Shown piece after piece: positions 1-64,000 of a stretch of DNA of 64,000 nucleotides; positions within the stretch are counted from its first letter, which is position 1; each line of letters begins with the position of its first letter. A model generated the notes under the pieces. The model did no database searches, was not told where the DNA came from, and saw nothing but the letters and a program-made list of their open reading frames with translations. This stretch comes from Escherichia phage FP43. Made by a program: the position numbers and the translations under genes. The stretch lies in the sequence record MN648445; one strand, given 5' to 3'.

Positions 1-267
1 GCTTTGCTTGATTCAGACGAAACACTTGAATATCCATGTACTGACTCAGTGACTTATTATATTCGTGATGGTAAGCTTTATACCCACTGCCATATGCGTT
101 CTCAGAACTGTGCTGTTGTTATGCAGTTGGATTTTTATCTCCAAGGAAAATTACTTCATTATATCGCTAACGAATGTGGTGTAGAAGTTGGTGATTATAC
201 TCATACCATGGTAAGTGCCCATGTGTTTGAACGTGATTTTGATTATGTTAAAGGATTCCTTGACTAA
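1..267 (+). CDS. 42: dCMP hydroxymethylase, C-terminal fragment (gene runs off the 5' edge of the window)
   Basis: Frame-1 ORF open from base 1; thymidylate-synthase-fold C-terminal motifs (CHMRSQN..., IANECG, SAHVF) paralogous to the td gene in this window; lies upstream of uvsX as in T4. Confidence 0.6.
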   Translation, partial: ALLDSDETLEYPCTDSVTYYIRDGKLYTHCHMRSQNCAVVMQLDFYLQGKLLHYIANECGVEVGDYTHTMVSAHVFERDFDYVKGFLD

Positions 268-1166
268 TGGCTATTTTCCGCGTACCAATCTTAAGTATGC
301 GGTCTTATGAAACTGGACAGTATGCTATCCTTAAGGATGGCAACTTCCAACTTCATTTGCACCGTGCTAATCCAGGTGATGTGATTACATATCCACGTAA
401 TGCATCTGATATTAAAGAATGTGAACGTCTTTTCCCGGAATTTAAGTTTGTTCCATTATGGTATAAAGATAACGCGTATAACACTCGTAAATATTTCTGG
501 TCTGAAAATGAATTTGTGGTTGATTCATTAATTGCTTATTATGATTGTGATTTTCTAATAACAGATATCACTGGATATGACGGCGCTTTTGATGTAGAAT
601 TCAATTTCAATATCACGGCAGACCCTAATAAACCACGTTTTTATATTGACGAATTCTTAAAAACCGATATGTTGTCAGTTAATCGTTCACTTCAAACTAC
701 TGTGTTGAATGAACGTCAAAAAGAAGTGCTGGTTAACGCCGGTGCAGATGTTAATAAGATTATCGTAACGCAGAAAGTTATACGTCCTTCCATCATGCAG
801 CGTCTTGTAGGTGATTTGGCTCCTATTCATCTAGATGGTATTTTTCATCCATTTCGAATTAGTGACCCATGTTATCGTTTTGAACAAGTGGTTGAATGTG
901 CAATTCAATTAGGACAACCGCTTTATATAACCGATCCAAATAATAGCTTTGACAGAAATAAGTATCCTGAAGAAGCGCTGATTCGAATTTTTAAACCAAC
1001 TAAAACTGAGTACTATCAAATTCTTAAAGGACGTCCGAAAATTCAATATTTCGAAAATCCTGAAGAAGTATTCCATCCAGGTCTTGGTGAGTTCATCTAC
1101 TTTAATGCTTTAATTTCTTCACCGTATAATATACCTAAATACGAAGATGTCGTAATCGAGGAATAA
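267..1166 (+). CDS. hypothetical protein at the beta-gt position; possible GT-B glycosyltransferase
   Basis: ATG overlaps upstream stop (TAATG); C-terminal stretch RFEQVVECAIQLGQPLYITD resembles the GT-B donor-binding E-x-x-x-E-x-A-x-x-x-G-x-P motif; no resemblance to T4 beta-gt that I can see. Confidence 0.45.
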   Translation: MAIFRVPILSMRSYETGQYAILKDGNFQLHLHRANPGDVITYPRNASDIKECERLFPEFKFVPLWYKDNAYNTRKYFWSENEFVVDSLIAYYDCDFLITDITGYDGAFDVEFNFNITADPNKPRFYIDEFLKTDMLSVNRSLQTTVLNERQKEVLVNAGADVNKIIVTQKVIRPSIMQRLVGDLAPIHLDGIFHPFRISDPCYRFEQVVECAIQLGQPLYITDPNNSFDRNKYPEEALIRIFKPTKTEYYQILKGRPKIQYFENPEEVFHPGLGEFIYFNALISSPYNIPKYEDVVIEE

Positions 1167-1167
1167 A

Positions 1168-1716
1168 ATGGCTAAAATTATTTTAGTAGACGGCCCGGAT
1201 AATGCCGGTAAAACAACTTTCATTAATGACATAATGGAAATTAGTGAAAGATATGTGAAGATTGATTTCCCTAAACGAACAGTTGATGGACGTTTCGATG
1301 TTAAGTCTCGAAATGAAGTTGGCTGTTTCGAAACGATGTTGAATTATTTAGACCCTACTAAGATTTATCTGTTAGACCGTGGATATATTAGTAACTGGGT
1401 TTATGGACGTATTCGACAAGATGCGGACTCGGTTCTTGACGTTTATGAACAGGACTATGTTCGTCTTTGCCAAAACCATGATGTGTTCACAATTATTTTA
1501 ACACGTAACGAAATGACTGAAAGTTTTGAAGACGACCTTATTACTTTGTCTTCATTCGGTTTTAATACAGTCATTTCACATTTTGAAGAGTTTGCAATTC
1601 ATAACAAAATCCAAACGTATCAATTACTTAATCATGATGGTGCTAACAAAGTTATAGGATTTAATGCAAGCGAACGTAATGGTTTGATTACAGAAATCAT
1701 CAAATGGGCTCGTTAA
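1168..1716 (+). CDS. P-loop nucleotide/nucleoside kinase-like protein (Tmk/dNK-like)
   Basis: Walker A GPDNAGKTT at residues 9-17; LLDRGYISNWVYG about 55 aa downstream resembles the DRY/S motif of thymidylate kinases. Confidence 0.55.
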   Translation: MAKIILVDGPDNAGKTTFINDIMEISERYVKIDFPKRTVDGRFDVKSRNEVGCFETMLNYLDPTKIYLLDRGYISNWVYGRIRQDADSVLDVYEQDYVRLCQNHDVFTIILTRNEMTESFEDDLITLSSFGFNTVISHFEEFAIHNKIQTYQLLNHDGANKVIGFNASERNGLITEIIKWAR

Positions 1717-1815
1717 GAGCCTATTTAAAGTTTTAAATGCTGTATAACCCTTAGTATATAATCGTTTTATCTTTTAAACATGAGTAAAATATAATGATGC
1801 CTATGGAAAAATACA

Positions 1816-2988
1816 ATGTCTGATTTAAAATCTCGTCTGATTAAAGCTTCTACTTCTAAAATGACTGCAGACTTGACTAAGTCTAAGCTGTTTAATAATC
1901 GTGATGAAGTCCCTACTCGTATTCCGATGTTGAATATCGCACTAGGTGGTGCTCTGAATGCAGGATTGCAATCAGGCTTGACTATTTTTGCTGCACCTTC
2001 TAAACACTTTAAAACGCTGTTTGGACTGACTATGGATGCAGCGTATATGAAGAAATATAAAGATGCAATCTGTTTGTTTTATGACTCGGAATTTGGTGCT
2101 TCAGAATCTTATTTTCGTTCAATGGGTGTTGATTTAGACCGTGTAGTTCATACACCAATTCAGTCCGTCGAACAACTTAAAGTTGATATGACTAATCAGC
2201 TTGACGCTATTGAACGTGGTGATAAAGTTATTATCTTTATCGATTCAATCGGTAATACTGCATCTAAGAAAGAAACCGAAGATGCATTGAACGAGAAAGT
2301 CGTAGGTGATATGTCCCGTGCTAAGGCACTTAAATCTCTGTTCCGTATTGTGACCCCTTATCTGACTATTAAAGATATTCCGTGTGTTGCAATCAACCAT
2401 ACAGCAATGGAAATCGGCGGACTATATCCTAAAGAGATTATGGGTGGTGGTACAGGTATTCTTTACTCTGCTAACACTGTATTCTTTATCTCTAAACGTC
2501 AGGTTAAAGAAGGTACAGAATTGACCGGTTATGACTTCACGTTGAAAGCAGAAAAATCTCGTACAGTTAAAGAGAAATCTACTTTCCCAATCACGGTTAA
2601 TTTTGATGGCGGTATCGACCCATTCAGTGGCTTGTTAGAAATGGCAACTGAAATTGGATTTGTTGTTAAGCCTAAAGCCGGTTGGTATGCTCGTGAATTC
2701 CTTGACGAAGAAACAGGTGAAATGATTCGTGAAGAGAAATCGTGGCGTGCTAAAGCTACTGATTGTGTAGAATTCTGGGGACCGTTGTTTAAACACAAAC
2801 CTTTCCGAGATGCAATTGAAACTAAATATAAACTAGGTGCTATCTCTTCTATTAAAGAAGTTGATGACGCTGTTAACGACCTTATTAATTGCAAAGCAAC
2901 AACTAAAGTTCCTGTTAAAGCTTCTGATGCTCCGTCTGCAGCAGATATAGAAAACGACCTTGACGAAATGGAAGATTTCGATGAATAA
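1816..2988 (+). CDS. uvsX: UvsX recombinase (RecA-like strand-exchange protein)
   Basis: 390 aa; RecA-fold core and N-terminus MSDLKSRLIKASTSKMTA as recalled for T4 UvsX; acidic C-terminal tail. Confidence 0.93.
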   Translation: MSDLKSRLIKASTSKMTADLTKSKLFNNRDEVPTRIPMLNIALGGALNAGLQSGLTIFAAPSKHFKTLFGLTMDAAYMKKYKDAICLFYDSEFGASESYFRSMGVDLDRVVHTPIQSVEQLKVDMTNQLDAIERGDKVIIFIDSIGNTASKKETEDALNEKVVGDMSRAKALKSLFRIVTPYLTIKDIPCVAINHTAMEIGGLYPKEIMGGGTGILYSANTVFFISKRQVKEGTELTGYDFTLKAEKSRTVKEKSTFPITVNFDGGIDPFSGLLEMATEIGFVVKPKAGWYAREFLDEETGEMIREEKSWRAKATDCVEFWGPLFKHKPFRDAIETKYKLGAISSIKEVDDAVNDLINCKATTKVPVKASDAPSAADIENDLDEMEDFDE

Positions 2989-3322
2989 TCTCGATGATTT
3001 AAATCTAGAAATCGTTGATGAATCCCCTTCTTCGGAAGGGGAAGACATTCGCAAAGAACGAGTGTTTAATGAATCTCTTAAAATTATCCGTTCAGCAATG
3101 GAAAATGTCATTCAAGAGATTCTGATTACACTTGAAGACGGTTCCCATCATATAGTCTATATTACAAAACTAGACTGGGTTGATGGTAAAATCGTAATGG
3201 ACTTTGCAGTTCTTGACCAGGACAGAAAAGCAGAACTTGCACCACATGTTGAAAAATGTGTTACAATGCAAGTACAACAAGCTTTTAATGAACGAACCAA
3301 GAAAAAATTTAAATTCTTTTAA
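2981..3322 (+). CDS. 40: gp40 head vertex assembly protein (probable)
   Basis: ORF between uvsX and gene 41 as in T4; start ambiguous (ATG 2960 or 2981, both overlapping uvsX 3' end). Confidence 0.55.
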   Translation: MNNLDDLNLEIVDESPSSEGEDIRKERVFNESLKIIRSAMENVIQEILITLEDGSHHIVYITKLDWVDGKIVMDFAVLDQDRKAELAPHVEKCVTMQVQQAFNERTKKKFKFF

Positions 3323-3331
3323 GGAGTTATC

Positions 3332-4774
3332 GTGGTAGAAATTATTTTGTCTCATCTCGTATACGACCAGGCTTATTTTTCTAAGGTCTGGCCTTATATG
3401 GATTCTGAGTATTTTGAGCGTGGACCGGCAAAAAATGTCTTTAAAATTATAAAGAGCCACGTTAACGAATATAATGCAATGCCATCTATCAATGCATTAA
3501 AGGTGGCTTTAGATAACAGTTCTTTAACTGAAGCCGAATATAAAGGAACTTCAGACCTAATTGAAAAATTGGCTGATACTCCTGAAGACCACGAATGGTT
3601 GGTTAAAGAAACTGAGAAATATGTCCAGCAAAAAGCGATGTATAATGCTACATCCAAAATCATTGAGATTCAGTCTAATGCTGAACTACCTCCAGAACAA
3701 CGTAACAAGAAAATGCCTGACGTAGGAGCTATTCCTGATATTATGCGTCAAGCACTTTCAATTTCGTTTGATAGTTATGTTGGTCATGACTGGATGGAAG
3801 ACTATGAAGCACGCTGGCTTTCTTATCTAAATAAAGCACGTAAGGTCCCGTTCAAATTAAACATTCTTAATAAAATCACCAAAGGTGGCGCAGAAACAGG
3901 TACACTGAACGTTTTAATGGCCGGTGTTAACGTTGGTAAATCTTTAGGCCTTTGTTCACTTGCTGCAGATTATCTTCAAACAGGACATAATGTTCTTTAT
4001 ATTTCCATGGAAATGGCTGAAGAAGTTTGTGCTAAGCGTATAGATGCAAACATGCTTGACGTATCACTCGATGATATCGATGATGGTAACGTATCTTATG
4101 CTGAATATAAAGCCAAGATGGAAAAATGGCGTTCAAAATCAACATTAGGACGTTTAGTAGTTAAACAGTATCCTACTGGTGGAGCTAACGCTAATACATT
4201 TCGTGCATTGCTTAATGAGTTAAAACTTAAGAAGAACTTTGTGCCATCTGTAATCATGGTTGATTACTTAGGTATTTGTGGGTCTTGTCGTATCAGAGTT
4301 TACACTGAAAATAGCTACACATTAGTTAAAGCTATCGCAGAAGAACTTCGTGCATTAGCAGTAGAATCTGAAACAGTTCTATGGACTGCAGCCCAAGTAG
4401 GACGTGCAGCATGGGATGCTTCAGACATGAACATGAGTGATATCGCAGAATCAGCAGGTTTACCAGCAACGGCAGATTTCATGTTGGCTGTAATTGAAAC
4501 CGAAGAACTTGCACAAGCTGAACAACAACTTATCAAACAAATCAAATCACGATATGGTGATAAGAATAAGTGGAATAAATTCCTGATGGGTGTACGTAAA
4601 GGTAACCAGAAATGGATTGAGATTGAGCAAGAAGGCATGAACACACCTAACACAGTAAATGAAAACGCAGGTGCTCAGATGCGTCAGGCAGAGGTGAATC
4701 GTACGGAACGCGTAGGTAAAGCCAAAGCAACACGTGCTGACCTAGATAGCTTAGCCAATGAGTTAAAATTTTAA
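3332..4774 (+). CDS. 41: gp41 replicative DNA helicase (DnaB family)
   Basis: GTG start 6 nt after AAGGAG; Walker A GVNVGKS; sequence nearly identical to T4 gp41 as I recall it; 480 aa. Confidence 0.95.
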   Translation: MVEIILSHLVYDQAYFSKVWPYMDSEYFERGPAKNVFKIIKSHVNEYNAMPSINALKVALDNSSLTEAEYKGTSDLIEKLADTPEDHEWLVKETEKYVQQKAMYNATSKIIEIQSNAELPPEQRNKKMPDVGAIPDIMRQALSISFDSYVGHDWMEDYEARWLSYLNKARKVPFKLNILNKITKGGAETGTLNVLMAGVNVGKSLGLCSLAADYLQTGHNVLYISMEMAEEVCAKRIDANMLDVSLDDIDDGNVSYAEYKAKMEKWRSKSTLGRLVVKQYPTGGANANTFRALLNELKLKKNFVPSVIMVDYLGICGSCRIRVYTENSYTLVKAIAEELRALAVESETVLWTAAQVGRAAWDASDMNMSDIAESAGLPATADFMLAVIETEELAQAEQQLIKQIKSRYGDKNKWNKFLMGVRKGNQKWIEIEQEGMNTPNTVNENAGAQMRQAEVNRTERVGKAKATRADLDSLANELKF

Positions 4775-4780
4775 TAAAAA

Positions 4781-4800
4781 GGAGACTTCGGTCTCCTTTC
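4781..4800 (+). terminator. hairpin GGAGAC-TTCG-GTCTCC followed by short T run
   Basis: perfect 6-bp stem with TTCG tetraloop directly after gene 41 stop. Confidence 0.5.
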
Positions 4801-4862
4801 GGGGTTTACATCTTCCTCTAGGCATGATATGATGTACTTACACCAACCAAGAGGAAAACATT

Positions 4863-5237
4863 ATGAATATGTCTCAAGCAATTTTTACTGCAATCACCGA
4901 AAACACAACTGTTGAAGTAGTTTCTCCGCTAGCAACCTACGTTATTCTTGCTCCTAAAACTATTGTATCTCGTATGGAAAACATGGGCAAACGTATCGTA
5001 CAAATTGTTGGAGCCGGAAATCAAAAACTTGATTATCTGCGAACCATCAAAGCTTATGAACATTTCCAACTCGAAAAAGGTTCTCCTATCCAGGTAGAAC
5101 TCGTAAATGGTGATATCGTTCGAGCAATGTTCCATCATTTCTATGCATTGAATGACCCATCTAAAGCGGTTCGTTTAATTGCATACGACGCAAACCAAAA
5201 CGAAATCAACGCAGATATATCTAAATTACGTTTTTAA
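4863..5237 (+). CDS. hypothetical protein (61.x/dmd region)
   Basis: 124-aa ORF, co-directional in early-gene block; no recognisable motif. Confidence 0.6.
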   Translation: MNMSQAIFTAITENTTVEVVSPLATYVILAPKTIVSRMENMGKRIVQIVGAGNQKLDYLRTIKAYEHFQLEKGSPIQVELVNGDIVRAMFHHFYALNDPSKAVRLIAYDANQNEINADISKLRF

Positions 5238-5288
5238 GTTTACTTCTCCAGTAGTTGTGTTATTATAGACCTATCAACTACTGGAGAA
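5238..5288 (+). promoter_or_regulatory. early-type promoter (GTTTAC 5238-5243, TATTAT 5261-5266) embedded in 14-bp inverted repeat 5244-5257/5275-5288
   Basis: sigma70-like -35/-10 spacing; perfect inverted repeat TTCTCCAGTAGTTG/CAACTACTGGAGAA with -10 in the loop; 5 nt upstream of ORF 5293. Confidence 0.6.
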
Positions 5289-5292
5289 CAAA

Positions 5293-5610
5293 ATGAAAAC
5301 CATCGATTGTAAAGCAGAATTTAAGATTTTTTATCACGGTTCAAGTAGTTCAGCTAACATCGAAAACATGCTTTGTCCTCCTGAAGAAACAGGAGTTCTG
5401 TCTGAAACCGGACGTAAGAAAAACTTGAATCGTGTATTCTTTACTGAAGATATCGGTTTAGCAAAGATTTATGCAGGACGAGCCGCACGCTCTTATGGAG
5501 GTGAACCGCGTCTCTATCGAGTAATTTCTCCGGTAGACGTAGTTCAAATGAATAATACTAAAGGTGCTACAGTTTATCACGCTGAATGGGCATTTTGCGA
5601 GGAAATATGA
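5293..5610 (+). CDS. hypothetical protein
   Basis: 105-aa ORF; stop overlaps dmd start (ATGA); contains YHGSSS ... YAGRAARSY ... YHAEW stretches. Confidence 0.6.
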   Translation: MKTIDCKAEFKIFYHGSSSSANIENMLCPPEETGVLSETGRKKNLNRVFFTEDIGLAKIYAGRAARSYGGEPRLYRVISPVDVVQMNNTKGATVYHAEWAFCEEI

Positions 5611-5795
5611 GCAAATTAACTAAAGTTACTTTTATTGGCTGGTTTAAAAGCGGCGAGATGTTCACTAAAGATATCATGTTATCAGGTGATCGTGAAGAAA
5701 TCGAGTGGGTTGCGGTACAACTTGCTGAAGTGAACAATGCATTAGTTAAAGCATTTATTAATGACGAGAAAGTTTTTGAAGCTGATTTTCGATAA
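5607..5795 (+). CDS. dmd: Dmd antitoxin-like protein (inhibitor of RnlA/LsoA-type RNases)
   Basis: 62 aa; FIGWFKSGEMFTK ... VKAFINDEKV matches my recollection of T4 Dmd (61.5); position next to gene 41 block. Confidence 0.75.
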   Translation: MSKLTKVTFIGWFKSGEMFTKDIMLSGDREEIEWVAVQLAEVNNALVKAFINDEKVFEADFR

Positions 5796-5808
5796 TTTTA
5801 AAATAGCT

Positions 5809-5838
5809 GTTTACAAGCACCACATACTGTGTTACTAT
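5809..5838 (+). promoter_or_regulatory. early-type promoter (GTTTAC / TACTAT)
   Basis: GTTTACA at 5809-5815, -10-like at 5833-5838, upstream of ORF 5867. Confidence 0.5.
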
Positions 5839-5866
5839 CTTTCTATCAACTACAGAGGAAATTGAA

Positions 5867-6235
5867 ATGAAAAAATTAATCGCTTTAGCAATGGTATTTG
5901 GATTAACCGGATGCGGTGCTCATGGCTTTATCCCTAATAACGTTGGCCAATTGATTTACAATCCGAATGTTAAACAGTATGACCAACCTAAAGTTGAAGT
6001 GGAAGACCCGGTTACTGTAGGTAATCGAATGATTCAAGCTGATGCCCATGCTCAACGTTATCGTGATTCTGATACTATAGCATTGACAAAAGAACAACGC
6101 GTTAAAGAACATTGTCTACAGGCTACTGAAATCGCATTCATTCGCTATGTTGAAACAACGGGTAAAGAGCCTACCCAGAAACAAATCGCGAATAACTACG
6201 TCCGGTGTATTGAACGTTTAAACAAATTTAATTAA
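5867..6235 (+). CDS. putative lipoprotein
   Basis: N-terminal signal with lipobox LTGC (MKKLIALAMVFGLTGCGA). Confidence 0.6.
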   Translation: MKKLIALAMVFGLTGCGAHGFIPNNVGQLIYNPNVKQYDQPKVEVEDPVTVGNRMIQADAHAQRYRDSDTIALTKEQRVKEHCLQATEIAFIRYVETTGKEPTQKQIANNYVRCIERLNKFN

Positions 6236-6296
6236 TTGGTTTACGCCAAAGTTAAAACAAGATACTATAAACATAACAAATCAAGAGGAAATTAAC

Positions 6297-6545
6297 ATGG
6301 AATTATTCGTAGCTAGTTCAGTAGCAGTTTTAATCGCAGGTATTGGTTCAATCATCATTTACATGTTGCCTTGGGTAATCGCACTTATTCGTGGCACAAA
6401 AAGCACAACAGCAATCTTCTTTGTATCTTTACTCTTTAACTGGACGATGGTTGGTTGGATTGGAACTTTAATTTGGTCTATCGTTGCCGAAAAGAAATCT
6501 TCTCAGCAGCCTCAACAAGTAATTATTATTCGCGAAAAAGAATAA
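6297..6545 (+). CDS. small membrane protein
   Basis: 82 aa, two hydrophobic helices. Confidence 0.55.
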   Translation: MELFVASSVAVLIAGIGSIIIYMLPWVIALIRGTKSTTAIFFVSLLFNWTMVGWIGTLIWSIVAEKKSSQQPQQVIIIREKE

Positions 6546-6549
6546 ACTT

Positions 6550-6584
6550 GTTTACATTATAGATGGACTATAGTATAGTAGTCC
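6550..6584 (+). promoter_or_regulatory. early-type promoter with short stem-loop (GGACTA/TAGTCC)
   Basis: GTTTAC 6550-6555; inverted repeat 6565-6570/6579-6584 spanning the -10 region; upstream of sp. Confidence 0.5.
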
Positions 6585-6608
6585 TATCAAATCAACTAAG
6601 GAGTTAAA

Positions 6609-6902
6609 ATGAAAAAGTTATCATTGGCAGCAATCTTACTTGCAGTATCATGTGCACCGGCTCCAGTTACAGCAGGTTATGATAAAGACCTCTGTGAGTG
6701 GTCAATGACTGCAAATCAAGAAGATGTTGAACATCAAATCTTCGCTGATATCATGAACATTACTAAACGAGACCGTCCTAATATGGTTAATAAAGTTGTT
6801 GAACAACTTAAGTCTGGCGGTATCATGCAGTACAACTATGTTTTGTATTGTGACCCTAATTTCGATAACAAAGATATCGTAACCGAAATCACAGGTGAAT
6901 AA
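6609..6902 (+). CDS. sp: Spackle periplasmic protein (superinfection exclusion / lysozyme inhibitor)
   Basis: 97 aa with signal peptide; AGYDKDLCEWSMTA ... MQYNYVLYCD matches recalled T4 Sp (61.3). Confidence 0.75.
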   Translation: MKKLSLAAILLAVSCAPAPVTAGYDKDLCEWSMTANQEDVEHQIFADIMNITKRDRPNMVNKVVEQLKSGGIMQYNYVLYCDPNFDNKDIVTEITGE

Positions 6903-6903
6903 T

Positions 6904-7554
6904 ATGATTTATTACATGCACAAAAACGCACCGTTTAAATATGGTAAATTTCCTAATGCACAATGTTATAATATAACGCCGAATGAAAATAATAACGGAT
7001 ATCATATTGGTGTAATTTTTGTAATTGTTAAAGATAACGAAATCGTTGCCTGGGCAGATTTTAAAGGTACAACGTATGACGTTAATCCAGTTCCGTTCAC
7101 ATATTATAATTTAATGGATTTGGCATACGACTATAATTGGTTTACTCATGATACTCTAGCACATGTTGAAGGCGTAGGATTTGACATCTCTTATTCTAGT
7201 TATTCATTATGTCCTATGAGCCGAGCTCACGGTAAAGATGTATCATATCTTTCAATTCGGAAACGTGTAAACTTCAAACGTAGTACAGAGTATGTTGGTG
7301 GACTCTTTGTTAAAGATAATAAAATAACCCGTATTAGTTATCCTTTAAGTGTAGGTCAAAAAGATGTTGATGTTGATTTAGACTTAACTGAAAATAACAT
7401 TAATCATATTGCTTCTGTATATTTTGATATCGATGAAAAAATTGTAGTGTGTGGATATGAATTACCACCTGAAGAAAAGGCTGAAACAATTGAAGTCGAA
7501 TTAGAAATTTCTGTTGATGACCAAATATTTAATGCATTTATGAATCGAGGTTAA
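6904..7554 (+). CDS. hypothetical protein
   Basis: ORF; ATG at 6904 preferred over upstream GTG 6895. Confidence 0.55.
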   Translation: MIYYMHKNAPFKYGKFPNAQCYNITPNENNNGYHIGVIFVIVKDNEIVAWADFKGTTYDVNPVPFTYYNLMDLAYDYNWFTHDTLAHVEGVGFDISYSSYSLCPMSRAHGKDVSYLSIRKRVNFKRSTEYVGGLFVKDNKITRISYPLSVGQKDVDVDLDLTENNINHIASVYFDIDEKIVVCGYELPPEEKAETIEVELEISVDDQIFNAFMNRG

Positions 7555-7555
7555 A

Positions 7556-7753
7556 ATGACTACTGCAATTTGCACTGGTTCTAAAATTAGTGTTTTTACA
7601 AGTTTTGAAGATTATGAAGTTGTTTCAAAACACCAATACCATATTAGCGTAAAAGCTAATGATGGTGTAATTTGGAATATTCCACACTATGAAGACACTA
7701 CATATGAAGTCACAGATGCGAACGGTGATAAAGCGATCTTTGTGATTGATTAA
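7556..7753 (+). CDS. hypothetical protein
   Basis: 65-aa ORF tightly packed between neighbours. Confidence 0.45.
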   Translation: MTTAICTGSKISVFTSFEDYEVVSKHQYHISVKANDGVIWNIPHYEDTTYEVTDANGDKAIFVID

Positions 7754-7772
7754 ATATACTCAGGAGGTACCT

Positions 7773-8240
7773 ATGGGTATTATTAACACTGCAATAGATT
7801 CAGTTTATGCATATAAGTTTATTCGACTAATGCAAAAACCTTTTACCGAATGGAAAGCGTACGAAGCCAAAATCATCGACGAACGTGGAAGTGTTCTTAA
7901 ACGTCCTTCCACTCCTGAAGAGAAAGCGGCTTATACACCTTTTCATGCTTCAGTTCGTTCAATGAAGCGAATGATGAGTACTGTTCCAGGTCTTAATGGA
8001 ATGGCCTCAATGATGTCTGCCTGGAGTGCCGTAGCATCCCGCTATAACATTACAGAAGAACAACAGAAAGAAATATTTAAAGAACTCCCTTTATTTGAGG
8101 ATATGGTTGCTGGTGATTCAGGTGGCAGCCCTCAAGCTATTGCATCAGGAACAACTACAGGTGCAGTCGTAAATAAAGGTCCAGAACAAATTCCTTCCAA
8201 GAAAAGAAAGCGAATTAAAGTAAATATTAATAAGTTGTGA
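7773..8240 (+). CDS. hypothetical protein
   Basis: ATG 7773 preceded by AGGAGG; Lys/Arg-rich C-terminus. Confidence 0.6.
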   Translation: MGIINTAIDSVYAYKFIRLMQKPFTEWKAYEAKIIDERGSVLKRPSTPEEKAAYTPFHASVRSMKRMMSTVPGLNGMASMMSAWSAVASRYNITEEQQKEIFKELPLFEDMVAGDSGGSPQAIASGTTTGAVVNKGPEQIPSKKRKRIKVNINKL

Positions 8241-8279
8241 TATGATGGCCTTATTAATTTAAGGCCTCTGGAGAATACT

Positions 8280-9302
8280 ATGGCTGAATGGATAGATAAT
8301 GAATTTGCTTATCGTGCGTTTTCTCACCTCCCTCGTTTTAGACAAATCAATAATTCAAGCACATTTAAATTAACATTTCGATGCCCAGTTTGTGGCGACT
8401 CTCAGACAGATGCAATGAAAGCCCGCGGATGGTATTACGGCGGTACTCCAGGTAATGTGCATTGCTATAACTGTCAATACCACAATACAATTTCCGGATA
8501 CTTAAAAGAGTATGATGAAGAGCTTTATCGCGAATATCTAATGGAAGTTCGTAAAGAAAAAGCTAGAATGGAACCGAAGATTGAAAAGGTTCCTGAACAT
8601 AAACCAGAACCGGAGAAAAAGACTATAAATTCTTTGCCGTCTTGTTCTCGTCTGGACAAACTGCCTGAAGAGCATCCTATTGTGAAATATGTTAAGTCTC
8701 GGTGTATTCCTAAAGAATCGTGGAATAGATTATGGTTCACATTAGAATGGCCTAAATTGGTCAACAAGATTCAACCTGGTACGTATAAGAAAGAGATTCC
8801 CGAGCCACGTTTAGTGATTCCTATTTTTAATAAAGATGGGAAGGCCGAGTCATTCCAAGGACGTGCACTTCGTAAAGATGCTCCTCAGAAATATATCACT
8901 ATTAAAGCGTTTGAGTCTGCAACAAAAATTTATGGTGTTGAACGTGTTAAGGAAGGAGACGTCTGGGTAATGGAAGGCCCTATTGATAGTTTATTCATAC
9001 CCAATGCAATCGCTATTACAGGCGGCTCGATAGATTTAGATGTGGTACCATTTAAAGAACGTCGGGTATGGGTAATGGATAATGAACCTAGGCATCCGGA
9101 TACTATAGCTCGCATGAAGCGATTAGTTGATGCAGGCGAACGTGTCATGTTCTGGGATCGAGCTCCATGGAGTTCAAAGGATGTGAATGATATGGTAATG
9201 AAAGAAAATGCAACACCACAAGAAATTTTAGAATATATGAAACAGAATATTTCAAGTGGGTTGCATGCTAAAATGAGATTATCTCGTTATTCGAAGATTT
9301 AA
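8280..9302 (+). CDS. 61: gp61 DNA primase
   Basis: 340 aa; N-terminal Cys4 zinc ribbon (CPVCGD ... CYNCQYH), Toprim-like C-terminal half; matches recalled T4 gp61. Confidence 0.92.
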   Translation: MAEWIDNEFAYRAFSHLPRFRQINNSSTFKLTFRCPVCGDSQTDAMKARGWYYGGTPGNVHCYNCQYHNTISGYLKEYDEELYREYLMEVRKEKARMEPKIEKVPEHKPEPEKKTINSLPSCSRLDKLPEEHPIVKYVKSRCIPKESWNRLWFTLEWPKLVNKIQPGTYKKEIPEPRLVIPIFNKDGKAESFQGRALRKDAPQKYITIKAFESATKIYGVERVKEGDVWVMEGPIDSLFIPNAIAITGGSIDLDVVPFKERRVWVMDNEPRHPDTIARMKRLVDAGERVMFWDRAPWSSKDVNDMVMKENATPQEILEYMKQNISSGLHAKMRLSRYSKI

Positions 9303-9496
9303 ACAAGCCCTATAATAGCAAAGGCCAAATCAACTACAGTATCCAATGGAACAGAAGGAACTATAATACCATGGGCAACTAACAATGGTGCAATCCCGAA
9401 GTTCCATGAAATAATGCCACCTACAACTATTGCAGCGATAGCAGTTTTCTTTTTATTGCCTTTAATAGCGTTGATTAACGATGGAAGTTTAAACAT
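9299..9496 (-). CDS. small membrane protein on opposite strand
   Basis: 65 aa, two TM-like segments; AAGGAG 7 nt upstream of ATG on minus strand; convergent with gene 61. Confidence 0.5.
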   Translation of the reverse strand: MFKLPSLINAIKGNKKKTAIAAIVVGGIISWNFGIAPLLVAHGIIVPSVPLDTVVDLAFAIIGLV

Positions 9497-9584
9497 AATA
9501 TCTCCTTAGTTACCTATTATTTATTACGCTTTATAAAATTAATGTTAGAATTAACTCTCTTATACTGAATTGAAAGGAAAAATA

Positions 9585-10106
9585 ATGGCACACTTTAACG
9601 AATGTTCACAACTTATTTCTGGTGTTGATAAAGCAGAAGAAGCTTATTTTAATGCTCTGATTCACGAAGATAAAGACCCACTGCAGGTAATGCTTGATAT
9701 GCAGAAATCTTTACAGGTTCGTCTGGCAAATGACAAGCCTGAACATAACAAACATCCTGATGAATTGGCTACTGCTGGTGATGTTGTTGATTGGCTGCGT
9801 AATCAGAAAGATTATATTGATGATGAATTCCGTGAACTGCTGACTTCACTTGGTGGTATGAGCAATGGTGAAAAAGCCGCTAGCAGTGTATGGAAGCCAT
9901 GGAAAGCACAACATGCTGAATATCGAAATCGTCGTATCGATGAACTGTCTCCTGAAGACCAGCTTGAAATTAAATTTGAAATGATTGATATTCTGCATTT
10001 CGTTCTGAACATGTTCCAAGGTCTTGGTCTTTCTGCTGAAGAAATCTTTAAACTTTACTACTTGAAAAACCAACACAACTTTGAACGTCAGGATAATGGT
10101 TACTAA
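9585..10106 (+). CDS. 56: gp56 dCTPase/dUTPase (MazG-like NTP pyrophosphatase)
   Basis: MAHFNEC N-terminus, EE-x-x-E MazG-like acidic motifs; ATG 9585 preferred over in-frame 9570. Confidence 0.8.
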   Translation: MAHFNECSQLISGVDKAEEAYFNALIHEDKDPLQVMLDMQKSLQVRLANDKPEHNKHPDELATAGDVVDWLRNQKDYIDDEFRELLTSLGGMSNGEKAASSVWKPWKAQHAEYRNRRIDELSPEDQLEIKFEMIDILHFVLNMFQGLGLSAEEIFKLYYLKNQHNFERQDNGY

Positions 10107-10112
10107 TTAAGT

Positions 10113-10120
10113 TATAAATA
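10113..10120 (+). promoter_or_regulatory. late promoter TATAAATA
   Basis: exact T4 late consensus about 30 nt upstream of soc ATG. Confidence 0.6.
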
Positions 10121-10151
10121 CACCTGTAATTAAACAACAAAGGAGTTAATT

Positions 10152-10388
10152 ATGGGTGGTTATGTAAACATCAAAACCTTTACGCATCCTGCTGGTGAAG
10201 GTAAAGAAGTTAAAGGTATGGAAGTTTCTGTGCCGTTTGAGATTTATTCAAACGAACATCGGATTGCAGATTCTCATTACCAAATCTTTCCATCAGAAAA
10301 GGCAGCTTATTCTACTGTAGTTTCTGATGCAGCTGACTGGAAAACTAAGAACGCTGCAATGTTTACCCCTACACCAGTAAGTGGTTAA
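10152..10388 (+). CDS. soc: Soc small outer capsid protein
   Basis: 78 aa; GYVNIKTF ... FPSEKAAYSTV matches recalled T4 Soc. Confidence 0.85.
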   Translation: MGGYVNIKTFTHPAGEGKEVKGMEVSVPFEIYSNEHRIADSHYQIFPSEKAAYSTVVSDAADWKTKNAAMFTPTPVSG

Positions 10389-10396
10389 ATAATTTA

Positions 10397-10421
10397 AGGA
10401 ATCCTTCGGGATTCCTTTTTT
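10397..10421 (+). terminator. rho-independent terminator
   Basis: AGGAATCC-TTCG-GGATTCCT hairpin followed by TTTTT. Confidence 0.75.
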
Positions 10422-10430
10422 GTTTCTACA

Positions 10431-10460
10431 GTTTACAACCACTAAAAACTGTGTTAAGAT
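10431..10460 (+). promoter_or_regulatory. early-type promoter
   Basis: GTTTACAACC then TGTTAAGAT about 17 nt downstream. Confidence 0.5.
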
Positions 10461-10488
10461 ATTCTTACTTACTCAAGAGGAGAACAAT

Positions 10489-10930
10489 ATGTTAAATCGT
10501 TGGATTAAACCTAATAACACATTAGGTGCTTTGATTGCTCAAGAAGTTTCGTTGAAATACGGTCTTGGATATTACGATGATGTAGTCGTACACTCATTCA
10601 TGATGGATGGTGAAGACGTCAAATTTAATGCCGAAATCCGTTGGGATGATGGTGGTGTTCGTTTTGTTCGAGGAACAATTAATGCTTACGATGCTGAAGA
10701 AGTTTTTTGCTGTTAAACCAGGCGAAGGTATGATGCCTATTCCTGATACACATGAAAAAAGTTGGGAATATATTGGTGACGGAATGATGGAAGAAGTTAT
10801 TCATCCAAAAACAAAACAGGTTAATGCTTCAAGCTCTTCAAGTTATAATCATTCATACGTATCGTCTTGGTCTGGTGATTCTGGTTCAAGTTATTCTGAT
10901 TGTAGTTCGGACTCAGGGAGTTGTGATTAA
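10489..10930 (+). pseudogene. single gene split into two frames at a T6 homopolymer (10703-10708); mrh-position gene
   Basis: ORF 10489-10716 and ORF 10709-10930 become one continuous 146-aa reading frame if the T run is 5 instead of 6. Confidence 0.5.
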
Positions 10931-11109
10931 TGAACAGAATAGTTAAATGGTTTAAAAGCTGGGACGATGGTGTCGGTCCAGAAGATTGGCTGGATGTTCT
11001 TGAAGAGAATATGGCTAAAGAATTCCAGAAACATGAAGAAAAGCTCGTCGAAGATGAAGGCGAACGTATTGTAAAACTTTATATGGGTGAACCATCGAGG
11101 AAATTATAA
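10930..11109 (+). CDS. small hypothetical protein
   Basis: 59-aa ORF with TAATG start overlap and TAATG overlap with the next gene. Confidence 0.4.
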   Translation: MNRIVKWFKSWDDGVGPEDWLDVLEENMAKEFQKHEEKLVEDEGERIVKLYMGEPSRKL

Positions 11110-11573
11110 TGGATGCTATGCTATTTAAAATGTATTTGCTTGAAGCCAAGTCATTTAAACATATACCAGTGGAAGATAAGACTCCACTAGAAATAGCTAT
11201 TCTCATTAACAAAAGTCTAAATAATCCGCAATATATCGTAGAAGAATTCTGCAAATTGCAGATTCCTAAAGGTTACAAAATTCGTGTAGAGCGAGTTGGA
11301 GCTATTACTCGTTCTAAAAATTCTCCGTTTAGTCTTGAAGAAGGCATAAAGGACTTAGGTTATGAATCCACGGAAAATGCTGTTTATGTGAATCCTGAAA
11401 AGCGTTTAGACTTGTTTGAAAAGCGAGACCATAAGTATTTTGCCAAAAAATACTTTATTACATCATTAGCAGATTTAGTCCATTTGCAACGAGCTATTTG
11501 GAAATTTTTTAAGACAAAAGGTGTAGCGCTAGAAACATTCTCTGAACCTGTTAGTTTTTATCTCGGTGAATAA
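11109..11573 (+). CDS. hypothetical protein
   Basis: 154-aa ORF. Confidence 0.6.
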   Translation: MDAMLFKMYLLEAKSFKHIPVEDKTPLEIAILINKSLNNPQYIVEEFCKLQIPKGYKIRVERVGAITRSKNSPFSLEEGIKDLGYESTENAVYVNPEKRLDLFEKRDHKYFAKKYFITSLADLVHLQRAIWKFFKTKGVALETFSEPVSFYLGE

Positions 11574-11754
11574 TATGGACCTTATGAGTATGTTTGACGA
11601 GCCTGAAGTTGAGGCTCCTAAAGTGCATCGTAGTGAACTTGTTGATGAACTAGATAGTATTATACAACGACACGGCTTTAGTTTACCTGTCGAAGCCCTG
11701 AAAGACCTTGCCTCTTATTATGACGACCCTCCACCATGGAGTCCTTGGAAATGA
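11566..11754 (+). CDS. hypothetical protein
   Basis: 62-aa acidic ORF overlapping the upstream stop. Confidence 0.45.
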   Translation: MNNMDLMSMFDEPEVEAPKVHRSELVDELDSIIQRHGFSLPVEALKDLASYYDDPPPWSPWK

Positions 11755-11914
11755 AAGATAAATTGAAAGAGAAATTCTTACTAGAAATCAAGGAAAAAGA
11801 CTTTGAGACATGGTATCGAATGGTGAAAGGGTTGACATTGCTTTTTAAAGCGTCCTTATTCATGTTAGAACAACCTGGCCCAGATGGTCCTTTAGTAGGA
11901 AAGCTTAAAAAGTA

Positions 11915-11943
11915 GTTTACATTCCCTCCTCTCGTGTTATGAT
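11915..11943 (+). promoter_or_regulatory. early-type promoter
   Basis: GTTTACATT and TATGAT 17 nt apart upstream of ORF 11971. Confidence 0.5.
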
Positions 11944-11970
11944 AGGCTTATCTTTAAATGGAGGTCTATC

Positions 11971-12552
11971 ATGACATGTCAATCTGAACTTCAAGAACGT
12001 GAATACCTAACAAATCTGATTGATAGCAAATTCACCCGCCAAGAACAAAACATTCTCTGGGCTTGCACCGATTCTAAGGAAGACCCGGATTTCCACTATG
12101 AATTAGACCATCTTGTTCGTAAGCATATGACTTCTACAGTACCAGTAGAACTCTACCGTGGTGTAACTCCAGAAGAAGTAGAACGTCTTTCTCTTCTTTC
12201 TGTTGGATGCCATTGGTCTCCTGGACGAGTAACATCGTTCACAACTGATTTCAGTACAGCTCGTCAATTCTCCGGGAGATGGGAATATCAGACGTACACT
12301 ATTCTTAGTCTCAGGAATGCTCCATTCATTTTTGATTACTACCAAAACATGGTTAACATTGTACTTGCCGGAAAGAATCCTAAGCATGTTATGGAAGAAA
12401 CGCGTGTTGATGTCCTAGATATGATTGAATCTGAACAAGAGTACATGGTCTCAGGTATCTCTAGATTTGAGATTGTGGAAATTGAAGACTTAGAATATGA
12501 CCCTTTATCTCGACTATACAAAATCATTCATTTAAAAATGTTGAATTTTTAG
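11971..12552 (+). CDS. modB: ModA/ModB-family ADP-ribosyltransferase (first of two paralogs)
   Basis: R (LYRGV), S-x-S-like (SFTTDFS) and E-x-E (ESEQEYM) motif order; paralogous to the next ORF; synteny soc..mod..srd..dda. Confidence 0.55.
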   Translation: MTCQSELQEREYLTNLIDSKFTRQEQNILWACTDSKEDPDFHYELDHLVRKHMTSTVPVELYRGVTPEEVERLSLLSVGCHWSPGRVTSFTTDFSTARQFSGRWEYQTYTILSLRNAPFIFDYYQNMVNIVLAGKNPKHVMEETRVDVLDMIESEQEYMVSGISRFEIVEIEDLEYDPLSRLYKIIHLKMLNF

Positions 12553-12581
12553 TGTACAAACTCTACCGACGATGATACTAT
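12553..12581 (+). promoter_or_regulatory. early-type promoter
   Basis: GTGTACAAA with -10-like GATACTAT. Confidence 0.45.
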
Positions 12582-12609
12582 ACCTTTATCAACCACAGGA
12601 GAAACCTAA

Positions 12610-13218
12610 ATGTTTATGCCGTATAATGAATGTGAAATTGAGGAAATGGTTCGCCGTGCTCAATGCCCTGAATATCAAGATGAATTGCAGTACGAAATTG
12701 ATAGTCAATTCAACGATAATGAACAAAGCATCCTTTGGCAGTGTATGGAAAACAAGCCAGACTGTATTCAACAGGAGTTAAGTTCAATCGTTCGTAGAAA
12801 TTGGACGTCTTCAGTTCCTGAGACAATGTATCGTGGAATCTCTAAGAAAACTATGGCCACACTCGACGATAAAGATGTTGGTAGTATTATTAAATTTGAT
12901 AGAGTAATGAGCTTTAGTCCAGTGTTCGGTGTAGCACGTAACTTCGCTTCATATAATTTTTATGGAACATTTAATATGTTCTGCATCAAAGATGCACCAT
13001 TTGCTTTCAACTTCCGTGAACATATGCTTAACATGATTCTGGCTGCGCCATCTTGTGAGTTCAATGGAGCTTTCCCTGAAGCGACAAGACGGTCTAATGC
13101 TAGACTTATATCTGACGAATGCGAATTTATGCTCCCTATAGGGACTACACTGCGTGTAGATTCTATTATTCAAGATGGACGTTATACAATCTGGAATCTG
13201 TCTATTGTCGGTTACTGA
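12610..13218 (+). CDS. modA: ModA/ModB-family ADP-ribosyltransferase (second paralog)
   Basis: shares ILW-x-C, MYRGIS, SFSP and ECEFM motifs with the preceding ORF. Confidence 0.55.
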   Translation: MFMPYNECEIEEMVRRAQCPEYQDELQYEIDSQFNDNEQSILWQCMENKPDCIQQELSSIVRRNWTSSVPETMYRGISKKTMATLDDKDVGSIIKFDRVMSFSPVFGVARNFASYNFYGTFNMFCIKDAPFAFNFREHMLNMILAAPSCEFNGAFPEATRRSNARLISDECEFMLPIGTTLRVDSIIQDGRYTIWNLSIVGY

Positions 13219-13292
13219 CTGGATTGGAATAACCGGATGGAACTCAGAACCATTATAACACATAAAAAATTAAAGCATTTTATGAAAAAAGA

Positions 13293-13321
13293 GTGTACAC
13301 TACCTGAGGGCATGATATTAT
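13293..13321 (+). promoter_or_regulatory. early-type promoter
   Basis: GTGTACAC and GATATTATAGACCTATCA cassette. Confidence 0.5.
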
Positions 13322-13370
13322 AGACCTATCAGCTAAATGACCTAACGTCCGTAAGACAGAGGAAAATATT

Positions 13371-14117
13371 ATGTTATCAAATAATAAAATTAACAAAATA
13401 AATCGTCGTCTTGACCACACCAGAGCTTCTGCGAAGAGACGCTCTAAGGATTTTAACTTAGACTTTAATTACCTTAAAAACATTCTTGATCAAAAGGTCT
13501 GCGCTTACTCAGGTGAATCTTTCAATAACTCTGTTGAAGGTGAGAAATTATCCTTAGAACGTTTTAATAACGATATCGGCTACATTAAAGGTAATGTTAT
13601 CCCAGTTAAGAAAAAATATAACACGGCTCGTTCTGATTTAACATTAGAAGAACTTATTGAGAAACGTGATGCCATTGCAAGGCGTATCGCTAATCCTTCT
13701 GCCCGTAAAGTAGAGAAACTTAATCTCGACGAGAAGAAATGGGCCCAAATTAAAAAGGTTTATGGTACTATTTTAAAAATCCGAGCAAAACGTGAAAATC
13801 GTGTTAAGCATATGGCGAACATGATGAAAAATCAACCTTTATCTAACGAATCTAAACTTAGAATTGTTGCTTTGAAAGCACGCATTAATGGCTCACATCA
13901 AGCAGAAGGCCATGAACTTACTAAACTCAACGTTCTTCTTAAAGGCTCTGACTGGAAAACTAAAACTAAATTAACTGACGCTGAATCGCTTTTCGATACA
14001 TATGATAAAGTTATCCAAGGTCTGCGACGTTTTGAAAAGATTGGTTTCATTGGTAAATTAAAATTGAAACGTGGCTTACCACTTAGCGCATCATTATTCC
14101 AACTGATTAAAGGTTAA
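13371..14117 (+). CDS. srd: Srd-position protein with degenerate HNH-like N-terminal motif
   Basis: 248 aa, very basic; CAYSGESF ... LSLERFNNDIGYIKGNVIPV resembles an HNH finger with catalytic residues replaced; sits before dda.1/dda as srd does in T4. Confidence 0.45.
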   Translation: MLSNNKINKINRRLDHTRASAKRRSKDFNLDFNYLKNILDQKVCAYSGESFNNSVEGEKLSLERFNNDIGYIKGNVIPVKKKYNTARSDLTLEELIEKRDAIARRIANPSARKVEKLNLDEKKWAQIKKVYGTILKIRAKRENRVKHMANMMKNQPLSNESKLRIVALKARINGSHQAEGHELTKLNVLLKGSDWKTKTKLTDAESLFDTYDKVIQGLRRFEKIGFIGKLKLKRGLPLSASLFQLIKG

Positions 14118-14119
14118 TT

Positions 14120-14431
14120 ATGGTTTATGTATATGCAATAGTTTATCGAGATATGGAAGGATTTACTGTCCCGGTTCCACTTGATGAGCATCGTCCTGCA
14201 GTATTTTTTAGAAAGGATATTGCAGATAAAGTTTTCGATACTTTGAAAACACAGTATAAAACAGATTTAAAAATGGGAGTTCTAAGAATGGTCGAAACTC
14301 CGCGTAAGTTCTGGTTTAATAAGCTTGAAATGAAACACGTTAAACTAGATGCGGAGACGCAAAGATTGTATCAACGAATTCTGGACACAGGCCGTATTGT
14401 TAGTATTCCAATTGCAGGGACTTTACGATGA
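14120..14431 (+). CDS. Dda.1-like protein
   Basis: 103-aa ORF immediately upstream of, and overlapping, dda. Confidence 0.55.
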   Translation: MVYVYAIVYRDMEGFTVPVPLDEHRPAVFFRKDIADKVFDTLKTQYKTDLKMGVLRMVETPRKFWFNKLEMKHVKLDAETQRLYQRILDTGRIVSIPIAGTLR

Positions 14432-15741
14432 CATTTGATGATTTGACTGAAGGCCAGAAAAACGCCTTCAACGTTGTTATGAACGCTATTAAAGAAAAGA
14501 AACATCACGTAACTATTAATGGGCCTGCTGGTACAGGTAAAACAACCCTTACTAGATTCATCGTTGAAGCCCTTATTTCTTCTGGAGAATCAGGTATTAT
14601 TTTAGCAGCCCCTACACATGCTGCTAAAAAGGTTCTAAGCAAACTTGCAGGTCAAGAAGCATCGACTATTCATAGCATTCTTAAAATCAACCCAACTACA
14701 TACGAAGAAAACGTATTATTTGAACAGAAAAAGGTTCCCGACTTAGCCTTGTGTCGTGTACTGTTATTTGATGAAGCGTCAATGTGTGACCGTTCTCTGT
14801 TTAAAATAATGTTAGCTAGTATCCCTAAATGGTGCACAGTAATTGGAATCGGCGACCGATGCCAGATTCGTCCGGTAGACCCAGGCGAATCAACGGCGTA
14901 TCTAAGTCCTTTCTTCACTCACAAAGACTTCGTGCAATGCAACCTTACAGAAGTTAAACGTAGCAATGCACCAATTATTGATGTTGCGACTGATATTCGT
15001 AATGGCAAATGGATTTATGATAAAGTAGTTGATGGGCACGGTGTTCATGGATATACAGACCTTAAATCATATATGATGAACTATTTTAATGTCGTTAAAA
15101 CTCCTGAAGACCTTTTCGAAAATCGAATGATGGCATTCACAAATAAGTCAGTAGATAAGTTGAATTCAATTATTCGCCGAAAACTTCTCGAAACAGAAAA
15201 GCCATTTATTAAAGATGAAGTCATTGTTCTACAAGAGCCGTTTACCAAGACGTATAAGCTAGATGGCAAAAATATGTCTGAAATGCTTTTCAATAACGGG
15301 CAATTCGTTCGTATTCGAGATGCTGTAGAAACGTCTACATTCGTTAAAGCACGTGGTGTTTCGGGCGAATATATGATACGATACTGGAATCTTACAGTAG
15401 AAACATATGGGGATGATGAAGAATACATCCGCGAAGATATAAAGGTTATTTCTTCTGAAGAAGAGCTTTATAAATTCAATTTGTTTTTGGCTAAGACTGC
15501 AGAAACATACAAATTCTGGAATAAAGGTGGTAAAGCTCCATGGAGCGAATTCTGGGATGCTAAACGTATGTTCACTAAGGTGAAGGCACTACCAGTATCA
15601 ACCTTCCATAAGGCCCAGGGTATGTCTGTTGACACGGCCTTTGTTTATACACCGTGTATCCATTATGCTGATTCAGAATTAGCTAAACAGTTATTGTATG
15701 TCGGCACAACTCGTGGTCGTTTTGACGTCCATTTTATTTGA
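14428..15741 (+). CDS. dda: Dda DNA helicase (SF1B)
   Basis: 437 aa; Walker A GPAGTGKTT; close match to recalled T4 Dda. Confidence 0.92.
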   Translation: MTFDDLTEGQKNAFNVVMNAIKEKKHHVTINGPAGTGKTTLTRFIVEALISSGESGIILAAPTHAAKKVLSKLAGQEASTIHSILKINPTTYEENVLFEQKKVPDLALCRVLLFDEASMCDRSLFKIMLASIPKWCTVIGIGDRCQIRPVDPGESTAYLSPFFTHKDFVQCNLTEVKRSNAPIIDVATDIRNGKWIYDKVVDGHGVHGYTDLKSYMMNYFNVVKTPEDLFENRMMAFTNKSVDKLNSIIRRKLLETEKPFIKDEVIVLQEPFTKTYKLDGKNMSEMLFNNGQFVRIRDAVETSTFVKARGVSGEYMIRYWNLTVETYGDDEEYIREDIKVISSEEELYKFNLFLAKTAETYKFWNKGGKAPWSEFWDAKRMFTKVKALPVSTFHKAQGMSVDTAFVYTPCIHYADSELAKQLLYVGTTRGRFDVHFI

Positions 15742-15750
15742 GAGAAAATT

Positions 15751-16428
15751 ATGAGCACTGATGTTATTATAGATTTTGAAACATTCGGCAATACGTCAAA
15801 AGCTGCTGTTATTGACCTTGCGGTTATTGCATATAATTCGGACCCTGAAATTGTTGAATCATTCGAAGAACTTGTTCAACGAGGTAAGCGAATTAAATTT
15901 AATTTAGCTTCTCAGAAAGGGAAGCGAGTTTTCGCTAAATCCACTATGAAATGGTGGAAAGAACAATCAGCAGAAGCACGTAAAAACCTGGCCCCGTCTG
16001 AAGACGATGTCACTACGCTTGAAGGCGTTAAAATCTTTTTAGATTATTGTCGAGCTAATAAAGTTGACCAATGGAAATCACAGATGTGGTGCCGTGGTAT
16101 GAGCTTTGACTTCCCGATATTGGTCGATTTGATTCGTGACCTCTATCGTGATGAAGGTGTTCTTGAACCAGATATTGATACCGATAAATTAGAACCGGTT
16201 AAATTCTGGGCTCAACGCGATATTCGTACGGCAATCGAAGCTTACTCGTTGACACGAGGATTAAGTATGTGTCCATTACCGATGGGTACGCTAAAAGGAT
16301 TCGTTGCCCATGATAGTATTCACGATTGTGCTAAAGATATTTTGATGTTAAAATATGCTCAGCGTTATGCGCTTGGCCTTGAAGATGTCCCTGAGAATCC
16401 TGACCCGTTAAGTGTAAAACAGCGATAA
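15751..16428 (+). CDS. dexA: DexA exonuclease A (DEDD family)
   Basis: 225 aa; N-terminal DFETFG exonuclease motif; synteny after dda. Confidence 0.85.
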   Translation: MSTDVIIDFETFGNTSKAAVIDLAVIAYNSDPEIVESFEELVQRGKRIKFNLASQKGKRVFAKSTMKWWKEQSAEARKNLAPSEDDVTTLEGVKIFLDYCRANKVDQWKSQMWCRGMSFDFPILVDLIRDLYRDEGVLEPDIDTDKLEPVKFWAQRDIRTAIEAYSLTRGLSMCPLPMGTLKGFVAHDSIHDCAKDILMLKYAQRYALGLEDVPENPDPLSVKQR

Positions 16429-16433
16429 AAACA

Positions 16434-16463
16434 GTTTACAACCAAGGATGGTTGGAGTATAAT
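16434..16463 (+). promoter_or_regulatory. early-type promoter cassette with 5-bp stem (CAACC/GGTTG)
   Basis: GTTTACAACCAAGGATGGTTGGAGTATAAT; same cassette as at 16990 and 63887 with compensatory stem changes. Confidence 0.6.
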
Positions 16464-16493
16464 CTTTCTATCTTAACCAAACAGGAAAACATT

Positions 16494-16988
16494 ATGAATA
16501 TCAATACCACGGCTACTTACATCCTGAAAGATGAAAAACAAATCAACTGGTACGGTGCTTCAGTGCGAGCTTATGAAAAGTTTTGTGAAATTTTAGGTGC
16601 CACTCAAGGTAATAGTTTCACTATTGTTAACTTCATCAAACAAGTTGAAGGCCCTTGGTTATTCTTAGAAATTAAAAATTCATATGGTACAATTTCTACT
16701 ACCGCCCTTCCAAGCACCGACTTTGAACTGTTGATTGAAGAAGTAGAACCCGTTAAAGATATCTGTATTGATATGGATATCGCTTGTATGTACGGTACTC
16801 TGATTAAGCCTATTGAGCCTACTGATTTGTTGTGTAAATATGTTTCAATTCGACGTCCGTTCGCAGGTCCAGTAAATGGATGGGTAACTGACCAATGGAT
16901 TGAAGACGGTGTTGAACTTCTGAACGTTGTTCATGCAGGTGATTTTAGTGTAGTTCCACGTAGTGCTGTGGTTAATATCCTTAATTAA
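16494..16988 (+). CDS. hypothetical protein, member 1 of a tandem paralog triplet
   Basis: C-terminal W(V/I)EDG-x-(K/E)L-x-N(I/V)V-x-(A/L)G-x-F-x-VVP motif shared with the next two ORFs; ATG 16494 preferred over TTG 16452. Confidence 0.6.
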   Translation: MNINTTATYILKDEKQINWYGASVRAYEKFCEILGATQGNSFTIVNFIKQVEGPWLFLEIKNSYGTISTTALPSTDFELLIEEVEPVKDICIDMDIACMYGTLIKPIEPTDLLCKYVSIRRPFAGPVNGWVTDQWIEDGVELLNVVHAGDFSVVPRSAVVNILN

Positions 16989-16989
16989 T

Positions 16990-17020
16990 GTTGTACATCC
17001 AAGGACGGATGGAGTATAAT
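16990..17020 (+). promoter_or_regulatory. early-type promoter cassette with 5-bp stem (CATCC/GGATG)
   Basis: GTTGTACATCCAAGGACGGATGGAGTATAAT. Confidence 0.6.
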
Positions 17021-17050
17021 GAATTCAATTTAAACAAAGAGAGAGAAATT

Positions 17051-17506
17051 ATGATTACTATTGGTGAAATTAAGCGTGTATCGTCTGCATCTCGTTCTAA
17101 AGCTGCAGGTCGTCTAGTTGAAGTGGTAGGACTTCGTACTAATGGTACTGGACGTGTTAAAGAAGTTAAAGTTCGAATCATTCCTAGTTCTGGAAAAACT
17201 GAAACTCAGTACGCTTACGTAAGTCCTAAATTCTTGGAAACTCATGTGAGCGCTCATTTTGCTTCTACTGAACCTAATGTACAGTTCAAATGGGCCCTTT
17301 GCAAAGGCGTTGAATTCCGGACTGATAAAGAATTTGATTTCATCGACGAATATGGTTATCCAAACAAAACTGATATTATGTGCGGCTTCATCAGTGACCA
17401 ATGGGTTGAAGATGGTGAAAAGTTATACAATATCGTATTCTTAGGTGACTTCCGAGTTGTTAAAGAATCTGAAATCACTCGCTATGTGTCTCCTCGTAAA
17501 GCTTAA
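17051..17506 (+). CDS. hypothetical protein, paralog 2 of triplet
   Basis: N-terminal SASRSKAAGRLVEV and C-terminal DQWVEDGEKLYNIVFLGDFRVV shared with paralog 3. Confidence 0.65.
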   Translation: MITIGEIKRVSSASRSKAAGRLVEVVGLRTNGTGRVKEVKVRIIPSSGKTETQYAYVSPKFLETHVSAHFASTEPNVQFKWALCKGVEFRTDKEFDFIDEYGYPNKTDIMCGFISDQWVEDGEKLYNIVFLGDFRVVKESEITRYVSPRKA

Positions 17507-17515
17507 GGAATTATT

Positions 17516-17935
17516 ATGAATATTGTAAATCTCTCTACAGGTGATTACGTATATGTATCTGTTGCTTCTCGCTCTAAAGTTGCCGGGAAGTTGGTTGAAG
17601 TTCTTTCTGTGAGTGATCCGGTTTTTGGTCGTAACCAAGTTAAAGTTCGTGATGCTAATGGTAATATTGGCTACGTCTCAAGCCAGTTCATTGAGCCAGA
17701 AGAAAAAGCGTTCAAATGGGGACTATGCAGATCAGTTTCTGTTGAAAAAGACCATGAATTCACTATTGCTGCGGCAACTGATGGAACGCCATGGAAAACT
17801 AAGCAAATCGCCGGATTTATTAGCGACCGTTGGGTAGAAGATGGTGTTAAGCTTTATAACATCGTTTTCGCTGGTCAGTTCATGGTAGTTCCTGAATTCC
17901 AAATTAAAAAATATAGCCCAGCTGCTTTCGCATAA
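17516..17935 (+). CDS. hypothetical protein, paralog 3 of triplet
   Basis: SVASRSKVAGKLVEV and DRWVEDGVKLYNIVFAGQFMVVP. Confidence 0.65.
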   Translation: MNIVNLSTGDYVYVSVASRSKVAGKLVEVLSVSDPVFGRNQVKVRDANGNIGYVSSQFIEPEEKAFKWGLCRSVSVEKDHEFTIAAATDGTPWKTKQIAGFISDRWVEDGVKLYNIVFAGQFMVVPEFQIKKYSPAAFA

Positions 17936-17939
17936 AGTT

Positions 17940-17990
17940 GTTTACTTCTCCTCTGGTTTTGATATTATAACCATATCAACCAGAGGAGAA
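17940..17990 (+). promoter_or_regulatory. early-type promoter (GTTTAC 17940-17945, TATTAT 17963-17968) inside 13-bp inverted repeat 17946-17958/17978-17990
   Basis: perfect stem TTCTCCTCTGGTT/AACCAGAGGAGAA; loop carries the -10; right arm contains the GAGGAG RBS of ORF 17995. Confidence 0.65.
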
Positions 17991-17994
17991 TAAT

Positions 17995-18519
17995 ATGTTA
18001 GTTTACCGCGTAGAACGTAGTTTTTGTACTCAACGTGAATCATTACCAGGAATTGTTATCGAAGACGGTAAAGCCGTCAGAATTTGGGAAACCTCTTGGA
18101 ATAAAGAACCTCGCTCACCTTACGGTTGGTCTGGCACTGACAACTCTGAAGAAACATGGGAGTTCCTTGATAAGCATGGAATACTCTCAGGTAACTTCTA
18201 CCATCACGGCGACAACTATAATGTCCCTAATCGTCCTACAGTAAATGAAGACAAACTTCTTGAACAAAATATCTTAAGATACCATAGAATTGAGTACACA
18301 TTTGAATTGAGTGAAGATTGGGCTCAAGGGTTCTATTTTGGATTTGAAAGCGTTGACGCGGTTTATGCATGGTTTGATGACCAGGTGGATGTTGAACTCT
18401 TGAAAGCTAAAGGATACTACATCGCGGTCTATGAAGCACCTGATTTCATCCTCGGAAGTTGTCAATTAATGTTTAGACGTTCATTGGCAGAACAAGTTGA
18501 TTTTATTTTGCTAAAATGA
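17995..18519 (+). CDS. hypothetical protein
   Basis: 174-aa ORF. Confidence 0.6.
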   Translation: MLVYRVERSFCTQRESLPGIVIEDGKAVRIWETSWNKEPRSPYGWSGTDNSEETWEFLDKHGILSGNFYHHGDNYNVPNRPTVNEDKLLEQNILRYHRIEYTFELSEDWAQGFYFGFESVDAVYAWFDDQVDVELLKAKGYYIAVYEAPDFILGSCQLMFRRSLAEQVDFILLK

Positions 18520-18546
18520 TGTACAACAACTATGGCCTATGATACT
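18519..18546 (+). promoter_or_regulatory. early-type promoter
   Basis: TGTACAACAA and TATGATACTATAGACCTATCA cassette. Confidence 0.45.
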
Positions 18547-18576
18547 ATAGACCTATCAAAACAAGAGGAGAATATT

Positions 18577-18804
18577 ATGAAACGTCAAATCATTAAAAAC
18601 GTAACTACTGATTCAAACATCGATGAGTTTGAAGATGTTCTGTTTAATCCTGATTTAGTTGTTGTACAGAAAAACTGGACCGGATTTTTATGCTACACCG
18701 AAGTGGTTTACGTTTACGAAAAACTCGGTGATGAAATGCCTATCTACGGTATCTTCCGTGAAATCACTGAAAACGGTACAACTTATTGGAAGGAAACTTA
18801 CTAA
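18577..18804 (+). CDS. hypothetical protein
   Basis: ATG 18577 after GAGGAG; 75 aa. Confidence 0.5.
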
Positions 18805-19214
18805 TGGCTAATAAATTCCGCGTTAACTCGTGGTACCAATTTAAAGATAAACGTGCCCAAGAAGAGTTTATTAAGGACCACACCGATAATGGGATTTATG
18901 CACGACGTCTTGGCATGGAACCATTTAAAGTATTAGATGTTGACCATCTTGGTCGTCCTACTAAAATTGTGACATCTACTGGCATGGTTGGATACGCAAC
19001 AGGTGGTGATATCCTTGATGAAAACTTTATCTGGCTCTCCACGAATGAAGCAGAGTTCTTTGACGAAGTTGGAAATCCATATCAAGCGTCCGAAGAGCAA
19101 GATTCTAGTGAACTTGGTGAATTGTCTGAATTTCCGGTGATGTCGATTACTATCGAAAATAACGACCAGGCATGGTCTTTGTATCAAATGTTGAAAGCAC
19201 ATTTTAAGGAATAA
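18804..19214 (+). CDS. hypothetical protein
   Basis: TAATG overlap start; 136 aa. Confidence 0.55.
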
Positions 19215-19216
19215 TA

Positions 19217-19396
19217 ATGCCGTTATACGACTATAAATGTCAATCTGAAGATTGTGGTCATGAATATGAAAAAATTAAAAGGATTTCTGAACGAGAAAAC
19301 GATGTTTGCCCTGAATGTCATCGTCTGTCTACTCGTCGGGTTTCTGCTCCTAAACATGTGAACGGTGGTTTTTACGACTTACTTAAGAAGGGATAA
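19217..19396 (+). CDS. FmdB-like zinc-ribbon protein
   Basis: 59 aa; MPLYDYKCQSEDCGHEYE ... CPECH matches the M-P-x-Y-x-Y-x-C-x-x-C-G ... C-P-x-C pattern. Confidence 0.55.
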   Translation: MPLYDYKCQSEDCGHEYEKIKRISERENDVCPECHRLSTRRVSAPKHVNGGFYDLLKKG

Positions 19397-19398
19397 TT

Positions 19399-19824
19399 AT
19401 GGCTTTTAAAGGTTTTGAAGTTGGTAAGAAATATCATATTATCAAAGGTCAAGAAGATAATTTCTTGAGAATTCTTAATACGACTGGTAAACGTCTTAAT
19501 ACTAATCTGCATACTACTTTATTGTCCAAAGATTTTATTGTGGAAGAGATGATTGGTTACGGTGTTTCGGTTATTGCTGTAGAAGCCGTAGGCGATTATG
19601 GCCGAACTATTCATAGTATGCAAGGTGATATTCTGCTTTATGGTGCAGAATTTAAATTCTTTGAAGAAGTTCAGGAACCAGATACAGCTGTCGATTTCAA
19701 AAAAGGCTCTATAGAATTTGTTGATGGTTCGGTGATCGTATCAGGTGATGTGGTCATTACAGTTAAAAGTGAACAAGGGCGTTTGGCTGCAATTGATGCA
19801 CTTCAGAAAATTAAATTTAAATAA
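19399..19824 (+). CDS. hypothetical protein
   Basis: 141-aa ORF followed by terminator. Confidence 0.6.
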   Translation: MAFKGFEVGKKYHIIKGQEDNFLRILNTTGKRLNTNLHTTLLSKDFIVEEMIGYGVSVIAVEAVGDYGRTIHSMQGDILLYGAEFKFFEEVQEPDTAVDFKKGSIEFVDGSVIVSGDVVITVKSEQGRLAAIDALQKIKFK

Positions 19825-19841
19825 GGGCTTCGGCCCTTTTT
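19825..19841 (+). terminator. rho-independent terminator
   Basis: GGGC-TTCG-GCCC hairpin followed by TTTTT. Confidence 0.7.
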
Positions 19842-19865
19842 GCTTTAGATTTCGGATGATAGAAT
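19841..19865 (+). promoter_or_regulatory. middle-type promoter (MotA box TGCTTTA, then TAGAAT 12 bp downstream)
   Basis: MotA-box-like sequence at 19841-19847 with -10-like 19860-19865 upstream of gene 39. Confidence 0.5.
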
Positions 19866-19887
19866 ACCTTCATAACGAGGAGACAAC

Positions 19888-21705
19888 ATGATTAAAAATG
19901 AAATTAAGGTATTGTCAGATGTAGAACATATTAAGAAACGTAGTGGTATGTATATTGGTTCTTCGGCCAAAGAAGCCCACGAGCGTTTTTTGTTTGGTAA
20001 ATATCAACAAGTTGAATATGTTCCTGGTCTGGTTAAATTAATCGATGAGATTATTGACAACTCGGTTGATGAAGCTATTCGTACATCATTTAAGTTTGCA
20101 AATAAAATTGATGTGCAAATTAAAAATAATCAAGTTTCGGTGGAAGATAACGGACGTGGTATTCCTCAAGGTTTAGTTACCGACCAAACAGGTGAACAAA
20201 TTCCTGGGCCTGTAGCAGCCTGGACTATTCCAAAGGCCGGTGGTAACTTTGGTGATGACTCTGAACGCAAGACTGGTGGTATGAACGGCGTCGGGAGTAG
20301 TTTAACTAATATCTTCTCTACGTTGTTTACAGGCATCACGTCAGATGGCGAAAATGAAATCACTGTTAACTGTTCAAACGGAATGGAAAACAAATCATGG
20401 TCTTCTAAGAAATCTAAAGGTAAAGGCACTAAAGTAATCTTCACTCCTGATTTCACTTCATTTGAAGAGCATAATTTATCTCAAATTTATTTAGATATTA
20501 CTTTAGACCGACTTCAAACATTGGCAGTCGTTTATCCTGATATCACGTTCACATTTAATGGTAAAAAGGTTGATGGTAATTTTAAACGATTTGCTAAACA
20601 ATTTGGTGAAGATAATATCATTCAAGAAAATGATAAAGTCTCTATAGCATTCACAACATCACCAGATGGCTTCCGTCATTTAACTTATGTGAATAACATC
20701 CATACTAAAAATGGTGGACATCATGTTGAATGTGTAATGGACGATATCTGCGAACATCTTTTGCCGGGTATTAAAAAGAAATATAAGGGTATTGAAGTCA
20801 CTAAAGCTCGTGTTAAAGAATGTCTCACAATGTTGATGTTTATTAGAGACATGAGCAACATGCGTTTTGATTCTCAGACTAAAGAACGTTTAACGTCAAC
20901 GTATGGTGATATTCGTAATCATATCCAATTAGATGCTAAGAAAATTGCTCAGGCACTTCTTAAAAATGAAGCCTTGATTATGCCTATTGTTGAAGCAGCA
21001 TTAGCTCGTAAATTGGCGGCAGAAAAGGCTGCAGAAACTAAAGCAGCTAAAAAGGCAACTAAAGCTAAGGTTCATAAGCATATTAAAGCTAACCAATGTG
21101 GTAAAGATGCAGATACGACATTGTTTTTAACAGAAGGTGATTCGGCAATTGGATATCTCATTGATGTTCGTGACCGTGAACTACACGGCGGATTCCCGTT
21201 ACGTGGTAAGGTGATGAATAGCTGGGGTATGTCATATGCTGATATGATGAAGAACAAAGAGCTCTTTGATATCTGTGCTATCACAGGTCTTATTCTTGGT
21301 GAAAAGGCAGAGAATACGAACTATCGTAATATTGCAATTATGACCGATGCCGATCATGACGGCCTTGGAAGTATTTATCCTGCTTTGCTTGCTTTCTTTA
21401 GTAATTGGCCTGAATTGTTTGAACAAGGACGTATTCGCTTTGTTAAAACACCTGTAATTATTGCACAAATTGGCAAAACTCAAAAATGGTTTTATACTGT
21501 AGCTGAGTATGAAGAAGTTAAAGATACACTGCCTAAGCATAGTATTCGATACATCAAGGGATTGGGCTCCCTTGAAAAGTCAGAGTATCGTGAAATGATT
21601 CAGAACCCTGTGTACGACGTAGTTAAACTTCCTGAAAATTGGAAAGAACTCTTTGAAATGCTGATGGGTGATGATTCAGAACTTCGTAAAGAATGGATGT
21701 CCTAA
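19888..21705 (+). CDS. 39: DNA topoisomerase II large subunit (GyrB-like), gp39 and gp60 as one contiguous ORF
   Basis: 605 aa; GHKL ATPase N-terminus and Toprim-like C-terminal part; 605 aa is more than the roughly 516 aa I recall for T4 gp39, so the gp60 portion appears fused. Confidence 0.88.
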   Translation: MIKNEIKVLSDVEHIKKRSGMYIGSSAKEAHERFLFGKYQQVEYVPGLVKLIDEIIDNSVDEAIRTSFKFANKIDVQIKNNQVSVEDNGRGIPQGLVTDQTGEQIPGPVAAWTIPKAGGNFGDDSERKTGGMNGVGSSLTNIFSTLFTGITSDGENEITVNCSNGMENKSWSSKKSKGKGTKVIFTPDFTSFEEHNLSQIYLDITLDRLQTLAVVYPDITFTFNGKKVDGNFKRFAKQFGEDNIIQENDKVSIAFTTSPDGFRHLTYVNNIHTKNGGHHVECVMDDICEHLLPGIKKKYKGIEVTKARVKECLTMLMFIRDMSNMRFDSQTKERLTSTYGDIRNHIQLDAKKIAQALLKNEALIMPIVEAALARKLAAEKAAETKAAKKATKAKVHKHIKANQCGKDADTTLFLTEGDSAIGYLIDVRDRELHGGFPLRGKVMNSWGMSYADMMKNKELFDICAITGLILGEKAENTNYRNIAIMTDADHDGLGSIYPALLAFFSNWPELFEQGRIRFVKTPVIIAQIGKTQKWFYTVAEYEEVKDTLPKHSIRYIKGLGSLEKSEYREMIQNPVYDVVKLPENWKELFEMLMGDDSELRKEWMS

Positions 21706-21727
21706 GCTCCTTCGGGAGCTTCATTTT
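21705..21727 (+). terminator. terminator-like hairpin
   Basis: AGCTCC-TTCG-GGAGCT then TCATTTT. Confidence 0.55.
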
Positions 21728-21747
21728 AATTTTAATAAGGCTTAATT

Positions 21748-22848
21748 ATGAAAGTTATGTTTATCCCATCTCGCGCAGTCCCATTTAACCCAGAACGTGT
21801 ACAAGGTGGTCTTGAAGCAGTACATTTAAATGTATTGAAATATCTTGTGTCCATCGGTGCTGATATTGATTATATCGGCTTTGATAATGACACGTTTGGT
21901 GACTGGAAGGTTAATCATCATCCTGTTGGTCATCTGACTAAATTCAGTCTAGGTATGAGTTATACTATGGCTCGTAAGATTGTTGAACTAGCCGGCATCC
22001 ATGAATACGATTTTGTTGTTACTATGGAACCGACCAAACTAACCGTTCAGGCAATTAAAGACGCAGGTCTCTCTAAAGTTCATAAGAATTTTATGGCAAC
22101 ACCATTTGAACCGGTATCTCGTGGCATTGTTCAAATTTGGGACCAGACTATTCAAATTCATAAGAACGGTGGTAAGAGTTATGCTCCTACTAAAGCCTTC
22201 CGTGAATTTGAACGCAAATATTGTTATATGACTTCAGGTCTGACTGACAAAATTGATTATGATTATTGGCGAGCAAATCCGTTGTTTGAAGCCGAAGATT
22301 ATCCGGTTATTTGTTTGAATGAGAAACCTGAAGTTCTTCCGGCGACTGATCTGATTATTAGTGCACAACGTTATGACACTAAAATGCGTCGTACTGATGT
22401 TGCTCTTGAAGCGATTAAAGCACTAGGCGAAAATGGTGCAGGATACTGTCCTAGTAAATGGGCACCACCAGCTAAATATCCTGTTATTATTGATGCTCCA
22501 CACAGTGAAATCATGGAACGTCTTAAAACAGCTAAAGCACTTATCAATACGTGTCCTGACACGGGTACGGTAGAGAATAGTTCTATTGAAGCCATCTCTA
22601 AAGGTGTCCCTGTGATTCAGTTAGTTTTTAAGGATTATCCGCACGCGACATTCGAATATGACCCAGATACTGTGCGTGTAGAAATTGATTCCTCTACTCC
22701 TAAGAAAGAAGTAGTTGCGCTTTACACAAAAGCTGTATTAGAATTCACTGACACATACGAAGCTCGAGTTAAACGTGCTGAAGCAGTATGGAAGAAGTAT
22801 AACCGAGATGCAGTTGTTGCGATGTGGGATAAAATCTTCACAGCGTAA
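21748..22848 (+). CDS. putative GT-B fold glycosyltransferase
   Basis: 366 aa; C-terminal TGTVENSSIEAISKGVPVIQ matches the GT-B donor-binding E-x7-E / EA-x-x-x-G-x-PVI motif; lies between 39 and rIIA, not at a T4 glucosyltransferase locus. Confidence 0.5.
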   Translation: MKVMFIPSRAVPFNPERVQGGLEAVHLNVLKYLVSIGADIDYIGFDNDTFGDWKVNHHPVGHLTKFSLGMSYTMARKIVELAGIHEYDFVVTMEPTKLTVQAIKDAGLSKVHKNFMATPFEPVSRGIVQIWDQTIQIHKNGGKSYAPTKAFREFERKYCYMTSGLTDKIDYDYWRANPLFEAEDYPVICLNEKPEVLPATDLIISAQRYDTKMRRTDVALEAIKALGENGAGYCPSKWAPPAKYPVIIDAPHSEIMERLKTAKALINTCPDTGTVENSSIEAISKGVPVIQLVFKDYPHATFEYDPDTVRVEIDSSTPKKEVVALYTKAVLEFTDTYEARVKRAEAVWKKYNRDAVVAMWDKIFTA

Positions 22849-22940
22849 ATCCTGAATCGCCTGAGGCACTATTACACATAAGATGATAGATTATATGGTC
22901 TTTAGTAATAGTGCCCTAGGAATCTACTGAAGAGAATATT

Positions 22941-23141
22941 ATGAGAACATATAACGTGGACTTGGAACTTTTTGATAAAGCGGTGCTCCGGGAATTCCGG
23001 CTTATCCAAAGATTTTTTGATATCGAGTCAGCAGAGTCCTTTAAAGAACGCTTTAAAGAAATTCGATATAAAATACAAACCGATACAGCTACTAAAGAAG
23101 AACTTCTTGAAGTAGCAGAAATTTTTAAACGTAACTTGTGA
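22941..23141 (+). CDS. small hypothetical protein (rIIA.1 position)
   Basis: 66-aa ORF immediately upstream of rIIA. Confidence 0.45.
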   Translation: MRTYNVDLELFDKAVLREFRLIQRFFDIESAESFKERFKEIRYKIQTDTATKEELLEVAEIFKRNL

Positions 23142-23153
23142 TGAGAGAAAAAT

Positions 23154-25367
23154 ATGATTATTGAAACGGCTAAAGAAACGATTATTGGTTCAGGCGGTAA
23201 GAGCACAGCATTTACTATTCAAGGCAATAGCAAAGTTTATAAGATTTTGTCTAATGACCTTTATACAAACAAAGAATTGGCTTGTGTACGTGAATTAATC
23301 ACAAACTGTATCGATGGACAAATTCTTAATGGTTGCACTGATAAGTTTATTGTTCAGGCTCCAGGTCGTTTAGACCCACGTTTTGTAGTTCGAGACTTTG
23401 GTCCTGGTATGAGTGATTTCACCATTCGAGGTAATGACGAAGAGCCAGGAATCTATAACTCATATTTTGCTTCAACTAAAACATCGAGTAACGATTTCAT
23501 TGGTGGATTCGGACTCGGCTCTAAAGCTCCACTAGCATATACCGACACATTTAACCTTACGTCTTATCACAACGGCGAAGTTCGTGGTTATGTAATTTAT
23601 CAAGATGACACAGGTCCACAGATTAAGCCGACCTTTGTAGATAAGATGGGTCCTGATGACCGTACGGGTGTAGAAGTAGTTGTACCGGTTAACCCGGAAG
23701 ATTTTGAAAAGTTTGCATCCGAAATTGCATATGTTATGCGTCCTCTAGGTGACATTGCAGAAGTTCGTGGTGTTAAAGATATCAAATACTTTCCTGAATT
23801 TGATGATGTATATTTGGCCAAGGAAGCTCCATGGGGTGAACGCGGTAATATCATGGCTGTTTATGGCGGTATTGTATATCCAATCGGAAGTGTTATTAAA
23901 GAACAAACGTGGATGATGACGCGATGCACTACAGCTTATATTAAATTCCCTATGGGTGAACTAGATGTAGCTCCGTCTCGTGAAGCATTGTCATTTGATA
24001 AACGTACAGTAGCAAATATCCATAAACGCGTTGCAGAAATCGATGCTAAATTGTTCGCTGAAGATTCTAAGAAATGGATTGATTGTAAATACCCACGTCA
24101 TGTGTTCCGTGAAATTGATTCTCTTGGCTATACCGCTCGTAAATACATGGAAAAGGCCGGGTCTAATATTGAATCACTGAAATACTCTAAAGAACAACTA
24201 ACTTATTCTGAGTTGTACAAACGTTTTAAAATGGGGCCTGAGTGGTGTAATCTTGGTGTCGTATACGATATCGTTGAATCCCCTCGTCTTCGTCGTATTC
24301 GTGAAAGCGGCAGCTCAACGGCAACCATTTCAATTAACAGTCTGATTGGCATTAACATTAAAAATGTTGAAATTGTTATTGACGACGTTAAGGGACGCGT
24401 TCCATTAATGCGAGCTCTTAATTCAATTGAAATGTCTAAAGACGAGGTTAAATTAACCGGTAAAGTTCCACGCGGTTTTGGTAAAAGCGTACTATTCGTT
24501 GACCCTACAGACGAAGATGCAATGAAACTTCTGGAACGCCTTAAAGTTATCTTTGATGGCGACAACATTAACATGTACAAGACTTCAGAGCTTTTACAAA
24601 TCGTTAAGCCATGGATTGAAGTCAGGAAACGGACTAATGAGCCTCGTCCTAAATCGCCAAGTGCTCATCGATTCTTTAAGAATGAAAACGATGTTTGGGT
24701 ATCAGAAGACCTCTTTATTCCGGCAAGTGAAGCAGATGAAATCCAAGGTTATGCTATAGTTCGTAATCGTTCTAATGCTGAATGTCTTGACGCAGATAAA
24801 GGTTGGTTGAACTATGACTCCAATTTCTTAACCCGTATTGCTGATTTGTCAGGTATTAAAGAGTTCACTGTAGTTCGTCCACAGATTGCTAAGAAAGTTC
24901 GTAAACTTGGTGAAGTAGAATGCTTGTTCGAAAAATCAATTAATGACTATATTACGCTAATCGATAAAGTGGATTATGATGAGTATGTATCACCAAGTCG
25001 TAGAGCACAGCCTTATTTGAATCATATTACTCGTAATGAAGAGCTTAACTTCCTTAGTAAGTATTTTAGCTCTAAGAACAAAGAAATCAGTAAAGACTTT
25101 GCAAAACTCTCAACAGTAAATAATCGTTGGGGATGGAATCGATTCGCAGGTGCTACTAATACAGACCTGAATAAGAAGTTAGAACTGTGTGCTAAAATTT
25201 TCGATAAGCTTAAAGATAATGCTTACGATAATGATGATAAAATGGTTATTGAATTCGAAACCAATTATCATATTGTGTCAGACTACATGGGACGACGTGG
25301 TACTCTTTCTAAAGAACAAGTCGCTCAAATCGTTAAATTCATGAAGGCTGTGGAAGCAGCCAAATAA
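23154..25367 (+). CDS. rIIA: rIIA protein
   Basis: 737 aa; N-terminal GHKL-type ATPase-like motifs; followed by rIIB. Confidence 0.85.
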   Translation: MIIETAKETIIGSGGKSTAFTIQGNSKVYKILSNDLYTNKELACVRELITNCIDGQILNGCTDKFIVQAPGRLDPRFVVRDFGPGMSDFTIRGNDEEPGIYNSYFASTKTSSNDFIGGFGLGSKAPLAYTDTFNLTSYHNGEVRGYVIYQDDTGPQIKPTFVDKMGPDDRTGVEVVVPVNPEDFEKFASEIAYVMRPLGDIAEVRGVKDIKYFPEFDDVYLAKEAPWGERGNIMAVYGGIVYPIGSVIKEQTWMMTRCTTAYIKFPMGELDVAPSREALSFDKRTVANIHKRVAEIDAKLFAEDSKKWIDCKYPRHVFREIDSLGYTARKYMEKAGSNIESLKYSKEQLTYSELYKRFKMGPEWCNLGVVYDIVESPRLRRIRESGSSTATISINSLIGINIKNVEIVIDDVKGRVPLMRALNSIEMSKDEVKLTGKVPRGFGKSVLFVDPTDEDAMKLLERLKVIFDGDNINMYKTSELLQIVKPWIEVRKRTNEPRPKSPSAHRFFKNENDVWVSEDLFIPASEADEIQGYAIVRNRSNAECLDADKGWLNYDSNFLTRIADLSGIKEFTVVRPQIAKKVRKLGEVECLFEKSINDYITLIDKVDYDEYVSPSRRAQPYLNHITRNEELNFLSKYFSSKNKEISKDFAKLSTVNNRWGWNRFAGATNTDLNKKLELCAKIFDKLKDNAYDNDDKMVIEFETNYHIVSDYMGRRGTLSKEQVAQIVKFMKAVEAAK

Positions 25368-25376
25368 GGAAACATT

Positions 25377-26312
25377 ATGTACAATATTAAATGCTTGTCT
25401 CAAGAAGAACAGTTAGAAGCTTACGGTCTGGTTAAATCAGGCCAATGGACCCGTCGGGAAATTGCTGATTACTTCAATATTTCCACTGACACTCTTCGTA
25501 AGATTGTTAAGAATTTTAAAGCTGAAGAGAAAGCCGCTGAATTTGAAGACGAAGAACAAGTCCAAGAAAATAATGAACCTATTATTACAGGTCATCGTCC
25601 AGAAATCGTATGGAACGCATCATCTAAATTTATTTCAATCATTGAAGGACGCGTAGCATACAATGCGACCCCATCAAGTCATGCAAATTTTGAAGAAATT
25701 AAAGCTAATTTGGTCGCAGGAAACCTTAGTAAAGCTGTCGAACTTATTAACATCAAGAAAGCTATTACTAAGTTTGTTGACGGTAATGTTACTATTGAAG
25801 GTGGTAGTTTATTTTATCAAGGTATAGAAATTCGTTCAGGACTGGTTAATCGTATTATTGATTCTATGGAAAAAGGCGAAGACTTTAAATTCTATCTGCC
25901 GTTCCTTGAAAACCTGTTAGAAAACCCAAGCGAAAAAGCTGTACAACGTTTATTCGACTTCTTGGTTGCAAACGATATTGAAATCACTGAAGATGGGCAT
26001 TTTTATGCATGGAAAGTAGTTCGTAAAGACTATTTAGACTGCTATAGTGGTACATTTGATAACTCCCCAGGTAAAGTTGTTTCAATGCCTCGTACTCGAG
26101 TTAACGACGATGATACTCAAACCTGTTCTCGCGGTCTCCATGTTTGTGCTAAATCTTATATTCGCCACTTTGGTTCAAGCTCAGATAAAGTTGTTAAGGT
26201 TAAAGTTCATCCACGTGATGTTGTATCCATCCCAGTTGACTATGGTGATGCTAAGATGCGTACTTGTCGTTATGAAGTAATTTCAGACGTTACTGAATTA
26301 TTTGCAGAATAA
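25377..26312 (+). CDS. rIIB: rIIB protein
   Basis: 311 aa; synteny after rIIA; length close to the roughly 312 aa I recall for T4 rIIB. Confidence 0.8.
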   Translation: MYNIKCLSQEEQLEAYGLVKSGQWTRREIADYFNISTDTLRKIVKNFKAEEKAAEFEDEEQVQENNEPIITGHRPEIVWNASSKFISIIEGRVAYNATPSSHANFEEIKANLVAGNLSKAVELINIKKAITKFVDGNVTIEGGSLFYQGIEIRSGLVNRIIDSMEKGEDFKFYLPFLENLLENPSEKAVQRLFDFLVANDIEITEDGHFYAWKVVRKDYLDCYSGTFDNSPGKVVSMPRTRVNDDDTQTCSRGLHVCAKSYIRHFGSSSDKVVKVKVHPRDVVSIPVDYGDAKMRTCRYEVISDVTELFAE

Positions 26313-26316
26313 TAAT

Positions 26317-26340
26317 TGGGGACTTCGGTCCCCTTTTCTT
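26317..26340 (+). terminator. rho-independent terminator
   Basis: GGGGAC-TTCG-GTCCCC followed by TTTT. Confidence 0.7.
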
Positions 26341-26351
26341 TAGGGGTAATT

Positions 26352-26639
26352 ATGATTCATCCATTTGACGTATCAGAAACCAAAATTGCTAATCTTCGTG
26401 GTCATCATAAGTGTAAATCAGTTTATTGTGCTAAATTGGTAAAACATCCTGGTGATGCACACTACGGCTGGTTAGAATGCGACGAAGTTGTTATTGAAAT
26501 CCCGCCGGTAGATGCAGAATATCTTGAAGAAGGAGACCGCATTTATTTTGGTGAACTACACATCAGAGGTATTTATGGTAAAGACGAACTTGGGACTGTT
26601 GAGACTGAAGAATCTTCCGACATTTATCCTGTCGAATGA
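26352..26639 (+). CDS. hypothetical protein
   Basis: ATG 26352 downstream of terminator; 95 aa. Confidence 0.5.
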   Translation: MIHPFDVSETKIANLRGHHKCKSVYCAKLVKHPGDAHYGWLECDEVVIEIPPVDAEYLEEGDRIYFGELHIRGIYGKDELGTVETEESSDIYPVE

Positions 26640-26655
26640 GTTTTTGACTAGTGAA

Positions 26656-27132
26656 ATGAAAGTGAAGATTGCTGACACTGCTCGATATTCGTTGAGCCAA
26701 AATCCAGACCAAAATAAAGAAGATGTAGTTCGACGTTGTAAGGTTGCAGTCTTTGCAGAGTATGTAGTAGCAAATTGGCTAGACGGATATGTTAATAAAG
26801 GTATTGAAGATGTAGAAGACCCGTATACGTATGCATGGGACGTGTTAGCTCATCCCAAATATTGTGGAATTCGTGTAGAAGTCAAGACACATCAGATGGA
26901 TTCTAAATGGATTTCTGTTACCACAGGATACAGTGGTGATTATCCAGGCGGCAACGGAATCAACATAGGGCCCTTCCTTAATCATCGAGTCGCTGACTGT
27001 ATTATTATATTGAATGTCAAAGAAACCTCACCTGACGTCTTCTCTTATTCTATAAAGTTCGTGGGAGACCATGAAGACCTAAAGAAAATCGTCCGCAAGA
27101 GCAACTACAACGGCTGGTATCTTCATCTTTAA
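26656..27132 (+). CDS. hypothetical protein (denB position)
   Basis: 158-aa ORF between rIIB and ndd where T4 carries denB; identity not verifiable by eye. Confidence 0.45.
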   Translation: MKVKIADTARYSLSQNPDQNKEDVVRRCKVAVFAEYVVANWLDGYVNKGIEDVEDPYTYAWDVLAHPKYCGIRVEVKTHQMDSKWISVTTGYSGDYPGGNGINIGPFLNHRVADCIIILNVKETSPDVFSYSIKFVGDHEDLKKIVRKSNYNGWYLHL

Positions 27133-27144
27133 TTTCATAAAAGT

Positions 27145-27181
27145 GTTTACAACTAAGTAGGACTATGATATAGTAGTCCTA
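27145..27181 (+). promoter_or_regulatory. early-type promoter with 8-bp stem (TAGGACTA/TAGTCCTA)
   Basis: GTTTAC 27145-27150; inverted repeat 27158-27165/27174-27181. Confidence 0.55.
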
Positions 27182-27200
27182 TCTAAAAGAGGATAACATC

Positions 27201-27464
27201 ATGAAATTTAAATTTTTCTACGCAAAACATAAAGTGACTGGTGAGTTTGTTTCAATGTACAACACCGCAGATGACGAAGGGATGATTTATACTCATTTAG
27301 GTCTATCTCATTGGGACTCGGACGTGCCTTATATGTCATCTGAAGCCGAAATAACTCGTCTGGTTAACGGGCATATGAACGACCATTTTAATGTTATTCT
27401 TTCTAAAGACCTTAAAGAGGTTATCAACAAAGGATATATGGAACTTGCGGAAGTTGAGATATGA
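27201..27464 (+). CDS. hypothetical protein
   Basis: 87-aa ORF. Confidence 0.55.
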   Translation: MKFKFFYAKHKVTGEFVSMYNTADDEGMIYTHLGLSHWDSDVPYMSSEAEITRLVNGHMNDHFNVILSKDLKEVINKGYMELAEVEI

Positions 27465-27547
27465 GCTCTAAAATGTGGATAGGAATATGGTTGCTTAGTA
27501 TCCCAATGATTTGTATAATATTTTCAATTGTATTGAGGTACTTATGA
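27461..27547 (+). CDS. tiny hydrophobic peptide
   Basis: 28 aa, single TM-like segment, ATGA start overlap. Confidence 0.3.
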   Translation: MSSKMWIGIWLLSIPMICIIFSIVLRYL

Positions 27548-27654
27548 AAAATGCACTTCTTATTGTACTAAGAACAATTTGTGATACGGGTTTTTACATT
27601 GCATGTTCGTTCACTGGAACATGGTTGGCTTTAACATATTTTAATGTAATTTAA
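27544..27654 (+). CDS. tiny hydrophobic peptide
   Basis: 36 aa, ATGA overlap with previous. Confidence 0.3.
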   Translation: MKNALLIVLRTICDTGFYIACSFTGTWLALTYFNVI

Positions 27655-27656
27655 TT

Positions 27657-27694
27657 GTTTACAACAAGGTAGGATTATGGTATAGTAGTCCTAC
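27657..27694 (+). promoter_or_regulatory. early-type promoter with stem-loop
   Basis: GTTTAC 27657-27662; GTAGGA/TCCTAC arms 27669-27674/27689-27694. Confidence 0.5.
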
Positions 27695-27714
27695 TGAAAC
27701 ATGAGGAACACAAA

Positions 27715-27915
27715 ATGGCTAAGCTTTTTAAAGATGTTGAAATTGGTGAAAAATTTGTTCTGAATAATGGTCAGCAGCTTATTCGTGTAGCTTCTATCGC
27801 CGGACAAACTCATAACTGTATCGCCCCAACGTGTTGGACTCGATTCTTTATTGAAGATGACACTGAATGTTTAACTGTTGAAGAGCTTTTTGAACGTTCT
27901 GATATAGCCGAATAA
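27715..27915 (+). CDS. hypothetical protein
   Basis: 66-aa ORF. Confidence 0.5.
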   Translation: MAKLFKDVEIGEKFVLNNGQQLIRVASIAGQTHNCIAPTCWTRFFIEDDTECLTVEELFERSDIAE

Positions 27916-27917
27916 AA

Positions 27918-27954
27918 TTGTACAAACTCTTGAGAGCAGAGTATAATGCTCTCA
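27918..27954 (+). promoter_or_regulatory. early-type promoter cassette with 8-bp stem (TGAGAGCA/TGCTCTCA) around TATAAT
   Basis: TTGTACAAACTCTTGAGAGCAGAGTATAATGCTCTCA; near-identical cassette at 56649. Confidence 0.6.
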
Positions 27955-27992
27955 TGGATTACAAAAAACATTAATCAATTGAGGAAATTAGC

Positions 27993-28439
27993 ATGTCCAA
28001 ATATTTAACTCGTAAAGACCTTCTGGCAGTTGGCGGTGAAGTTGTTGCAGTGGTTCGTAACGGCGAATACGGTTCTGAAGTTTCTAAAGAGTTTCGTTCT
28101 CGTGAAGGTTTTTACTTCTTTGTTAAAGGTTCATCTGATTGGCGACAAGTAGCAGCACGATTCTTTGTAGGACGTCAACGTTCTAAACAAGGGTTGGATG
28201 CAATTCTTTCTCACATTCGTCAAGGCCGTTCGCAACTAGCCCGTACCATGGGTACTAATAATATTGAATATGACGTAATCTTTGTTTCAGCCAAGAACAT
28301 GAAACCACTGACCACTGGTTATGGTAAAGGTCAATTGGCTCTGGCATTCACTCGCAACCATACATCAGAATATCAAACACTCACTGAAATGAACCGTCTT
28401 CTGGCCGATAATTTCAAATTCATTCTGCAGAGTTACTAA
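27993..28439 (+). CDS. ndd: Ndd nucleoid disruption protein
   Basis: 148 aa; SKQG ... LSHIRQ-x-RSQLART ... [13 protein letters not shown] ... ADNFKF match recalled T4 Ndd. Confidence 0.75.
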
Positions 28440-28446
28440 TTTATAC

Positions 28447-28476
28447 AGGCCTATTAAGTTAGGCCTTTAATTTATT
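28447..28476 (+). terminator. terminator-like hairpin
   Basis: AGGCCT-8nt-AGGCCT palindromic stem followed by T-rich tract. Confidence 0.4.
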
Positions 28477-28491
28477 TTTGAGGTAATTAAA

Positions 28492-28638
28492 ATGATATCA
28501 TGGATTATTGCATTGTTGTGTTGGTCGTTTTTATTCGTTAACACTTTAGTTACAGGCGAAACAACAGTATTTCAACAGGCCGTATCACAAGGCACCTTAG
28601 CGGTCTTAGCTCTTTTTAACGTGTTAAAAGGCGAGTAA
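28492..28638 (+). CDS. small membrane protein (stp/ac region)
   Basis: 48 aa hydrophobic ORF between ndd and gene 52. Confidence 0.4.
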   Translation: MISWIIALLCWSFLFVNTLVTGETTVFQQAVSQGTLAVLALFNVLKGE

Positions 28639-28778
28639 TGATTAAGAAAATCTTAGCAGGAGCCTTCGGGCTCTTGTTGTTGCTTACGGTTCTGTACTAT
28701 GGTGTGATGTTTGGACTAATCCAAGTAGTGCTTTTCATTTCAGATGTTATAATGGATATTCGTTCATTAATATGGTGA
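28638..28778 (+). CDS. small membrane protein (stp/ac region)
   Basis: 46 aa hydrophobic ORF, TAATG overlap. Confidence 0.4.
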   Translation: MIKKILAGAFGLLLLLTVLYYGVMFGLIQVVLFISDVIMDIRSLIW

Positions 28779-28782
28779 AAAT

Positions 28783-30108
28783 ATGCAATTGAATTCTCGT
28801 AATCTAAAAAGTATTATTGATAACGAAGCCTTAGCATATGCGATGTACACCGTTGAAAACCGTGCAATCCCAAACATGATTGATGGATTTAAGCCGGTTC
28901 AACGTTTTGTGGTTCATCGTGCATTAGATTTGGCTCGTGGTAATAAAGAAAAATTTCATAAACTTGCGTCAATTGCAGGCGGTGTTGCAGATTTAGGTTA
29001 TCACCATGGTGAATCTTCTGCACAAGATGCAGGTGCATTGATGGCTAACACATGGAACAACAACTATCCACTGTTAGATGGCCAAGGCAACTTTGGTTCT
29101 AGAACAGTCCAAAAAGCTGCAGCATCTCGTTATATTTTTGCTCGTGTAAGTAAAAATTTCTATAACGTATATAAAGATACTGAATATGCTCCAGCTCATG
29201 AAGATAAAGAACACATTCCACCAAAATTCTATCTTCCTATTATTCCGACAGTTCTTTTGAATGGCGTCTCTGGTATTGCAACCGGTTACGCAACAAATAT
29301 TCTGCCTCATAGTTTTAAATCGGTCAAAAAGGCTGTATTACAAGCTCTTCAAGGTAAAAATGTCACTAAGCCAAAAGTTGAATTCCCGGAATTCCGTGGT
29401 GAAGTGCATGAAGTTGATGGGCGTTATGAGATTCACGGAACATACAAGTTCACATCTCGTACTCAAATGCAGATAACTGAAATCCCATATAAATTCGACC
29501 GTGAAACGTATGTGAGTAAGGTTCTTGACCCGTTGGAAGACAAAGGTCTAATCTCATGGGAAGATGATTGTGGTGAACACGGCTTTGGGTTTAAGGTGAA
29601 GTTCCGTAAAGAGTACTCGCTTCCTGATGATGAAGAGCTACGTCATGAAAAAATCATGAAAGATTTTAGTCTCATCGAACGTCGTTCACAAAACATCACA
29701 GTGATTAATGAAAAGGGTAAATTAGCGGTCTACGATAATGTAGTAGACTTAATCAAAGATTTTGTTGAAGTCCGTAAGACTTACGTTCAGAAACGTATTG
29801 ACAACAAAATCATTGAATCTGAAAAAGCATTTAAACTGGCTTTTGCTAAGGCACACTTCATCAAAAAAGTTATCAGTGGCGAAATTGTGATTCAAGGCAA
29901 GACCCGTAAAGCTTTGACTGAAGAGCTAGCACAAATCGAAATGTACAAAGAACATGTCGATAAACTGGTGGGTCTTAACATCTTCCATATCACTTCCGAT
30001 GAAGCACGTAAACTAGCAGAAGAAGCTAAAGCTAAGAAAGAAGAAAATGAGTATTGGAAGTCTACTGATGTTGTGACAGAGTACACTAAAGACTTGGAGG
30101 CACTTTGA
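28783..30108 (+). CDS. 52: DNA topoisomerase II medium subunit (GyrA-like)
   Basis: 441 aa; N-terminal AMYTVENRAIPNMIDGFKPVQRF typical of type II topoisomerase A subunits. Confidence 0.9.
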   Translation: MQLNSRNLKSIIDNEALAYAMYTVENRAIPNMIDGFKPVQRFVVHRALDLARGNKEKFHKLASIAGGVADLGYHHGESSAQDAGALMANTWNNNYPLLDGQGNFGSRTVQKAAASRYIFARVSKNFYNVYKDTEYAPAHEDKEHIPPKFYLPIIPTVLLNGVSGIATGYATNILPHSFKSVKKAVLQALQGKNVTKPKVEFPEFRGEVHEVDGRYEIHGTYKFTSRTQMQITEIPYKFDRETYVSKVLDPLEDKGLISWEDDCGEHGFGFKVKFRKEYSLPDDEELRHEKIMKDFSLIERRSQNITVINEKGKLAVYDNVVDLIKDFVEVRKTYVQKRIDNKIIESEKAFKLAFAKAHFIKKVISGEIVIQGKTRKALTEELAQIEMYKEHVDKLVGLNIFHITSDEARKLAEEAKAKKEENEYWKSTDVVTEYTKDLEAL

Positions 30109-30184
30109 GTGCCCTAGCCTTAGGATTTCTAGGTGCAATAGCTGCACTAGTGATTTGGCTGTATTGGTTAGACAAACATGATTA

Positions 30185-30204
30185 GGGAGCTTCGGCTCCC
30201 TTTT
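30185..30204 (+). terminator. rho-independent terminator
   Basis: GGGAGC-TTCG-GCTCCC followed by TTTT. Confidence 0.7.
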
Positions 30205-30225
30205 GTGTTTTTTTCTCACAAAACA

Positions 30226-30296
30226 GTTTACATGTGCTTCAAACGTGATATTATAGACCTATCAAAACAAAACAACCAAATTGGAGAAATAAAATG
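30226..30296 (+). repeat. promoter/5'UTR cassette copy A (early-type promoter GTTTAC/TATTAT plus leader)
   Basis: about 70 nt nearly identical to 30547-30615, ending in AATTTGGAGAAATAAAATGTCTAAA. Confidence 0.7.
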
Positions 30297-30509
30297 TCTA
30301 AAATGAAATTAACCCAAAACACAACTACTCGTTTCGGTAAAGTTAAACCTGGTATGAATGCTCCTCGTAAAGCACTTGTTGAAGAATTAAATTTCTTAGA
30401 AGTTGAAATCAATTCTTTAGTGGTTCGCGGTTCAAATGGACGTCATTTAGAAAAGCTTCGTTCTAAAAAGGCAAAACTTATTGGCCTTATTAAAGAAATG
30501 AGTTTGTAA
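30294..30509 (+). CDS. hypothetical protein (motA.1 position)
   Basis: 71-aa basic ORF. Confidence 0.55.
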   Translation: MSKMKLTQNTTTRFGKVKPGMNAPRKALVEELNFLEVEINSLVVRGSNGRHLEKLRSKKAKLIGLIKEMSL

Positions 30510-30546
30510 ATTTTACCAGGGCTTTTTAAAAAGAGCCCAAAATAAA

Positions 30547-30615
30547 GTTTACTTTTGCTTCAAACATGATATTATAGACCTATCAAAACAAATACTAATT
30601 TGGAGAAATAAAATG
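30547..30615 (+). repeat. promoter/5'UTR cassette copy B
   Basis: direct repeat of 30226-30296 in front of motA. Confidence 0.7.
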
Positions 30616-31245
30616 TCTAAAGTTACTTACATCATCAAAGCTTCTGAAAACGCTCTGAATGAAAAAACTGCTGCAATAATGGTTTATATCATTAAGAACA
30701 ACTTCACCACTGCTGCCAATGTCCGTGAAGCCCTGGAAGCAGAATACAGTGCATCAGTTGTTAACTCTAACATTGGTGTATTGATTAAGAAAGGTTTAGT
30801 CGAAAAATCCGGTGATGGACTTGTAGCAACAGGCGAAGCAATGGATATTATCCAAAAAGCTGCAGACCTCTTTGCCCAAGAAAATGCTCCAGAACTTCTT
30901 CAGAAACGTAACACCAGAAAAGCACGTGGAGTTACTCCTGAAATGCATGAATTAGCAAACTTTGTTTTTGAAAATATTAAAGATAAAGTTGAAGTTAAAG
31001 AAATTGGTGAAAACCGTAGTAACTTAGAAGTTCGATTCGCTAAACGAGTTCTAGGCATTCGCCAAATTGAAATTCGACGAGATGGCGCTCTTAGAATCTT
31101 TGCATACAACATGTCAGAAACTGAATCAAAGCTGTTTACTTCTCTTGAAAATGATGTTAAGATTAAGATCGGTGGTAAATATACTTACATTGACTTCCCT
31201 AATGTGTCTAAAGAAATCATTACCCTTGTAACTAACGTACTGTGA
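30613..31245 (+). CDS. motA: MotA middle-transcription activator
   Basis: 210 aa; MSKVTYIIKAS ... NSNIGVLIKKGLVEKSGDGL matches recalled T4 MotA. Confidence 0.85.
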   Translation: MSKVTYIIKASENALNEKTAAIMVYIIKNNFTTAANVREALEAEYSASVVNSNIGVLIKKGLVEKSGDGLVATGEAMDIIQKAADLFAQENAPELLQKRNTRKARGVTPEMHELANFVFENIKDKVEVKEIGENRSNLEVRFAKRVLGIRQIEIRRDGALRIFAYNMSETESKLFTSLENDVKIKIGGKYTYIDFPNVSKEIITLVTNVL

Positions 31246-31255
31246 GGAATACATA

Positions 31256-31585
31256 ATGAATAAGCTGAATATTATTAACGAACTTCGTAAATGTGCAGAA
31301 CCTACTCAGGAAGGATGGGATATTTGGTACCACGGGGCTTATTTAGGGACAATTGTAAAGATTAAAGCAGGCCAATATACGGTTATTCGTGAAAATAATG
31401 ACGCGCCATTTGGCCTTCGTAAAAACTACATGGCAGCGATCAGTTCATTTGTTGATGCAGCTTACGAAATCTATAAAGAAGATTATAAAGAATATCAGCA
31501 GTCACAACCAGTTATTCGTTCGATTGGTGTAAATAAACAAGCACAAAAATCTATTTGGCAACGTATTAAGGAATGGTTTAAATGA
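31256..31585 (+). CDS. hypothetical protein
   Basis: 109-aa ORF. Confidence 0.55.
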
Positions 31586-32043
31586 AAACTTTTAAAGAAC
31601 GTTTAGCTCTGTTAGATAAAGCTTTGTCGCGTGAGACTCCGGAAAGTCTGGCTGCTAAATTAGCTTCTTACGGTGGTGAATATACAGAACAAAATGTTTT
31701 AGACGAAGTTCCTGAAATCTGTTGGCAGACTCTGTATTGGGATGAAAACCAAAAGTATCAACGACGAATTGTCTGCGCAGCCAACCGTTTTAAATTAAAA
31801 GATGGACGAACTCTTATTATTCCAGGTGCTCGTCATTATTCTAAAGATATGGCAGAAGTTTTAGATGTAGTTAAACCTCAATTAGTTACTCAACAAGTTT
31901 GTGATGATGACCAAGGGTTTATTGACCAATATAGTAATTATTGGACACGTGAAGAAGCAATGATTATTGCAACTTACGCTGGACAAGTACGTATTGAACG
32001 TGGTGGTAATGAAAAAGAACTTTACTCTGAGGACCTTTACTAA
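31582..32043 (+). CDS. hypothetical protein
   Basis: 153-aa ORF. Confidence 0.55.
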
Positions 32044-32324
32044 TGAATCTTAAACAACTCCAGATTGATGCTATTGAAGCCCACATTAATCATATCAAAC
32101 GCCTGAATGTTATGATGGAAGAAAATTATGGTATGTATGCTAATCAGCCTGGTTGGGATGCTTTAGATCATCCTTATTTGGTTAATTTATGTAAAGGTGA
32201 TACGTTAGCAATTATTCGTGATGGGTTAAAACCTTTCTTGCGCGACATGTATATTAAAATGAACGAAGAAATTATTAGCTCGTTGCAATATCAATTAAGG
32301 AAATTAGATGATGAGAATAATTGA
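32043..32324 (+). CDS. hypothetical protein
   Basis: 93-aa ORF. Confidence 0.5.
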   Translation: MNLKQLQIDAIEAHINHIKRLNVMMEENYGMYANQPGWDALDHPYLVNLCKGDTLAIIRDGLKPFLRDMYIKMNEEIISSLQYQLRKLDDENN

Positions 32325-32535
32325 TTCTAAAGCAGATTATTTTAATTCTGTTAATGATAAGAATAAAGCTTTAATTCGCCACTTTATTACTGAGATGGGT
32401 TATACTGACTCTAAAGATTTGAAAGAGCACATTATCGAATGTTCTGTGGCTAAAAAGTTTTCTTTCACAGACAAATGTTTAAATGAGGTTATAAATCATT
32501 ATGAACAATCTTGTAGCAAAACACGATTTCAATAA
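32308..32535 (+). CDS. hypothetical protein
   Basis: 75-aa ORF. Confidence 0.45.
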   Translation: MMRIIDSKADYFNSVNDKNKALIRHFITEMGYTDSKDLKEHIIECSVAKKFSFTDKCLNEVINHYEQSCSKTRFQ

Positions 32536-32609
32536 GGCTTCTGTCCATAAGGACAAGAAGAAATCAGAACTTCAATCTAAACGCAAACAAAAACATAAGG
32601 GTAAAGACT

Positions 32610-32909
32610 ATGCTTACTAAAATCAAAGAAAATCCTGCCACTGAACTTGTTATTCGTTGTGAAGAACTTGCAGAGCTTTATCAGGTTAACCGAGAAGTGT
32701 GTCGTAGTGTTATCGTAGATATGGAAGACGAAGTATGTTCTCGTATTCCTTTTAGTGTCGATTTCAATCACATGAAGCCTGGTGAAATCACTATCGTCTT
32801 TGGTTCTGACTATACTGAAGAACGGGCTCTTAATGCCCTAGAATATGAAATGTCATTCTTCGACATACAGGACTACATTGATAGTTATAAGGAACAATAT
32901 GAGTCATAA
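32610..32909 (+). CDS. hypothetical protein
   Basis: 99-aa ORF. Confidence 0.5.
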   Translation: MLTKIKENPATELVIRCEELAELYQVNREVCRSVIVDMEDEVCSRIPFSVDFNHMKPGEITIVFGSDYTEERALNALEYEMSFFDIQDYIDSYKEQYES

Positions 32910-33060
32910 TCTTCAGAACGTAGTAGAGGCCGAACGTGAGCGTGAGGCTTTAGTCTATAATGAACTATTAGCTCCGTTCTTAGCCTTACACTCGTACGAA
33001 CAAGAAGACTACATTGATTATGTTAAAAGCGTAGAAAAAGCCGTTTACAATCAACACTGA
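32900..33060 (+). CDS. small hypothetical protein
   Basis: 53-aa ORF; ATG 32900 preferred over upstream 32845. Confidence 0.35.
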
Positions 33061-33106
33061 TAATGGTACTATATCCATATCAACCAAGTGGAATGAATAA
33101 AACGTT

Positions 33107-33379
33107 ATGAATAAAGACATTGAAATCGTACGTGAAATTATTACTATTGCTTCTATTTTGATTAAATTCTCTAGGGAAGATATTGTTGAAGACCGAGCAA
33201 GTTTCATCGGATTCTTGAATGAGATTGGAATTAAAAAAGATGGTCGGCAGCTAAATCAGAATTCGTTCAGAAAACTAATTACAAATTTAACTGCCGAAGA
33301 AAAGAAAACACTGATTAGTGAATTCAATGAAGGTTTTGAAAATATTTATCGTCATTTAGCGATGTATTCTAACAACTAA
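33107..33379 (+). CDS. asiA: AsiA anti-sigma70 factor
   Basis: 90 aa; VREIITIASILIKFSREDIVE ... LNEIGI matches recalled T4 AsiA. Confidence 0.9.
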   Translation: MNKDIEIVREIITIASILIKFSREDIVEDRASFIGFLNEIGIKKDGRQLNQNSFRKLITNLTAEEKKTLISEFNEGFENIYRHLAMYSNN

Positions 33380-34039
33380 TTATTTAGCCCTTCCTAGTAT
33401 TCGGACCGCTTGGTTGCATATAGCTGCTAAGCGATCTTCCTCAAGTATATTACTCCCCTTATACCAATACATCGTCACAGTTCCAGCATAGATGTTATCC
33501 AAATTAAAGTATGGACAACTATACATATAAGAAAGTTCAGCAGTCTTAGATTTTGTAGGCAAAAATGCAAATTCTGATTTAGATGAGAAATGACGGCCAC
33601 TTAAATGAATTATATATTCATTGGCCGTTTTATCCACCGGGAATCCGCCAAGGGACTTTTCAGAAATTGTGCTAGGTAGTTTGCCTTCATAAGCTATAAG
33701 GTCGACGAAATAATTTAAGTTTTTAGGTCTGAAAGAATACACAGCACTAAAATCTGCACCAGATGAGATATGAACTATTTGCAGTTGTTCTAGAGCCGCA
33801 GATTCAAAACGTAAAGCTCGTTCTTTTTGGATTATTTCAGTATAAGTATCATACTTAGCTCTTACATAATAATCCAGCAAAATACTTCCTTTGTACCATA
33901 TTAGTGCCATTAGGAACAAAAGAATAATTACCGCTACTCGGGACATTAAAACCTTTCCAGTAGCGTTATCTTTGAAAATACGATCTAGCAACCCAAATAG
34001 AATATCACTAAGCGAAAATGATACTTTTGGTGTTGCCAT
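33380..34039 (-). CDS. t: T holin
   Basis: 219 aa; one N-terminal TM segment and a large periplasmic domain; matches recalled T4 holin; follows gene 38. Confidence 0.88.
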   Translation of the reverse strand: MATPKVSFSLSDILFGLLDRIFKDNATGKVLMSRVAVIILLFLMALIWYKGSILLDYYVRAKYDTYTEIIQKERALRFESAALEQLQIVHISSGADFSAVYSFRPKNLNYFVDLIAYEGKLPSTISEKSLGGFPVDKTANEYIIHLSGRHFSSKSEFAFLPTKSKTAELSYMYSCPYFNLDNIYAGTVTMYWYKGSNILEEDRLAAICNQAVRILGRAK

Positions 34040-34048
34040 AATACCTCC

Positions 34049-34600
34049 TTACTTAAAGATATTTATAATCGCTTTGATAATAGATTTGTTTTCAAGGTCA
34101 GGGAATTTAGGGAATTCGCCGCCAAGATGTTCATGTTTTTCTAAAAGGGCAAAGAATTTTTTGAGCTCTTTAAATTTTCGTTTTTCTTCTCTATTAGCAA
34201 CCTCTGCGTCAATAAGAGAACTTAAAACACTGAATAATTTATAGAGTTCATGAATTTTCTTATCACGTTGAACTACTCGTTTATATGCTTCATCTTCCTT
34301 CCACCCGTCGTCGGTCCAAATGTCAAATTCACCAGGTTCTTCTGTAGTAACATTTTGAAGAGCACCTGGAGTGTCAATAACAATTTTTTGCTTATCATAT
34401 GTCCATACTGTTTTTCCTCGATGGTCTTCAACATATACCCATTCTTGCTCGCGTTCGTCAAATATAACAGCATAGCCTTCTTTAGGGTCTAAAGGTTTTT
34501 TTGGTGTCGAATGAGCTGGAAATCCTACGCCTTTTAATGGTTTATAATTTTCTTCTTTGTAAAATTCTTTAGTGTCAAAATAATAGTGATAGAGTTTCAT
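34049..34600 (-). CDS. 38: gp38 tail-fibre assembly chaperone (T4-type, not T2-type adhesin)
   Basis: 183 aa; MKLYHYYFDTKEFYKEENYKP ... ALLEKHEHLGGEFP matches recalled T4 gp38. Confidence 0.85.
   Translation of the reverse strand: MKLYHYYFDTKEFYKEENYKPLKGVGFPAHSTPKKPLDPKEGYAVIFDEREQEWVYVEDHRGKTVWTYDKQKIVIDTPGALQNVTTEEPGEFDIWTDDGWKEDEAYKRVVQRDKKIHELYKLFSVLSSLIDAEVANREEKRKFKELKKFFALLEKHEHLGGEFPKFPDLENKSIIKAIINIFK
34060..34067 (-). promoter_or_regulatory. late promoter TATAAATA (minus strand) for gene t
   Basis: TATTTATA on the plus strand, about 20 nt upstream of the t start codon, inside the 3' end of gene 38. Confidence 0.5.
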
Positions 34601-34605
34601 ATTAT

Positions 34606-34624
34606 AAAAAGGGACAGAAGTCCC
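34606..34624 (-). terminator. rho-independent terminator on minus strand after gene 37
   Basis: GGGAC-4nt-GTCCC hairpin followed by TTTTT on the minus strand. Confidence 0.6.
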
Positions 34625-34630
34625 TTCTCC

Positions 34631-37600
34631 TTATGCTAAACGAACGATATAGTTAAAAGCAACGTTTTTAACAGTGTTTTCTGTATTTCCTGTGGCATTT
34701 ACAGTTATTGTATGGCCATGGGAACCAATTGCAACAGTATGAGAATGAGCACCAATACCCACCGAATGGGTATGAGCACCAATACCTACCGTATGAGCAT
34801 GGTTACCCGTAGAGCTAGTAGTTCCTGACCAACTATGGGTGTGGGCACCGTCATTTGATGTTTTACCGACCTTAGTTGCTAAAGTCGAACCAGTGATACC
34901 TGAGTTAATTTTAGCATATGAGTTTGCACCTATCGTAGTAACCCCGTCTCTAAACAAATCGTCTGCCCATGCAGCAGTGACCTGTGGACCTGAACGCGCG
35001 TGTTGGTGAGCTCCTGCGGAACTAGTATTACCACTCACTGTATGGTTATGGTTACCAGTGGTATTACTGGTCTTAGTACCATAATCAAAGCTTGAAGTCG
35101 TTTTGCTACCGTAATCAAAACTAGAAGTGGTCTTAGTACCCAAATCTGTGTTTGATGCACTTGCACTATGGCTATGTGACTTAACACCGTCTGCTTCTGT
35201 ACTTAATACAGCGCGCCCAGATGGTTTACCCTTGATAGTTTGACCACGCATATCAGGCAGAGCGCCAGAAGGATACACCGCAGCTAACTTAGGATACAAG
35301 CCAGTATCAAATGTTTGGCCTTCCATTATGGCATAACCTTCAGGAGGTGTATCGGTAGGCCAAGGAATCGGAGCACCAATTGGGTAACTCGAGACAATAT
35401 CCGTTTTAAGGTTATTTATTGTGGTATTCAAGTTAGCAAAGTTGCCAGAACCACCAGTAATATTACCATCAGTACCGAATTGAGCATTACCAACTTTTAA
35501 TGGTTTAGTAATATCGACAGAATCAGAGTTTAATGCAATACCATGTGAATATGTGTAGCTGTGCATACGAACGACGTTGCCGCCATCTCCAATACCTAAA
35601 TACCATTTCGGAACATCTGCTTTACGTCCTTGAATGAAGTTAGAAGACTCTTGTGTTGGAGCATTTATTCTAATAGCATCTGATGCCATATTTACTGTTA
35701 TGCGTTGACCAGCCGTAGTTCCAGCCGCTTCTACTTTAAATCTACCGCCGCCGATATCTACATCATGATCCATGGAAACTTTACCAGTACTTAATGTAAT
35801 ATAGAACGGACGTAAATTAGAAATACCACCTGATTCACCAACATTCTGTGGAGTTGGAATAATATAAAGCTTATCTTCAGAACGACGGAAAATAGCCCCG
35901 TATTCAGCATCGTAAATACGGAAAGCATCAGCAGTCCCGCCAATTTTAACCTGTCCAGTAATTGAGGCACCACCTTGAACAAACAATCCATTATTCATTG
36001 TAACGTTGCCAACTAGAGTGCTTAATCCGTTAACTCTAAGACTTCCGTCGGTTATTAAGCTTCCTCTAGCATTAACCTGTCCATTGAACTGAGTTACAAC
36101 AGGGCCTGTAGTTTCAGAACCGGTCGGAGCTACGCGTTGAGAATAGAAATAATAACCTTGGCCATCAGAAACCTCAAATACGGTTTCTCGAGCTTTATCA
36201 CCAGTAGCATTAAATGAGTTACCCCATGCTTTCACGGTCACATAACTTTTGTTCTGACCTGCACGAGTACCGCCTTCCCAAAGGATTTGTTTGGTGCCAT
36301 CAATACCTGAAGCCGCTTTAAAAACTAGAGAAGCATTAGTTCCATCACCATTAAAATATAATCCATTATTAAGTTTTAACGTTTGAACAGAAGCGATGGT
36401 ACCATCAGCACGCAAATTTAACGAATTTGAACCAGTTTTAATATCTAAAATGCCAGGCTCAACAAGAAGCCCATCACCCATACTAACGGACATACGACCA
36501 GTGCCACGGAAATAGTGATACATCTTGGCATTGCTGCTATAACCAATATGAGTCTGACCGTCACCGTTATTATTACCATCAACATCGGTACGCGCAGTAA
36601 ACATTGCTTGGTTGTTATTTGGGTAATCCCAAGTAGAACCAGAATCTCGACTATAACCAACCATCAATTTTTTAGTACTGTTAATACCGTTATTAAGAAT
36701 AGTGCCGGCAGAAATACCATTCGAAACTAAATCGATAACCCCGTCACGAACCCATTTAATACCAGTATCATTGTCACCAATTGCAATACCTTTACCAAAC
36801 GAAACCAATGGATAACGTCCTTGGTCACCAACATCAGCAAGACCTATACCTATCGAATTAGCAACAGACATACGCCCATCTGTGGTATAAGACCATTGAT
36901 AAACTTCAGCATTACGTCCCGTCCAATACGAAATATTCTGTGGTTTACCTGAACGAGCATCAGCAACTTCATGGAAAATAGCAGAAGAAACATGTCCGCG
37001 GAATTTACGAAGGTAGTTTATACCATTAGTATCCAAATCTGTTTCGGTTGGAGTATAGTGCCAAGTCGGTAATGAAACTAAATCATATGCAGTATCAATA
37101 TTAGTGTCCCAAGATTTAGTGCTCACATTGATATTTTTGGTAATAACTTTAGGACCAATTAAAGAACCAGCTTTAGTTTCAATATTACTTTGAGTAACTA
37201 AATATCCATTAGATACTAATAAACTTCCGGAATCAACTTGAAAATTACCGTTTCGATTAAAAGTCCAGTATTTTGAAGTCCCGGTTTCATCAATATAATG
37301 GAATTTAAAACTACCTTCGTTTACTAATGTACCAGCAGAAAAAGTTCCATCTTTATAGCGTTGTTTAATCAGTGGATGGTATTCTGAAACAGAAGTAGTT
37401 GAACTTAAATCTGTAAAGATAGGGGCTTTATTCGAATGTTGGTTAGCCCAAGCGCCATTTCCAGTGGTTTTAGGTAAAAATTCAATGTATTTTCCTGCAT
37501 AAACAAACTGATTTCCATTGAGATTATACGTGCCGTTTTGTAAATAATCGCCAGTTTGAGTTACATTACCGTTAATATCCCCACCCTTAGCAAAGCCTAG

Positions 37601-37747
37601 GCTAATAATATTACCGAGGTCATCTTTAGTAAAAAGAGTTCGATCTTTTAAGTTTATCGCTAATTCGCCTTCGGCTAATTGTGCTGCAGTAGGATTAACT
37701 CCTGCTACTTTGCTTCTTTTAAATTGTATCTGTTTTAATGTAGCCAT
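34631..37747 (-). CDS. 37: gp37 long tail fibre distal subunit (receptor-binding)
   Basis: 1038 aa; C-terminal His-box repeats ([26 protein letters not shown]) and KTTSSFDYG tandem repeats; synteny 34-35-36-37-38. Confidence 0.9.
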
Positions 37748-37755
37748 AAGTCCTC

Positions 37756-38421
37756 TTAATAATAGCCGAAATCTTGAACAGAATCTTTAATTACAATCTG
37801 GTCGAAACGAGGAACATGATTAGCCTCAGACGCCGGATTCTGTGAGAAAAAGTTTGGTGCTGTTAAAGTACCAGTCATGGTATCGCCTTTACGCAATACA
37901 CGGGAATTTGCGTTATCCGTAACAATATTTATTCGTCCATCAACATAATCTTTTCTTGTGAGATCATTTGCTGCAACCGGCGCAGTAGCGTTAGAACGGA
38001 CAGGACCAGTTGCATAAATACCACCTTTAGTGCTGATATCACCAGTACGAGTGTTAACAACAACAGTTCTACCTGCAGATCCTTGTGATGATTTAAAACC
38101 AATGCCATACCATGAAACAATATCAATATTTGCTGTATCAAAAGTAGCAGCATCGCCATTGCCAGGATAAATACCACTTTGATTTGTGTTATTTACGGCA
38201 TAAGGTACTTGCACACCATTATTAAATGTTACTCGAGCGGCATACGTACCACCATTAGCTTTAGAAACGAAATCGTTATCAGCCGCTTGTGGTTTATTAT
38301 ATTCTGAATAGAGTTTAAACGTTTTATACAGGACGTCATCACCTGCTGGCATTAAAGGGAAATTACCTTGATGCCATATAACAGCACCGCCAGTTGTACT
38401 ACCAGCTTTTAAATCGGCCAT
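37756..38421 (-). CDS. 36: gp36 tail fibre hinge connector
   Basis: 221 aa; synteny. Confidence 0.85.
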
Positions 38422-38445
38422 AGTTGTCTCCTTATATGTATACCA

Positions 38446-38453
38446 TATTTATA
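38446..38453 (-). promoter_or_regulatory. late promoter TATAAATA (minus strand) for gene 36
   Basis: TATTTATA on the plus strand about 25 nt upstream of gene 36 ATG. Confidence 0.55.
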
Positions 38454-38477
38454 CAAAAATAGGAGACCGAAGTCTCC
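38454..38477 (-). terminator. terminator on minus strand after gene 35
   Basis: GGAGAC-4nt-GTCTCC hairpin with T-rich tail on minus strand. Confidence 0.5.
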
Positions 38478-38483
38478 CTAAAT

Positions 38484-39611
38484 TTATTCTGATGCTTCTT
38501 TAAATTCTTGTCCAAATACCTTACCAGTATCAGTTGAAGATTGAGTAGGTAGTGTCATTATGTCTGGGGCACTTAAAGATTCTGAAACATAATTTACACG
38601 AATACCATTTATACCAAACTCGGCCGGTTTTGAAACGCTTCCATTATATGATACTTCAGTGAATATAACGTTTCTTAATCCACCTTGCCCAACTGGAGCT
38701 GTACGATAACAATAAATCGTGAACCCGTCAGCACCAGCAGGAATTTCTATGTAGTCTTCATATATCTTCCATTCACCTGCACCCCCATCAAAGTTTATAT
38801 CCTTAAATGAAATAGGTGAAGTAGAAGGAGATTTAAAGAAACGAATAGAAAGTCGTGTCGTCCCTTGTGCTAACAAATCAGCATCGGCCATTAGTTGGAA
38901 TTTCATATAAAGGAAATCTCCAGGCTTCAATTTATACCCGGCGAGAGGTGTAATAACGGATGTTGTAGGCATCCTTTTAATTTCATTATTAGTACCTCCA
39001 ACAGCAGATAAAAATGTGTCTGTCGATTCGTACGTACGTCTAGGGAAGCCGGTAGCACCAATATCATCGATCGTGTCGTACACAACATCAAGTGGTGTAC
39101 TATAGTCGGTTGAAGTTTTCTTATTACTATACTTAATATGTTCTAGCGCTATAGCATTCTTACCAGAAATATAAAATGCAGAATAAGAAATGTCCACTAT
39201 ATTTAAAACTTGTTGAGCTAATGGAATAGCAGAACTCCCAGCTTTAGTAAACCATGCAAGAACTTCAGGTGGAAAGTTTGTTTTAGCGTTAGTAACAAGA
39301 GCAAATATAAAATTTGAAGCATACGCGTCCATGAAAGTAACAAATGCACTTGACGTGGCGTCGTTTTCAGTAGAGAAATTATATGTCTTAGATTCAACTA
39401 CTGCACCTGTTGTAGGATTTATTACACGAACGTTTAATCCAACGGAAAAAACCTGGGACCCAAGTGGATTATCTTGGAACTTAATATAAGCAGGAGATGT
39501 TGATAGCGGACAAGAGCCCGCTATGCTTAATTTAAATCGTACTGAATTGCTTTCCGATAAAAATGGCGTTTGGACGTATCCTTGTCCAAACTTAGCCATA
39601 AATTTTTCCAT
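38484..39611 (-). CDS. 35: gp35 tail fibre hinge protein
   Basis: 375 aa; synteny. Confidence 0.85.
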   Translation of the reverse strand: MEKFMAKFGQGYVQTPFLSESNSVRFKLSIAGSCPLSTSPAYIKFQDNPLGSQVFSVGLNVRVINPTTGAVVESKTYNFSTENDATSSAFVTFMDAYASNFIFALVTNAKTNFPPEVLAWFTKAGSSAIPLAQQVLNIVDISYSAFYISGKNAIALEHIKYSNKKTSTDYSTPLDVVYDTIDDIGATGFPRRTYESTDTFLSAVGGTNNEIKRMPTTSVITPLAGYKLKPGDFLYMKFQLMADADLLAQGTTRLSIRFFKSPSTSPISFKDINFDGGAGEWKIYEDYIEIPAGADGFTIYCYRTAPVGQGGLRNVIFTEVSYNGSVSKPAEFGINGIRVNYVSESLSAPDIMTLPTQSSTDTGKVFGQEFKEASE

Positions 39612-39619
39612 AATACCTC

Positions 39620-42600
39620 TTATTCAATCCACTCAAATTTAACAGATTTATTCACAGGGTCTGGAATAACGCGGACATTACCAATCCTTAAGAAATCCCT
39701 TATTGTCAAGTTTCCGATTGTTGCATTATCAGAAGGTAAAGCACCAATATCAGAAGGTTGAGGAGGGTTTCCACCATCAAATACCTGAACAAAACTTGAC
39801 CAAGAATTTTTAGTTTTCTGCCATGTACGTGTCCAACGGGTTGTACGTGCCTCTGGAGTTGTTGGATAAGTAATCCAATCTTGGTAAAGCGAATCAAGTG
39901 TATTACCAAACTGAGTCAATGTACCAGGAGATTTAACTTCTTCGCCACGTTCTAAGTATGGAAGCCCAGTCACTTCATTAGTTTTTTCAACCATTTTAAA
40001 ATAACCCGGGAACTGGTTATAAGTGGCTGAATCATTAATATCGATTGACCAGAATCCTACGGTATCAGATGTTGGCGCGCGGGTATATAAATCAGATGCT
40101 TTAGTACCCTGAGAACGAATTCTCGAGTTAACAGTTAAACCACCTGAATTTATAGTAGCACCTTTGGCAATGATTAAGCCTTCACCAATCGTTACTTGGC
40201 CAGATGCATTATTAATAGCCAAAGGACGTAATCCATTAAATCCACCGGTCTGATCACCGGATGCAGTAAGCATAAAATAGGTATTAGCAGCATCATTACG
40301 AATAAAGAATCCGTAATTACCACTAATTGCTCTGAATGCGTTTGCACTATAGGTTATAAATTCACCCTGTGCTGTCACCGAACGTCCAAATGTTGCCGCA
40401 CCATTAGCATTCAATGTTCCGGATGCATTAACATTAATCGGCCGAACTGTACCGTTGATGCTGAAAGTAATATTACCAAGGTTATCCCGTTGTGAATAAA
40501 AGTGGTTAGATGTTTCATCACCAACTTCAAATATCGTAGCACGAGATGTATCAGAACCGCCGGCGAATTGGTTACCCCATACACGGATATTCATCGCCTG
40601 AGCAGGGTTGTTTCCAGTTTGTGGACCTTTTTCAAATATTAAGCGAGTTGAAGCACCTGTATTAGAAATAGTTAATGTACTATTAGCAGATACCGAACCA
40701 CCAAACGTAGCAGTACTAGATGATACAAGAGGGGCACTCAGATTCGTTTGTTGGGTTAAGGTTAGTGAACCATTAACCGTCTGCGCAATGTCCCTACGAA
40801 TGAACTGAGATGAATCTAGGCCATCTAATAAATTTGCATCAGCAGCTTTAGCTTTCAATGGCAAATAGTTAGCAAGTACACGGTTTAATTCATATGGAGA
40901 TATAGCATAGCTATTTTTTTCATACGATTCTAAAGGTTGTGTTGAACCAACTGTATCATTACCAACAAATGTAATAGAACCAGATGAAGTTTTAACGAAT
41001 CCGCGAATTGCTGTAGTAGCAGCCCATGTTGGTTCATTCTGGACAATCCATTTTAAATTCTTAGGAGATACAGCAGTATTAGCAGAAGTTCCTGTTACAG
41101 TTTCAGCCTGAGTAGCAACCTTAATTACGCCTTCAGACGTTTCAGTGGACTTAGTCCCTAAAAGCTTTTTAGGAGTAATAAGAACATCATCTAAAGTTCC
41201 TGCATTAGATTCTGCCTGGGTCGCTACGCGAAGTGTACCACGTTGTGTTTCATTTGCTTTATAAATATCAAGAGTATAATGGTTCCACAAGGTTCCTTCT
41301 TCAATAAGTCCGGAATCAGAATTAACACTGGTACGGTCAGAAGAATCAAAATGAGTTTTAATTTTCAGTGGAGTCGAGATACGAGTATCATCAGTTCCAG
41401 TATCAAATTCAACTTGCGTAGCAATTTCGGCTATGCCGGATAATCCTTCCGTAGCTTTCCTATCATTTAACGTCTTAGGCGTTACTGCACGTGTATAATC
41501 AGTCCCAGCATTAGTTTCTGCTTGCGTAGCAATTTCAATTAAACCAATACGTCCATCAGTAGAAGTTTTCTTATGTAGTGTTTCAGGAGTTACTACAGCG
41601 TGAGAATAACCTGCTTGTGATTGACCAGCAATTACTTCACTATCAACAGCTAAAATTACTGCACCTTGTTGAGCATAAGTTGCTTTATATTGGTCAAGGG
41701 CTTTAGGAGAAATAGTTAAATTATTTACGGTTTTATTATAAACGTTAGTGCCTGCAGCCCCACGAGTTTCAGCAGGAGTAGCAGAAGTAGTTGATACATA
41801 TTTAACTATACCAGACAGTGTTTCAGAACCCTGACGTGCCTGTAATTTCTTAGGTGTAATAATCGTTGTGTCATCAAGACCAGCATCGGTTTCAACCTGA
41901 GTAGCAATTTCAGCAAGACCACGACGAGTTTCAGTTGCTGTACGCTCATTTAATTTTTTAGGCGTAACAATAGTATCGTCCACAAATGCTGCTGTGGAAT
42001 TCTGGTTAACTTGTGCTGTTGTAGCAATTTTAGCGATACCACGTCGAGCTTCAGTTGCTGTACGATTTGCCAACGTTTCAGGAGTAATAGCCACTTCTTT
42101 AGCTGGAGTATTCTCTAAATCAACATTTGCTTGCGCTTGAGTAGCAAGAGCAATAACACCTAAACGAGCTCGTGTAGCATCAGTTCCAGCATCGACACGT
42201 TCTACGGTTGGGACGTTTTGTTGAACAACCCAATAACGTGTACCAGCAACGGTGTCTTCGATATACGCTAATTCTAATACAGGAACATATGAAGTAGTGC
42301 CATTGAATTCTAGTTCAGTAACAGAGACCCATTGAGCATCAGGTGGATATTCAGAACGTTTAGGGAACTGAAGCAATGCAACAGTGGAAGCAATTGTATC
42401 ACCTTCGGCAGCTTTAATTTTTACTGTTTGGCCTTTACGCATGTAGTTCATTGAAATTTTAACAGTGTCACCACTCAAAATTCCGGTAGGCAGCGTAAGA
42501 TTAATAGTTCCGGTTGTAGCGTTATTTGTGCCAAAGATAAGAACTTCTTCATTTGGACGAATATTTGAATCCGCACGGATAATACGAAGACGCGATTTCT

Positions 42601-43495
42601 GGTCGCCTTCCCATATACGCCATAAACTATTTGCAGCATCAAAAACAAAAAACGCGTCAGAGTCATTTCTGCCTTCAGCAATATGAGTCCCGACTTCACC
42701 AATAGACGTTGTATCATCAAATGTTTTAACAATTGTATGATACAGTGGGTTTAATCTATCTAAATCGACTAGGCTGATTATATCACCATTGTTAGCATTA
42801 CGTGGAAGTGTAATGTTGATTGGTGCTGCACTAGTAAAACGACGAACGATAAAATCATTTGCTTGTGCTTGATATGGTGTCGCAGGTGTAACAGTGATTG
42901 ATTCTTTACCATAATCGGTAATATACATCTGCCACAAACGATTACTAAACACAAACAATAGTTGTGAACGTGGGCGCGTCATTAAAACCGTACGAACTTG
43001 TTCACCTCTAAAGTTTAAAATACTCTGTACAGACGCGTTAATCTGTACTTTAACTGTCCCGGTTCGTCCACCAATATCAGCCAAAACAACAGTATCACCA
43101 TCAACTGGAGTATTTGGCAATGTAAAAACCATATCATTGCCGGCCCCAGTGTTAACCGAAATCGATTCACCTGAAGAAAGTTGATAAGTCCCAGAAGCGA
43201 CAGTTATCCATTGTGCATCAGTACGAACTGCACGCCATTGTAAAAGGTTAAATGCCCCGGAAGGAGACACGATATCATTTATTGCTTGATATAAACGGTT
43301 GTCATAAAGAACAACAAATCCTTTGTTGTATCCACGCGTAGAATCATATACTTGAACGGTGTTTTCTTGTACCAGGAAGTCAACGTTTACGCCATCAGTA
43401 CCTACTGTACGGTCGGCTAATGCTACGTTAACAATCTTGTCGCCACCGGCGTCCAGACCGTCTTCGGCTCTGAACTTACGTTTGATGTCGGCCAT
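39620..43495 (-). CDS. 34: gp34 long tail fibre proximal subunit
   Basis: 1291 aa; repeated TP(K/E)xL ... ATE ... G ... IAT motifs; N-terminal MADIKRKFRAEDGLDAGGDKIVNVALADR. Confidence 0.9.
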   Translation of the reverse strand: MADIKRKFRAEDGLDAGGDKIVNVALADRTVGTDGVNVDFLVQENTVQVYDSTRGYNKGFVVLYDNRLYQAINDIVSPSGAFNLLQWRAVRTDAQWITVASGTYQLSSGESISVNTGAGNDMVFTLPNTPVDGDTVVLADIGGRTGTVKVQINASVQSILNFRGEQVRTVLMTRPRSQLLFVFSNRLWQMYITDYGKESITVTPATPYQAQANDFIVRRFTSAAPINITLPRNANNGDIISLVDLDRLNPLYHTIVKTFDDTTSIGEVGTHIAEGRNDSDAFFVFDAANSLWRIWEGDQKSRLRIIRADSNIRPNEEVLIFGTNNATTGTINLTLPTGILSGDTVKISMNYMRKGQTVKIKAAEGDTIASTVALLQFPKRSEYPPDAQWVSVTELEFNGTTSYVPVLELAYIEDTVAGTRYWVVQQNVPTVERVDAGTDATRARLGVIALATQAQANVDLENTPAKEVAITPETLANRTATEARRGIAKIATTAQVNQNSTAAFVDDTIVTPKKLNERTATETRRGLAEIATQVETDAGLDDTTIITPKKLQARQGSETLSGIVKYVSTTSATPAETRGAAGTNVYNKTVNNLTISPKALDQYKATYAQQGAVILAVDSEVIAGQSQAGYSHAVVTPETLHKKTSTDGRIGLIEIATQAETNAGTDYTRAVTPKTLNDRKATEGLSGIAEIATQVEFDTGTDDTRISTPLKIKTHFDSSDRTSVNSDSGLIEEGTLWNHYTLDIYKANETQRGTLRVATQAESNAGTLDDVLITPKKLLGTKSTETSEGVIKVATQAETVTGTSANTAVSPKNLKWIVQNEPTWAATTAIRGFVKTSSGSITFVGNDTVGSTQPLESYEKNSYAISPYELNRVLANYLPLKAKAADANLLDGLDSSQFIRRDIAQTVNGSLTLTQQTNLSAPLVSSSTATFGGSVSANSTLTISNTGASTRLIFEKGPQTGNNPAQAMNIRVWGNQFAGGSDTSRATIFEVGDETSNHFYSQRDNLGNITFSINGTVRPINVNASGTLNANGAATFGRSVTAQGEFITYSANAFRAISGNYGFFIRNDAANTYFMLTASGDQTGGFNGLRPLAINNASGQVTIGEGLIIAKGATINSGGLTVNSRIRSQGTKASDLYTRAPTSDTVGFWSIDINDSATYNQFPGYFKMVEKTNEVTGLPYLERGEEVKSPGTLTQFGNTLDSLYQDWITYPTTPEARTTRWTRTWQKTKNSWSSFVQVFDGGNPPQPSDIGALPSDNATIGNLTIRDFLRIGNVRVIPDPVNKSVKFEWIE

Positions 43496-43525
43496 TCGTT
43501 TTTCCTTTATTGTTTCAATAATACT

Positions 43526-43533
43526 TATTTATA
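43526..43533 (-). promoter_or_regulatory. late promoter TATAAATA (minus strand) for gene 34
   Basis: TATTTATA on the plus strand about 30 nt upstream of gene 34 ATG. Confidence 0.6.
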
Positions 43534-43536
43534 CCA

Positions 43537-43566
43537 GTTTACGCTTTCAAATGAGTGTGTTACTAT
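43537..43566 (+). promoter_or_regulatory. early-type promoter for rnh
   Basis: GTTTAC 43537-43542 and TACTAT 43561-43566; divergent from the gene 34 late promoter. Confidence 0.55.
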
Positions 43567-43598
43567 AGACAAGTTGACTAACTGAACAAGAGGTTCAT

Positions 43599-44516
43599 AT
43601 GGATTTAGAAATGATGTTGGATGAAGATTACAAAGAAGGTATTGCACTTGCCGACTTTAGTAACATTGCGTTGGCAGCCGCATTAAACAACTTTGAAGAT
43701 GGCGATAAAATTACTGTTCCAATGGTTCGCCATGTAATATTGAATTCAATTCGTAAAAACGTAGTGATGTTCCGTAAGCAAGGCTATACAAAATTTGTAT
43801 TGTGTATGGATAATGCTACTTCAGGTTATTGGCGACGTGACTTTGCTTACTATTACAAGAAAAATCGCAAAACCGATCGTGAAGCTTCAAAGTGGGATTG
43901 GGAAGGATATTTTACTGCACTCCATCAAGTTGTTGATGAGATTAAGAAATACATGCCATACGTTGTAATGGATATTGACAAGTATGAAGCGGATGACCAT
44001 ATCGGTGTATTAACTAAATATTTGTCATTAGCTGGTCATAAGGTATGTATTGTTGCATCAGATGGTGACTTTACACAATTACACAAATATCCTAACGTTA
44101 AACAGTGGTCGCCACCACAGAAAAAATGGGTTAAAATTAAGAATGGTTCTGCTGAAATTGATTGCATGACTAAAATTCTTAAAGGCGACCGTAAGGATGG
44201 TGTTGCATCTGTTCGAGTTCGTGGTGACTTCTGGTTTACTCGAGTTGAAGGTGAACGAACTCCAAGCATGAAAACATCAATTATTGAAGCAATTGCTAAC
44301 GACCGTTCTCAAGCTGAAGTATTATTAAGTGCAGAAGAATATAAACGGTATCAAGAAAATTTGGTTCTCATTGATTTTGATTATATCCCTGATAATATTG
44401 CTTCAACCATTATAGAGTATTATAACTCGTATAAACAACAACCTAAAGGCAAGATTTATTCATACTTTGTAAAATCTGGTCTTTCTAAATTAACAAGTGT
44501 AATTAATGAATTCTGA
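43599..44516 (+). CDS. rnh: RNase H (5'-3' exonuclease / flap endonuclease)
   Basis: 305 aa; close match to recalled T4 RNase H throughout. Confidence 0.9.
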   Translation: MDLEMMLDEDYKEGIALADFSNIALAAALNNFEDGDKITVPMVRHVILNSIRKNVVMFRKQGYTKFVLCMDNATSGYWRRDFAYYYKKNRKTDREASKWDWEGYFTALHQVVDEIKKYMPYVVMDIDKYEADDHIGVLTKYLSLAGHKVCIVASDGDFTQLHKYPNVKQWSPPQKKWVKIKNGSAEIDCMTKILKGDRKDGVASVRVRGDFWFTRVEGERTPSMKTSIIEAIANDRSQAEVLLSAEEYKRYQENLVLIDFDYIPDNIASTIIEYYNSYKQQPKGKIYSYFVKSGLSKLTSVINEF

Positions 44517-44523
44517 GGTAAAC

Positions 44524-44793
44524 ATGGCTAAGAAAGAAGCAGTTGAATTTAATCAAGATGTGCATGGTGAAGAACTGGCTAAACTAGTCAAGGAAGCTTC
44601 CGATAACAAACTTAAAATTTCTGGTTATAATGAACTGATTAAAGACATTCGTACTCGTGCTAAAGAAGAGCTTGGTGTCGATGGAAAAATGTTTAATCGT
44701 TTGTTAGCTCTTTATCATAAAGATGCTCGTGACCAATTTGAAGCTGAAAACGAAGAGGTAGTCGAGCTTTATGACACAGTTTTCACTAAGTGA
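44524..44793 (+). CDS. dsbA: DsbA double-stranded DNA-binding protein
   Basis: 89 aa from ATG 44524 (GAGG RBS); between rnh and gene 33. Confidence 0.7.
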   Translation: MAKKEAVEFNQDVHGEELAKLVKEASDNKLKISGYNELIKDIRTRAKEELGVDGKMFNRLLALYHKDARDQFEAENEEVVELYDTVFTK

Positions 44794-45109
44794 TATTAAA
44801 CCGGTTGATGAGGCCGGTTTATCTGAACAAGAATTAGCAGTAAAACATGATAAAGATGATATCGCTAAATTGCTTGACCGCCAAGAAAACGGATTCATTA
44901 TCGAATCTATGGTTGAACAATTTGGTATGTCTTATTTAGAAGCAACAACTGCTTTCTTGGAAGAAAATTCTATTCCAGAAACACAATTTGCTAAATTTAT
45001 TCCTACAGGAATTGTTGAAAAAATTACAAGCGAAGCAATTGACGAAAACATGCTTCGCCCATCAGTTGCTCGTGGTGAAAAAACTAATACGTTAGATTTC
45101 TTATTATGA
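44771..45109 (+). CDS. 33: gp33 late-transcription co-activator
   Basis: 112 aa; synteny dsbA-33-59-32. Confidence 0.75.
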   Translation: MTQFSLSDIKPVDEAGLSEQELAVKHDKDDIAKLLDRQENGFIIESMVEQFGMSYLEATTAFLEENSIPETQFAKFIPTGIVEKITSEAIDENMLRPSVARGEKTNTLDFLL

Positions 45110-45759
45110 TTAAAATACGCATGCCTCCTGATGGAGAACGTTATATTAACGGAAAATCGGTATACAAACTATACTTGATGTGCAAACAACATTTTAATGG
45201 TCGGTATGACGTAATCAAATATAACTGGTGCATGCGTGTTTCGGATAATGCGTATCAAAAACGCCGAGATAAATATTTCTTTGAAAAACTAGCAGAGAAA
45301 TATAAATTGAAGGAACTCACCTTGATATTCATAAGCAACTTAGTTGCTAACCAAGACGCATGGATTGGTGAGATATCAGACGCTGATGCATTAGTTTTCT
45401 ATAGGGAATATATTGGACGTCTCAAACAAGCTAAAGAGACGTTTGCCGAAGACGTACGTAACATCTACTATTTCAGTAAGAAAGTTGAAGTTAGTGCGCT
45501 TCAAGAGATATTTGATTATAATAACAACGTTCAGTCGAGCTACATATTCAAATTGCTACAAAGCAATATAATTTCATTTGAAACCTTCTTGTTGTTGGAT
45601 TCATTCTTGAATATTATAGATAAGCATGACGAACTTACTGACAATTTAGTCTGGCAAAATTATTCTACAAAATTAAAGGCATATCGAAAAATACTTCAAA
45701 TCGATGGAAATGCTGCTAAGAAATTGTTCATAGAAACAATCAAATCATGTAAGTATTAA
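45106..45759 (+). CDS. 59: gp59 helicase loader
   Basis: 217 aa; synteny upstream of gene 32. Confidence 0.8.
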   Translation: MIKIRMPPDGERYINGKSVYKLYLMCKQHFNGRYDVIKYNWCMRVSDNAYQKRRDKYFFEKLAEKYKLKELTLIFISNLVANQDAWIGEISDADALVFYREYIGRLKQAKETFAEDVRNIYYFSKKVEVSALQEIFDYNNNVQSSYIFKLLQSNIISFETFLLLDSFLNIIDKHDELTDNLVWQNYSTKLKAYRKILQIDGNAAKKLFIETIKSCKY

Positions 45760-45789
45760 GCTTTATTTCTTGTGTGTTAAAATTACTTT

Positions 45790-45797
45790 ATAAATAA
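45790..45797 (+). promoter_or_regulatory. late promoter TATAAATA upstream of gene 32
   Basis: exact TATAAATA. Confidence 0.5.
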
Positions 45798-45806
45798 ATC
45801 ATACCA

Positions 45807-45875
45807 GCTACGAGGTATAAGTGTCGTAGCAACCAACTGTAAATAAATTAAATAATCTAAATAAAGGTAAATATA
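45807..45875 (+). promoter_or_regulatory. gene 32 translational operator (hairpin/pseudoknot element plus unstructured A/U-rich tract)
   Basis: 7-bp stem GCTACGA/TCGTAGC (45807-45813/45824-45830) followed by about 45 nt of (U)UAAA-rich sequence up to the gene 32 ATG. Confidence 0.6.
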
Positions 45876-46775
45876 ATGTTTAAACGTAAATCTACTGCTG
45901 ACCTCGCTGCTCAAATGGCTAAACTGAACGGTAACAAAGGTTTCTCTTCAGAAGATAAAGGCGAATGGAAGCTGAAGCTAGATGCATCAGGTAATGGTCA
46001 AGCGGTAATTCGTTTCCTGCCAGCAAAAACTGATGACGCACTACCATTTGCAATTCTTGTTAACCACGGTTTCAAGAAAAATGGTAAATGGTATATTGAA
46101 AATTGCTCTTCTACACATGGTGATTACGACTCTTGTCCTGTATGTCAGTACATTATTAAAAATGACCTGTACAATACCAACAAAACTGAATATTCTCAAC
46201 TGAAACGTAAAACTTCTTATTGGGCTAATATTCTGGTTGTTAAAGACCCTCAAGCTCCAGATAACGAAGGTAAAGTATTTAAATATCGTTTCGGTAAAAA
46301 GATTTGGGACAAAATCAATGCAATGATTGCAGTTGATACCGAAATGGGTGAAACTCCGGTTGATGTTACTTGCCCGTTTGAAGGTGCCAACTTCGTTCTG
46401 AAAGCTAAGCAGGTTTCCGGTTTTAGCAACTATGACGAATCTAAATTCTTGGGTCAATCTGAAATTCCTCGTATTAATGACGAAGCATTCCAGAAAGAAC
46501 TATATGACCAGATGGTAGACCTTACTACTTTGACGGCTAAAGACCAGTTCAAATCCTTTGAAAAATTAAATGAATCTTTCGCTAAGGTTCTTGGTACTGC
46601 CGCTCTTGGTGGTGCAGCAGCTGCCGCAGCTTCTGTTGCAGATAAAGTTGCTTCTGACCTCGACGATTTTGATAAAGACATGGAAGCCTTTAGTTCTGCA
46701 AAAACTGAAGATGACTTCATGAGTTCCTCGTCTTCTGACGATGGCGACCTCGATGACCTGTTAGCTGGTCTATAA
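45876..46775 (+). CDS. 32: gp32 single-stranded DNA-binding protein
   Basis: 299 aa; N-terminal [19 protein letters not shown], Zn-binding [11 protein letters not shown], acidic Ser/Asp-rich C-terminus. Confidence 0.93.
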
Positions 46776-46782
46776 TAAATTG

Positions 46783-46803
46783 GGAGACTTCGGTCTCCCT
46801 TTT
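46783..46803 (+). terminator. rho-independent terminator
   Basis: GGGAGAC-TTCG-GTCTCCC followed by TTTT. Confidence 0.75.
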
Positions 46804-46831
46804 GGGCATCTGTAACTTACCTAAAAAAGTT

Positions 46832-46860
46832 GTTTACTTCCTCCAAGGACATGATACTAT
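46832..46860 (+). promoter_or_regulatory. early-type promoter
   Basis: GTTTACTTCC and GATACTATAGACCTATCA. Confidence 0.5.
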
Positions 46861-46889
46861 AGACCTATCAACAACATGAGGAAATCAAG

Positions 46890-47276
46890 ATGGAAATCGG
46901 AAAAACTTATATCATTAACCCTTTATTTAAAGATGACTTTGTCCAAGAAGCTCCACGCAATAACAGCCGGATGCTAGATTTGATCGAGAAACATGGCCCA
47001 AGTTTTGTTGTGGAAGAAGATGAATATGATGGCGACGGCTACAACGTAGTATGTGTAACCATGGAAGATGGCACAGAATGTTCTGCTGGCGGTCCGGCAG
47101 AAACTTATTTTGAAATTTATCCTGACGAGTTCAAATACTTCAACGAGGTGACTTTAGAAAAGCCTCAACCTATTGACGAAGGTATAGTTTTAGGTGTAAC
47201 AAAAATTCATTGTGTCGTGGATGAAACTAACGTTGACGAAATCATCGAACTTTTGCAAAAAACTTTTAAAAAGTAG
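46890..47276 (+). CDS. hypothetical protein, paralog 1 of tandem pair
   Basis: M(E/K)IGKTYIINP ... HGPSFVV ... DGTE shared with next ORF. Confidence 0.65.
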   Translation: MEIGKTYIINPLFKDDFVQEAPRNNSRMLDLIEKHGPSFVVEEDEYDGDGYNVVCVTMEDGTECSAGGPAETYFEIYPDEFKYFNEVTLEKPQPIDEGIVLGVTKIHCVVDETNVDEIIELLQKTFKK

Positions 47277-47313
47277 TATACAAAAAGATAGGACTATGTT
47301 ATAGTAGTCCTAT
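47276..47313 (+). promoter_or_regulatory. early-type promoter with 9-bp stem (ATAGGACTA/TAGTCCTAT)
   Basis: GTATAC 47276-47281; inverted repeat 47288-47296/47305-47313. Confidence 0.55.
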
Positions 47314-47337
47314 CAAAACAAATGAGAGGAAATCAAA

Positions 47338-47700
47338 ATGAAAATTGGAAAAACTTATATCATCAATCCAGAATGTAAAGCTATCTTCGCCAATGAATGC
47401 CCACAAAACGCCGATATGCTGGCTTTGATTGAGCTTCATGGTCCTAGTTTTGTTGTAAAAGACATGAACACAGATTATGATGATGATAAATGTGTAACCC
47501 GTGTAACTATGCGAGACGGTACTGAATTCGGTTTTGATGGTAAGCCAGGTTCATATTTTGAGCTTTATGATGATGAGTTTAAACACTTCATCGAGGTATC
47601 TCCAGAGTCTATTTCTAAACAATCACTCATCTTTGAAGTGACTACGGAAAATGCTCGAGATGTGATTGCAGAAATTAAAGAAATTTTTGGAATAAAATAG
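47338..47700 (+). CDS. hypothetical protein, paralog 2 of tandem pair
   Basis: see paralog 1. Confidence 0.65.
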   Translation: MKIGKTYIINPECKAIFANECPQNADMLALIELHGPSFVVKDMNTDYDDDKCVTRVTMRDGTEFGFDGKPGSYFELYDDEFKHFIEVSPESISKQSLIFEVTTENARDVIAEIKEIFGIK

Positions 47701-47737
47701 TATACAACAGAGTAATGGTGTGATACTATTACTCTGT
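47700..47737 (+). promoter_or_regulatory. early-type promoter with 10-bp stem (ACAGAGTAAT/ATTACTCTGT)
   Basis: GTATAC 47700-47705; perfect inverted repeat 47707-47716/47728-47737 with GATACT in loop. Confidence 0.6.
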
Positions 47738-47765
47738 CAAAACAAATGAAGCAACGGAGAATAAA

Positions 47766-48014
47766 ATGAAATTACAACGCCAAAGCATTAACGATTCTGA
47801 AGTTAAAGGCAAATGGTACTTCAACATCCTTGATAAAGATGCTGAACTCCTTGAACAAGCTGAAGCAGCTTTACGTGAAATGGGCTGGAATGAAGAATGT
47901 GATGGATGTCCACTTTATGAAGACGGCGAAAGCGCAGGATTCTGGATTCACCACTCCGACGTTGAAATGTTCAAAGCTGATTGGAAAGTTGTTAAAGCAA
48001 ATCTGAGGAAATAA
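47766..48014 (+). CDS. hypothetical protein
   Basis: 82-aa ORF. Confidence 0.55.
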   Translation: MKLQRQSINDSEVKGKWYFNILDKDAELLEQAEAALREMGWNEECDGCPLYEDGESAGFWIHHSDVEMFKADWKVVKANLRK

Positions 48015-48016
48015 AA

Positions 48017-49792
<1,776 letters not shown>

Positions 49793-49794
49793 AA

Positions 49795-50048
49795 TGATTT
49801 TACGTTTTATTAATTCATATGGCACCACAATTTTTGAAATGAAAAATCCAAGTGAACTGGATATCCCTTCACCGAATAGTGAAATCACAGTTAAAGGTGA
49901 ACGATTCATTTGCCATTCACATGAACGAATTTATGAATATCGTGAATTTTGTGGTGGATTCGGTATGGAAAAAGAGCCTCTGGTTTATTTCGATATTACA
50001 GTCTTGACTCCTAAAGAATATGAAGAAATTATTGCTGAGGATAATTAA
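49795..50048 (+). CDS. hypothetical protein
   Basis: 84-aa ORF between td and nrdA. Confidence 0.45.
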
Positions 50049-50077
50049 CGCTTCAGTTTAAAAGTGTATAATAAATT

Positions 50078-50100
50078 AACGGGATAAATACTATCCCGTT
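50078..50100 (+). promoter_or_regulatory. hairpin upstream of nrdA (9-bp stem AACGGGATA/TATCCCGTT, 5-nt loop)
   Basis: perfect inverted repeat immediately after a TATAAT-like box at 50067-50072; not followed by a T run. Confidence 0.4.
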
Positions 50101-50135
50101 TGGAGTAATGATTACTAACCTATGCTGAGGAATAT

Positions 50136-52391
50136 ATGCAAGTAACTAAGAGTAGTGGTGTAAGCCAGAATTTTGATGCACAAAAAATTATCCAAGTCTT
50201 AACTTGGCAATGTGAAGGAACACAAATCGACCCATATGAATTGTACGAAGAAATTAAGACCCATCTTGTCGATGGGATGAGCACCAAAGATATCCAGAAG
50301 ATTTGTATTAAAGTTGCAGCTAACTTGATTTCTGTCGAAGAACCTGACTATCAATATGTTGCCGCTAAAGGATTAATGTTTGCACTTCGTAAAGATGTAT
50401 ATGGGCAGTTTGAACCGCCTGCTTTTATCGACCATATTTCTTACTGTGTTAATGAAGGCAAATATGACCCTGAGCTGTTGTCTCAATATTCAGCAGAAGA
50501 AATCATTTATCTCGATTCACAGATTAAACATGAACGAGACTTTGATCTGACTTATGCTGGTGCTATGCAGCTTAAAGAAAAATATCTAGTTAAAGATAAA
50601 ACAACTGGGAAGATTTATGAAACTCCACAGTTTGCTATCATGGCTATTGGCATGGCCTTACATCAAGACGAAACTCATGACCGTTTGAAACATATTATTC
50701 GTTTTTATGATGCCGTTTCTACTCATCAAGTTTCATTGCCAACCCCAATTATGGCAGGTGCTCGTACTCCAACTCGCCAGTTCTCTAGTTGTGTAGTTAT
50801 TGAAGCCGGTGATTCGTTAAAATCTATTAACAAAACTTCAGCATCAATTATTGAATATATTTCTAAACGAGCTGGTATCGGTATCAACGTTGGTATGCTT
50901 CGTGCAGAAGGTTCTAAGATCGGTACGGGTGAAGTTCGACATACAGGTGTTATTCCATTCTGGAAACATTTCCAAACTGCAGTAAAATCTTGTTCTCAAG
51001 GTGGTATTCGTGGTGGTGCTGCTACAGCGTATTATCCGATGTGGCACTTAGAAGTAGAGAACCTGTTAGTTCTGAAAAATAACAAAGGCGTGGATGAAAA
51101 CCGTATTCGACATATGGACTACGGAATTCAGATTAATGACCTTATGATGGAACGCCTTGGTAAAAATGATTATATTACTTTATTTAGCCCTCACGAAATG
51201 TCAGGCGAACTATACTACTCGTTCTTTGAAGATCAAGATAAATTCCGTGAGCTTTATGAGAAAGCTGAAAAAGACCCAACAATCAGAAAGAAAAGAATCA
51301 AAGCACTAGAACTCTTTGAATTGTTCATGACTGAACGTTCTGGCACTGCTCGAATTTATCCACAGTTTGTTGATAACACGAATAACTACACTCCATTTAT
51401 TCGTGAAAAAGCTCCAATTCGACAGAGTAACTTATGTTGTGAAATCGCTATTCCAACTAATGATGTGAATGGTCCTGATGCTGAAATTGGATTGTGCACA
51501 TTATCTGCTTTTGTATTAGATAAATTTGATTGGCAAGACCAAGATAAAATTAATGAACTTGCTGAAGTACAAGTACGTGCACTTGATAACCTGTTAGACT
51601 ATCAAGATTATCCGGTTCCAGAAGCTTTAAAAGCTAAAAAGCGTCGAAACCTAGGTGTCGGTGTTACGAACTATGCCGCATGGTTAGCTTCTAACTTCGC
51701 TTCATATGAAGACGCTAACGATTTGACTCATGAATTGTTTGAGAGATTGCAATATGGCCTTATCAAAGCATCAATCAAACTCGCCAAAGAAAAAGGATGT
51801 TGCGAGTATTATTCAGACACTAAATGGTCTAGAGGCGAATTACCTATCGACTGGTACAATAAAAAGATTGACCAAATCGCAGCCCCGAACTACGTCTGTG
51901 ACTGGGAAGAACTTCGAGCTGAACTCAAAGAACATGGAATTCGTAACTCAACGTTGTCTGCACTCATGCCTTGTGAGTCAAGCAGTCAAGTATCGAACTC
52001 TACAAACGGGATTGAGCCACCACGCGGCCCAGTAAGTATTAAAGAATCTAAAGAAGGCAACTTCCGACAGGTTGTTCCTAATATCGAACATAACATGAGT
52101 CTTTACGACTATGCGTGGAAACTTGCTAAGAAAGGTAATAAACCTTATTTGACTCAAGTTGCTATCATGTTGAAATGGGTGTGCCAATCTGCTTCTGCTA
52201 ATACTTACTATGACCCTGCAGTATTTGAGAAAGGTAAAGTGCCAATGTCAGTAATGCTTGACGATCTGCTTTACTTCTGGTACTTTGGTGGAAAAAACCT
52301 CTACTATCATAACACTCGTGATGGGTCAGGTACAGATGACTATGAATTAGAAACACCTAAAGCTGAAGATTGTTCTGCTTGTAAGCTTTAA
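50136..52391 (+). CDS. nrdA: aerobic ribonucleotide reductase large subunit
   Basis: 751 aa; ATP-cone N-terminus; C-terminal C-x-x-C tail (CSACKL). Confidence 0.92.
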   Translation: MQVTKSSGVSQNFDAQKIIQVLTWQCEGTQIDPYELYEEIKTHLVDGMSTKDIQKICIKVAANLISVEEPDYQYVAAKGLMFALRKDVYGQFEPPAFIDHISYCVNEGKYDPELLSQYSAEEIIYLDSQIKHERDFDLTYAGAMQLKEKYLVKDKTTGKIYETPQFAIMAIGMALHQDETHDRLKHIIRFYDAVSTHQVSLPTPIMAGARTPTRQFSSCVVIEAGDSLKSINKTSASIIEYISKRAGIGINVGMLRAEGSKIGTGEVRHTGVIPFWKHFQTAVKSCSQGGIRGGAATAYYPMWHLEVENLLVLKNNKGVDENRIRHMDYGIQINDLMMERLGKNDYITLFSPHEMSGELYYSFFEDQDKFRELYEKAEKDPTIRKKRIKALELFELFMTERSGTARIYPQFVDNTNNYTPFIREKAPIRQSNLCCEIAIPTNDVNGPDAEIGLCTLSAFVLDKFDWQDQDKINELAEVQVRALDNLLDYQDYPVPEALKAKKRRNLGVGVTNYAAWLASNFASYEDANDLTHELFERLQYGLIKASIKLAKEKGCCEYYSDTKWSRGELPIDWYNKKIDQIAAPNYVCDWEELRAELKEHGIRNSTLSALMPCESSSQVSNSTNGIEPPRGPVSIKESKEGNFRQVVPNIEHNMSLYDYAWKLAKKGNKPYLTQVAIMLKWVCQSASANTYYDPAVFEKGKVPMSVMLDDLLYFWYFGGKNLYYHNTRDGSGTDDYELETPKAEDCSACKL

Positions 52392-52444
52392 GACTTTTGA
52401 TTATAATTTACTCATGGATGAGTTAAAACTAAGTGAGAAATATA

Positions 52445-53623
52445 ATGAGTACAGTTTTTAACACACAACAAGTCGATGTTTTGAATGAACCGATGTTCTT
52501 TGGTTCTGGTCTTGGTATTGCGCGTTATGATATTCAACGCCATAAAGTTTTTGAAGATTTGACCGAAAAGCAATTGTCATTTTTCTGGCGCCCCGAAGAG
52601 GTAAACTTGATGTTGGACTCTGCGCAGTTCAATAAGCTTCCTCAGTTCCAACAGGACATCTTTACAAACAATCTTAAGTATCAATCATTATTAGATTCTA
52701 TCCAAGGCAGGGCCCCATCTGCGGTACTTATGGCACTGATTTCTGACCCTTCATTAGATACATGGGTTGCAACATGGACATTCAGTGAAACTATTCACTC
52801 TCGTTCGTATACTCATATTATGCGAAATCTTTATACAGACCCATCTAAGGTATTTGATGAGATTGTATTAGACGAAGCAATCATGAAACGAGCTGAATCA
52901 ATAGGTAAATATTACGATGATGTTCTGGTTAAAACTCGTTATTGGGAAAACGCTAAAGCTGATATCGAATACCAAAAAGAAATTAATGCAGACGAAGACG
53001 TTATTGAAGATGCTATTGAGCATGAGACATATTGGAAGCGTGAGCTAATGAAATCTCTTTACCTCTGCCTCCATGTAATCAACGCGTTGGAAGCTATTCG
53101 TTTTTACGTATCATTTGCATGTACTTTCAACTTCCATAAAAATATGGAAATTATGGAAGGTAATGCAAAGATTATGAAGTTCATTGCTCGTGACGAACAA
53201 CTCCACCTCAAGGGTACTCAGTACATTATCCGTCAACTTCAATCTGGTACTGATGGTGATGAGTGGGTTCAAATTGCTAAAGAATGCGAACAAGAAGCAG
53301 TTGATATTTTTATGGAAGTAAATAGACAAGAGAAGGAATGGGCTGCACACCTCTTTAAAGACGGTACATGTCCAGGTATCAATACGCAGAGTATGTGTGC
53401 TTTTGTCGATTACTTGACTGTGTCTCGTATGAAACAGTGTGGTTTGCCATGCCCAATCACTGATGCTCCGACCAAGCATCCGTATCCTTGGATTCGTGAA
53501 TATCTGAACTCCGATTTAGTTCAAGCAGCTCCTCAGGAAGTTGAAATCAGTTCTTATCTTGTCGCACAAATTGATAATGATGTAGACCAAAATGTAATCA
53601 ATTCATACAAAAAATATTTCTAA
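52445..53623 (+). CDS. nrdB: aerobic ribonucleotide reductase small subunit (uninterrupted)
   Basis: 392 aa from ATG 52445 (MSTVFNT); di-iron ligand motifs; no intron-like gap. Confidence 0.9.
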   Translation: MSTVFNTQQVDVLNEPMFFGSGLGIARYDIQRHKVFEDLTEKQLSFFWRPEEVNLMLDSAQFNKLPQFQQDIFTNNLKYQSLLDSIQGRAPSAVLMALISDPSLDTWVATWTFSETIHSRSYTHIMRNLYTDPSKVFDEIVLDEAIMKRAESIGKYYDDVLVKTRYWENAKADIEYQKEINADEDVIEDAIEHETYWKRELMKSLYLCLHVINALEAIRFYVSFACTFNFHKNMEIMEGNAKIMKFIARDEQLHLKGTQYIIRQLQSGTDGDEWVQIAKECEQEAVDIFMEVNRQEKEWAAHLFKDGTCPGINTQSMCAFVDYLTVSRMKQCGLPCPITDAPTKHPYPWIREYLNSDLVQAAPQEVEISSYLVAQIDNDVDQNVINSYKKYF

Positions 53624-53627
53624 GGAC

Positions 53628-53648
53628 GGGACTTCGGTCCCACTTTAT
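53628..53648 (+). terminator. terminator-like hairpin
   Basis: GGGAC-TTCG-GTCCC then ACTTTATT. Confidence 0.55.
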
Positions 53649-53649
53649 T

Positions 53650-54060
53650 ATGAAAGATATTGCCGCCGAATATTCCTTTATTAAATATACAGAATTGGAG
53701 CTATTAGAAGATGCAACAATTAAAACAGTTGATGTCCCTAATAAGAAAAATGTCATATACGCTATTGCTATAGATGACGAACTTGTGTATATTGGTAAAA
53801 CCAAGAATTTAAAGAAACGCATTAACTATTATCGAACAGCCATAAATCGAAAAGACCAGACTTCAGATTCAAGAAAATCACTTATGATTTTGGATGCCTT
53901 AATGCAAGGCAAAAAGGTTGAATTCTGGGCCCGCCAATGTTTTGACCTTTCAGTCACCAACGAACTTGGTTCAATGACCATCGCAACAATGGACCTTGAA
54001 GAACCGCTTTTTATCAAAAAGTTCAACCCGCCTTGGAATATCCAACATAAGAAAAAGTAG
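53650..54060 (+). CDS. denA: endonuclease II (GIY-YIG family)
   Basis: 136 aa; VIYAIAIDDELVYIGKTKNLKKRINYY GIY-YIG core; synteny nrdB-denA-rnlA. Confidence 0.75.
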   Translation: MKDIAAEYSFIKYTELELLEDATIKTVDVPNKKNVIYAIAIDDELVYIGKTKNLKKRINYYRTAINRKDQTSDSRKSLMILDALMQGKKVEFWARQCFDLSVTNELGSMTIATMDLEEPLFIKKFNPPWNIQHKKK

Positions 54061-54089
54061 TTTACACACCACAAGGATTGTGGTATAAT
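54060..54089 (+). promoter_or_regulatory. early-type promoter with short stem (CCACAA/TTGTGG)
   Basis: GTTTAC 54060-54065 and TATAAT 54084-54089. Confidence 0.55.
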
Positions 54090-54106
54090 TTAAAAAAACT
54101 AACTGA

Positions 54107-55240
<1,134 letters not shown>

Positions 55241-55242
55241 TG

Positions 55243-55272
55243 GTTTACAAACACCAAGGAAGGTGTTACTAT
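55243..55272 (+). promoter_or_regulatory. early-type promoter with short stem (AACACC/GGTGTT)
   Basis: GTTTAC 55243-55248 and TACTAT 55267-55272. Confidence 0.5.
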
Positions 55273-55302
55273 GGCTTTTATCAATAACACGAGGAGAAAA
55301 TT

Positions 55303-55803
55303 ATGAATATGCAATTGATTACTAATGATATGGTCGTAACCGCTTTTGGAGACACAACTGACGGAATCCGAGTCTTTAAGAAAGGACGTCCAGTTGGTTA
55401 TCTTACTGACCTACGTGTTACACTGGCCAAAAATCTTAAAAAGAAAGTAAAACAAAAAGAGTATTCCACCCGATACGCTGAAGAGAAACGTGAAGCAATG
55501 CCGGAAGCAGTTAATGCCATGGTAGAATTTCTTCAAAACAATTTGACTAAATATGACGCTAATGTTTTCGTTAATATTAGTCAACCAAACGTACATATCG
55601 CAGGTATAAAATTCTACATTATTTGCGACCCTCTTACCGACAAATTCAACCGCCTCGGAATTTCAAGTCCATATCATACAGCAGAAGAGTTGTGTGTATT
55701 GTTTGAATCGTACAAAATCCAGTGTGATGGTTTGAAAACCGTTCTTATCAATGGATTATCCCGAGATGAAATCATTGAGATTATTAAAACATGCTTAAAG
55801 TAA
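55303..55803 (+). CDS. alc: Alc-position protein (host transcription shutoff)
   Basis: 166 aa; placed by synteny between rnlA and the pseT.x genes. Confidence 0.55.
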   Translation: MNMQLITNDMVVTAFGDTTDGIRVFKKGRPVGYLTDLRVTLAKNLKKKVKQKEYSTRYAEEKREAMPEAVNAMVEFLQNNLTKYDANVFVNISQPNVHIAGIKFYIICDPLTDKFNRLGISSPYHTAEELCVLFESYKIQCDGLKTVLINGLSRDEIIEIIKTCLK

Positions 55804-56147
55804 ATCCAATTTATGCTATAGTAGCAGCTTTTGCTCTAGTTTCTACGGTAACAATAGTTGTCTTAAACAACAAAGTTGATTCGTTGAATACTGAATTAGC
55901 TTCTGTTAAAAAGACCGCTAAAAACAATGCTAAAGTATTAGACGACTTCAAAGCTCAATATCAGTCAATCGAAGAAATGACTTACAAGAATCGTGTTTTA
56001 GTTGACCAACTTAAGGCCGAAAATGAAAAGCTCCGTAAGGATTCGAAGAAGAAGAACGTGGTGGCAAGTAAACCAGGATTGGTCGAAAAACAAATCAACA
56101 AGTCCTTCGATTCCTTTGCAGAAGACCTCAGGAAGCTCTCAGAATGA
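55791..56147 (+). CDS. membrane protein (pseT.3 position)
   Basis: 118 aa, N-terminal TM helix then coiled-coil-like region. Confidence 0.55.
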   Translation: MLKVNPIYAIVAAFALVSTVTIVVLNNKVDSLNTELASVKKTAKNNAKVLDDFKAQYQSIEEMTYKNRVLVDQLKAENEKLRKDSKKKNVVASKPGLVEKQINKSFDSFAEDLRKLSE

Positions 56148-56434
56148 TTAAATTAACCGCAGTTGTATTATCTATTGGTATTTTGGCTGGATGTGCCCAG
56201 GATGTGCCCTTAAGCCCTAAAGAAACTTTACATCCGCCATGGCCTGAATCTATTGTTGAATATAACCAGAAATGGCAAGTAAAGGTTATTGATGGTAATC
56301 CATGGGTTGGAATGCCATTTGAAGACTCTCAAGAATTTCGTATCTGGTTAAACGACGTAAAAAGATATGTACATGACCAGAAGACTATGATATGTTATTA
56401 TCGTAGTGGTTTAAAAGAGGAAAAATGCCAATGA
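56144..56434 (+). CDS. putative lipoprotein (pseT.2 position)
   Basis: signal peptide with lipobox LAGC. Confidence 0.55.
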   Translation: MIKLTAVVLSIGILAGCAQDVPLSPKETLHPPWPESIVEYNQKWQVKVIDGNPWVGMPFEDSQEFRIWLNDVKRYVHDQKTMICYYRSGLKEEKCQ

Positions 56435-56649
56435 CTAAAGAACAGCATGAATACATTAAAGGGCTTATCTATGAATCTGAAATGGCGGCTATGATTTATG
56501 GGCGCCAGATTCAACGATTAGAATCTTTGCCTCCGACTAATGACCGCTTGTTAGTTCAGTCTCGTGCTAATCTGAAAAATGAATATCAGAATAAGTGGGC
56601 AGTAGCGACTAAAGCTCTTCACGAGTATATTGAATCTTTAGTAAAATAG
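56425..56649 (+). CDS. hypothetical protein
   Basis: 74-aa ORF. Confidence 0.5.
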   Translation: MPMTKEQHEYIKGLIYESEMAAMIYGRQIQRLESLPPTNDRLLVQSRANLKNEYQNKWAVATKALHEYIESLVK

Positions 56650-56684
56650 TTTACAAACTCTCAGGAGCAGAGTATAATGCTCCT
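56649..56684 (+). promoter_or_regulatory. early-type promoter cassette with 7-bp stem (AGGAGCA/TGCTCCT) around TATAAT
   Basis: GTTTACAAACTCTCAGGAGCAGAGTATAATGCTCCT; paired with the 27918 cassette. Confidence 0.6.
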
Positions 56685-56706
56685 ATGGATAATTGAGGAA
56701 ATCTAA

Positions 56707-57005
56707 ATGAAAACATTACTAGAGAATTACATCAAACGGTCTGATGAGTATATTGATATCTGCCGTGGAATGTCACTTGGCAATTATGACAAAGATGCAG
56801 CAAAGGCACTAGATGAAGCAGGTAAAGCTCTTCGTAAAGCTGCTAAAGAAAAAGGGTTGGATTTGCAACAACTCAAAAGTCATATGATTAAATTTATTTC
56901 TTCAAACGTTAGAAGTACGTCAATTAATAAAAACGTTGCTGAAATTAATAAAGACCGGCGCGAGCATAACATTCGTATTCTTGAAATTTTCTTAGGAATA
57001 AAATA

Positions 57006-57006
<1 letters not shown>
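56707..57006 (+). CDS. hypothetical protein
   Basis: 99-aa ORF. Confidence 0.55.
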
Positions 57007-58092
<1,086 letters not shown>

Positions 58093-58093
<1 letters not shown>

Positions 58094-58284
58094 TGAAACG
58101 ATTATATGAAGTGATTGAGGCCATCGAACAGCATAAAGAATATTTGTTTGTAGCCTGGCCTTTAGTAAATGGACAGTTCGGTATTGATGTGCTGGACTAT
58201 GAGCATGAAGAACGTTTGGACGGTGGTATATTTGATAACGTCGACCAGGCAATTGAATGGTTAAATGAAAACTATGTACGATAA
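58093..58284 (+). CDS. hypothetical protein
   Basis: 63-aa ORF. Confidence 0.45.
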
Positions 58285-58489
58285 ACATCATGAAATCGAA
58301 GATGAAGCATACAAAATGCTTCGTAAACTAGTGGGACTTAATATGAGTCCTACATTAATCAACAAACTCGCAGGAATTCGTAATGATCTGAATACTCGTT
58401 ACAAAGGCGAATATCATGTAGAGTTTGTTCCTGTAGGTGAACCGACCGAGCGATTTGTTGTTCGAGTTAAAGTAAATACTGTACACTGA
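58265..58489 (+). CDS. hypothetical protein
   Basis: 74-aa ORF. Confidence 0.45.
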   Translation: MKTMYDKHHEIEDEAYKMLRKLVGLNMSPTLINKLAGIRNDLNTRYKGEYHVEFVPVGEPTERFVVRVKVNTVH

Positions 58490-58496
58490 GGTAATT

Positions 58497-58772
58497 ATGT
58501 TCCCAACTTATTCTGAAATTGTAAAGGTAGTCTTCAGTCAGATTATTGCTAATAATATGTTTGAAGTGCTTGATAATGCAGCCGAACTCAGAGTTCATGC
58601 TCAACTAACTCATGTACTCAATGCTTTGCTCCCAGACCAAGTAGATTCTATTGCTATTACTCTTCTCCCTGGGTCTGCACACGTCATAGTGGTATTTGAT
58701 CTTGACGGCGATTTAGTTATCCAATGTGATATCAATTTCGGTACACAAAAAATTGAATGCAAAGCAATTTAA
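58497..58772 (+). CDS. hypothetical protein
   Basis: 91-aa ORF. Confidence 0.5.
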   Translation: MFPTYSEIVKVVFSQIIANNMFEVLDNAAELRVHAQLTHVLNALLPDQVDSIAITLLPGSAHVIVVFDLDGDLVIQCDINFGTQKIECKAI

Positions 58773-58774
58773 TG

Positions 58775-58813
58775 GTTTACAACATGGTGGAGTTGTGATA
58801 CTATAACTCTACC
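58775..58813 (+). promoter_or_regulatory. early-type promoter with 9-bp imperfect stem
   Basis: GTTTAC 58775-58780; arms GGTGGAGTT/AACTCTACC with one mismatch. Confidence 0.5.
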
Positions 58814-58832
58814 AACAAATGAGGAAATAGAA

Positions 58833-59069
58833 ATGCTAAGTGAAAACCCAATTACAGTACACGAATTTCAGATTAAAGTAAAAGAATTTGCTCAAGCACT
58901 CATCAATAAAGTGTCTGAACGTTTCCAAGATGCAACATTACGAGTTATTCAAGAATCTCCACGTTCTTTTCTCATAATCGTTAATCCTAAAGATGGTGAC
59001 CAAATTACTAATCTTAAATTAGGCAGTGATGGTCTTGTTGAAGCAACTCGAGTATATGGAACACTATAA
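58833..59069 (+). CDS. hypothetical protein
   Basis: 78-aa ORF. Confidence 0.5.
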   Translation: MLSENPITVHEFQIKVKEFAQALINKVSERFQDATLRVIQESPRSFLIIVNPKDGDQITNLKLGSDGLVEATRVYGTL

Positions 59070-59189
59070 TGAGAGCTATCTCATTACTATCGAGAATGGT
59101 CATAAATCTGAGCACTACCAACTTAGCCTATCTAATCCGGTTAAAGGTATTGTTGAATCAGAATCTGTTTATATCTCCTAAGGATTGTT

Positions 59190-60182
59190 ATGTTACCTGT
59201 CATCAGAAAACTTATTTCTCCAAAAGAACTGGCTGAGATTATTCCTTTGTCGGAAGCTTACGCATCACAAGTGGCTTCTCATCGCGAACAAGTTAATTCG
59301 ATTATGAACGGTGAAGACCCACGCAAACTTATTGTTGTAGGTCCTTGTTCAATTCATGACCCTATTGCTGCTGTTGAATACGGCAAACGTCTGGCTGAAC
59401 TTCAAACTCGTCTTCCTAATGTTCTGTTAGTGATGCGCGTTTATTTTGAAAAGCCTCGAACTACCGTAGGTTGGAAAGGTCTTGTAAATGATCCATATCT
59501 TGACGGAAGTTTTGATATGAACCACGGTCTTATAGTTGCACGAACATTGTGTCGTAAACTTCTACGTATGGGACTTCCATTAGCAACTGAAGTATTAGAC
59601 CCATTCACGATTAAGTATCTTTCTGGTATTTTCTCATGGGTTGCTATTGGCGCCCGTACGACTGAAAGTCAGACACATCGTGAAATTGCTTCGGGTCTAC
59701 CGATGTGCGTAGGCTTCAAGAACGCAACCAATGGTTCTATTAAAGTAGCTACAGACGCGATGTATAGTGCCGCCTGGCCTCATCGGTATATGGGTATGGA
59801 CGTCGATGGTACTGTAGGCATTGTTGAAGCTGAAGGTAATCAGAATACGCATATCGTATTGCGTGGCGGGACCAACGGCCCGAACTATCATTCTTCTGAT
59901 ATTCAAGAAGCTTCTAACAAAGCAAGGGCAGTAGGTCTGAATCATTATGTAATGGTTGACTGTAGCCATGCAAACGCTGATGGGCATTATAGCAATCAAA
60001 TTGGTATTGGTAAAAATTTAGCAGCTAATGATTTGGTCAAAGGAATTATGATAGAATCATTCCTACATGAAGGAAATCAAAAAATTTCCGATAATATGTC
60101 CTATGGCGTTTCCGTTACCGATGCGTGCATCAGTTGGGAACAAACTAAAGAGCTGTTAACTTATATTAATAAGGTTCAATAA
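59190..60182 (+). CDS. 3-deoxy-D-arabino-heptulosonate 7-phosphate (DAHP) synthase, AroG-type
   Basis: 330 aa; GPCSIHD, VMRVYFEKPRTTVGWKGL, IGARTTESQTHRE, GFKNATNGSIKVA, VLRGG and the C-terminal HEGNQ/ACISWE region align block-by-block with E. coli AroG as I recall it. Confidence 0.85.
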   Translation: MLPVIRKLISPKELAEIIPLSEAYASQVASHREQVNSIMNGEDPRKLIVVGPCSIHDPIAAVEYGKRLAELQTRLPNVLLVMRVYFEKPRTTVGWKGLVNDPYLDGSFDMNHGLIVARTLCRKLLRMGLPLATEVLDPFTIKYLSGIFSWVAIGARTTESQTHREIASGLPMCVGFKNATNGSIKVATDAMYSAAWPHRYMGMDVDGTVGIVEAEGNQNTHIVLRGGTNGPNYHSSDIQEASNKARAVGLNHYVMVDCSHANADGHYSNQIGIGKNLAANDLVKGIMIESFLHEGNQKISDNMSYGVSVTDACISWEQTKELLTYINKVQ

Positions 60183-60763
60183 TGAAAGCTAGCACATACC
60201 TTCAGATTGCATATCTGATTTCTCAAGAATCAAAATGTTGTTCATGGAAAGTTGGCGCAGTCATTGAAAAAGATGGGCGCATTATTTCTACTGGGTATAA
60301 CGGTTCACCTGCAGGTGGCGTTAACTGTTGCGAACATGCATCTGAAAATGGTTGGTTGAAGAATAAACCAATCCCAGTCATCGTTGCTGGGCATAAAGAA
60401 GGCACTACAGCATTTGGACGGGCCGATAATTTTGTTTTGGCTAAAGAACATCGGGCTGCTCATAGTGCATGGTCTGCCAATAACGAAATCCATGCGGAAC
60501 TGAATGCAATTTTGTTTGCAGCTCGTAAAGGTAATTCTATTGAAGGTGCTACGTTGTATACGACACTTTCTCCATGTCCTGATTGCACTAAAGCTATTAC
60601 ACAGTCAGGTATTAAAAAGGTTGTATATGCAGAATTATATGACCGATCTCCTGAAAATTGGGCAGACATTCTTAAACAAGCTGGTATTGAAGTAATTCAG
60701 TACTCTCGTAATAATCTTCGTTCTCTGAATTGGGAACAAATCCGAAACTTTTGTGGTGAATAA
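60182..60763 (+). CDS. cd: dCMP deaminase
   Basis: 193 aa; zinc-binding HAELNA ... SPCPDC motifs. Confidence 0.9.
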   Translation: MKASTYLQIAYLISQESKCCSWKVGAVIEKDGRIISTGYNGSPAGGVNCCEHASENGWLKNKPIPVIVAGHKEGTTAFGRADNFVLAKEHRAAHSAWSANNEIHAELNAILFAARKGNSIEGATLYTTLSPCPDCTKAITQSGIKKVVYAELYDRSPENWADILKQAGIEVIQYSRNNLRSLNWEQIRNFCGE

Positions 60764-60764
60764 T

Positions 60765-61061
60765 ATGATTTTAACTGAACAAGAAACTATGGTTCTTCGT
60801 GAACGTATTAAAACTATTCTGTCTGTAGGCGTTCATTGTGTTGTATTTGAAAAGGCTAACGGTGATGTTCGTACGATGTTTGCCTCCCGTGATGAACTTG
60901 AAGTCAAATACGAAAATAACAATCCGGCAACAGAAGTTCGTTATGAACCTCGTGAATCAGTTCGAGCATTCGATACCAAGTTAGGCCAGTGGCGTTCTTT
61001 CCGCCTTGATAAAGTAATTTCGGTTGATGGTACTCCGGTAGAACGTTTGCTTCTTATGTAA
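60765..61061 (+). CDS. hypothetical protein (31.x position)
   Basis: 98 aa from ATG 60765. Confidence 0.5.
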   Translation: MILTEQETMVLRERIKTILSVGVHCVVFEKANGDVRTMFASRDELEVKYENNNPATEVRYEPRESVRAFDTKLGQWRSFRLDKVISVDGTPVERLLLM

Positions 61062-61063
61062 TA

Positions 61064-61088
61064 TGCTTTACGAATAGTATGGTATTAT
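61064..61088 (+). promoter_or_regulatory. middle-type promoter (MotA box TGCTTTA, then TATTAT 12 bp downstream)
   Basis: MotA box 61064-61070 and -10-like 61083-61088 upstream of gene 31. Confidence 0.5.
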
Positions 61089-61118
61089 TAATCTATCGAC
61101 AAACAACAAGGAAATAAG

Positions 61119-61451
61119 ATGTCTGAAGTACAACTCCCAATTCGTGCTGTTGGTGAATATGTCATTCTGGTTTCTGAACCCGCTCAAGCAGGTGATGAAG
61201 AAGTTACCGAATCAGGACTTGTGATTGGTAAACGTGTTCAAGGTGAAGTTCCTGAACTATGCGTAGTTCATTCTGTAGGTCCTGATGTTCCTGAAGGTTT
61301 TGTTGAAGTCGGTGATTTGACTCCACTACCAGTTGGACAAATTCGAAATGTTCCACATCCATTTGTGGCTTTGGGACTTAAACAACCTAAAGAAATTAAA
61401 CAGAAATTCGTAACATGCCACTATAAAGCTATTCCGTGTCTTTATAAGTGA
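61119..61451 (+). CDS. 31: gp31 co-chaperonin (GroES analogue)
   Basis: 110 aa; almost identical to recalled T4 gp31 ([29 protein letters not shown]). Confidence 0.92.
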
Positions 61452-61458
61452 TATAAAT
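61451..61458 (+). promoter_or_regulatory. late promoter TATAAATA
   Basis: exact TATAAATA between gene 31 and rIII. Confidence 0.45.
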
Positions 61459-61575
61459 AACTATATGAAGAGAACACTCTTCTAAGCGGTAGCCTACAAC
61501 TGAGAGACTTGTCGAAAGAAGGTGAAATTCAGACGAACGTGGCTACTAAATATTATCTCGAATTGAGAATTTAAA

Positions 61576-61824
61576 ATGATTAAACAATTACAACACGCTC
61601 TTGAACTGCAACGCAACGCATGGAATAACGGTCACGAAAACTACGGCGCGTCAATTGATGTTGAAGCCGAAGCACTGGAAATCCTGCGTTATTTCAAACA
61701 CCTGAATCCTGCTCAGGCTACTCTGGCTTCTGAACTGGAAGCTAAAGATGAATTGAAATATGCTAAGCCTCTGGCTTCTGCAGCACGCAAAGCAGTTCGT
61801 CATTTTGTTATTACCCTTAAATAA
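61576..61824 (+). CDS. rIII: rIII lysis-inhibition accessory protein
   Basis: 82 aa; synteny after gene 31. Confidence 0.75.
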   Translation: MIKQLQHALELQRNAWNNGHENYGASIDVEAEALEILRYFKHLNPAQATLASELEAKDELKYAKPLASAARKAVRHFVITLK

Positions 61825-62118
61825 GTTTTAGGTGATTCGCTACCTTAGTGCGGCTAGAAAATCGAGGAGCCGTCGAACTGTCTGATTAATGATTTGCGAA
61901 TCATTATAGTTTTAAGACCCCGGCAGTTTTACGGTGTACCTCTTGAATGTATTTTATACTATCACGCGTCAGAAAAAGGTTATCTGTCTAAGTCGTGGTT
62001 GGTATGATGACGGGTTTATGGTTATCCTGTCGTTAAATATCCAAAACCTATGTTCCCCTTGAGGGCTTGCGCAGGCAATGTCAATAAGTCCTGCATTTTC
62101 ATTTAAAGAGAATTTATA

Positions 62119-62298
62119 ATGGCAAAACAAGCTAAAGCAAAGAAAGCAGTTGAAAAGAAAGTTGATGGTACCTCTAAACGCGCTGGATACAAGCGTGGGT
62201 CGAACTCTCGTATTAATCAAACAGTTGAGAAGATCATGCGCAGAGCACGTGCAGTTCTTCGAGATGATGCTTCTCGTTTTGGAAAGGTTGTTGCATAA
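62119..62298 (+). CDS. small basic protein (30.9 position)
   Basis: 59 aa, Lys/Arg-rich (MAKQAKAKKAVEKK); followed by a strong terminator. Confidence 0.5.
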   Translation: MAKQAKAKKAVEKKVDGTSKRAGYKRGSNSRINQTVEKIMRRARAVLRDDASRFGKVVA

Positions 62299-62303
62299 TT
62301 TTA

Positions 62304-62325
62304 GGGAGACTTCGGTCTCCCTTTT
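62304..62325 (+). terminator. rho-independent terminator
   Basis: GGGAGAC-TTCG-GTCTCCC followed by TTTT. Confidence 0.75.
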
Positions 62326-62357
62326 GTGCGTTTAGGGCAGAAAAAGTTTAAAAAGAT

Positions 62358-62386
62358 GTTTACTCTCCTGTAGGATGTGTTACTAT
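62358..62386 (+). promoter_or_regulatory. early-type promoter (degenerate copy of the 62801 cassette)
   Basis: GTTTACTCTCCTGTAGGATGTGTTACTATAGACTTGTACC. Confidence 0.5.
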
Positions 62387-62428
62387 AGACTTGTACCATC
62401 TAATCAATAAAACAACCTGGAGAACAAA

Positions 62429-62797
62429 ATGAAAATCAATCTGAACTCATACATCAAATGTAAAGACCACGACGGTTATAAAGCTATCGAAATTAAAGAA
62501 TTCCAGTGGATGTTATACAAAGAGCAATTTGAGATCGTAAGTTGTATGACCCCTGAAGGTCCTTCAAATGATTTCTCTTGGAAAATTGTGTTAGCAAACT
62601 TTTTCACAGGTGACACATACGAATTAAAAACTATTATTACAGGTAAAATTCGCTCAGAAACATATGTTGACGAAGAAACTGGTTACTCTGAAGATGTCAC
62701 ATGGTATCAAAATGGACGCATTACAGCAGATAACCTGATCGAAAAAATGAAAGCCAAAGGTGTTTTAAATTTAGACAATTGGATTAAAGTTGCATAA
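62429..62797 (+). CDS. hypothetical protein
   Basis: 122-aa ORF. Confidence 0.6.
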   Translation: MKINLNSYIKCKDHDGYKAIEIKEFQWMLYKEQFEIVSCMTPEGPSNDFSWKIVLANFFTGDTYELKTIITGKIRSETYVDEETGYSEDVTWYQNGRITADNLIEKMKAKGVLNLDNWIKVA

Positions 62798-62800
62798 AAC

Positions 62801-62842
62801 AGTTTACTTTGGTACAGGTTATGTTATTATAGACCTGTACCA
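62801..62842 (+). promoter_or_regulatory. early-type promoter inside 11-bp inverted repeat (TTGGTACAGGT/ACCTGTACCAA)
   Basis: GTTTAC 62801-62806; stem 62808-62818/62832-62842; TATTAT 62824-62829 in loop. Confidence 0.6.
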
Positions 62843-62871
62843 ACAAACAACTTAAACATCTGGAGAATAAA

Positions 62872-63237
62872 ATGAACTACATCAACTTCGAACGCAAATA
62901 TGTTTCTAACGGTATCGCTGGTTCTTCTGAAGTTATTTGCTTATGGAAACATAAAAATGGTTCAGTATGTGAAATTGAGCAGTATATGACTCCTAATTAC
63001 GTTTATATGCGATTTGAAAATGGCATCACGGTTTCAATCACGATGGAAGGTTCCAACTTCAAAATTGCATTAGATGACGATTTCCGTCAGCGTGATTTAG
63101 GTACTCATCCTTGCTGGAATGGTGATAATCGTAAACTTCTGGTTAAAACTTGGATTCGTCATATCCTGAGTAACCGAGCTAAACCTGAACATCTCGAAGC
63201 AATCTTTGATGTAGTTCTTAATGAATTCGATATCTAA
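62872..63237 (+). CDS. hypothetical protein
   Basis: 121-aa ORF. Confidence 0.6.
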   Translation: MNYINFERKYVSNGIAGSSEVICLWKHKNGSVCEIEQYMTPNYVYMRFENGITVSITMEGSNFKIALDDDFRQRDLGTHPCWNGDNRKLLVKTWIRHILSNRAKPEHLEAIFDVVLNEFDI

Positions 63238-63272
63238 TTTAACTGGGAGCTTCGGCTCCTACTGAGGAAATT

Positions 63273-63887
63273 ATGTTTAAAGTTAATACTTTTTATAAAA
63301 TGAATTTTAAAAATGGGGATATTACTCCACGCCTTAAAAACATGTTCTCATATGACCTTATCGAGCCTTTTGAAGTTTTAGAAGTTACTGATGCCGGCTC
63401 AGTTTGTGAAATTAGAACTTCTGAAGGTAAAATTTATCAGGCAGGTGTCGGTAAATTCAGTAATTGTTTTACTTTAATATTCTCGACTGATTTAGATGAG
63501 CATTTTATTGAATGTCCTAACCCTAAGGTCTATGAAGTTCCACATCAAGAAATTAAGAAAAATGGACCGCACGAATATACGAAGGTTGAAACTCCTCACG
63601 GCGTGATGTGGCGTCATAACTCTCCTTTTGGAAGTAAAGGAACATTTGCTCAACTGGCTAAGCCCTACGACGATGAAAAATATGTAGTAGTCCTTTTATC
63701 TGAACAGGGTACTCAAGACCGTGGATGTCAACGAAGTGGTTTACTAAGTGAACTCGAAGCTCATAACCGAGCACGTGAATTCGTTGAGAAAAATCCTGGT
63801 TCTGAAGCTCTAGTCATGAAAGCAATTACTCAATATATCACTGCTCAACCTGTTGTTCATCCGGTAGAAATTAATTTCATTAAGTAG
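63273..63887 (+). CDS. hypothetical protein
   Basis: 204-aa ORF. Confidence 0.6.
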   Translation: MFKVNTFYKMNFKNGDITPRLKNMFSYDLIEPFEVLEVTDAGSVCEIRTSEGKIYQAGVGKFSNCFTLIFSTDLDEHFIECPNPKVYEVPHQEIKKNGPHEYTKVETPHGVMWRHNSPFGSKGTFAQLAKPYDDEKYVVVLLSEQGTQDRGCQRSGLLSELEAHNRAREFVEKNPGSEALVMKAITQYITAQPVVHPVEINFIK

Positions 63888-63917
63888 TTTACATCCAAGG
63901 ACGGATTAGAGTATAAT
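63887..63917 (+). promoter_or_regulatory. early-type promoter cassette (copy of the 16990 cassette with a degraded stem)
   Basis: GTTTACATCCAAGGACGGATTAGAGTATAAT. Confidence 0.55.
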
Positions 63918-64000
63918 GATTTCTTTACTAAGTGGAAAAAAATATGAAATTTTTAATAGCACAAACAGTCCAATTAAAAGGTGTTGGAATTCCTGGGGTG

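Follow-up and report, generated by a model that had tools for sequence, protein, structure and literature searches.

In the window, by which we mean the whole 64-kb stretch of phage DNA analysed here, three adjacent genes follow dexA. We put the probability at roughly 85% that they are MotB.1 (ORF1), MotB (ORF2) and a second MotB-type gene (ORF3) of an RB69-like (Mosigvirus) T4-type phage, and that they are old, separately conserved relatives with one small C-terminal domain in common rather than the products of a fresh local triplication. An earlier note on this DNA had described a tandem triplication of one small-protein family, a local expansion of the kind typical of fast-evolving host-interaction or anti-defence genes. 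The three adjacent ORFs on the + strand lie where it placed them, and they are both paralogous and independent. The lengths it gave hold for ORF1 and ORF3 (164 and 139 aa), but ORF2 has 151 residues and not 152. Annotations and publications already cover these genes, the paralogy among them and the additional copy that RB69-type phages carry: the C-terminal domain common to MotB and MotB.1 has been described, and the two motB copies and motB.1 of RB69 pointed out, by Patterson-West et al. (2021).

Gene order and family assignment

The window is an RB69-like Mosigvirus. Its three-gene region has 95.9-99.4% DNA identity to RB69-like phages, and the RB69 annotation names the three genes motB.1, motB and "RB69ORF010c similar to motB". 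At 95% identity each, RB69 MotB and RB69ORF010c are the direct orthologs of ORF2 and ORF3, respectively, and the order of the genes is the same. The genes of the window run dexA, ORF1, ORF2, ORF3, motB.2, cef, goF, whereas the order in T4 is dexA, motB.2, motB.1, motB, cef; ORF1 thus directly follows dexA, while in T4 motB.2 precedes motB.1. This order bears out the proposed likeness to the motB/cef/dexA neighbourhood of T4, and ORF2 and ORF3 share with T4 MotB both the strand and the location in the early region, between dexA and cef. The region between dexA and motB.2/cef is early and nonessential in the laboratory.

All three proteins are members of one small phage-restricted family, PF17613 (motB, "Modifier of transcription"). 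Their whole-protein scores of 35.1 (ORF1), 131.1 (ORF2) and 75.6 bits (ORF3) pass the curated gathering cut-off of 25 bits; the match covers only residues 84-159 of ORF1, and residues 1-146 of ORF2. Among the PHROGs, ORF1 is assigned to phrog_2333 (E 1.7e-82, residues 1-164), and ORF2 and ORF3 are assigned over their full length to phrog_1671 (E 5.5e-64 and 6.6e-51, respectively).

Table 1. Coordinates of the genes, domains, shared blocks and promoter-like sites in the window
Feature	Position	Strand	Description
Promoter-like site upstream of ORF1	16435..16463	+	sigma-70/T4-early-type consensus, TTTACA-17-TATAAT, 11/12; dexA-ORF1 gap; consensus match only
ORF1	16494..16988	+	164 aa, MotB.1 ortholog, acidic, pI 4.5
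ORF1 N-terminal domain	16494..16748	+	residues 1-85; alpha/beta small barrel, AF2 pLDDT about 80-87
ORF1 linker motif	16770..16811	+	DMDIACMYGTLIKP, residues 93-106, in predicted disordered linker
ORF1 C-terminal domain	16815..16985	+	residues 108-164; MotB.1-type version, pLDDT about 90, five beta-strands
Shared block, ORF1	16896..16958	+	WIEDGVELLNVVHAGDFSVVP
Promoter-like site upstream of ORF2	16992..17020	+	TGTACA-17-TATAAT, 10/12; ORF1-ORF2 gap; consensus match only
ORF2	17051..17506	+	151 aa, MotB, pI 8.8 (N-terminal domain pI 10.7)
Shared block, ORF2	17402..17464	+	WVEDGEKLYNIVFLGDFRVVK, last residue K
ORF3	17516..17935	+	139 aa, second MotB-type paralog (RB69ORF010c type), pI 7.8
Shared block, ORF3	17831..17893	+	WVEDGVKLYNIVFAGQFMVVP

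Promoter-like sites are not more frequent in the region than expected by chance (6 found vs 5.2 +/- 2.8 expected). From the site upstream of ORF1 up to the start of that gene, 64 nt show 73% identity to the stretch upstream of ORF2. The consensus scan found no + strand site directly upstream of ORF3, which is separated from the ORF2 stop by 9 nt and is probably co-transcribed with ORF2. A scan of the region for terminators found none.

One C-terminal domain and different N-terminal domains

The C-terminal block reported earlier is present in all three proteins, except that the ORF2 copy ends in K and not in P. Its W[VI]E[DNE]G motif occurs three times in the six frames of the window, once in each ORF. 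ORF2 and ORF3 are alike over their full length in BLASTP (43% identity, 145 columns, E 2e-31), whereas the similarity of ORF1 to ORF3 (E 2e-10) and to ORF2 (E 3e-10) is confined to the last 29-36 residues, and BLASTP found no similarity of the ORF1 N-terminal domain to either protein. As judged from these alignments, the resemblance among the three is far beyond chance. The MotB and MotB.1 family profiles match over 52 columns in hhalign (98.7% probability, E 3e-16), and the homology therefore covers the whole C-terminal domain, from LC(K/R)xV onward, beyond the 21-residue block. This domain of about 55-75 residues is the family-defining part, and it is predicted by modelling to form a five-stranded small beta-barrel of Tudor/KOW/SH3-like type. 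The C-terminal domain of MotB has been published as an OB-fold (cold-shock type) with five-stranded OB topology.

Tudor, chromo, PWWP and KOW small beta-barrels, such as the tandem Tudor of 53BP1 and the KOW domains of Spt5 and NusG, have 5-20% identity to the domain, which is a resemblance of fold and not family membership; the Tudor/KOW comparison gave no evidence of an aromatic cage and no evolutionary link. A phmmer search of PDB sequences with ORF2 found no relative (best E 0.7), and a BFVD fold search returned only T4-like MotB, "KOW domain" and "transcriptional regulator" proteins. The word-indexed search with ORF3 gave almost only close orthologs, and the wider family came from the searches with ORF2 and ORF1. 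When a profile of the three C-terminal domains was run against 1.84 billion representative proteins, it recovered 28 representatives and nothing convincing beyond small phage-type proteins, and thus gave no sign that the family arose in cells or is more widely distributed. Long multi-stretch matches of 570 and 842 aa to this profile look spurious.

ORF2 and ORF3 have the two-domain layout of MotB proper, and both align with T4 MotB (NP_049626) in a KOW-like N-terminal domain with SRSK-x-AG-x-LVEV and in a C-terminal domain with FKW...DQWVEDGxKLYN.VF.G. The N-terminal block that the two were said to share is indeed common to ORF2 (VSSASRSKAAGRLVEV) and ORF3 (VSVASRSKVAGKLVEV). They are 52% and 48% identical to T4 MotB, respectively, and shorter than its 162 aa. 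The start of ORF2, MITIGE, corresponds to MIINIGE in T4 MotB (MI.IGE in common). Neither the IIPxxGKxxxQ loop nor the inter-domain segment of T4 MotB is present in ORF3, whose charge is near neutral. The N-terminal barrel of ORF2 is strongly basic, that of ORF3 mildly so (pI 8.1). The AF2 model of ORF3 (pLDDT 88.4, pTM 0.77) has two beta-barrel domains.

ORF1 does not have this layout: its C-terminal domain (DPTDLLC...GWVTDQWIEDGVELLNVVH) follows a different N-terminal domain, of MotB.1 type, the combination typical of the MotB.1 family (phrog_2333), which is "Category 2" of Patterson-West et al. (2021). It matches the 143-aa form of T4 MotB.1 over its full length with the same type of N-terminal domain, but at only 46-53% identity, while the C-terminal domain is near-identical between the two (DPTDLLCK.V.IRRPF...GWVTDQWIEDGVELLNVVHAG..SVVPRSAV). 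The columns of this MotB.1-type C-terminal domain are invariant in the family alignment, and it is 74-88% identical among proteins with differing N-terminal domains. The AF2 model of ORF1 has a mean pLDDT of 79.0, which falls below 50 in residues 86-107. ORF1 differs from T4 MotB.1 in a 21-residue insert with the linker motif; this motif, absent from T4 MotB.1, recurs in many family members of differing architecture, including forms with a KOW-type N-terminal domain. The N-terminal domain of T4 MotB.1 is described as an LSm-like fold akin to GoF and Frd.2 (Kim et al., 2025; PMC12152347), a family characterised by a bent, five-stranded antiparallel beta-sheet. That of ORF1 is probably of the MotB.1 branch of this GoF/Frd.2/MotB.1 family, a relationship that is structural and profile-level only, and GoF and Frd.2 are without the MotB-type C-terminal domain. 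Besides goF, the window has another goF-like gene, which matches the MotB.1 PHROG weakly (E 6e-4).

Age, distribution and alternative histories

Any two of ORF2, ORF3 and T4 MotB share about 50% identity, and in the NJ tree the proteins of the ORF3 type branch off deeply as a clade of their own. Orthologs of the ORF3 type (at least 80% identity) were found in 207 of 777 MotB-carrying phage records, some Tequatrovirus included; in 570 of the 777 the only matches to ORF3 are below 60% identity, and T4 and most Tequatrovirus are without this type. The Tequatrovirus RB10 carries motB.1-motB-motB', with a MotB 86% identical to ORF2 and a MotB' 89% identical to ORF3, while its MotB.1 and MotB.2 are only 48% and 35% identical to the genes of the window. 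In the identity matrix, ORF2 and ORF3 are 50% identical to each other versus 89% for each to its RB10 ortholog, which is not the pattern of a recent tandem amplification. Repeats among the genes at the DNA level are only short matches, 73-91% identical, at conserved motifs. The pair of MotB.1 and MotB is conserved across Tevenvirinae. Within ortholog groups of 7-9 genomes with intact ORFs, dN/dS is 0.13 for ORF1, 0.21 for ORF2 and 0.16 for ORF3, which indicates that each gene is under purifying selection; we left dN/dS between paralogs for these ortholog comparisons because synonymous sites are saturated at 43-50% amino-acid identity. MotB of the ORF2, ORF3 and T4 types are old, roughly equidistant lineages that move between phage genera, and these sequence comparisons favour reading the tandem MotB pair as two divergent alleles that were kept adjacent over a recent duplication in place.

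Frameshifted versions of ORF1 exist in two reference genomes. Two single-T insertions in the RB69 record break the ortholog (motB.1) into 132 aa and a 29-aa ORF (ORF012c); it is a single 164-aa ORF in the window and in six other Mosigvirus genomes. The 29-aa RB69 peptide that the literature lists as "Category 3" is the end of motB.1, read out of frame. In the T4 reference NC_000866.4 a 1-nt insertion cuts MotB.1 to 119 aa, whereas resequenced T4 has 143 aa (QPI17238.1) and the extra base is absent from 13 other records. Since both references shift near the same place we considered programmed frameshifting, which these 13 records rule out for T4; for RB69 it is unsupported, as the six relatives are in frame.

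In spite of these broken reference versions, there is virtually no chance that ORF1-3 are pieces of one longer ancestral gene interrupted by frameshifts or stops, the scenario that the earlier note had named as fatal to its own account and that we reject for this window. All three ORFs are complete, and each has an ATG and a purine-rich ribosome-binding site of its own; the common C-terminal domain is present in full in each, where fragments would be expected to hold consecutive pieces of one protein, and the three lengths are conserved between genomes. We also find it very improbable that one small gene was recently triplicated in tandem and diverged quickly in an arms race. The adjacency of the genes on one strand, their common motif and the similar upstream regions of ORF1 and ORF2 speak for such a history, and the alleles of MotB diverge strongly and are distributed without regard to phage genus, which fits a host-interaction gene (PMC7827196). 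Against it, ORF1, which has just its C-terminal domain in common with the others, has a T4 ortholog, ORF2 resembles ORF3 no more closely than either of them resembles T4 MotB, the ORF3 type is a deep clade with the same arrangement in another genus, and dN/dS is low in every ortholog group. The triplication and the fast evolution proposed earlier are at odds with these results, and the idea of a local expansion with the Tevenvirinae-wide MotB.1 and MotB pair and the 207 records, RB10 included, with an ORF3-type copy.

Nor is ORF3 likely to be a redundant, decaying extra copy of MotB without a function of its own. It is shorter and less basic than MotB and missing from T4 and most Tequatrovirus, but it is exactly 139 aa and intact in 9 of 9 genomes, its dN/dS stays low despite a dS of 0.38, 205 sequences belong to the P0001 cluster alone, and the model is confident and well folded; we regard decay as quite improbable. 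We judge in the same way, as a slim prospect, that the family inhibits a bacterial immune system instead of modulating the nucleoid and H-NS. The genes lie in a variable, early, nonessential region with many host-takeover genes, the alleles are mosaic across genera, and MotB.1 has no known function, its deletion from T4 giving no phenotype (PMC12152347). However, what experiments there are on the family indicate that it binds DNA non-specifically and affects the H-NS regulon, and literature searches yielded no link to a defence system; the anti-defence role once suggested found no supporting evidence.

Proposed function and implications

T4 MotB binds DNA tightly and without sequence specificity, co-purifies with H-NS and StpA and is toxic when overexpressed (PMC6070864, PMC7827196); it associates with H-NS only when DNA is present (PMC7827196). 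The host-interaction role assigned to the family in the earlier note agrees with this picture of an early DNA-binding protein that alters H-NS binding (PMC6070864, PMC7827196). T7 gp5.5 and T4 Arn are, like MotB, early proteins with which a phage relieves or alters the action of H-NS (PMC7827196), but unlike MotB they bind H-NS directly, and their folds are unrelated. By analogy with the T4 MotB experiments, ORF2 and probably ORF3 would be abundant early nucleoid-associated proteins that bind host and phage DNA non-specifically, remodel the complexes of H-NS and StpA with DNA and increase the burst size to a modest extent. A further source on T4 MotB function is reportedly Son et al. 2021 in NAR.

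The C-terminal domain of ORF2 and ORF3 is coupled to a KOW-like N-terminal barrel that carries the SRSK-x-AG motif; in ORF1 it is joined, through the disordered linker, to a different, acidic N-terminal barrel. Charge and fold suggest that DNA is contacted mainly through the basic N-terminal domain, with which the pI of 10.7 in ORF2 is compatible. The conserved, acidic-to-neutral C-terminal domain may be a common module for partner binding or self-association, as its charge, conservation and fold suggest, and it may be reused with interchangeable nucleic-acid-binding N-terminal domains. ORF3 could differ from MotB in the strength of DNA binding, given its near-neutral pI and the two missing MotB segments.

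A more specific proposal, which we consider speculative and unlikely, is that the C-terminal domain (~55 residues, Tudor/SH3-like) is a partner-binding or hetero-oligomerisation module that joins MotB, the second MotB and MotB.1. The two DNA-binding alleles would then have subfunctionalised, for example toward different host nucleoid proteins or toward the DNA of the host versus the modified DNA of the phage; the acidic MotB.1 would act as their modulator, and its recurrent DxDVAxMYGTL linker motif would be a docking peptide for a host protein. If this were true, the published negative results on T4 MotB.1, obtained with the 119-aa form without most of the domain, would need to be repeated. 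Every resequenced T4 encodes the 143-aa MotB.1 with the full conserved domain, which concerns anyone who expresses or models MotB.1 from NC_000866.4. For the family, the shared block marks the core of an entire conserved domain, one that is recombined with different N-terminal domains.

Identity of the genes and the phage

The three ORFs lie on the plus strand downstream of dexA, with the coordinates and motifs that the earlier note had listed, except that ORF2 encodes 151 aa, not 152, and its conserved C-terminal block closes with VVK instead of VVP. Beyond motB.2 the same strand carries cef, goF, 39.2, a second goF-like gene and the topoisomerase large subunit gene; between dexA and cef, T4 has motB.2, motB.1 and motB. 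Because the 4.2-kb stretch around ORF1-3 matches Escherichia phage vB_EcoM_SA79RD at 99.4% identity and RB69 at 95.9%, with at least 80% of it covered in 148 phage records, sequence comparison assigns the phage to the RB69-like Mosigvirus group.

Features of the motB region, with mean dN / mean dS (Nei-Gojobori, orthologs compared)
Feature	Coordinates	Strand	Description	dN/dS	dS
dda	14428-15741	+	early gene block		
dexA	15751-16428	+	early gene block		
Stretch upstream of ORF1	16437-16500		64 nt		
ORF1	16494-16988	+	164 aa	0.13	0.14
Linker motif DMDIACMYGTLIKP	16770-16811		ORF1 residues 93-106, predicted disordered linker		
Upstream extension of ORF2	16988-17050		open frame from ATG at 16988		
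Stretch upstream of ORF2	16994-17057		64 nt		
ORF2	17051-17506	+	151 aa	0.21	0.30
ORF3	17516-17935	+	139 aa	0.16	0.38
motB.2	17995-18519	+		0.12	0.07
goF	18804-19214	+			
RB69ORF005c-like gene	19399-19824				

All three ORFs score above the Pfam gathering cut-off of 25 bits for the motB family PF17613 (ORF1 35.1, ORF2 131.1 and ORF3 75.6 bits). In PHROGs, ORF1 matches phrog_2333, the MotB.1 family, over its full length (E 1.7e-82), and ORF2 and ORF3 belong to phrog_1671, "MotB-like transcriptional regulator". In the RB69 record the orthologs are annotated as motB.1, motB and "RB69ORF010c similar to motB". MotB and MotB.1 have been described as sharing a C-terminal domain behind different N-terminal domains, and duplication of one gene to give the other has been suggested (Patterson-West et al., 2021, PMC7827196); the MotB.1 N-terminal domain has been described as an LSm-like fold akin to GoF and Frd.2 (Kim et al., 2025, PMC12152347). 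The MotB.1-MotB-MotB' array and the paralogy of its genes are already annotated and published.

The same early region holds a second paralog pair, goF and the second goF-like gene, which is RB69ORF005c-like. Both match phrog_622, and the latter also weakly matches phrog_2333 (E 6e-4), PHROG assignments that are consistent with the published LSm-like GoF/MotB.1/Frd.2 family.

A common C-terminal domain

ORF2 and ORF3 align over nearly their full length (BLASTP E 2e-31, 43% identity), and matches of ORF1 to either are confined to its last 29-36 residues (E ~1e-10). Each ORF has a single W[VI]E[DNE]G pattern, and translating the entire window in six frames reveals no others. When the C-terminal parts are aligned alone, the likeness begins upstream of the block, at LC(K/R)xV, and strands 1 and 2 of the domain are separated by an insertion of ~14 residues in ORF2 and ORF3. 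When alignment profiles of MotB (47 sequences) and MotB.1 (35 sequences) are compared, 52 columns match with 98.7% probability (E 3e-16). This extent, together with the start at LC(K/R)xV, argues that the unit common to the three proteins is the entire domain. The ORFs are paralogs, as had been proposed, but "triplication" misdescribes them, since ORF1 shares only the C-terminal domain with the other two and differs in its N-terminal domain.

The family is narrow. Searched exhaustively with a profile of the three C-terminal domains, 1.84 billion proteins yielded only 28 representatives (50% clustering), nearly all of 100-250 aa, and BFVD structure matches were likewise limited to T4-like phages; no relative with a solved structure was found among PDB sequences. 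N-terminal partners of the domain include KOW-like, MotB.1-type and duplicated N-terminal domains, and a D-x-D-V-x-x-M-Y-x-T motif and DPTDLL often precede it. The former linker motif, DMDIACMYGTLIKP in ORF1, recurs as D-x-D-V/I-x-S/C/H-M-Y-x-T in many members whose N-terminal domains differ, and 180-aa forms carry it at their N-terminus; T4 MotB.1 lacks it. It could be a docking peptide.

Age, exchange and integrity of the copies

The earlier note had read the array as a local expansion. A recent triplication is rejected on several grounds. ORF2, ORF3 and T4 MotB are about equidistant (global identities: ORF2-ORF3 50%, ORF2-T4 MotB 52%, ORF3-T4 MotB 48%), and in a neighbour-joining tree built from 47 MotB-type proteins the ORF3 type branches deeply as a separate clade. 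Nor is it local: tblastn with ORF3 found a family member in 777 phage records, 207 of which hold an ORF3-type ortholog (at least 80% identity), the remaining 570 having only matches below 60%. DNA-level repeats within the window amount to short matches at conserved motifs and one 64-nt upstream stretch.

RB10, a Tequatrovirus with the order motB.2, motB.1, motB, motB', is among the 207. Its MotB is 86% identical to ORF2 and its MotB' 89% to ORF3 (BLASTP; RB10 1508-2920 against window 16494-17935; 89% each in global alignment), whereas the adjoining MotB.1 and MotB.2 reach merely 48% and 35%, and its MotB is only 47% identical to that of T4 although the two share a genus. The motB-motB' pair thus seems to travel between genera as a mosaic cassette. 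P0028 and P0029, two metagenomic proteins grouping with the ORF3 clade, are each encoded by the sole MotB-type gene of their T4-like contig, which fits a picture in which several divergent MotB "alleles" circulate in these phages, two having become fixed in tandem in some lineages.

That the paralogs might be fragments of one broken gene is rejected for the window. RB69, RB10 and another six Mosigvirus genomes all have intact ORF2 and ORF3, and in those six ORF1 is likewise an uninterrupted 164-aa frame. All three, and motB.2, are under purifying selection; ORF2 and ORF3 show more diversity than the neighbouring genes, synonymous sites included.

Frameshifts do affect motB.1 in two reference genomes. 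Unlike the window and the six genomes, the RB69 record (AY303349, 2295-2791 against window 16494-16988) has two single-T insertions that split the ORF1 ortholog into a 132-aa "motB.1" and the 29-aa RB69ORF012c, the "Category 3" peptide of Patterson-West et al. (2021). The T4 reference (NC_000866.4/AF158101.6) has an extra G, ATTGGAAG against ATTGAAG in others (NC_000866.4 2292-2310, minus strand; MT984581 710-1141; window 16889-16988), which shortens MotB.1 to 119 aa (13.8 kDa, ending ...DQWIGRWR). In thirteen other records (T4, T4T, RB55 and RB59) the segment measures 510 nt, against 511 in the reference, and lacks the extra G, giving 143 aa with the full conserved domain, as annotated in MT984581; a protein of this length occurs on 256 contigs. 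Since Kim et al. (2025, PMC12152347) reported a MotB.1 of 13.8 kDa, the computed mass of the 119-aa form, from synthesised genes, their construct probably was that form and lacked most of the conserved domain.

Promoter-like sites, which are consensus matches only and no more numerous in the region than expected by chance, precede ORF1 (11/12) and ORF2 (10/12) as strong matches and motB.2 (9/12) as a weaker one. The consensus scan found none directly before ORF3, which starts 9 nt past the ORF2 stop. The 64-nt stretches upstream of ORF1 and ORF2, each made up of promoter-like hexamers, GGAGTATAAT, a leader and a ribosome-binding site, share 73% identity. This could mean that the promoter was duplicated along with the gene, or simply that both stretches conform to the extended T4 early-promoter consensus.

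Two annotation points concern MotB itself. The ORF2 frame continues upstream without a stop as far as an ATG overlapping the ORF1 stop (TAATG), and several database entries annotate the resulting 172-aa form, probably an artefact because the start at 17051 matches T4 and RB69 MotB and sits downstream of a promoter-like site. In phage ST0 (MF044457, 698-1301) MotB is unannotated though an intact ORF is present (176 aa, counted from the first in-frame ATG aligned), making this a gap in annotation and not a loss of the gene.

Structure and function

The AF2 model of ORF3 is confident (pLDDT 88.4, pTM 0.77) and predicts two all-beta domains; that of ORF1 (pLDDT 79.0) places an alpha/beta barrel at the N-terminus, followed by a disordered linker (residues 86-107) and then a C-terminal domain of pLDDT ~90. 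The modelled folds resemble Tudor domains (PHF19, ERCC6L2), the MRG15 chromo domain, PWWP domains and the KOW domains of Spt5 and NusG. The MotB C-terminal domain has been called an OB-fold in an HHpred-based publication; on either assignment the domain would be a small beta-barrel. Computed pI values contrast sharply between the domains: 10.7 and 9.75 for the N-terminal domains of ORF2 and T4 MotB, 4.85 and 4.65 for the C-terminal domains of ORF2 and ORF1 (whole ORF1 4.5, whole ORF3 7.8).

T4 MotB, made early and in abundance, binds DNA tightly whatever its sequence; it also raises expression of part of the H-NS regulon, doubles burst size and reportedly compacts the nucleoid (PMC6070864; PMC7827196; Son et al., 2021, cited through another paper), which bears out the host-interaction theme of the earlier note. 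Deletion of T4 motB.1 has no phenotype in laboratory conditions (PMC12152347). By analogy, ORF2, and probably ORF3, would act like T4 MotB, with the basic N-terminal domain making most of the DNA contact, and the conserved C-terminal domain may serve as a common partner-binding or self-association module.

Follow-up and report, generated by a model that had tools for sequence, protein, structure and literature searches.

A GT-B glycosyltransferase gene at the 39-rIIA junction of a Mosigvirus genome and its probable role as a second DNA arabinosyltransferase

The 39-rIIA junction and the modification genes

We analysed a 64,000-nt stretch of Escherichia phage FP43 DNA (MN648445), hereafter the window. 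The original prediction had called a 366-aa ORF downstream of the topoisomerase gene, and its ATG-to-TAA coordinates on the + strand proved exact (Table 1). Both C-terminal strings quoted for it were present in the translation: CPDTGTVENSSIEAISKGVPVIQ at residues 269-291 and EYDPDTV at residues 303-309.

Table 1. Features of the window discussed in the text
Feature	Coordinates	Strand	Description
ThyA homologue C-terminus, 88 aa (RB69 gp48 equivalent)	1..267	+	5hodCMP-synthase signature
299-aa GT-B protein (RB69 gp46:47 orthologue)	267..1166	+	Proposed first (alpha) arabinosyltransferase on 5-hydroxycytosine
182-aa P-loop nucleotide-kinase-like protein (RB69 gp45 equivalent)	1168..1716	+	Conserved modification cluster
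Fused topoisomerase II large subunit (60plus39), 605 aa	19888..21705		Upstream neighbour of 366-aa ORF
GC-rich hairpin AAGCTCC-TTCG-GGAGCTT, then T-rich tract	21704..21721	+	Putative terminator (terminator scan)
Shine-Dalgarno-like AAGG	21737..21740	+	7 nt 5' of ATG; read directly from sequence
366-aa ORF, ATG to TAA	21748..22848	+	GT-B glycosyltransferase, orthologue of RB69 ORF003c/gp3 and HY126 glycosyltransferase
rIIA.1	22941..23141		Downstream of 366-aa ORF; Pfam T4_RIIA1, E 2e-30
rIIA	23154..25367		Downstream of rIIA.1
rIIB	25377..26312		Downstream of rIIA

The putative terminator overlaps the topoisomerase stop codon and lies 26 nt upstream of the 366-aa ORF start. RNA folding gave it -10.5 kcal/mol in the centroid structure, and the equivalent site in phage SA79RD is annotated as a rho-independent terminator. 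A sigma-70 promoter scan around the ORF returned 5 sites, against 5.7 expected from shuffled sequence, and 0 matches in the 42-nt spacer upstream of the ORF. Because such sites were no commoner than in shuffled sequence, no promoter is claimed for the gene. Covariation analysis of a stem-loop downstream of the ORF was uninformative because the 4 sequences were nearly identical.

The 5.5-kb stretch around the ORF matched many RB69-like phages (Mosigvirus) at 98-98.6% identity; the window is a Mosigvirus genome. RB69 ORF003c/gp3 (NP_861693.1) has the same length as the 366-aa protein and is 99.5% identical to it (2 substitutions). The two ORFs differ at 23 nucleotides, and the codon differences were 21 synonymous and 2 nonsynonymous; relative to Bas47 they were 49 synonymous and 8 nonsynonymous. 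These splits therefore point to an expressed gene under purifying selection. In phage vB_EcoM_SA79RD, the corresponding ORF is nucleotide-identical to 21748..22848. The order 60plus39 - ORF003c - rIIA.1 - rIIA is common to the window, RB69, SA79RD and Bas47, and PHROG 8302 (function not assigned) matched the 366-aa protein over its full length (E 9e-223). On identity and synteny, the protein is assigned to the RB69 ORF003c/gp3 - HY126 glycosyltransferase family.

The T4 junction holds rIIA.1, 60, 60.1 and a mobA remnant, in agreement with the earlier statement that T4 carries only small ORFs here. The locus had also been called non-canonical; this holds relative to T4, but the position is the standard one in ~155 Mosigvirus records. 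Novelty of the gene was rejected. Its designation as a putative arabinosyltransferase goes back to 2018, and for Bas47 (MZ501047) GenBank describes the same-locus gene bas47_0105 as 'putative hmC-arabinosyltransferase'. Publications already cover the gene together with its fold, locus and proposed role, and a structure has been deposited; the gene is not new. Horizontal acquisition was also considered on base composition. The GC content of the ORF was 40.1% and that of the window 37.6%, a gap too small to lend support to acquisition.

The modification cluster at the start of the window lies ~20 kb away from the 366-aa ORF in Mosigvirus. In an alignment of ThyA homologues with E. coli ThyA as the third reference, the window and DLP1 proteins read MRSQNCAVVMQLD and T4 gp42 reads MRSNDVVFGFRND. 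The window protein has N at the position of ThyA D169 and D at that of ThyA N177, as in DLP1 and unlike T4 gp42. N in place of D169 is a published predictor of 5hodCMP synthases (PMC13326640), and the predicted acceptor base is therefore 5-hydroxycytosine, not hmC.

The 299-aa protein was 99% identical to RB69 ORF047c+046c. Its AF2 model had a pLDDT of 94.8, and the top Foldseek match was the retaining GT MshA (3c4q; E 6e-7), which is also the structural top match of RB69 gp46:47 (PMC13326640). The place of beta-gt in T4, adjoining the gene 42 homologue, is taken here by the 267..1166 gene. The 182-aa protein matched PHROG 761 (thymidylate kinase, E 6e-45), and in DLP1 the equivalent kinase likewise has the first transferase on one side and the gp3-type transferases on the other. 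The synthase C-terminus, first GT and kinase co-occur with the 366-aa gene in the window. The RB69 gp50-55 equivalents are expected upstream of position 1; these sugar-activation genes are present in near-identical genomes (PMC13326640).

Fold and conservation of the 366-aa protein

A PDB sequence search with the 366-aa protein returned one chain, 9IQZ/9IR0, with 98% identity over the full length (E 2.8e-249). The 6 substitutions between them are E16D, N56T, Y160H, G164A, A231V and S315F, all outside the columns that are invariant in the family. The two entries, both released on 2025-07-16, are titled 'phage HY126 glycosyltransferase' (9IQZ, apo) and the same 'with UDP' (9IR0); in the deposition, the chain carries the name 'Glycosyltransferase subfamily 4-like N-terminal domain-containing protein'.

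An AF2 model of the 366-aa protein was built from a 6-sequence alignment and had a moderate pLDDT of 61. The C-terminal domain reached ~80, and the N-terminal domain and residues 115-188 were poor. Because the model was mediocre, it was used for Foldseek and not for residue-level active-site claims. Strand and helix elements alternate in both of its halves. Foldseek ranked 9ir0/9iqz first (E ~1e-51, TM 0.7), followed by the GT4-type GT-B enzymes PimA 2gej (4.6e-8), WaaG, BshA, tll1591, SenB, LmbT and GlgM, and gave a probability of 1.00 to >100 GT-B chains. The predicted GT-B fold was borne out by these matches and by the crystallisation of the 98%-identical protein with UDP. A fold other than GT-B had been named as the outcome that would overturn the prediction; the modelled structure matched GT-B and left it standing. 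On the model and the solved structure of the near-identical protein, the 366-aa protein has a GT-B fold with two Rossmann-like alpha/beta domains, and it is GT4-like by structure only.

A Pfam scan of the 366-aa and 299-aa ORFs matched no family at E<=1, so that membership in Glycos_transf_1 was not demonstrable by sequence. When a 10-member family profile was searched against all PDB sequences, no GT4 chain was found at E<=10 and the HY126 chain was the sole true match; the other two matches, a ThiJ/PfpI protein (E 0.09) and Kex1 (E 1.1), were rejected as noise. By sequence profile, the 366-aa protein falls outside CAZy GT4, Glycos_transf_1 (PF00534) and Glyco_trans_4.

Across 10 members with identity down to 35%, the invariant residues were N267, T268, C269, G273, T274, E276, S279, E281, A282, I283, G286, P288, V289, Q291, L292, H299, A300, T301, E303, D305, P306 and T308. 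In this alignment, conservation within the family is highest in the C-terminal block quoted in the original prediction. We propose that its invariant donor-site block (residues 267-292) is a putative nucleotide-sugar binding element of the C-terminal domain. In the sequence alignment, the conserved glutamates E276 and E281 form E-x4-E within TGTVENSSIEAISKG, compared with the canonical E-x7-E of GT4, and one or both may correspond to the GT4 pair.

The family comprised 5 clusters among 5.8 billion proteins. An exhaustive HMMER search of 1.84 billion representatives gave 12 matches, the two weakest at E ~1e-4; with so few matches, no bridge to bacterial GTs was obtained. Judged by these searches, the family is tiny and isolated in sequence space.

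Phyletic distribution and proposed role

Distribution of the family was determined by tblastn with the 366-aa protein at E<=1e-5, which matched 211 records. Of these, 155 had at least 95% identity and were Mosigvirus-type with one copy each; the other 56, all below 60% identity, comprised 55 Acinetobacter records and 1 Tegunavirus record. Among the matches listed, the Acinetobacter records had two family copies each. Tequatrovirus records numbered 0 among the 211 matches at this threshold. The first-GT (299-aa) family was found in 348 phage records, with hosts or groups including Escherichia, Klebsiella, Serratia, Yersinia, Proteus, Edwardsiella, Shewanella (Thanatos), Acinetobacter and Dhakavirus. 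This first transferase was present in all arabinosylating T4-like phages found, and the 366-aa family was confined to phages with reported di-arabinosylation, which had one copy, or tri-arabinosylation, which had two.

Arabinose was found in RB69 DNA by Thomas et al. 2018, who proposed ORF003c as a candidate arabinosyltransferase from HHpred and Phyre2 results (GT-B), with homologues given for JS09, Shf125875, Acj61 and Acj9 (PMC6024577). Arabinofuranose is ether-bonded to 5-hydroxycytosine in RB69-type DNA, and Lee et al. (NAR 2026) reported RB69 cytosines to be beta-D-Araf-(1-3)-alpha-D-Araf-5-hydroxy-dC, with 5hodCMP made by the ThyA homologue gp48, gp46:47 proposed as the first transferase and gp3 labelled 'beta-arabinosyltransferase 2' (PMC13326640). 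DNA is mono-arabinosylated in Thanatos, which has a single ara-GT, di-arabinosylated in RB69, NP, Bas46 and Bas47, and tri-arabinosylated in DLP3 (PMC13326640, PMC13390438, PMC12923530); the double arabinosylation of Bas46 and Bas47 is reported in PMC12923530. Family copy numbers of 0, 1 and 2 parallel mono-, di- and tri-arabinosylation. The 366-aa family is absent from Dhakavirus (JS98), Klebsiella Marfa-like, Yersinia TG1, Proteus and Serratia LC53-type phages, whose DNA would on this pattern be mono-arabinosylated only, barring an unrelated extending enzyme.

The original prediction suggested hmC as the glycosylated base, with another substrate as the alternative. Both the N-for-D169 signature and the chemistry of RB69/NP DNA replace it with 5-hydroxycytosine, a useful correction, and glucose was rejected as the sugar in favour of arabinose (RB69-type DNA, PMC13326640). 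The idea of two transferases acting stepwise fared better: the 267..1166 product is also GT-B, and stepwise action has been proposed (PMC13326640, PMC13390438), but the substrate suggested, hmC, had to be given up.

We consider it very probable that the 366-aa protein is a second DNA arabinosyltransferase, which would extend alpha-Araf-5-hydroxycytosine with UDP-Araf to the di-arabinosyl form. Support from the present analysis lies in the orthology, fold and synteny of the protein, in purifying selection on its gene and in the agreement between phyletic pattern and sugar number. We infer that the 366-aa protein makes the second addition alone, and likewise the linkage that it forms. In the proposed pathway, the ThyA homologue would make 5-hydroxy-dCMP, which would be phosphorylated and then incorporated by replication. 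The 299-aa transferase would attach alpha-Araf to the 5-hydroxyl. The 366-aa GT-B enzyme, predicted to be soluble, would bind UDP-Araf in its C-terminal domain and place the second Araf on O3 of the DNA-bound first sugar, the linkage reported for RB69 being beta-(1-3). The product would be the di-arabinosylated cytosines typical of Mosigvirus DNA, and the extra sugar would thicken the DNA shield against restriction, CRISPR and glycosylase defences.

The 2018 proposal for ORF003c corresponds to a different role, in which the 366-aa protein is the primary transferase and places the first arabinose directly onto the modified cytosine. Thomas et al. detected no other GT in RB69 (PMC6024577), because a sequencing error had split the 46/47 gene. 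However, the arabinosylating phages of Shewanella, Serratia, Klebsiella and Proteus and of Dhakavirus lack the 366-aa family and keep the 299-aa GT beside the ThyA homologue, and the GT-B assignment of the 299-aa protein is a confident one. The DLP3 homologues gp76 and gp77 also argue for extension: together with UDP-Araf in vitro they converted RB69 DNA to the tri-arabinosyl form, and they had no activity on bare 5hoC DNA (PMC13326640). A primary transferase is therefore regarded as improbable.

The same DLP3 pair bears on whether the 366-aa protein works only when paired with another transferase, to which it would lend scaffolding or specificity, with no stand-alone catalysis. Such a role would agree with the finding that gp76 and gp77 are each inactive alone and active only together (PMC13326640). 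Mosigviruses, however, have a single family copy, the donor-site block TGTVEN-S-EAIS-G-PV is invariant, and the HY126 protein was crystallised with UDP; these three features fit a catalytically competent 366-aa enzyme, and we give the partner role very little credence.

The DLP1 operon has the order A5P isomerase - kinase/pyrophosphorylase - HAD - ThyA homologue - first GT - kinase - GT - GT, and its two paralogues of the 366-aa protein have 44% and 41% identity to it. Because these homologues lie inside the operon, the family is tied to the DNA-modification pathway by context. A non-DNA acceptor, e.g., a host envelope lipid, an LPS intermediate or a phage protein, would accord with the top non-phage Foldseek matches (PimA and WaaG, which are lipid/LPS glycosyltransferases) and with the distance of the gene from the modification cluster in Mosigvirus. 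Against this, resemblance to GT-B structures is a poor guide to the acceptor, the Acinetobacter-phage homologues lie inside a DNA-arabinosylation operon, the DLP3 homologues' products modify DNA in vitro, and family copy number tracks the extra sugars on DNA. An acceptor other than DNA is thus highly unlikely, and addition of the second arabinose to DNA remains our preferred role for the 366-aa protein.

GT4 enzymes, the closest structural relatives, are retaining. The second sugar is opposite to the first in anomeric configuration, which requires inversion by one of the two phage enzymes. The 366-aa enzyme is credited with the beta-(1-3) bond and the first transferase with an alpha bond, with UDP-Araf as donor in both cases. 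The GT4-like 366-aa scaffold may itself invert, or may use a differently configured donor, to make the beta-(1-3) bond; if so, its mechanism would be an unusual one for clan GT-B. Separately, the 39/rIIA locus, distant from the operon in which the Acinetobacter-phage homologues lie, may mark a recently transferred 'sugar-extension' module upgrading mono- to di-arabinosylation. Both readings are regarded as unlikely.

No report of direct activity of RB69 gp3 or its Mosigvirus orthologues was found in the literature covered, which did not include He et al. 2026 and Mahler et al. 2025, the likeliest sources; PMC13326640 itself terms the role 'proposed'. Bas46 lacking the arabinosyltransferase Aat is reported to become sensitive to a plasmid-borne defence (PMC13216743, citing Mahler et al. 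2025); this Aat may be the orthologue of the 366-aa ORF.

Among phage DNA hypermodifications, arabinosylated 5-hydroxycytosine has been clarified recently. Many restriction enzymes, type I CRISPR-Cas and the Brig1 glycosylase are blocked by it, and arabinose number alters which defences a phage evades. The 366-aa gene is the proposed determinant of the step from one to two sugars in Mosigvirus. It is relevant to the choice and engineering of therapeutic T4-like phages and to sequencing or cutting their DNA.

Comparison with known systems

RB69 ORF003c/gp3 and the 366-aa ORF are one gene in two sister phages, with essentially no difference between them, and the HY126 glycosyltransferase differs by its six substitutions only. 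DLP3 gp77/gp76 (DLP1 equivalents ADLP1_075/074) belong to the same family and add further arabinoses to DNA. In DLP3 the genes form a tandem duplicate inside the modification operon, are associated with tri-arabinosylation and act as a pair, whereas the window has one copy, moved to the 39-rIIA junction and associated with di-arabinosylation.

PimA (2GEJ), WaaG (2IV7/8B5S) and BshA (3MBO) share with the 366-aa protein the two-Rossmann GT-B architecture and a putative C-terminal nucleotide-sugar block; however, identity to them is 10-14%, and the proposed acceptor of the 366-aa enzyme is DNA. The alpha- and beta-glucosyltransferases of T4 are also phage enzymes with a GT-B fold, and glycosylate a hydroxylated cytosine of duplex DNA after its replication. 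By sequence comparison, the 366-aa protein lies outside both of these families. The T4 enzymes add glucose to 5-hydroxymethylcytosine, whereas Mosigvirus DNA carries arabinofuranose on 5-hydroxycytosine, and the T4 enzymes modify the base itself, whereas the 366-aa enzyme is proposed to extend a sugar.

The two transferase families and their relatives

The two GT-B glycosyltransferases encoded in the window, the first of 299 aa (267..1166, + strand; RB69 gp46:47 orthologue) and the second of 366 aa (21748..22848, + strand; RB69 ORF003c/gp3 orthologue; hereafter the ORF), differed sharply in the breadth of their families. Clustering at 90% identity divided the first family into at least 137 groups, and many of its members are metagenomic variants 340-380 aa long. 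The second comprised 5 clusters, and a set of 1.84 billion proteins contained 12 of its representatives at the 50% identity level. Of the tblastn matches to the second transferase below 60% identity, one was in a record named 'Tegunavirus...'.

Acinetobacter phage DLP1 carries two tandem paralogues of the ORF (7001..9296), 373 and 372 aa long, which share 58% identity. They are located directly 3′ of a kinase-like gene, inside the arabinosylation operon. Their labels are 'putative DNA alpha-glucosyltransferase' for one and 'hypothetical protein' for its neighbour.

Alignment of the thymidylate-synthase homologue at the start of the window with T4 gp42 and E. coli ThyA revealed MRSQNCAVVMQLD in the former versus MRSNDVVFGFRND in T4 gp42. 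The homologue has N at the position of ThyA D169 and D at that of N177. According to published work, this signature distinguishes 5-hydroxy-dCMP synthases from dCMP hydroxymethylases. Many GenBank records still label this gene 'dCMP hydroxymethylase' or 'thymidylate synthase'.

Features of the window outside the two transferase genes
Feature	Position	Strand	Location or basis
Thymidylate-synthase homologue, C-terminus	1..267	+	sequence alignment with T4 gp42 and E. coli ThyA
141-aa ORF, RB69ORF005c equivalent	19399..19824	+	between 39.2 and the topoisomerase gene
Topoisomerase II large subunit, 605 aa, single gene (60plus39)	19888..21705	+	
GC-rich tetraloop hairpin (TTCG loop), then T-rich tract	21704..21721	+	terminator scan; SA79RD annotation
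Imperfect stem-loop	22860..22920	+	spacer 3′ of the ORF, before rIIA.1; RNA folding versus shuffles

RNA structures on either side of the ORF

The upstream hairpin overlaps the topoisomerase stop codon, and the matching site in phage SA79RD is annotated as a rho-independent terminator. The ORF starts just 26 nt 3′ of this hairpin and no promoter was detectable between them, so the ORF is probably expressed by read-through. The hairpin may set the level of the ORF relative to the topoisomerase gene.

The downstream stem-loop combines an inner helix with an 11-bp core (GGCACTATTAC/GTAATAGTGCC). It was strong (-28.5 kcal/mol; z = -4.2 versus shuffles), and none of 200 shuffles was equally stable. 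No T-run was found 3′ of it. Its sequence is kept in RB69, Bas47 and SA79RD; as the window and these three phages hardly differ here, their comparison yielded no covariation. Possible roles for the stem-loop are in RNA processing, in RNA stability or in binding a protein. In T4, the matching spacer instead has an early-promoter-like GTTTAC...TATAAT.

The 39-rIIA region compared with T4

RB69 has the same single 60plus39 gene as the window. In T4, by contrast, the subunit is split between genes 39 and 60, with a 50-nt translational bypass, 60.1 and a mobA remnant, all of which the window lacks. The place of the 141-aa ORF, for which a Pfam scan returned no significant match, is occupied in T4 by 39.1.

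In a phage-collection search with a 5.48-kb query (19888..25367, topoisomerase gene through rIIA), phage p000v matched as two pieces across 6.28 kb, and the extra ~0.8 kb holds an annotated homing endonuclease. Mosigvirus thus appears to share with T4 an insertion hotspot at the junction between the topoisomerase gene and rIIA, where the ORF lies.

Follow-up and report, generated by a model that had tools for sequence, protein, structure and literature searches.

Conserved sense-strand pairing in stem-loops that span two early promoters of a Mosigvirus-type phage genome

The 64,000-nucleotide stretch of Escherichia phage FP43 analyzed here (MN648445; hereafter the window) contains, on the + strand at 27918-27959 (site A) and 56649-56690 (site B), two copies of an intergenic cassette in which a sigma70-type early promoter is combined with a stem of 7-8 bp, the 8-nt loop of which carries the -10 box. 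Comparison with copies from related phages gives good support to the view that selection for sense-strand pairing maintains this stem. Judged by the parts that can be read in their sequence, both sites are members of a class of element already described in T4-type phages, the promoter-early stem-loop or PeSL (Arbiol et al. 2010, PMC2839356), an identity that the earlier note on this DNA had missed. With moderate confidence, we read each site as an early-promoter cassette of the PeSL kind, whose stem would act in RNA reading through from the upstream gene and whose shared sequence would serve as a patch for exchange.

Mosigvirus (RB69-like, T4-type) genomes match the window at about 98% identity. 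Its + strand is the direction of early transcription and runs through dda, dexA, motB, 39, rIIA/B, denB, ndd, 52 and motA, the same order continuing on that strand to 32, frd, td and the pseT region. Each site lies between two same-strand genes. Site A occupies a 77 nt stop-to-ATG gap between a small ORF, with a CDS annotation at the corresponding position of NC_031090, and ndd, which is annotated in relatives as encoding an Ndd-like protein; site B occupies a 57 nt stop-to-ATG gap in the pseT/Rz region. The 42-mer quoted for site A in the earlier note spans 27918-27959, and the end assigned to it there, 27954, is the final base of the stem, 5 nt before the end of the quoted string. The TAA stop codon of the small ORF (27913-27915) stands 3 nt 5' of the -35 hexamer of site A, TGTACA (27919-27924), which the promoter scan scored at 10/12 with a 17-nt spacer to the -10 hexamer TATAAT (27942-27947). 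The 5' arm of the 8 bp stem, TGAGAGCA (27931-27938, columns 23-30 of alignment A1), falls within the promoter spacer at about -23 to -16; the loop, GAGTATAA (27939-27946), takes in bases 1-5 of the -10 hexamer; and the 3' arm, TGCTCTCA (27947-27954), is made up of the last T of that hexamer and the discriminator. Standard sigma70 spacing would place the start of transcription at A27954, 7 nt past the -10. A match to the RegB/S1 consensus, GGAUUACAAAA (27956-27966; 6/7 positions after GGAN, with U rather than G at position 4), is followed by the Shine-Dalgarno GAGGA (27981-27985) and the ATG of ndd (27993-27995). At site B, also on the + strand throughout, the TAG stop codon of the upstream gene (56647-56649) abuts the -35 hexamer TTTACA (56650-56655), which scored 11/12, again with 17 nt to TATAAT (56673-56678). 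Its stem has 7 bp, formed by AGGAGCA (56663-56669) and TGCTCCT (56678-56684) around the same loop (56670-56677), and the eighth position, C56662/A56685, is unpaired; A56685, the base directly after the 3' arm, is the predicted start. A weaker RegB-consensus match, GGAUAAUUGAG (56687-56697, 5/7), overlaps the Shine-Dalgarno GAGGA (56695-56699), and the ATG lies at 56707-56709. The combination of the Shine-Dalgarno TTGAGGAAAT and an ATG is found at both sites and throughout the family.

The earlier note had singled out the two sites as look-alike cassettes that differ by paired changes, and this description is borne out: both strings are on the + strand and agree at 35 of 42 positions, a likeness far beyond chance. 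Four of the seven differences form two compensatory pairs, namely, a G-C at 27932/27953 that is A-U at 56663/56684 and an A-U at 27933/27952 that is G-C at 56664/56683; one breaks the outermost pair, which is T-A in site A and C.A in site B, and two lie at the -35 flank. A pattern of 25 specified bases, with five bases of the 5' arm left free, matches both sites at 0 mismatches, detects no third site in the window at up to 3 mismatches, and has no match in any of 100 dinucleotide shuffles. When folded as RNA, the 33-nt hairpins of sites A and B reach -13.7 and -12.0 kcal/mol (z = -3.8 and -3.1 versus shuffles). A covariance model of the family, run over the window, returns these two as the only strong copies, at 73 and 69 bits. 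The next-best matches, at 11-18 bits, are members of a second hairpin family, TAGGACTA-tgNtatag-TAGTCCTA (6551-6600, 27146-27195, 27658-27705 and 47277-47325, all +), which agrees with sites A and B in the position of its arms and in its 8-nt loop but has different arm sequences and TGn-TATAGT as its -10. Taken from the two window copies alone, the evidence for covariation is weak; with 25 distinct copies from relatives it becomes strong.

These relatives are numerous. Matches occur in 692 GenBank phage records (∼1,250 places) from Mosigvirus, Tequatrovirus and related genera, with up to 4 matching places per Mosigvirus genome, and in T-even phages the genes downstream of the cassette are of at least 12 kinds. 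Across the family, the -35 is T(T/G)TACA, followed by a 17-nt spacer and TATAAT, and almost all copies have a TAG adjoining the -35. In the T4 genome there is a single family copy, TTTACAAACTCTTGGGACCAGAGTATAATGGTCCCGTGGAGTATAAAA, upstream of motB; it is the T4 motB early promoter (PMC1702504), which belongs to the same cassette family as sites A and B. The motB homologs in the window have a promoter different from the T4 motB cassette, and the window's family members serve ndd and a pseT-region gene and carry GGAU where T4 motB carries GGAG. A scan of IMG/VR viral contigs for TACAAACTC-N9-GAGTATAAT, which leaves both arms free so that they are unbiased, gave 38 copies. A looser IMG/VR pattern, GTTTACA N14 GAGTATAAT, hit mostly unrelated contigs and was kept solely as a negative control for arm complementarity; with this hexamer pattern and another spacer, 91 of the 92 among the matches listed have no more than 3 contiguous pairs. 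The covariation alignment consists of 25 distinct cassette sequences, and the RegB comparison below uses 31 variant cassettes.

In the 25 distinct cassettes, 97% of the cells of the 8-pair helix are in standard pairs, as compared with 36-55.5% after a shift of the 3' partners by 1-3 columns, and none of 500 shuffles matched either the observed pairing or the covariation score. Double-sided changes are present at five of the eight pairs, with six pair types at pair 28-41, and the arm combinations include GAGAGC/GCTCTC, GGGAGC/GCTCCC, GGGACC/GGTCCC, GGGGTC/GACCCC, GAGGAC/GTCCTC and GAGAGA/TCTCTC. RNAalifold independently predicts the same helix. The proposal in the earlier note that selection acts on the hairpin itself, beyond the promoter hexamers, and the check suggested there, covariation over aligned copies, are both upheld by this alignment; uncompensated substitutions, which would have had to be as common as in the loop for the proposal to fail, are rare, and those inside the stem are all G.U wobbles. 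The original PeSL papers described such stems without testing them; the demonstration given here is statistical and spans many genomes.

The kind of wobble tells on which strand the pairing is selected. Over the 25 copies, every non-Watson-Crick cell inside the stem is G.U or U.G when read in the sense orientation and none is A.C, with G.U making up 10% of the stem cells. Pair 24-45 is G-C in 15 copies, G.U in 9 and A-U in one, which is site B, and the G.U state of this pair precedes the homolog of site B's gene in L032. The second hairpin family adds three further one-sided changes in relatives, again all G.U wobbles (TAGGATTA, TAGGACTG and TAGGGCTA). We take the occurrence of G.U without A.C as a sign that the sense strand pairs with itself; in a cruciform, A.C mismatches would be present on the opposite strand, which argues against that structure. 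The wobbles fit RNA and non-template single-stranded DNA alike, since single-stranded DNA also allows G.T pairs. A reading as a palindromic site for a protein on duplex DNA was considered and rejected: the arms vary freely while their complementarity is kept, and the wobbles appear in the sense orientation only.

Complementary arms could in principle arise with no selection on structure, by template switching in a quasi-palindrome or by gene conversion between copies. Template switching, a kind of mutation reportedly first described in the quasi-palindromes of T4, yields paired changes in a single event, and the cassettes clearly recombine. We nevertheless hold this origin to be very improbable, because one-step templated correction predicts perfect Watson-Crick arms, unlike those observed. 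Many different stems keep 97% pairing over at least 12 loci and several genera, and the frequent G.U intermediates, with stepwise G-C, G.U and A-U states and no A.C state inside the stem, fit single substitutions filtered by RNA-type pairing.

The position of the arms relative to the promoter bears on which molecule could contain the stem. The 5' arm lies wholly in the promoter spacer and the 3' arm covers about -7 to +1, the predicted start falling at or just after its end, so that the promoter's own transcript would lack the stem; the leaders predicted for the two own transcripts, up to the start codon, are unstructured (-0.8 and 0 kcal/mol). The hairpin had been described in the earlier note as part of a leader RNA, and this part of the description does not hold. 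That the stem is real and selected in the sense strand would suit a structured leader of a transcript from the cassette's own promoter, but with the whole 5' arm upstream of the -10 hexamer, the start placed by sigma70 spacing at the last base of the 3' arm, and the own leaders predicted to be unstructured, we give this reading almost no credence. The hairpin would instead be found only in read-through RNA from the upstream gene, where it would lie ∼15 nt past the stop codon of that gene, or else in sense-strand DNA. No usable mapping of start sites or 3' ends at the cassette sites of T4 and RB69 was found in literature searches. A leaderless mini-ORF beginning at the ATG of 'cATGGAT' was also considered and rejected; this ATG is not conserved, the family having ACGGAT, CTGGAG, GTGGAG and TTGGAT at the same place.

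A stem just past a stop codon invites comparison with a terminator. A U-run follows the stem in neither window copy (tails AUGGAUUA and AUGGAUAA) and, by eye, in none of the 25 distinct copies, and a terminator scan called neither site on either strand. A canonical intrinsic (Rho-independent) terminator was rejected on these grounds, and the stem is probably not an efficient intrinsic terminator; the missing U-tract also makes the terminator role claimed for PeSLs doubtful for these cassettes. When the window was searched with the curated covariance models of Rfam, no family reached its gathering score anywhere in it.

We also considered that the selected structure is one of DNA, either a non-template hairpin or a cruciform with the -10 in its loop, which would tune initiation or stimulate recombination between cassettes. 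Two families with unrelated stems share an identical geometry (about -23 to -16, -7 to +1 and an 8-nt loop), DNA hairpins tolerate G.T, so that the wobbles do not separate RNA from sense-strand DNA, and a crossover point in an RB49 PeSL was mapped inside the loop (PMC2839356). Such a role seems improbable to us all the same. A cruciform requires pairing of both strands, and the 10% of cells that are G.U would be A.C on the other strand; the 5' arm remains duplex in the open complex; and the shared geometry follows from the promoter positions that are free, given that the -10 is fixed and that a TGn or G-rich element occupies -15 to -13. Nor is a stem of 8 bp with an 8-nt loop well suited to extrusion from duplex DNA.

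Further early promoters of the window have their stems elsewhere (compare PMC2839356), which also speaks against a DNA role. Among the promoter-like sites on the + strand, 10/31 have a stem that reaches from the spacer to just past the -10 or beyond, which is above the expectation from shuffled spacers. The position of the stem relative to the promoter boxes varies among the window's promoters, while its position relative to the gene gap is constant, and we therefore read it as an intergenic RNA element fitted into whatever promoter positions are free. Several of these promoters deserve description in their own right. Single-copy early promoters at 47701-47750, 58776-58830 and 62803-62850 (+) have 10-12 bp stems around the -10, with arms ACAGAGTAAT/ATTACTCTGT, TGGTGGAGTTGT/ATAACTCTACCA and TTGGTACAGGTT/GACCTGTACCAA, respectively (each p <= 0.006 versus shuffled spacers). 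Four others, with -35 hexamers starting at 16435, 16992, 54061 and 63888 (+), have a small stem wholly within the spacer and a GGA-containing loop, as in AACCA-agga-TGGTT, ATCC-aaggac-GGAT and CCACAA-gga-TTGTGG; the arms differ between copies with pairing kept, and the arrangement resembles the published 'between -35 and -10' subclass of PeSLs. At 4780-4805 (+), a canonical-looking terminator hairpin, GGAGAC-TTCG-GTCTCC followed by TTT, stands immediately 5' of a -35 at 4805, which gives that promoter the 'stem upstream of -35' arrangement.

The PeSL was originally described as a stop codon, an AT-rich tract, a sigma70 promoter, a stem-loop, a Shine-Dalgarno and an ATG, with five placements of the stem-loop, 'most commonly between -35 and -10 or overlapping the -10 box'; PeSLs are repeated in plastic regions, where the genes beside them are inserted, deleted or replaced among related phages, and were proposed to be sites of modular exchange; promoter activity, attenuator or terminator activity of the stem-loop and the formation of mini-circles were shown experimentally for RB49/phi1 examples only (PMC2839356). 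The concept was later extended to T4/PST and KVP40/nt-1, including exchange next to ndd (Comeau et al. 2014, PMC4122927). When sites A and B are compared with this description, both have an upstream stop codon in an A/T-rich tract by the -35, hexamers 17 nt apart (TGTACA-17-TATAAT and TTTACA-17-TATAAT; the T4-type -35 consensus is GTTTAC, PMC1524935), a stable stem-loop overlapping the -10, and a Shine-Dalgarno with a start codon at the 3' end. The element is also repeated, with two family copies and at least 8 other promoter-bridging stems in 64 kb. The two sites thus share with PeSLs the same order of parts, variable stems with G-T pairs, and the occurrence of many copies per genome between small early genes, where they mark module junctions. 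Differences exist as well. The geometry of sites A and B, with the stem around the -10, departs from the T4/PST figure legend, in which stems are 'just upstream' of the promoter (PMC4122927). The stems of RB49 PeSLs pair a G-run with a C-run, and one was shown to terminate, whereas those of sites A and B are shorter, lack a U-tract and are not terminator-like. PeSLs have been described in RB49/phi1, T4/PST and KVP40/nt-1, whereas sites A and B are in an RB69-like Mosigvirus; RB69 early promoters at such sites were predicted in 2006 with no mention of stems (PMC1524935). RB69-type phages, covariation and RegB are not mentioned in PMC2839356 or PMC4122927, so that covariation statistics and the RegB-type site next to the stem are both absent from the published work on PeSLs.

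Two other kinds of element use related DNA in related ways. In the promoter-coupled terminators of bacteria, the -35 is covered by a hairpin, the spacer is taken up by a T-tract, and transcripts terminate ∼10 bp before the start site (Fletcher et al. 2026 preprint, 10.64898/2026.08.19.745784). Sites A and B resemble these elements as dual-use DNA in short gaps between tandem genes, where a hairpin of the upstream transcript overlaps the downstream promoter; they differ in having their stem around the -10 and a spacer free of any T-tract, and so fall outside that definition. In T4 itself, the lysozyme gene e, soc and gene 49 have a promoter inside a hairpin, and their ribosome-binding site is hidden in read-through RNA; these classic cases involve late promoters. 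The logic is shared insofar as a promoter within an inverted repeat gives a promoter-started RNA without the 5' arm, but the Shine-Dalgarno at sites A and B lies 10-26 nt past the stem and is not sequestered. A closer likeness to gene e, soc and gene 49 is seen at two other places in the window, 5239-5300 and 17941-18000 (+), where early promoters lie in 12-13 bp inverted repeats (TCTCCAGTAGTTG/CAACTACTGGAGA and TCTCCTCTGGTT/AACCAGAGGAGA) whose 3' arm contains the Shine-Dalgarno of the next gene, so that the ribosome-binding site would be concealed in read-through RNA but not in promoter-started RNA. The Shine-Dalgarnos concerned also match the RegB consensus (GGAGAACAAAA at 5283 and GGAGAATAATA at 17985). 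The same promoter-in-hairpin logic, with the Shine-Dalgarno in the 3' arm, is found in T4 motB.2 (L149; NC_000866, about 8162-8224, minus strand), where the promoter spacer (TCCTCGG...) is complementary to the Shine-Dalgarno GAGGAUAAUAAAA and the site is one of only two GGAU sites reported to be cut by RegB in T4.

The surroundings of the cassettes bear traces of exchange. One upstream flank (U2) is joined to three downstream genes (D4, D5 and D8), ndd (D2) is found with three different upstream flanks, and site B's gene has two upstream flanks, its homolog in L032 lying behind a different one. In L032 and L019, flank and cassette are identical as far as the ATG, beyond which the two diverge.

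A feature that we add to the published description of the PeSL, as far as it can be read from sequence, is a RegB-type site beside the stem. In all 31 variant cassettes, GGA(G/U) occurs 1-2 nt past the 8-bp stem and is followed by an A-rich run, and at least 5/7 of the RAYARAA positions are matched in 26 of the 31. The target of the phage endoribonuclease RegB with S1 is GGAGRAYARAA, in which GGA is invariant, G is preferred at position 4, the site is single-stranded and the 3' part is A-rich (Durand et al. 2006, PMC1702504). T4 motB RNA is cut efficiently by RegB at GGAGUAUAAAA in vivo and in vitro and has served as a model substrate (PMC1702504, PMC3014915). This site directly follows the stem of the T4 cassette, and the adjacent promoter-spanning stem is not discussed in either of those two papers. 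In folding predictions, the mean probability that the GGA is unpaired is 0.25 in read-through RNA and 0.65 in the own transcript, and for T4-type copies the corresponding values are 0.02-0.06 and 0.93-0.99.

These facts raise the possibility that the stem and the GGA(G/U)/A-rich site form one unit, a two-part RNA-processing module in which the hairpin sets the access of RegB according to the origin of the transcript, the site being masked, or the 3' end protected, in read-through RNA and the site exposed at the 5' end of the cassette's own RNA. Two versions may be distinguished. In one, the CUC(U) of the read-through spacer would pair with GGA(G) and hide the site, so that only promoter-started RNA would be cut and inactivated; in the other, a cut 2-4 nt past the stem would leave the upstream cistron with a protective 3' hairpin. 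The constant presence of the GGA, its match to the published consensus and requirement for single-strandedness, the cutting of motB just after the T4 stem, and the predicted difference in pairing between the two transcripts are all in keeping with such a module, as are the two extra pairs, 20-50 and 21-49, that RNAalifold adds, and the fact that only 8 sites in 64 kb match the consensus as well as this, two others of which lie inside the 3' arms of promoter-bridging hairpins. We nonetheless think the module unlikely. The extended helix CUC(U)/GGA(G) is predicted by folding, but its columns C19, T20, C21 and G49 are invariant and lend no covariation support, C19 remaining unchanged in copies with U at position 4 of the site. 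Both window copies match well downstream (6/7 and 5/7 positions at sites A and B) but are GGAU, a form rarely cut in T4, where RegB cut 2/30 intergenic GGAU sites (PMC1702504); a GGAU site of RB69 is also reported to be cut by RegB. Site B shows no difference in accessibility of its GGA (0.35 versus 0.22). The AACTCT half-spacer also occurs in a promoter that has neither stem nor GGA, and the second hairpin family has the same geometry and no GGA, which makes its stem independent of RegB. Were the module real, each mobile cassette would carry its own control of mRNA lifetime, specific to the origin of the transcript.

We note the positions of these further sites for reference. The eight sites with GGA(G/T) and at least 6/7 of the A-rich RegB positions are at 5283, 10479, 17985, 19854, 27956, 47756, 62419 and 62862, which is all of them in the 64 kb, and hairpin-type early promoters are found no more than ∼60 nt upstream of at least five of them. 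The promoter with the half-spacer is at 12553-12610 (+; TGTACA aactct...TACTAT). As it shares AACTCT without a GGA site, this segment is best regarded as family sequence and not necessarily as an anti-GGAG element.

In the reading that we prefer, that of a PeSL-kind cassette with a stem for the upstream message, the order of parts is an upstream stop codon, a strong sigma70 promoter with a stem around its -10, GGA(G/U) and an A-rich run, a Shine-Dalgarno and a start codon. The arms would occupy the two least constrained segments of the promoter, the distal spacer and the discriminator, leaving the -10 in the loop, and RNA from the cassette's own promoter would begin with the final base of the 3' arm. 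In the upstream message, the hairpin would then serve as a structural element near the 3' end, where it may attenuate or pause read-through and may shield the upstream cistron from 3' exonucleases. As a result, neighboring early cassettes would be insulated from one another, and the promoter-started RNA would stay unstructured and translatable. The ∼60-80 bp cassette, common to otherwise unrelated flanks, would at the same time provide a patch of homology for the exchange of gene modules among T-even phages.

Assigning the stem to the read-through RNA of the upstream gene narrows the roles that it may have. The association of such a stem with the proven RegB site of T4 motB bears on how tightly packed early genes of these phages may be insulated and switched off. 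For annotation, our analysis suggests that, in T-even-type phages, near-identical intergenic repeats of 40-80 bp should be regarded as PeSL-type cassettes and likely recombination junctions, and not as new RNA leaders.

Follow-up and report, generated by a model that had tools for sequence, protein, structure and literature searches.

Gene organization of the 52-motA region

The window analysed here, a stretch of 64,000 nt from Escherichia phage FP43 (MN648445), belongs to a T4 relative of the RB69 group, genus Mosigvirus. Over the 1.8 kb that surround the repeated segments described below, it shared 98% to 99% identity with Shigella phage SHSML-52-1 and approximately 150 other records, and the gene order around 52-motA was the same as that in T4 and RB69. 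A variable slot was bordered upstream by gene 52, encoding the medium subunit of topoisomerase II, and downstream by motA, encoding the activator of middle transcription; between them lay, in this order, a terminator, promoter A, a 71-aa orphan gene, a hairpin and promoter B (Table 1). The gene 52 product was identified by the Pfam family DNA_topoisoIV (6.5e-78) and by the gp52 annotation in relatives, and MotA by the Pfam families MotA_activ (2.3e-39) and MotCF (2.2e-8) and by PHROG 1345 (7.8e-90). A possible hydrophobic mini-ORF of 26 aa started from a TTG that overlapped the stop codon of gene 52. At this position T4 carries the 49-aa motA.1, and 34-aa ORFs are annotated there in G2285 and C6; a PHROG search with the mini-ORF gave no match, and it is a tentative positional counterpart of T4 motA.1.

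Table 1. Features of the 52-motA region in the FP43 window
Feature	Position (nt)	Strand	Basis or remark
Gene 52 (topoisomerase II medium subunit)	28783..30108	+	441-aa ORF
Possible 26-aa mini-ORF	30105..30185	+	TTG start
Stem-loop A, predicted intrinsic terminator	30184..30214	+	GGGAGC-UUCG-GCUCCC then U-run; terminator scan
Repeat copy A	30226..30302	+	predicted early sigma-70 promoter, leader and initiation region
Copy A -35	30226-30231	+	GTTTAC
Copy A TGn	30246-30248	+	extended -10
Copy A -10	30249-30254	+	TATTAT
Copy A SD	30283-30286	+	GGAG
Copy A start codon	30294	+	ATG
71-aa basic ORF	30294..30509	+	ORF list; 216 nt
Stem-loop B	30519..30538	+	GGGCUUUU-UAAA-AAGAGCCC; RNA fold
Repeat copy B	30547..30621	+	predicted motA early promoter, leader and initiation region
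Copy B -35	30547-30552	+	GTTTAC
Copy B -10	30570-30575	+	TATTAT
Copy B SD	30602-30605	+	GGAG
Copy B start codon	30613	+	ATG
motA (activator of middle transcription)	30613..31245	+	
arn.4 to arn.1			3' of motA
asiA	33107-33379		after arn.4-arn.1
Holin gene t			beyond asiA, opposite strand

Predicted promoters, leaders and stem-loops of the two copies

Both copies contained TTTACA/TTTACT, a 16-nt spacer (17 nt when counted from GTTTAC), TATTAT and the TG of an extended -10, preceded by AT-rich sequences (TTTTGTGTTTTTTTCTCACAAAACA and AAAATAAA), and in both the GGAG was located 7 nt upstream of the ATG. These strong UP, -35, TGn and -10 features are of the type reviewed in PMC2988021. Judging from this consensus, A and B presumably act as promoters and, by analogy with T4, in which motA is an early gene, both are probably immediate-early. 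Orthologues of the copy B promoter were also found at motA in Dhakavirus, Marfavirus and further genera. Most other early promoters in the window possessed an inverted repeat pairing the -35/-10 spacer with the leader and SD, a class of stem-loop mentioned in the papers on promoter-early stem-loops, or PeSLs (PMC2839356, PMC4122927); the A/B pair had no such inverted repeat.

Stem-loop A had a predicted folding energy of -16.8 kcal/mol (z = -4.4), and its position is annotated as a terminator in SA79RD and WFL6982. Stem-loop B (-11.0 kcal/mol, z = -2.7) was conserved in JS98 and L022, was absent from the terminator-scan output and was called a terminator by one program only, in SA79RD. Since it is not followed by a U-run, it would be at best an attenuator. 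A structured regulatory RNA in the leader was also considered and dropped: the leaders folded no better than shuffled sequences, a scan of nt 29900–30900 against Rfam gave zero matches at E <= 1, and a tRNA scan gave zero as well; hence the conserved leader is not a structured RNA element.

Sequence identity between the two copies

The initial annotation described this region as a tandem duplication of a promoter and leader in front of two genes that both begin MSK. Global alignment of the two copies gave 69/77 identical positions (89.6%), the copies being collinear from GTTTAC through ATGTCTAAA, so that near-identity across promoter, leader, ribosome binding site and first codons was borne out. 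At both copies the repeat ended 6 nt beyond the end points first given, running through codon 3, in agreement with the common MSK start. A weaker likeness continued for 9 nt further upstream (30217–30271 versus 30538–30592, 89%, repeat finder). Exact blocks common to A and B were TGCTTCAAAC (10 nt), TGATATTATAGACCTATCAAAACAAA (26 nt) and TTGGAGAAATAAAATGTCTAAA (22 nt). The description as a duplication thus stood, but not that as a tandem one: the copies do not abut head to tail but are direct repeats, 321 bp from start to start, placed around the 216-nt ORF and the hairpin.

Part of this likeness is a genome-wide early-promoter consensus, a refinement of the initial annotation. Early promoters of FP43 have GTTTAC-N17-TGATATTATAGACCTATCAA as their consensus core; the repeat finder grouped seven sites into one family, and a pattern scan of the window revealed about 22 sites on the + strand, each followed by a Shine-Dalgarno sequence and an ATG. 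The proper null is therefore the promoter family and not random sequence. Among the 190 pairs formed by the 20 full cassettes of the window, the mean pairwise identity was 62.0% (sd 5.3%) and the second-best pair reached 75.3%, placing the A/B pair about 5 sd above the background. A 37-mer from spacer to leader and a 22-mer from SD to codon 3, each searched in the window at <=3 mismatches, were found only in copies A and B, with no chance matches expected (100 shuffles). The likeness thus exceeds that of generic promoter hexamers, with spacer, leader and 22-mer private to A and B. An assembly artefact was ruled out by the presence of the same structure in about 75 independent genomes.

The 71-aa orphan gene

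The protein predicted for the ORF between the copies had a net charge of about +9 and matched PHROG 6200 (unknown function, 1e-39). No Pfam family was found above threshold, the sub-threshold RACo_C_ter having E = 0.017, and the protein was unrelated to MotA, as first proposed. A search of 5.8 billion proteins yielded just 8 clusters, all from phages and sharing at least 73% identity with it. The ORF was present in 93 phage records, all of Mosigvirus or Dhakavirus except two that are listed as Salmonella phages. Against the Dhakavirus orthologues, dS was about 1.0 and dN/dS 0.20–0.25, which indicates a real gene under purifying selection. The AlphaFold2 model (pLDDT 76) had helices at residues 23–44 and 50–70, predicting a disordered basic N-terminal tail, in which the invariant motif RFGKVKPGMN lies, followed by a two-helix hairpin. 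The hairpin is generic, and a PDB fold search with the model gave zero matches at E <= 0.001; neither Pfam, PHROG, the protein clusters nor the PDB folds allowed a function to be assigned.

Distribution and junctions in related phages

When an 851-nt query spanning the region was used, about 75 phage records covered the whole two-copy structure with the ORF, and about as many Mosigvirus records gave a two-piece match at about 71% coverage, that is, were about 319 bp shorter. About half of the close relatives, RB69 included, are thus without the 71-aa gene. In RB69 the ORF is missing and the 52-motA intergenic region measures 185 bp versus 504 bp in FP43, and its single cassette, preceded by terminator A, combines an A-like spacer (ACATAT) with a B-type leader.

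Cassettes were taken from 19 genomes and scored by a spacer marker (ATGT or ACGT in copy A, TTTT in copy B) and a leader marker (ACAAAACAACCAAA in copy A, ACAAATACTAAT in copy B). All nine single-copy genomes had terminator A or a related terminator upstream and an intact motA, and the junction classes rest on these nine sequenced loci. Seven combined an A spacer with an A leader, placing the crossover within the 22-nt block of SD, ATG and codons; RB69 combined an A spacer with a B leader, placing it within the promoter; and a single genome, F2, had a B spacer with an A leader. Mosaics were also observed in two-copy genomes: copy A of SA79RD and UGJNEcP1 carried a B spacer, and copy B of UGJNEcP1 carried an A leader. 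The junction of A leader to ORF was found in 72 records with a diagnostic query of 45–48 nt, the only usable count among the diagnostic queries. For the others, motA sites of Klebsiella phages exceed 80% coverage as well, and the search may have merged the pair of partial matches of a two-copy genome into one place.

The two Dhakavirus promoters were identical (41/41) within JS98 and within VR5, and the same C-to-A change relative to JS98 was present in both VR5 copies; between FP43 and JS98, 36–38 of the 41 positions agreed. Identity within genomes together with difference between genomes indicates, from these alignments, gene conversion in Dhakavirus. Strong purifying selection on the promoter adds to the A/B likeness; cross-genus identity already reaches 36–38/41. 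In NJ trees built from 340 nt of gene 52 and 380 nt of motA, single- and two-copy Mosigvirus genomes were interspersed, on branches too short for counting independent events. The RB69-type arrangement could be an ancestral, never-occupied state, with insertion and deletion indistinguishable for any one genome, and homologous exchange in the flanking 52 and motA sequences between co-infecting phages could spread the alleles with no event inside the repeat.

Probable direction of copying

In Dhakavirus (JS98, VR5 and C6) the same 71-aa ORF is located between two promoters that are alike only in a 41-nt core; the SD/start region of the ORF is ATGGAGACACAAAAATGAATAAG, giving MNKMK, and that of Dhakavirus motA is CGGAGATTAAAATGTCTAAA. 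The Mosigvirus ORF, by contrast, carries the exact 22-mer of motA noted above and starts MSKMK. The same 22-mer precedes motA in Klebsiella phage PWKp18, a Marfavirus that possesses no such ORF. Because the Dhakavirus start differs and the motA of an ORF-less Marfavirus has the 22-mer, the most likely course of events is that the ORF acquired its initiation region and first three codons from motA in the Mosigvirus lineage. The initial proposal that a promoter and initiation module had been placed before a different ORF is thereby supported by the comparison of the three genera, which adds the direction.

A conversion tract from the motA cassette would have overwritten the SD and first three codons of the ORF, changing its N-terminus from MNK to MSK, lengthening the repeat from about 41 to about 77 nt and producing the 22-nt block in which most of the observed deletion junctions fall.

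Possible regulatory sites in the repeated segments

In T4, RegB inactivates the motA mRNA by cutting it in the GGAG SD (PMC2988021), and the RegB/S1 consensus in T4 early mRNAs is GGAGRAYARAA; RegB of the RB69 group has been described as divergent (PMC1702504, PMC3014915). Both FP43 leaders resembled such sites in having a GGAG and an A-rich tract, predicted to be unpaired, and the sequence GGAGAAAUAAA present in both agreed with the consensus at 9 of 11 positions, deviating at positions 7 and 8. By copying of the module, the orphan gene may have received a motA-like expression of the type 'early burst, then off'.

The spacer of copy B included a perfect MotA-box sequence, TTTTGCTTCA, at nt 30553–30562; the counterpart in copy A was ATGTGCTTCA. 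Matches to the MotA box numbered 15 in the window versus 5.9 expected. In MotA-dependent middle promoters the box, (a/t)(a/t)(a/t)TGCTT(t/c)A, is centred at -30 and lies 11–13 bp upstream of the -10. The box of copy B ends 7 nt before TATTAT and is centred at about -24, about 6 bp too close to activate, and no suitable alternative -10 for it was found in the sequence; an overlapping middle promoter was ruled out by this spacing. The motA promoter spacer is conserved to an unusual degree: GCTT was present at the same spacer position in 8 of 11 motA promoters compared, its carriers being Mosigvirus, Dhakavirus, L022-type T4 relatives, Marfavirus, CGG4-1, Moonvirus (Merlin and CF1) and Karamvirus CC31; it was missing in Kc304 and PM2 and inverted in T4. 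The FP43 spacer contains a MotA-box-like TGCTTCA. The spacer box is a candidate operator through which MotA, with AsiA-modified polymerase, might shut off its own early promoter and co-control the 71-aa gene, a role that we regard as conceivable but rather unlikely. If such autoregulation is true, the cassette would be a portable 'burst-then-off' expression module, RegB-sensitive too, and would offer a mechanism for part of the still unexplained shut-off of early promoters in T4-like phages.

Mechanism and alternative explanations

Copies A and B very probably form a PeSL-type cassette pair around an orphan gene, and we regard the account as a whole, covering expression, recombination and gene conversion, as very probable too. 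The sequences show directly the repeat, the presence or absence of the ORF, the junctions within the repeat, the mosaic copies and the purifying selection on the ORF; promoter activity and timing, the recombination pathway and the direction of each single event are inferred from consensus and comparison. Most likely the two genes are each transcribed, as immediate-early genes, from the cassette in front of them. Read-through from gene 52 would be blocked by terminator A; hairpin B would at most attenuate, and therefore motA probably receives transcripts from promoter A as well. The direct repeats would serve as substrates for homologous recombination by the phage: unequal crossing-over or excision would remove the ORF and leave one hybrid cassette expressing an intact motA, the reverse event would insert the ORF, and gene conversion would keep the two copies alike. 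Hybrid junctions, mosaics and the change shared by both VR5 copies argue for repeated unequal crossing-over or gene conversion, selection for the consensus alone being insufficient to account for them.

That the copies became alike with no copying, by convergence on an optimal early promoter and ribosome site, is very improbable. The promoter core does recur at many sites in the window, as do ribosome sites of the TGGAGAAYAAAATG type (at 5238, 62358 and 62802), but the pair lies 5 sd above exactly this family background, and its non-consensus spacer TGCTTCAAAC, its leader AAAACAAA and its codons TCTAAA are private to A and B; convergence is further opposed by lineage-specific Dhakavirus substitutions occurring in both copies within genomes and by the hybrid single copies and mosaic copies of relatives. 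A different possibility is that selection keeps the copies alike, the 71-aa protein needing the timing and level of MotA and hence the same promoter strength, a RegB-sensitive GGAG and possibly the same operator, with recombination only incidental. This would agree with the conservation of the motA promoter, spacer included, across genera though dS is about 1 in the adjoining ORF, with the purifying selection on that ORF, with the RegB cleavage of T4 motA mRNA in its GGAG SD (PMC2988021) and with the 9/11 fit of the FP43 leaders to the RegB/S1 consensus (PMC1702504). Selection alone is nevertheless unlikely: it leaves unexplained the VR5 private change in both copies, the A/B mosaics and the hybrid junctions of ORF-less genomes; the different SD/start of the Dhakavirus ORF implies that the two initiation regions need not be identical; and roughly half of the Mosigvirus genomes manage with no ORF at all.

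Homing genes of the seg and mob types are numerous in the intergenic slots of T4-like phages. The ORF might belong to a mobile element that is active and recognizes the repeats as its specific sites by means of a homing endonuclease or a site-specific recombinase. Arbiol et al. do leave room for a dedicated recombinase at PeSL stem-loops (PMC2839356). The sole gene between the repeats, however, encodes a predicted tail plus helical hairpin with no nuclease or recombinase domain, and the junctions fall at varied places within the repeat rather than at one site, making this explanation highly improbable. Recombination between PeSL-type repeats is thus the reading we prefer.

Variation of the slot and its implications

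Judging from the genomes compared, the slot from 52 or motA.1 to motA is a hyperplastic hot spot that in other genera either lacks a gene or is occupied by one, two or three small, unrelated ones. T4 has motA.1, a terminator and one promoter at this place, with no cassette. The T4-type relatives L022 and L024 possess an unrelated 75-aa ORF, present in 168 phage records; in L022 it is preceded by a T4-type motA promoter and followed by a hairpin and promoter of JS98 type, and 23 nt of leader sequence recur on either side of it. In Salmonella phage CGG4-1 two similar promoters enclose an 88-aa ORF; the slot contains three ORFs in Citrobacter phage Merlin and two each in CC31 and CF1. A scan of IMG/VR with MotA, which served for other slot occupants, gave 8 loci.

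The locus is a clean case, found in nature, of T4-like phages gaining, losing and re-wiring small accessory genes; the cassette with the regulatory signals is at once an expression signal and a recombination handle. Since the homology extends through the start codon, a deletion would leave the essential motA perfectly expressed, which accounts for the circulation of both alleles at similar frequency. For annotation, small genes between 52 and motA should be regarded as cassette-borne and variable, and their first codons can be overwritten by those of a neighbour. Phage engineering could make use of the 52-motA slot and its repeats, a place where insertions are naturally tolerated.

Comparison with known systems

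PeSLs consist of a stem-loop, an AT-rich region and a sigma-70 early promoter with an SD and start codon at the 3′ end; they are intergenic in hyperplastic regions, flank orphan genes and are associated with indels between close relatives (PMC2839356, PMC4122927). Where a cassette is missing, the close relative has one chimeric PeSL (Arbiol et al. 2010, PMC2839356; Comeau et al. 2014, PMC4122927). Inverse PCR in RB49 and phi1 revealed mini-circles with crossovers between the -10 and the SD or ATG, and according to the same authors T4-type recombination needs less than 50 bp of homology (PMC2839356, PMC4122927).

All sequence-level defining features of PeSLs were found in FP43. Both copies have an early promoter of the T-even type TTTACW-N17-TAYWAT, an AT-rich upstream region, an SD and a start codon, and adjoin a stem-loop, that of A with a U-run and that of B present as a structure but doubtful in termination. 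The cassettes flank an orphan gene; RB69 and about half of the Mosigvirus records represent the indel, with one hybrid cassette; and the crossover zones lie between -35/-10 and ATG, as in the RB49 and phi1 mini-circles. Published PeSLs are from the RB49/phi1, T4/PST and KVP40/nt-1 pairs, and the present case concerns the RB69 and JS98 groups and the 52-motA slot. Unlike those published, the FP43 repeat reaches three codons into the coding sequence, its downstream partner is the essential regulator motA instead of another orphan, and its second stem-loop has no U-tract. Recombination between such repeats is a known route of gain, loss and shuffling of small genes, of which FP43 is a clear, ordinary example; the cassette pair demonstrates no new kind of mechanism.

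As in T4 early promoters, GTTTAC, a 17-nt spacer, TGn, TATTAT and an AT-rich upstream sequence are present (Hinton 2010, PMC2988021), but the T4 motA promoter itself has another spacer and leader, whereas the spacer found in FP43 is conserved across several genera. The arrangement also resembles that of lambdoid morons, which are promoter-gene-terminator units (discussed in PMC2839356), in that one accessory gene with its own promoter and stem-loop is located between two conserved genes. Morons differ in that no homologous repeats bound them, and illegitimate recombination is the presumed route of their arrival; in FP43, the regulatory repeats themselves would supply the homology for gain, loss and conversion.

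Variants of the slot between gene 52 and motA

In the variable region between gene 52/motA.1 and motA, Escherichia phage G2285 (Mosigvirus) carries a motA.1-like ORF and a terminator (AAGGAACCTTCGGGTTCCTT), both of Dhakavirus type, upstream of a single promoter/leader cassette of A type, that is, the type preceding the 71-aa ORF in the window; G2285 is therefore an inter-genus mosaic with its breakpoint at this same junction. The same slot is occupied in many T4-type phages (168 phage records) by an unrelated 75-aa ORF, which in L022, an IMG/VR T4-type contig, was flanked upstream by a T4-type motA promoter and downstream by a JS98-type hairpin and promoter, the repeated piece around it being not the core of the promoter but 23 nt of the leader (CTATCAAATAAATGAACTGAAAC). 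The 71-aa ORF of Escherichia phage ECCR664, with a dN/dS of 0.8 relative to that of the window, stops early (…KRQNLLALLKK*) after a C-terminus that is either frameshifted or diverged, which may reflect pseudogene status or an error in sequencing.

At the end of gene 52, a 26-aa hydrophobic mini-ORF (MSALALGFLGAIAALVIWLYWLDKHD), with a TTG start overlapping the gene 52 stop, was the positional counterpart of T4 motA.1 (49 aa) and also of the ORFs of 34 aa that JS98, C6, and G2285 have there with ATGA overlaps; RB69 carries no annotation for it. This mini-ORF may be either a remnant in decay or a genuine micro-protein.

Positions of the features described
Feature	Sequence	Position
Early promoter with inverted repeat	Window	4804-4870
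Early promoter with inverted repeat	Window	5238-5295
Early promoter with inverted repeat	Window	6550-6617
Early promoter with inverted repeat	Window	17940-17997
Early promoter with inverted repeat	Window	27145-27210
Early promoter with inverted repeat	Window	46832-46889
Early promoter with inverted repeat	Window	56649-56715
Early promoter with inverted repeat	Window	62802-62880
Mini-ORF	Window	30105-30185
MotA-box sequence	Window	30232-30241
MotA-box sequence, motA promoter	Window	30553-30562
Diverged direct repeats	Window	41075-42087
Neighbouring genes, first 79 nt	Window	46878-46956, 47326-47404
motA.1-like ORF and terminator	G2285 (L009)	356-477
71-aa ORF	ECCR664 (L014)	701-916
Slot with 75-aa ORF	L022	1090-1500

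MotA-box sequence in the motA promoter

The promoter of motA itself contains, in its -35/-10 spacer, a MotA-box sequence (TTTTGCTTCA) lying about 6 bp too near the -10 for middle-promoter action; such a sequence also occurs at 30232-30241. Of 11 motA promoters compared, 8 keep GCTT at the same place in the spacer, and in that of T4 it is inverted (AAAGCA); the loci listed for the spacer site were L003, L015, L016, L018, L021, L022, L027, L030, and L031, plus the window. This site may be autoregulatory.

Other repeats and the inverted repeats of early promoters

Two neighbouring genes, 448 bp apart, shared 76% identity across the 79 nt at their beginning, a stretch that takes in the Shine-Dalgarno sequence and N-terminal codons (GAGGAAATCAAGATGGAAATCGGAAAAACTTATATCAT...), each being preceded by an early promoter (at 46832 and about 47275); they may be paralogues or another cassette duplication. 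Several diverged direct-repeat families (D2, D5, and D9 of the repeat search) with a 108-nt periodicity probably correspond to a repetitive protein domain of a tail-fibre-like gene.

Most early promoters of the window possessed an inverted repeat, with the 5′ arm in the -35/-10 spacer and the 3′ arm, which often takes in the Shine-Dalgarno sequence, in the leader (for example CTCCAGTAGTTG ... CAACTACTGGAG at 5238). As predicted from these arms, the Shine-Dalgarno sequence would be sequestered in read-through RNA from upstream and free in RNA begun at the local promoter. Stem-loops overlapping the -10 have been described for the promoter-early stem-loops (PeSLs) of T4-like phages (PMC2839356, PMC4122927). 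The cassette pair at 30226 and 30547 differs from most early promoters of the window in having a longer leader and no spacer-leader inverted repeat.
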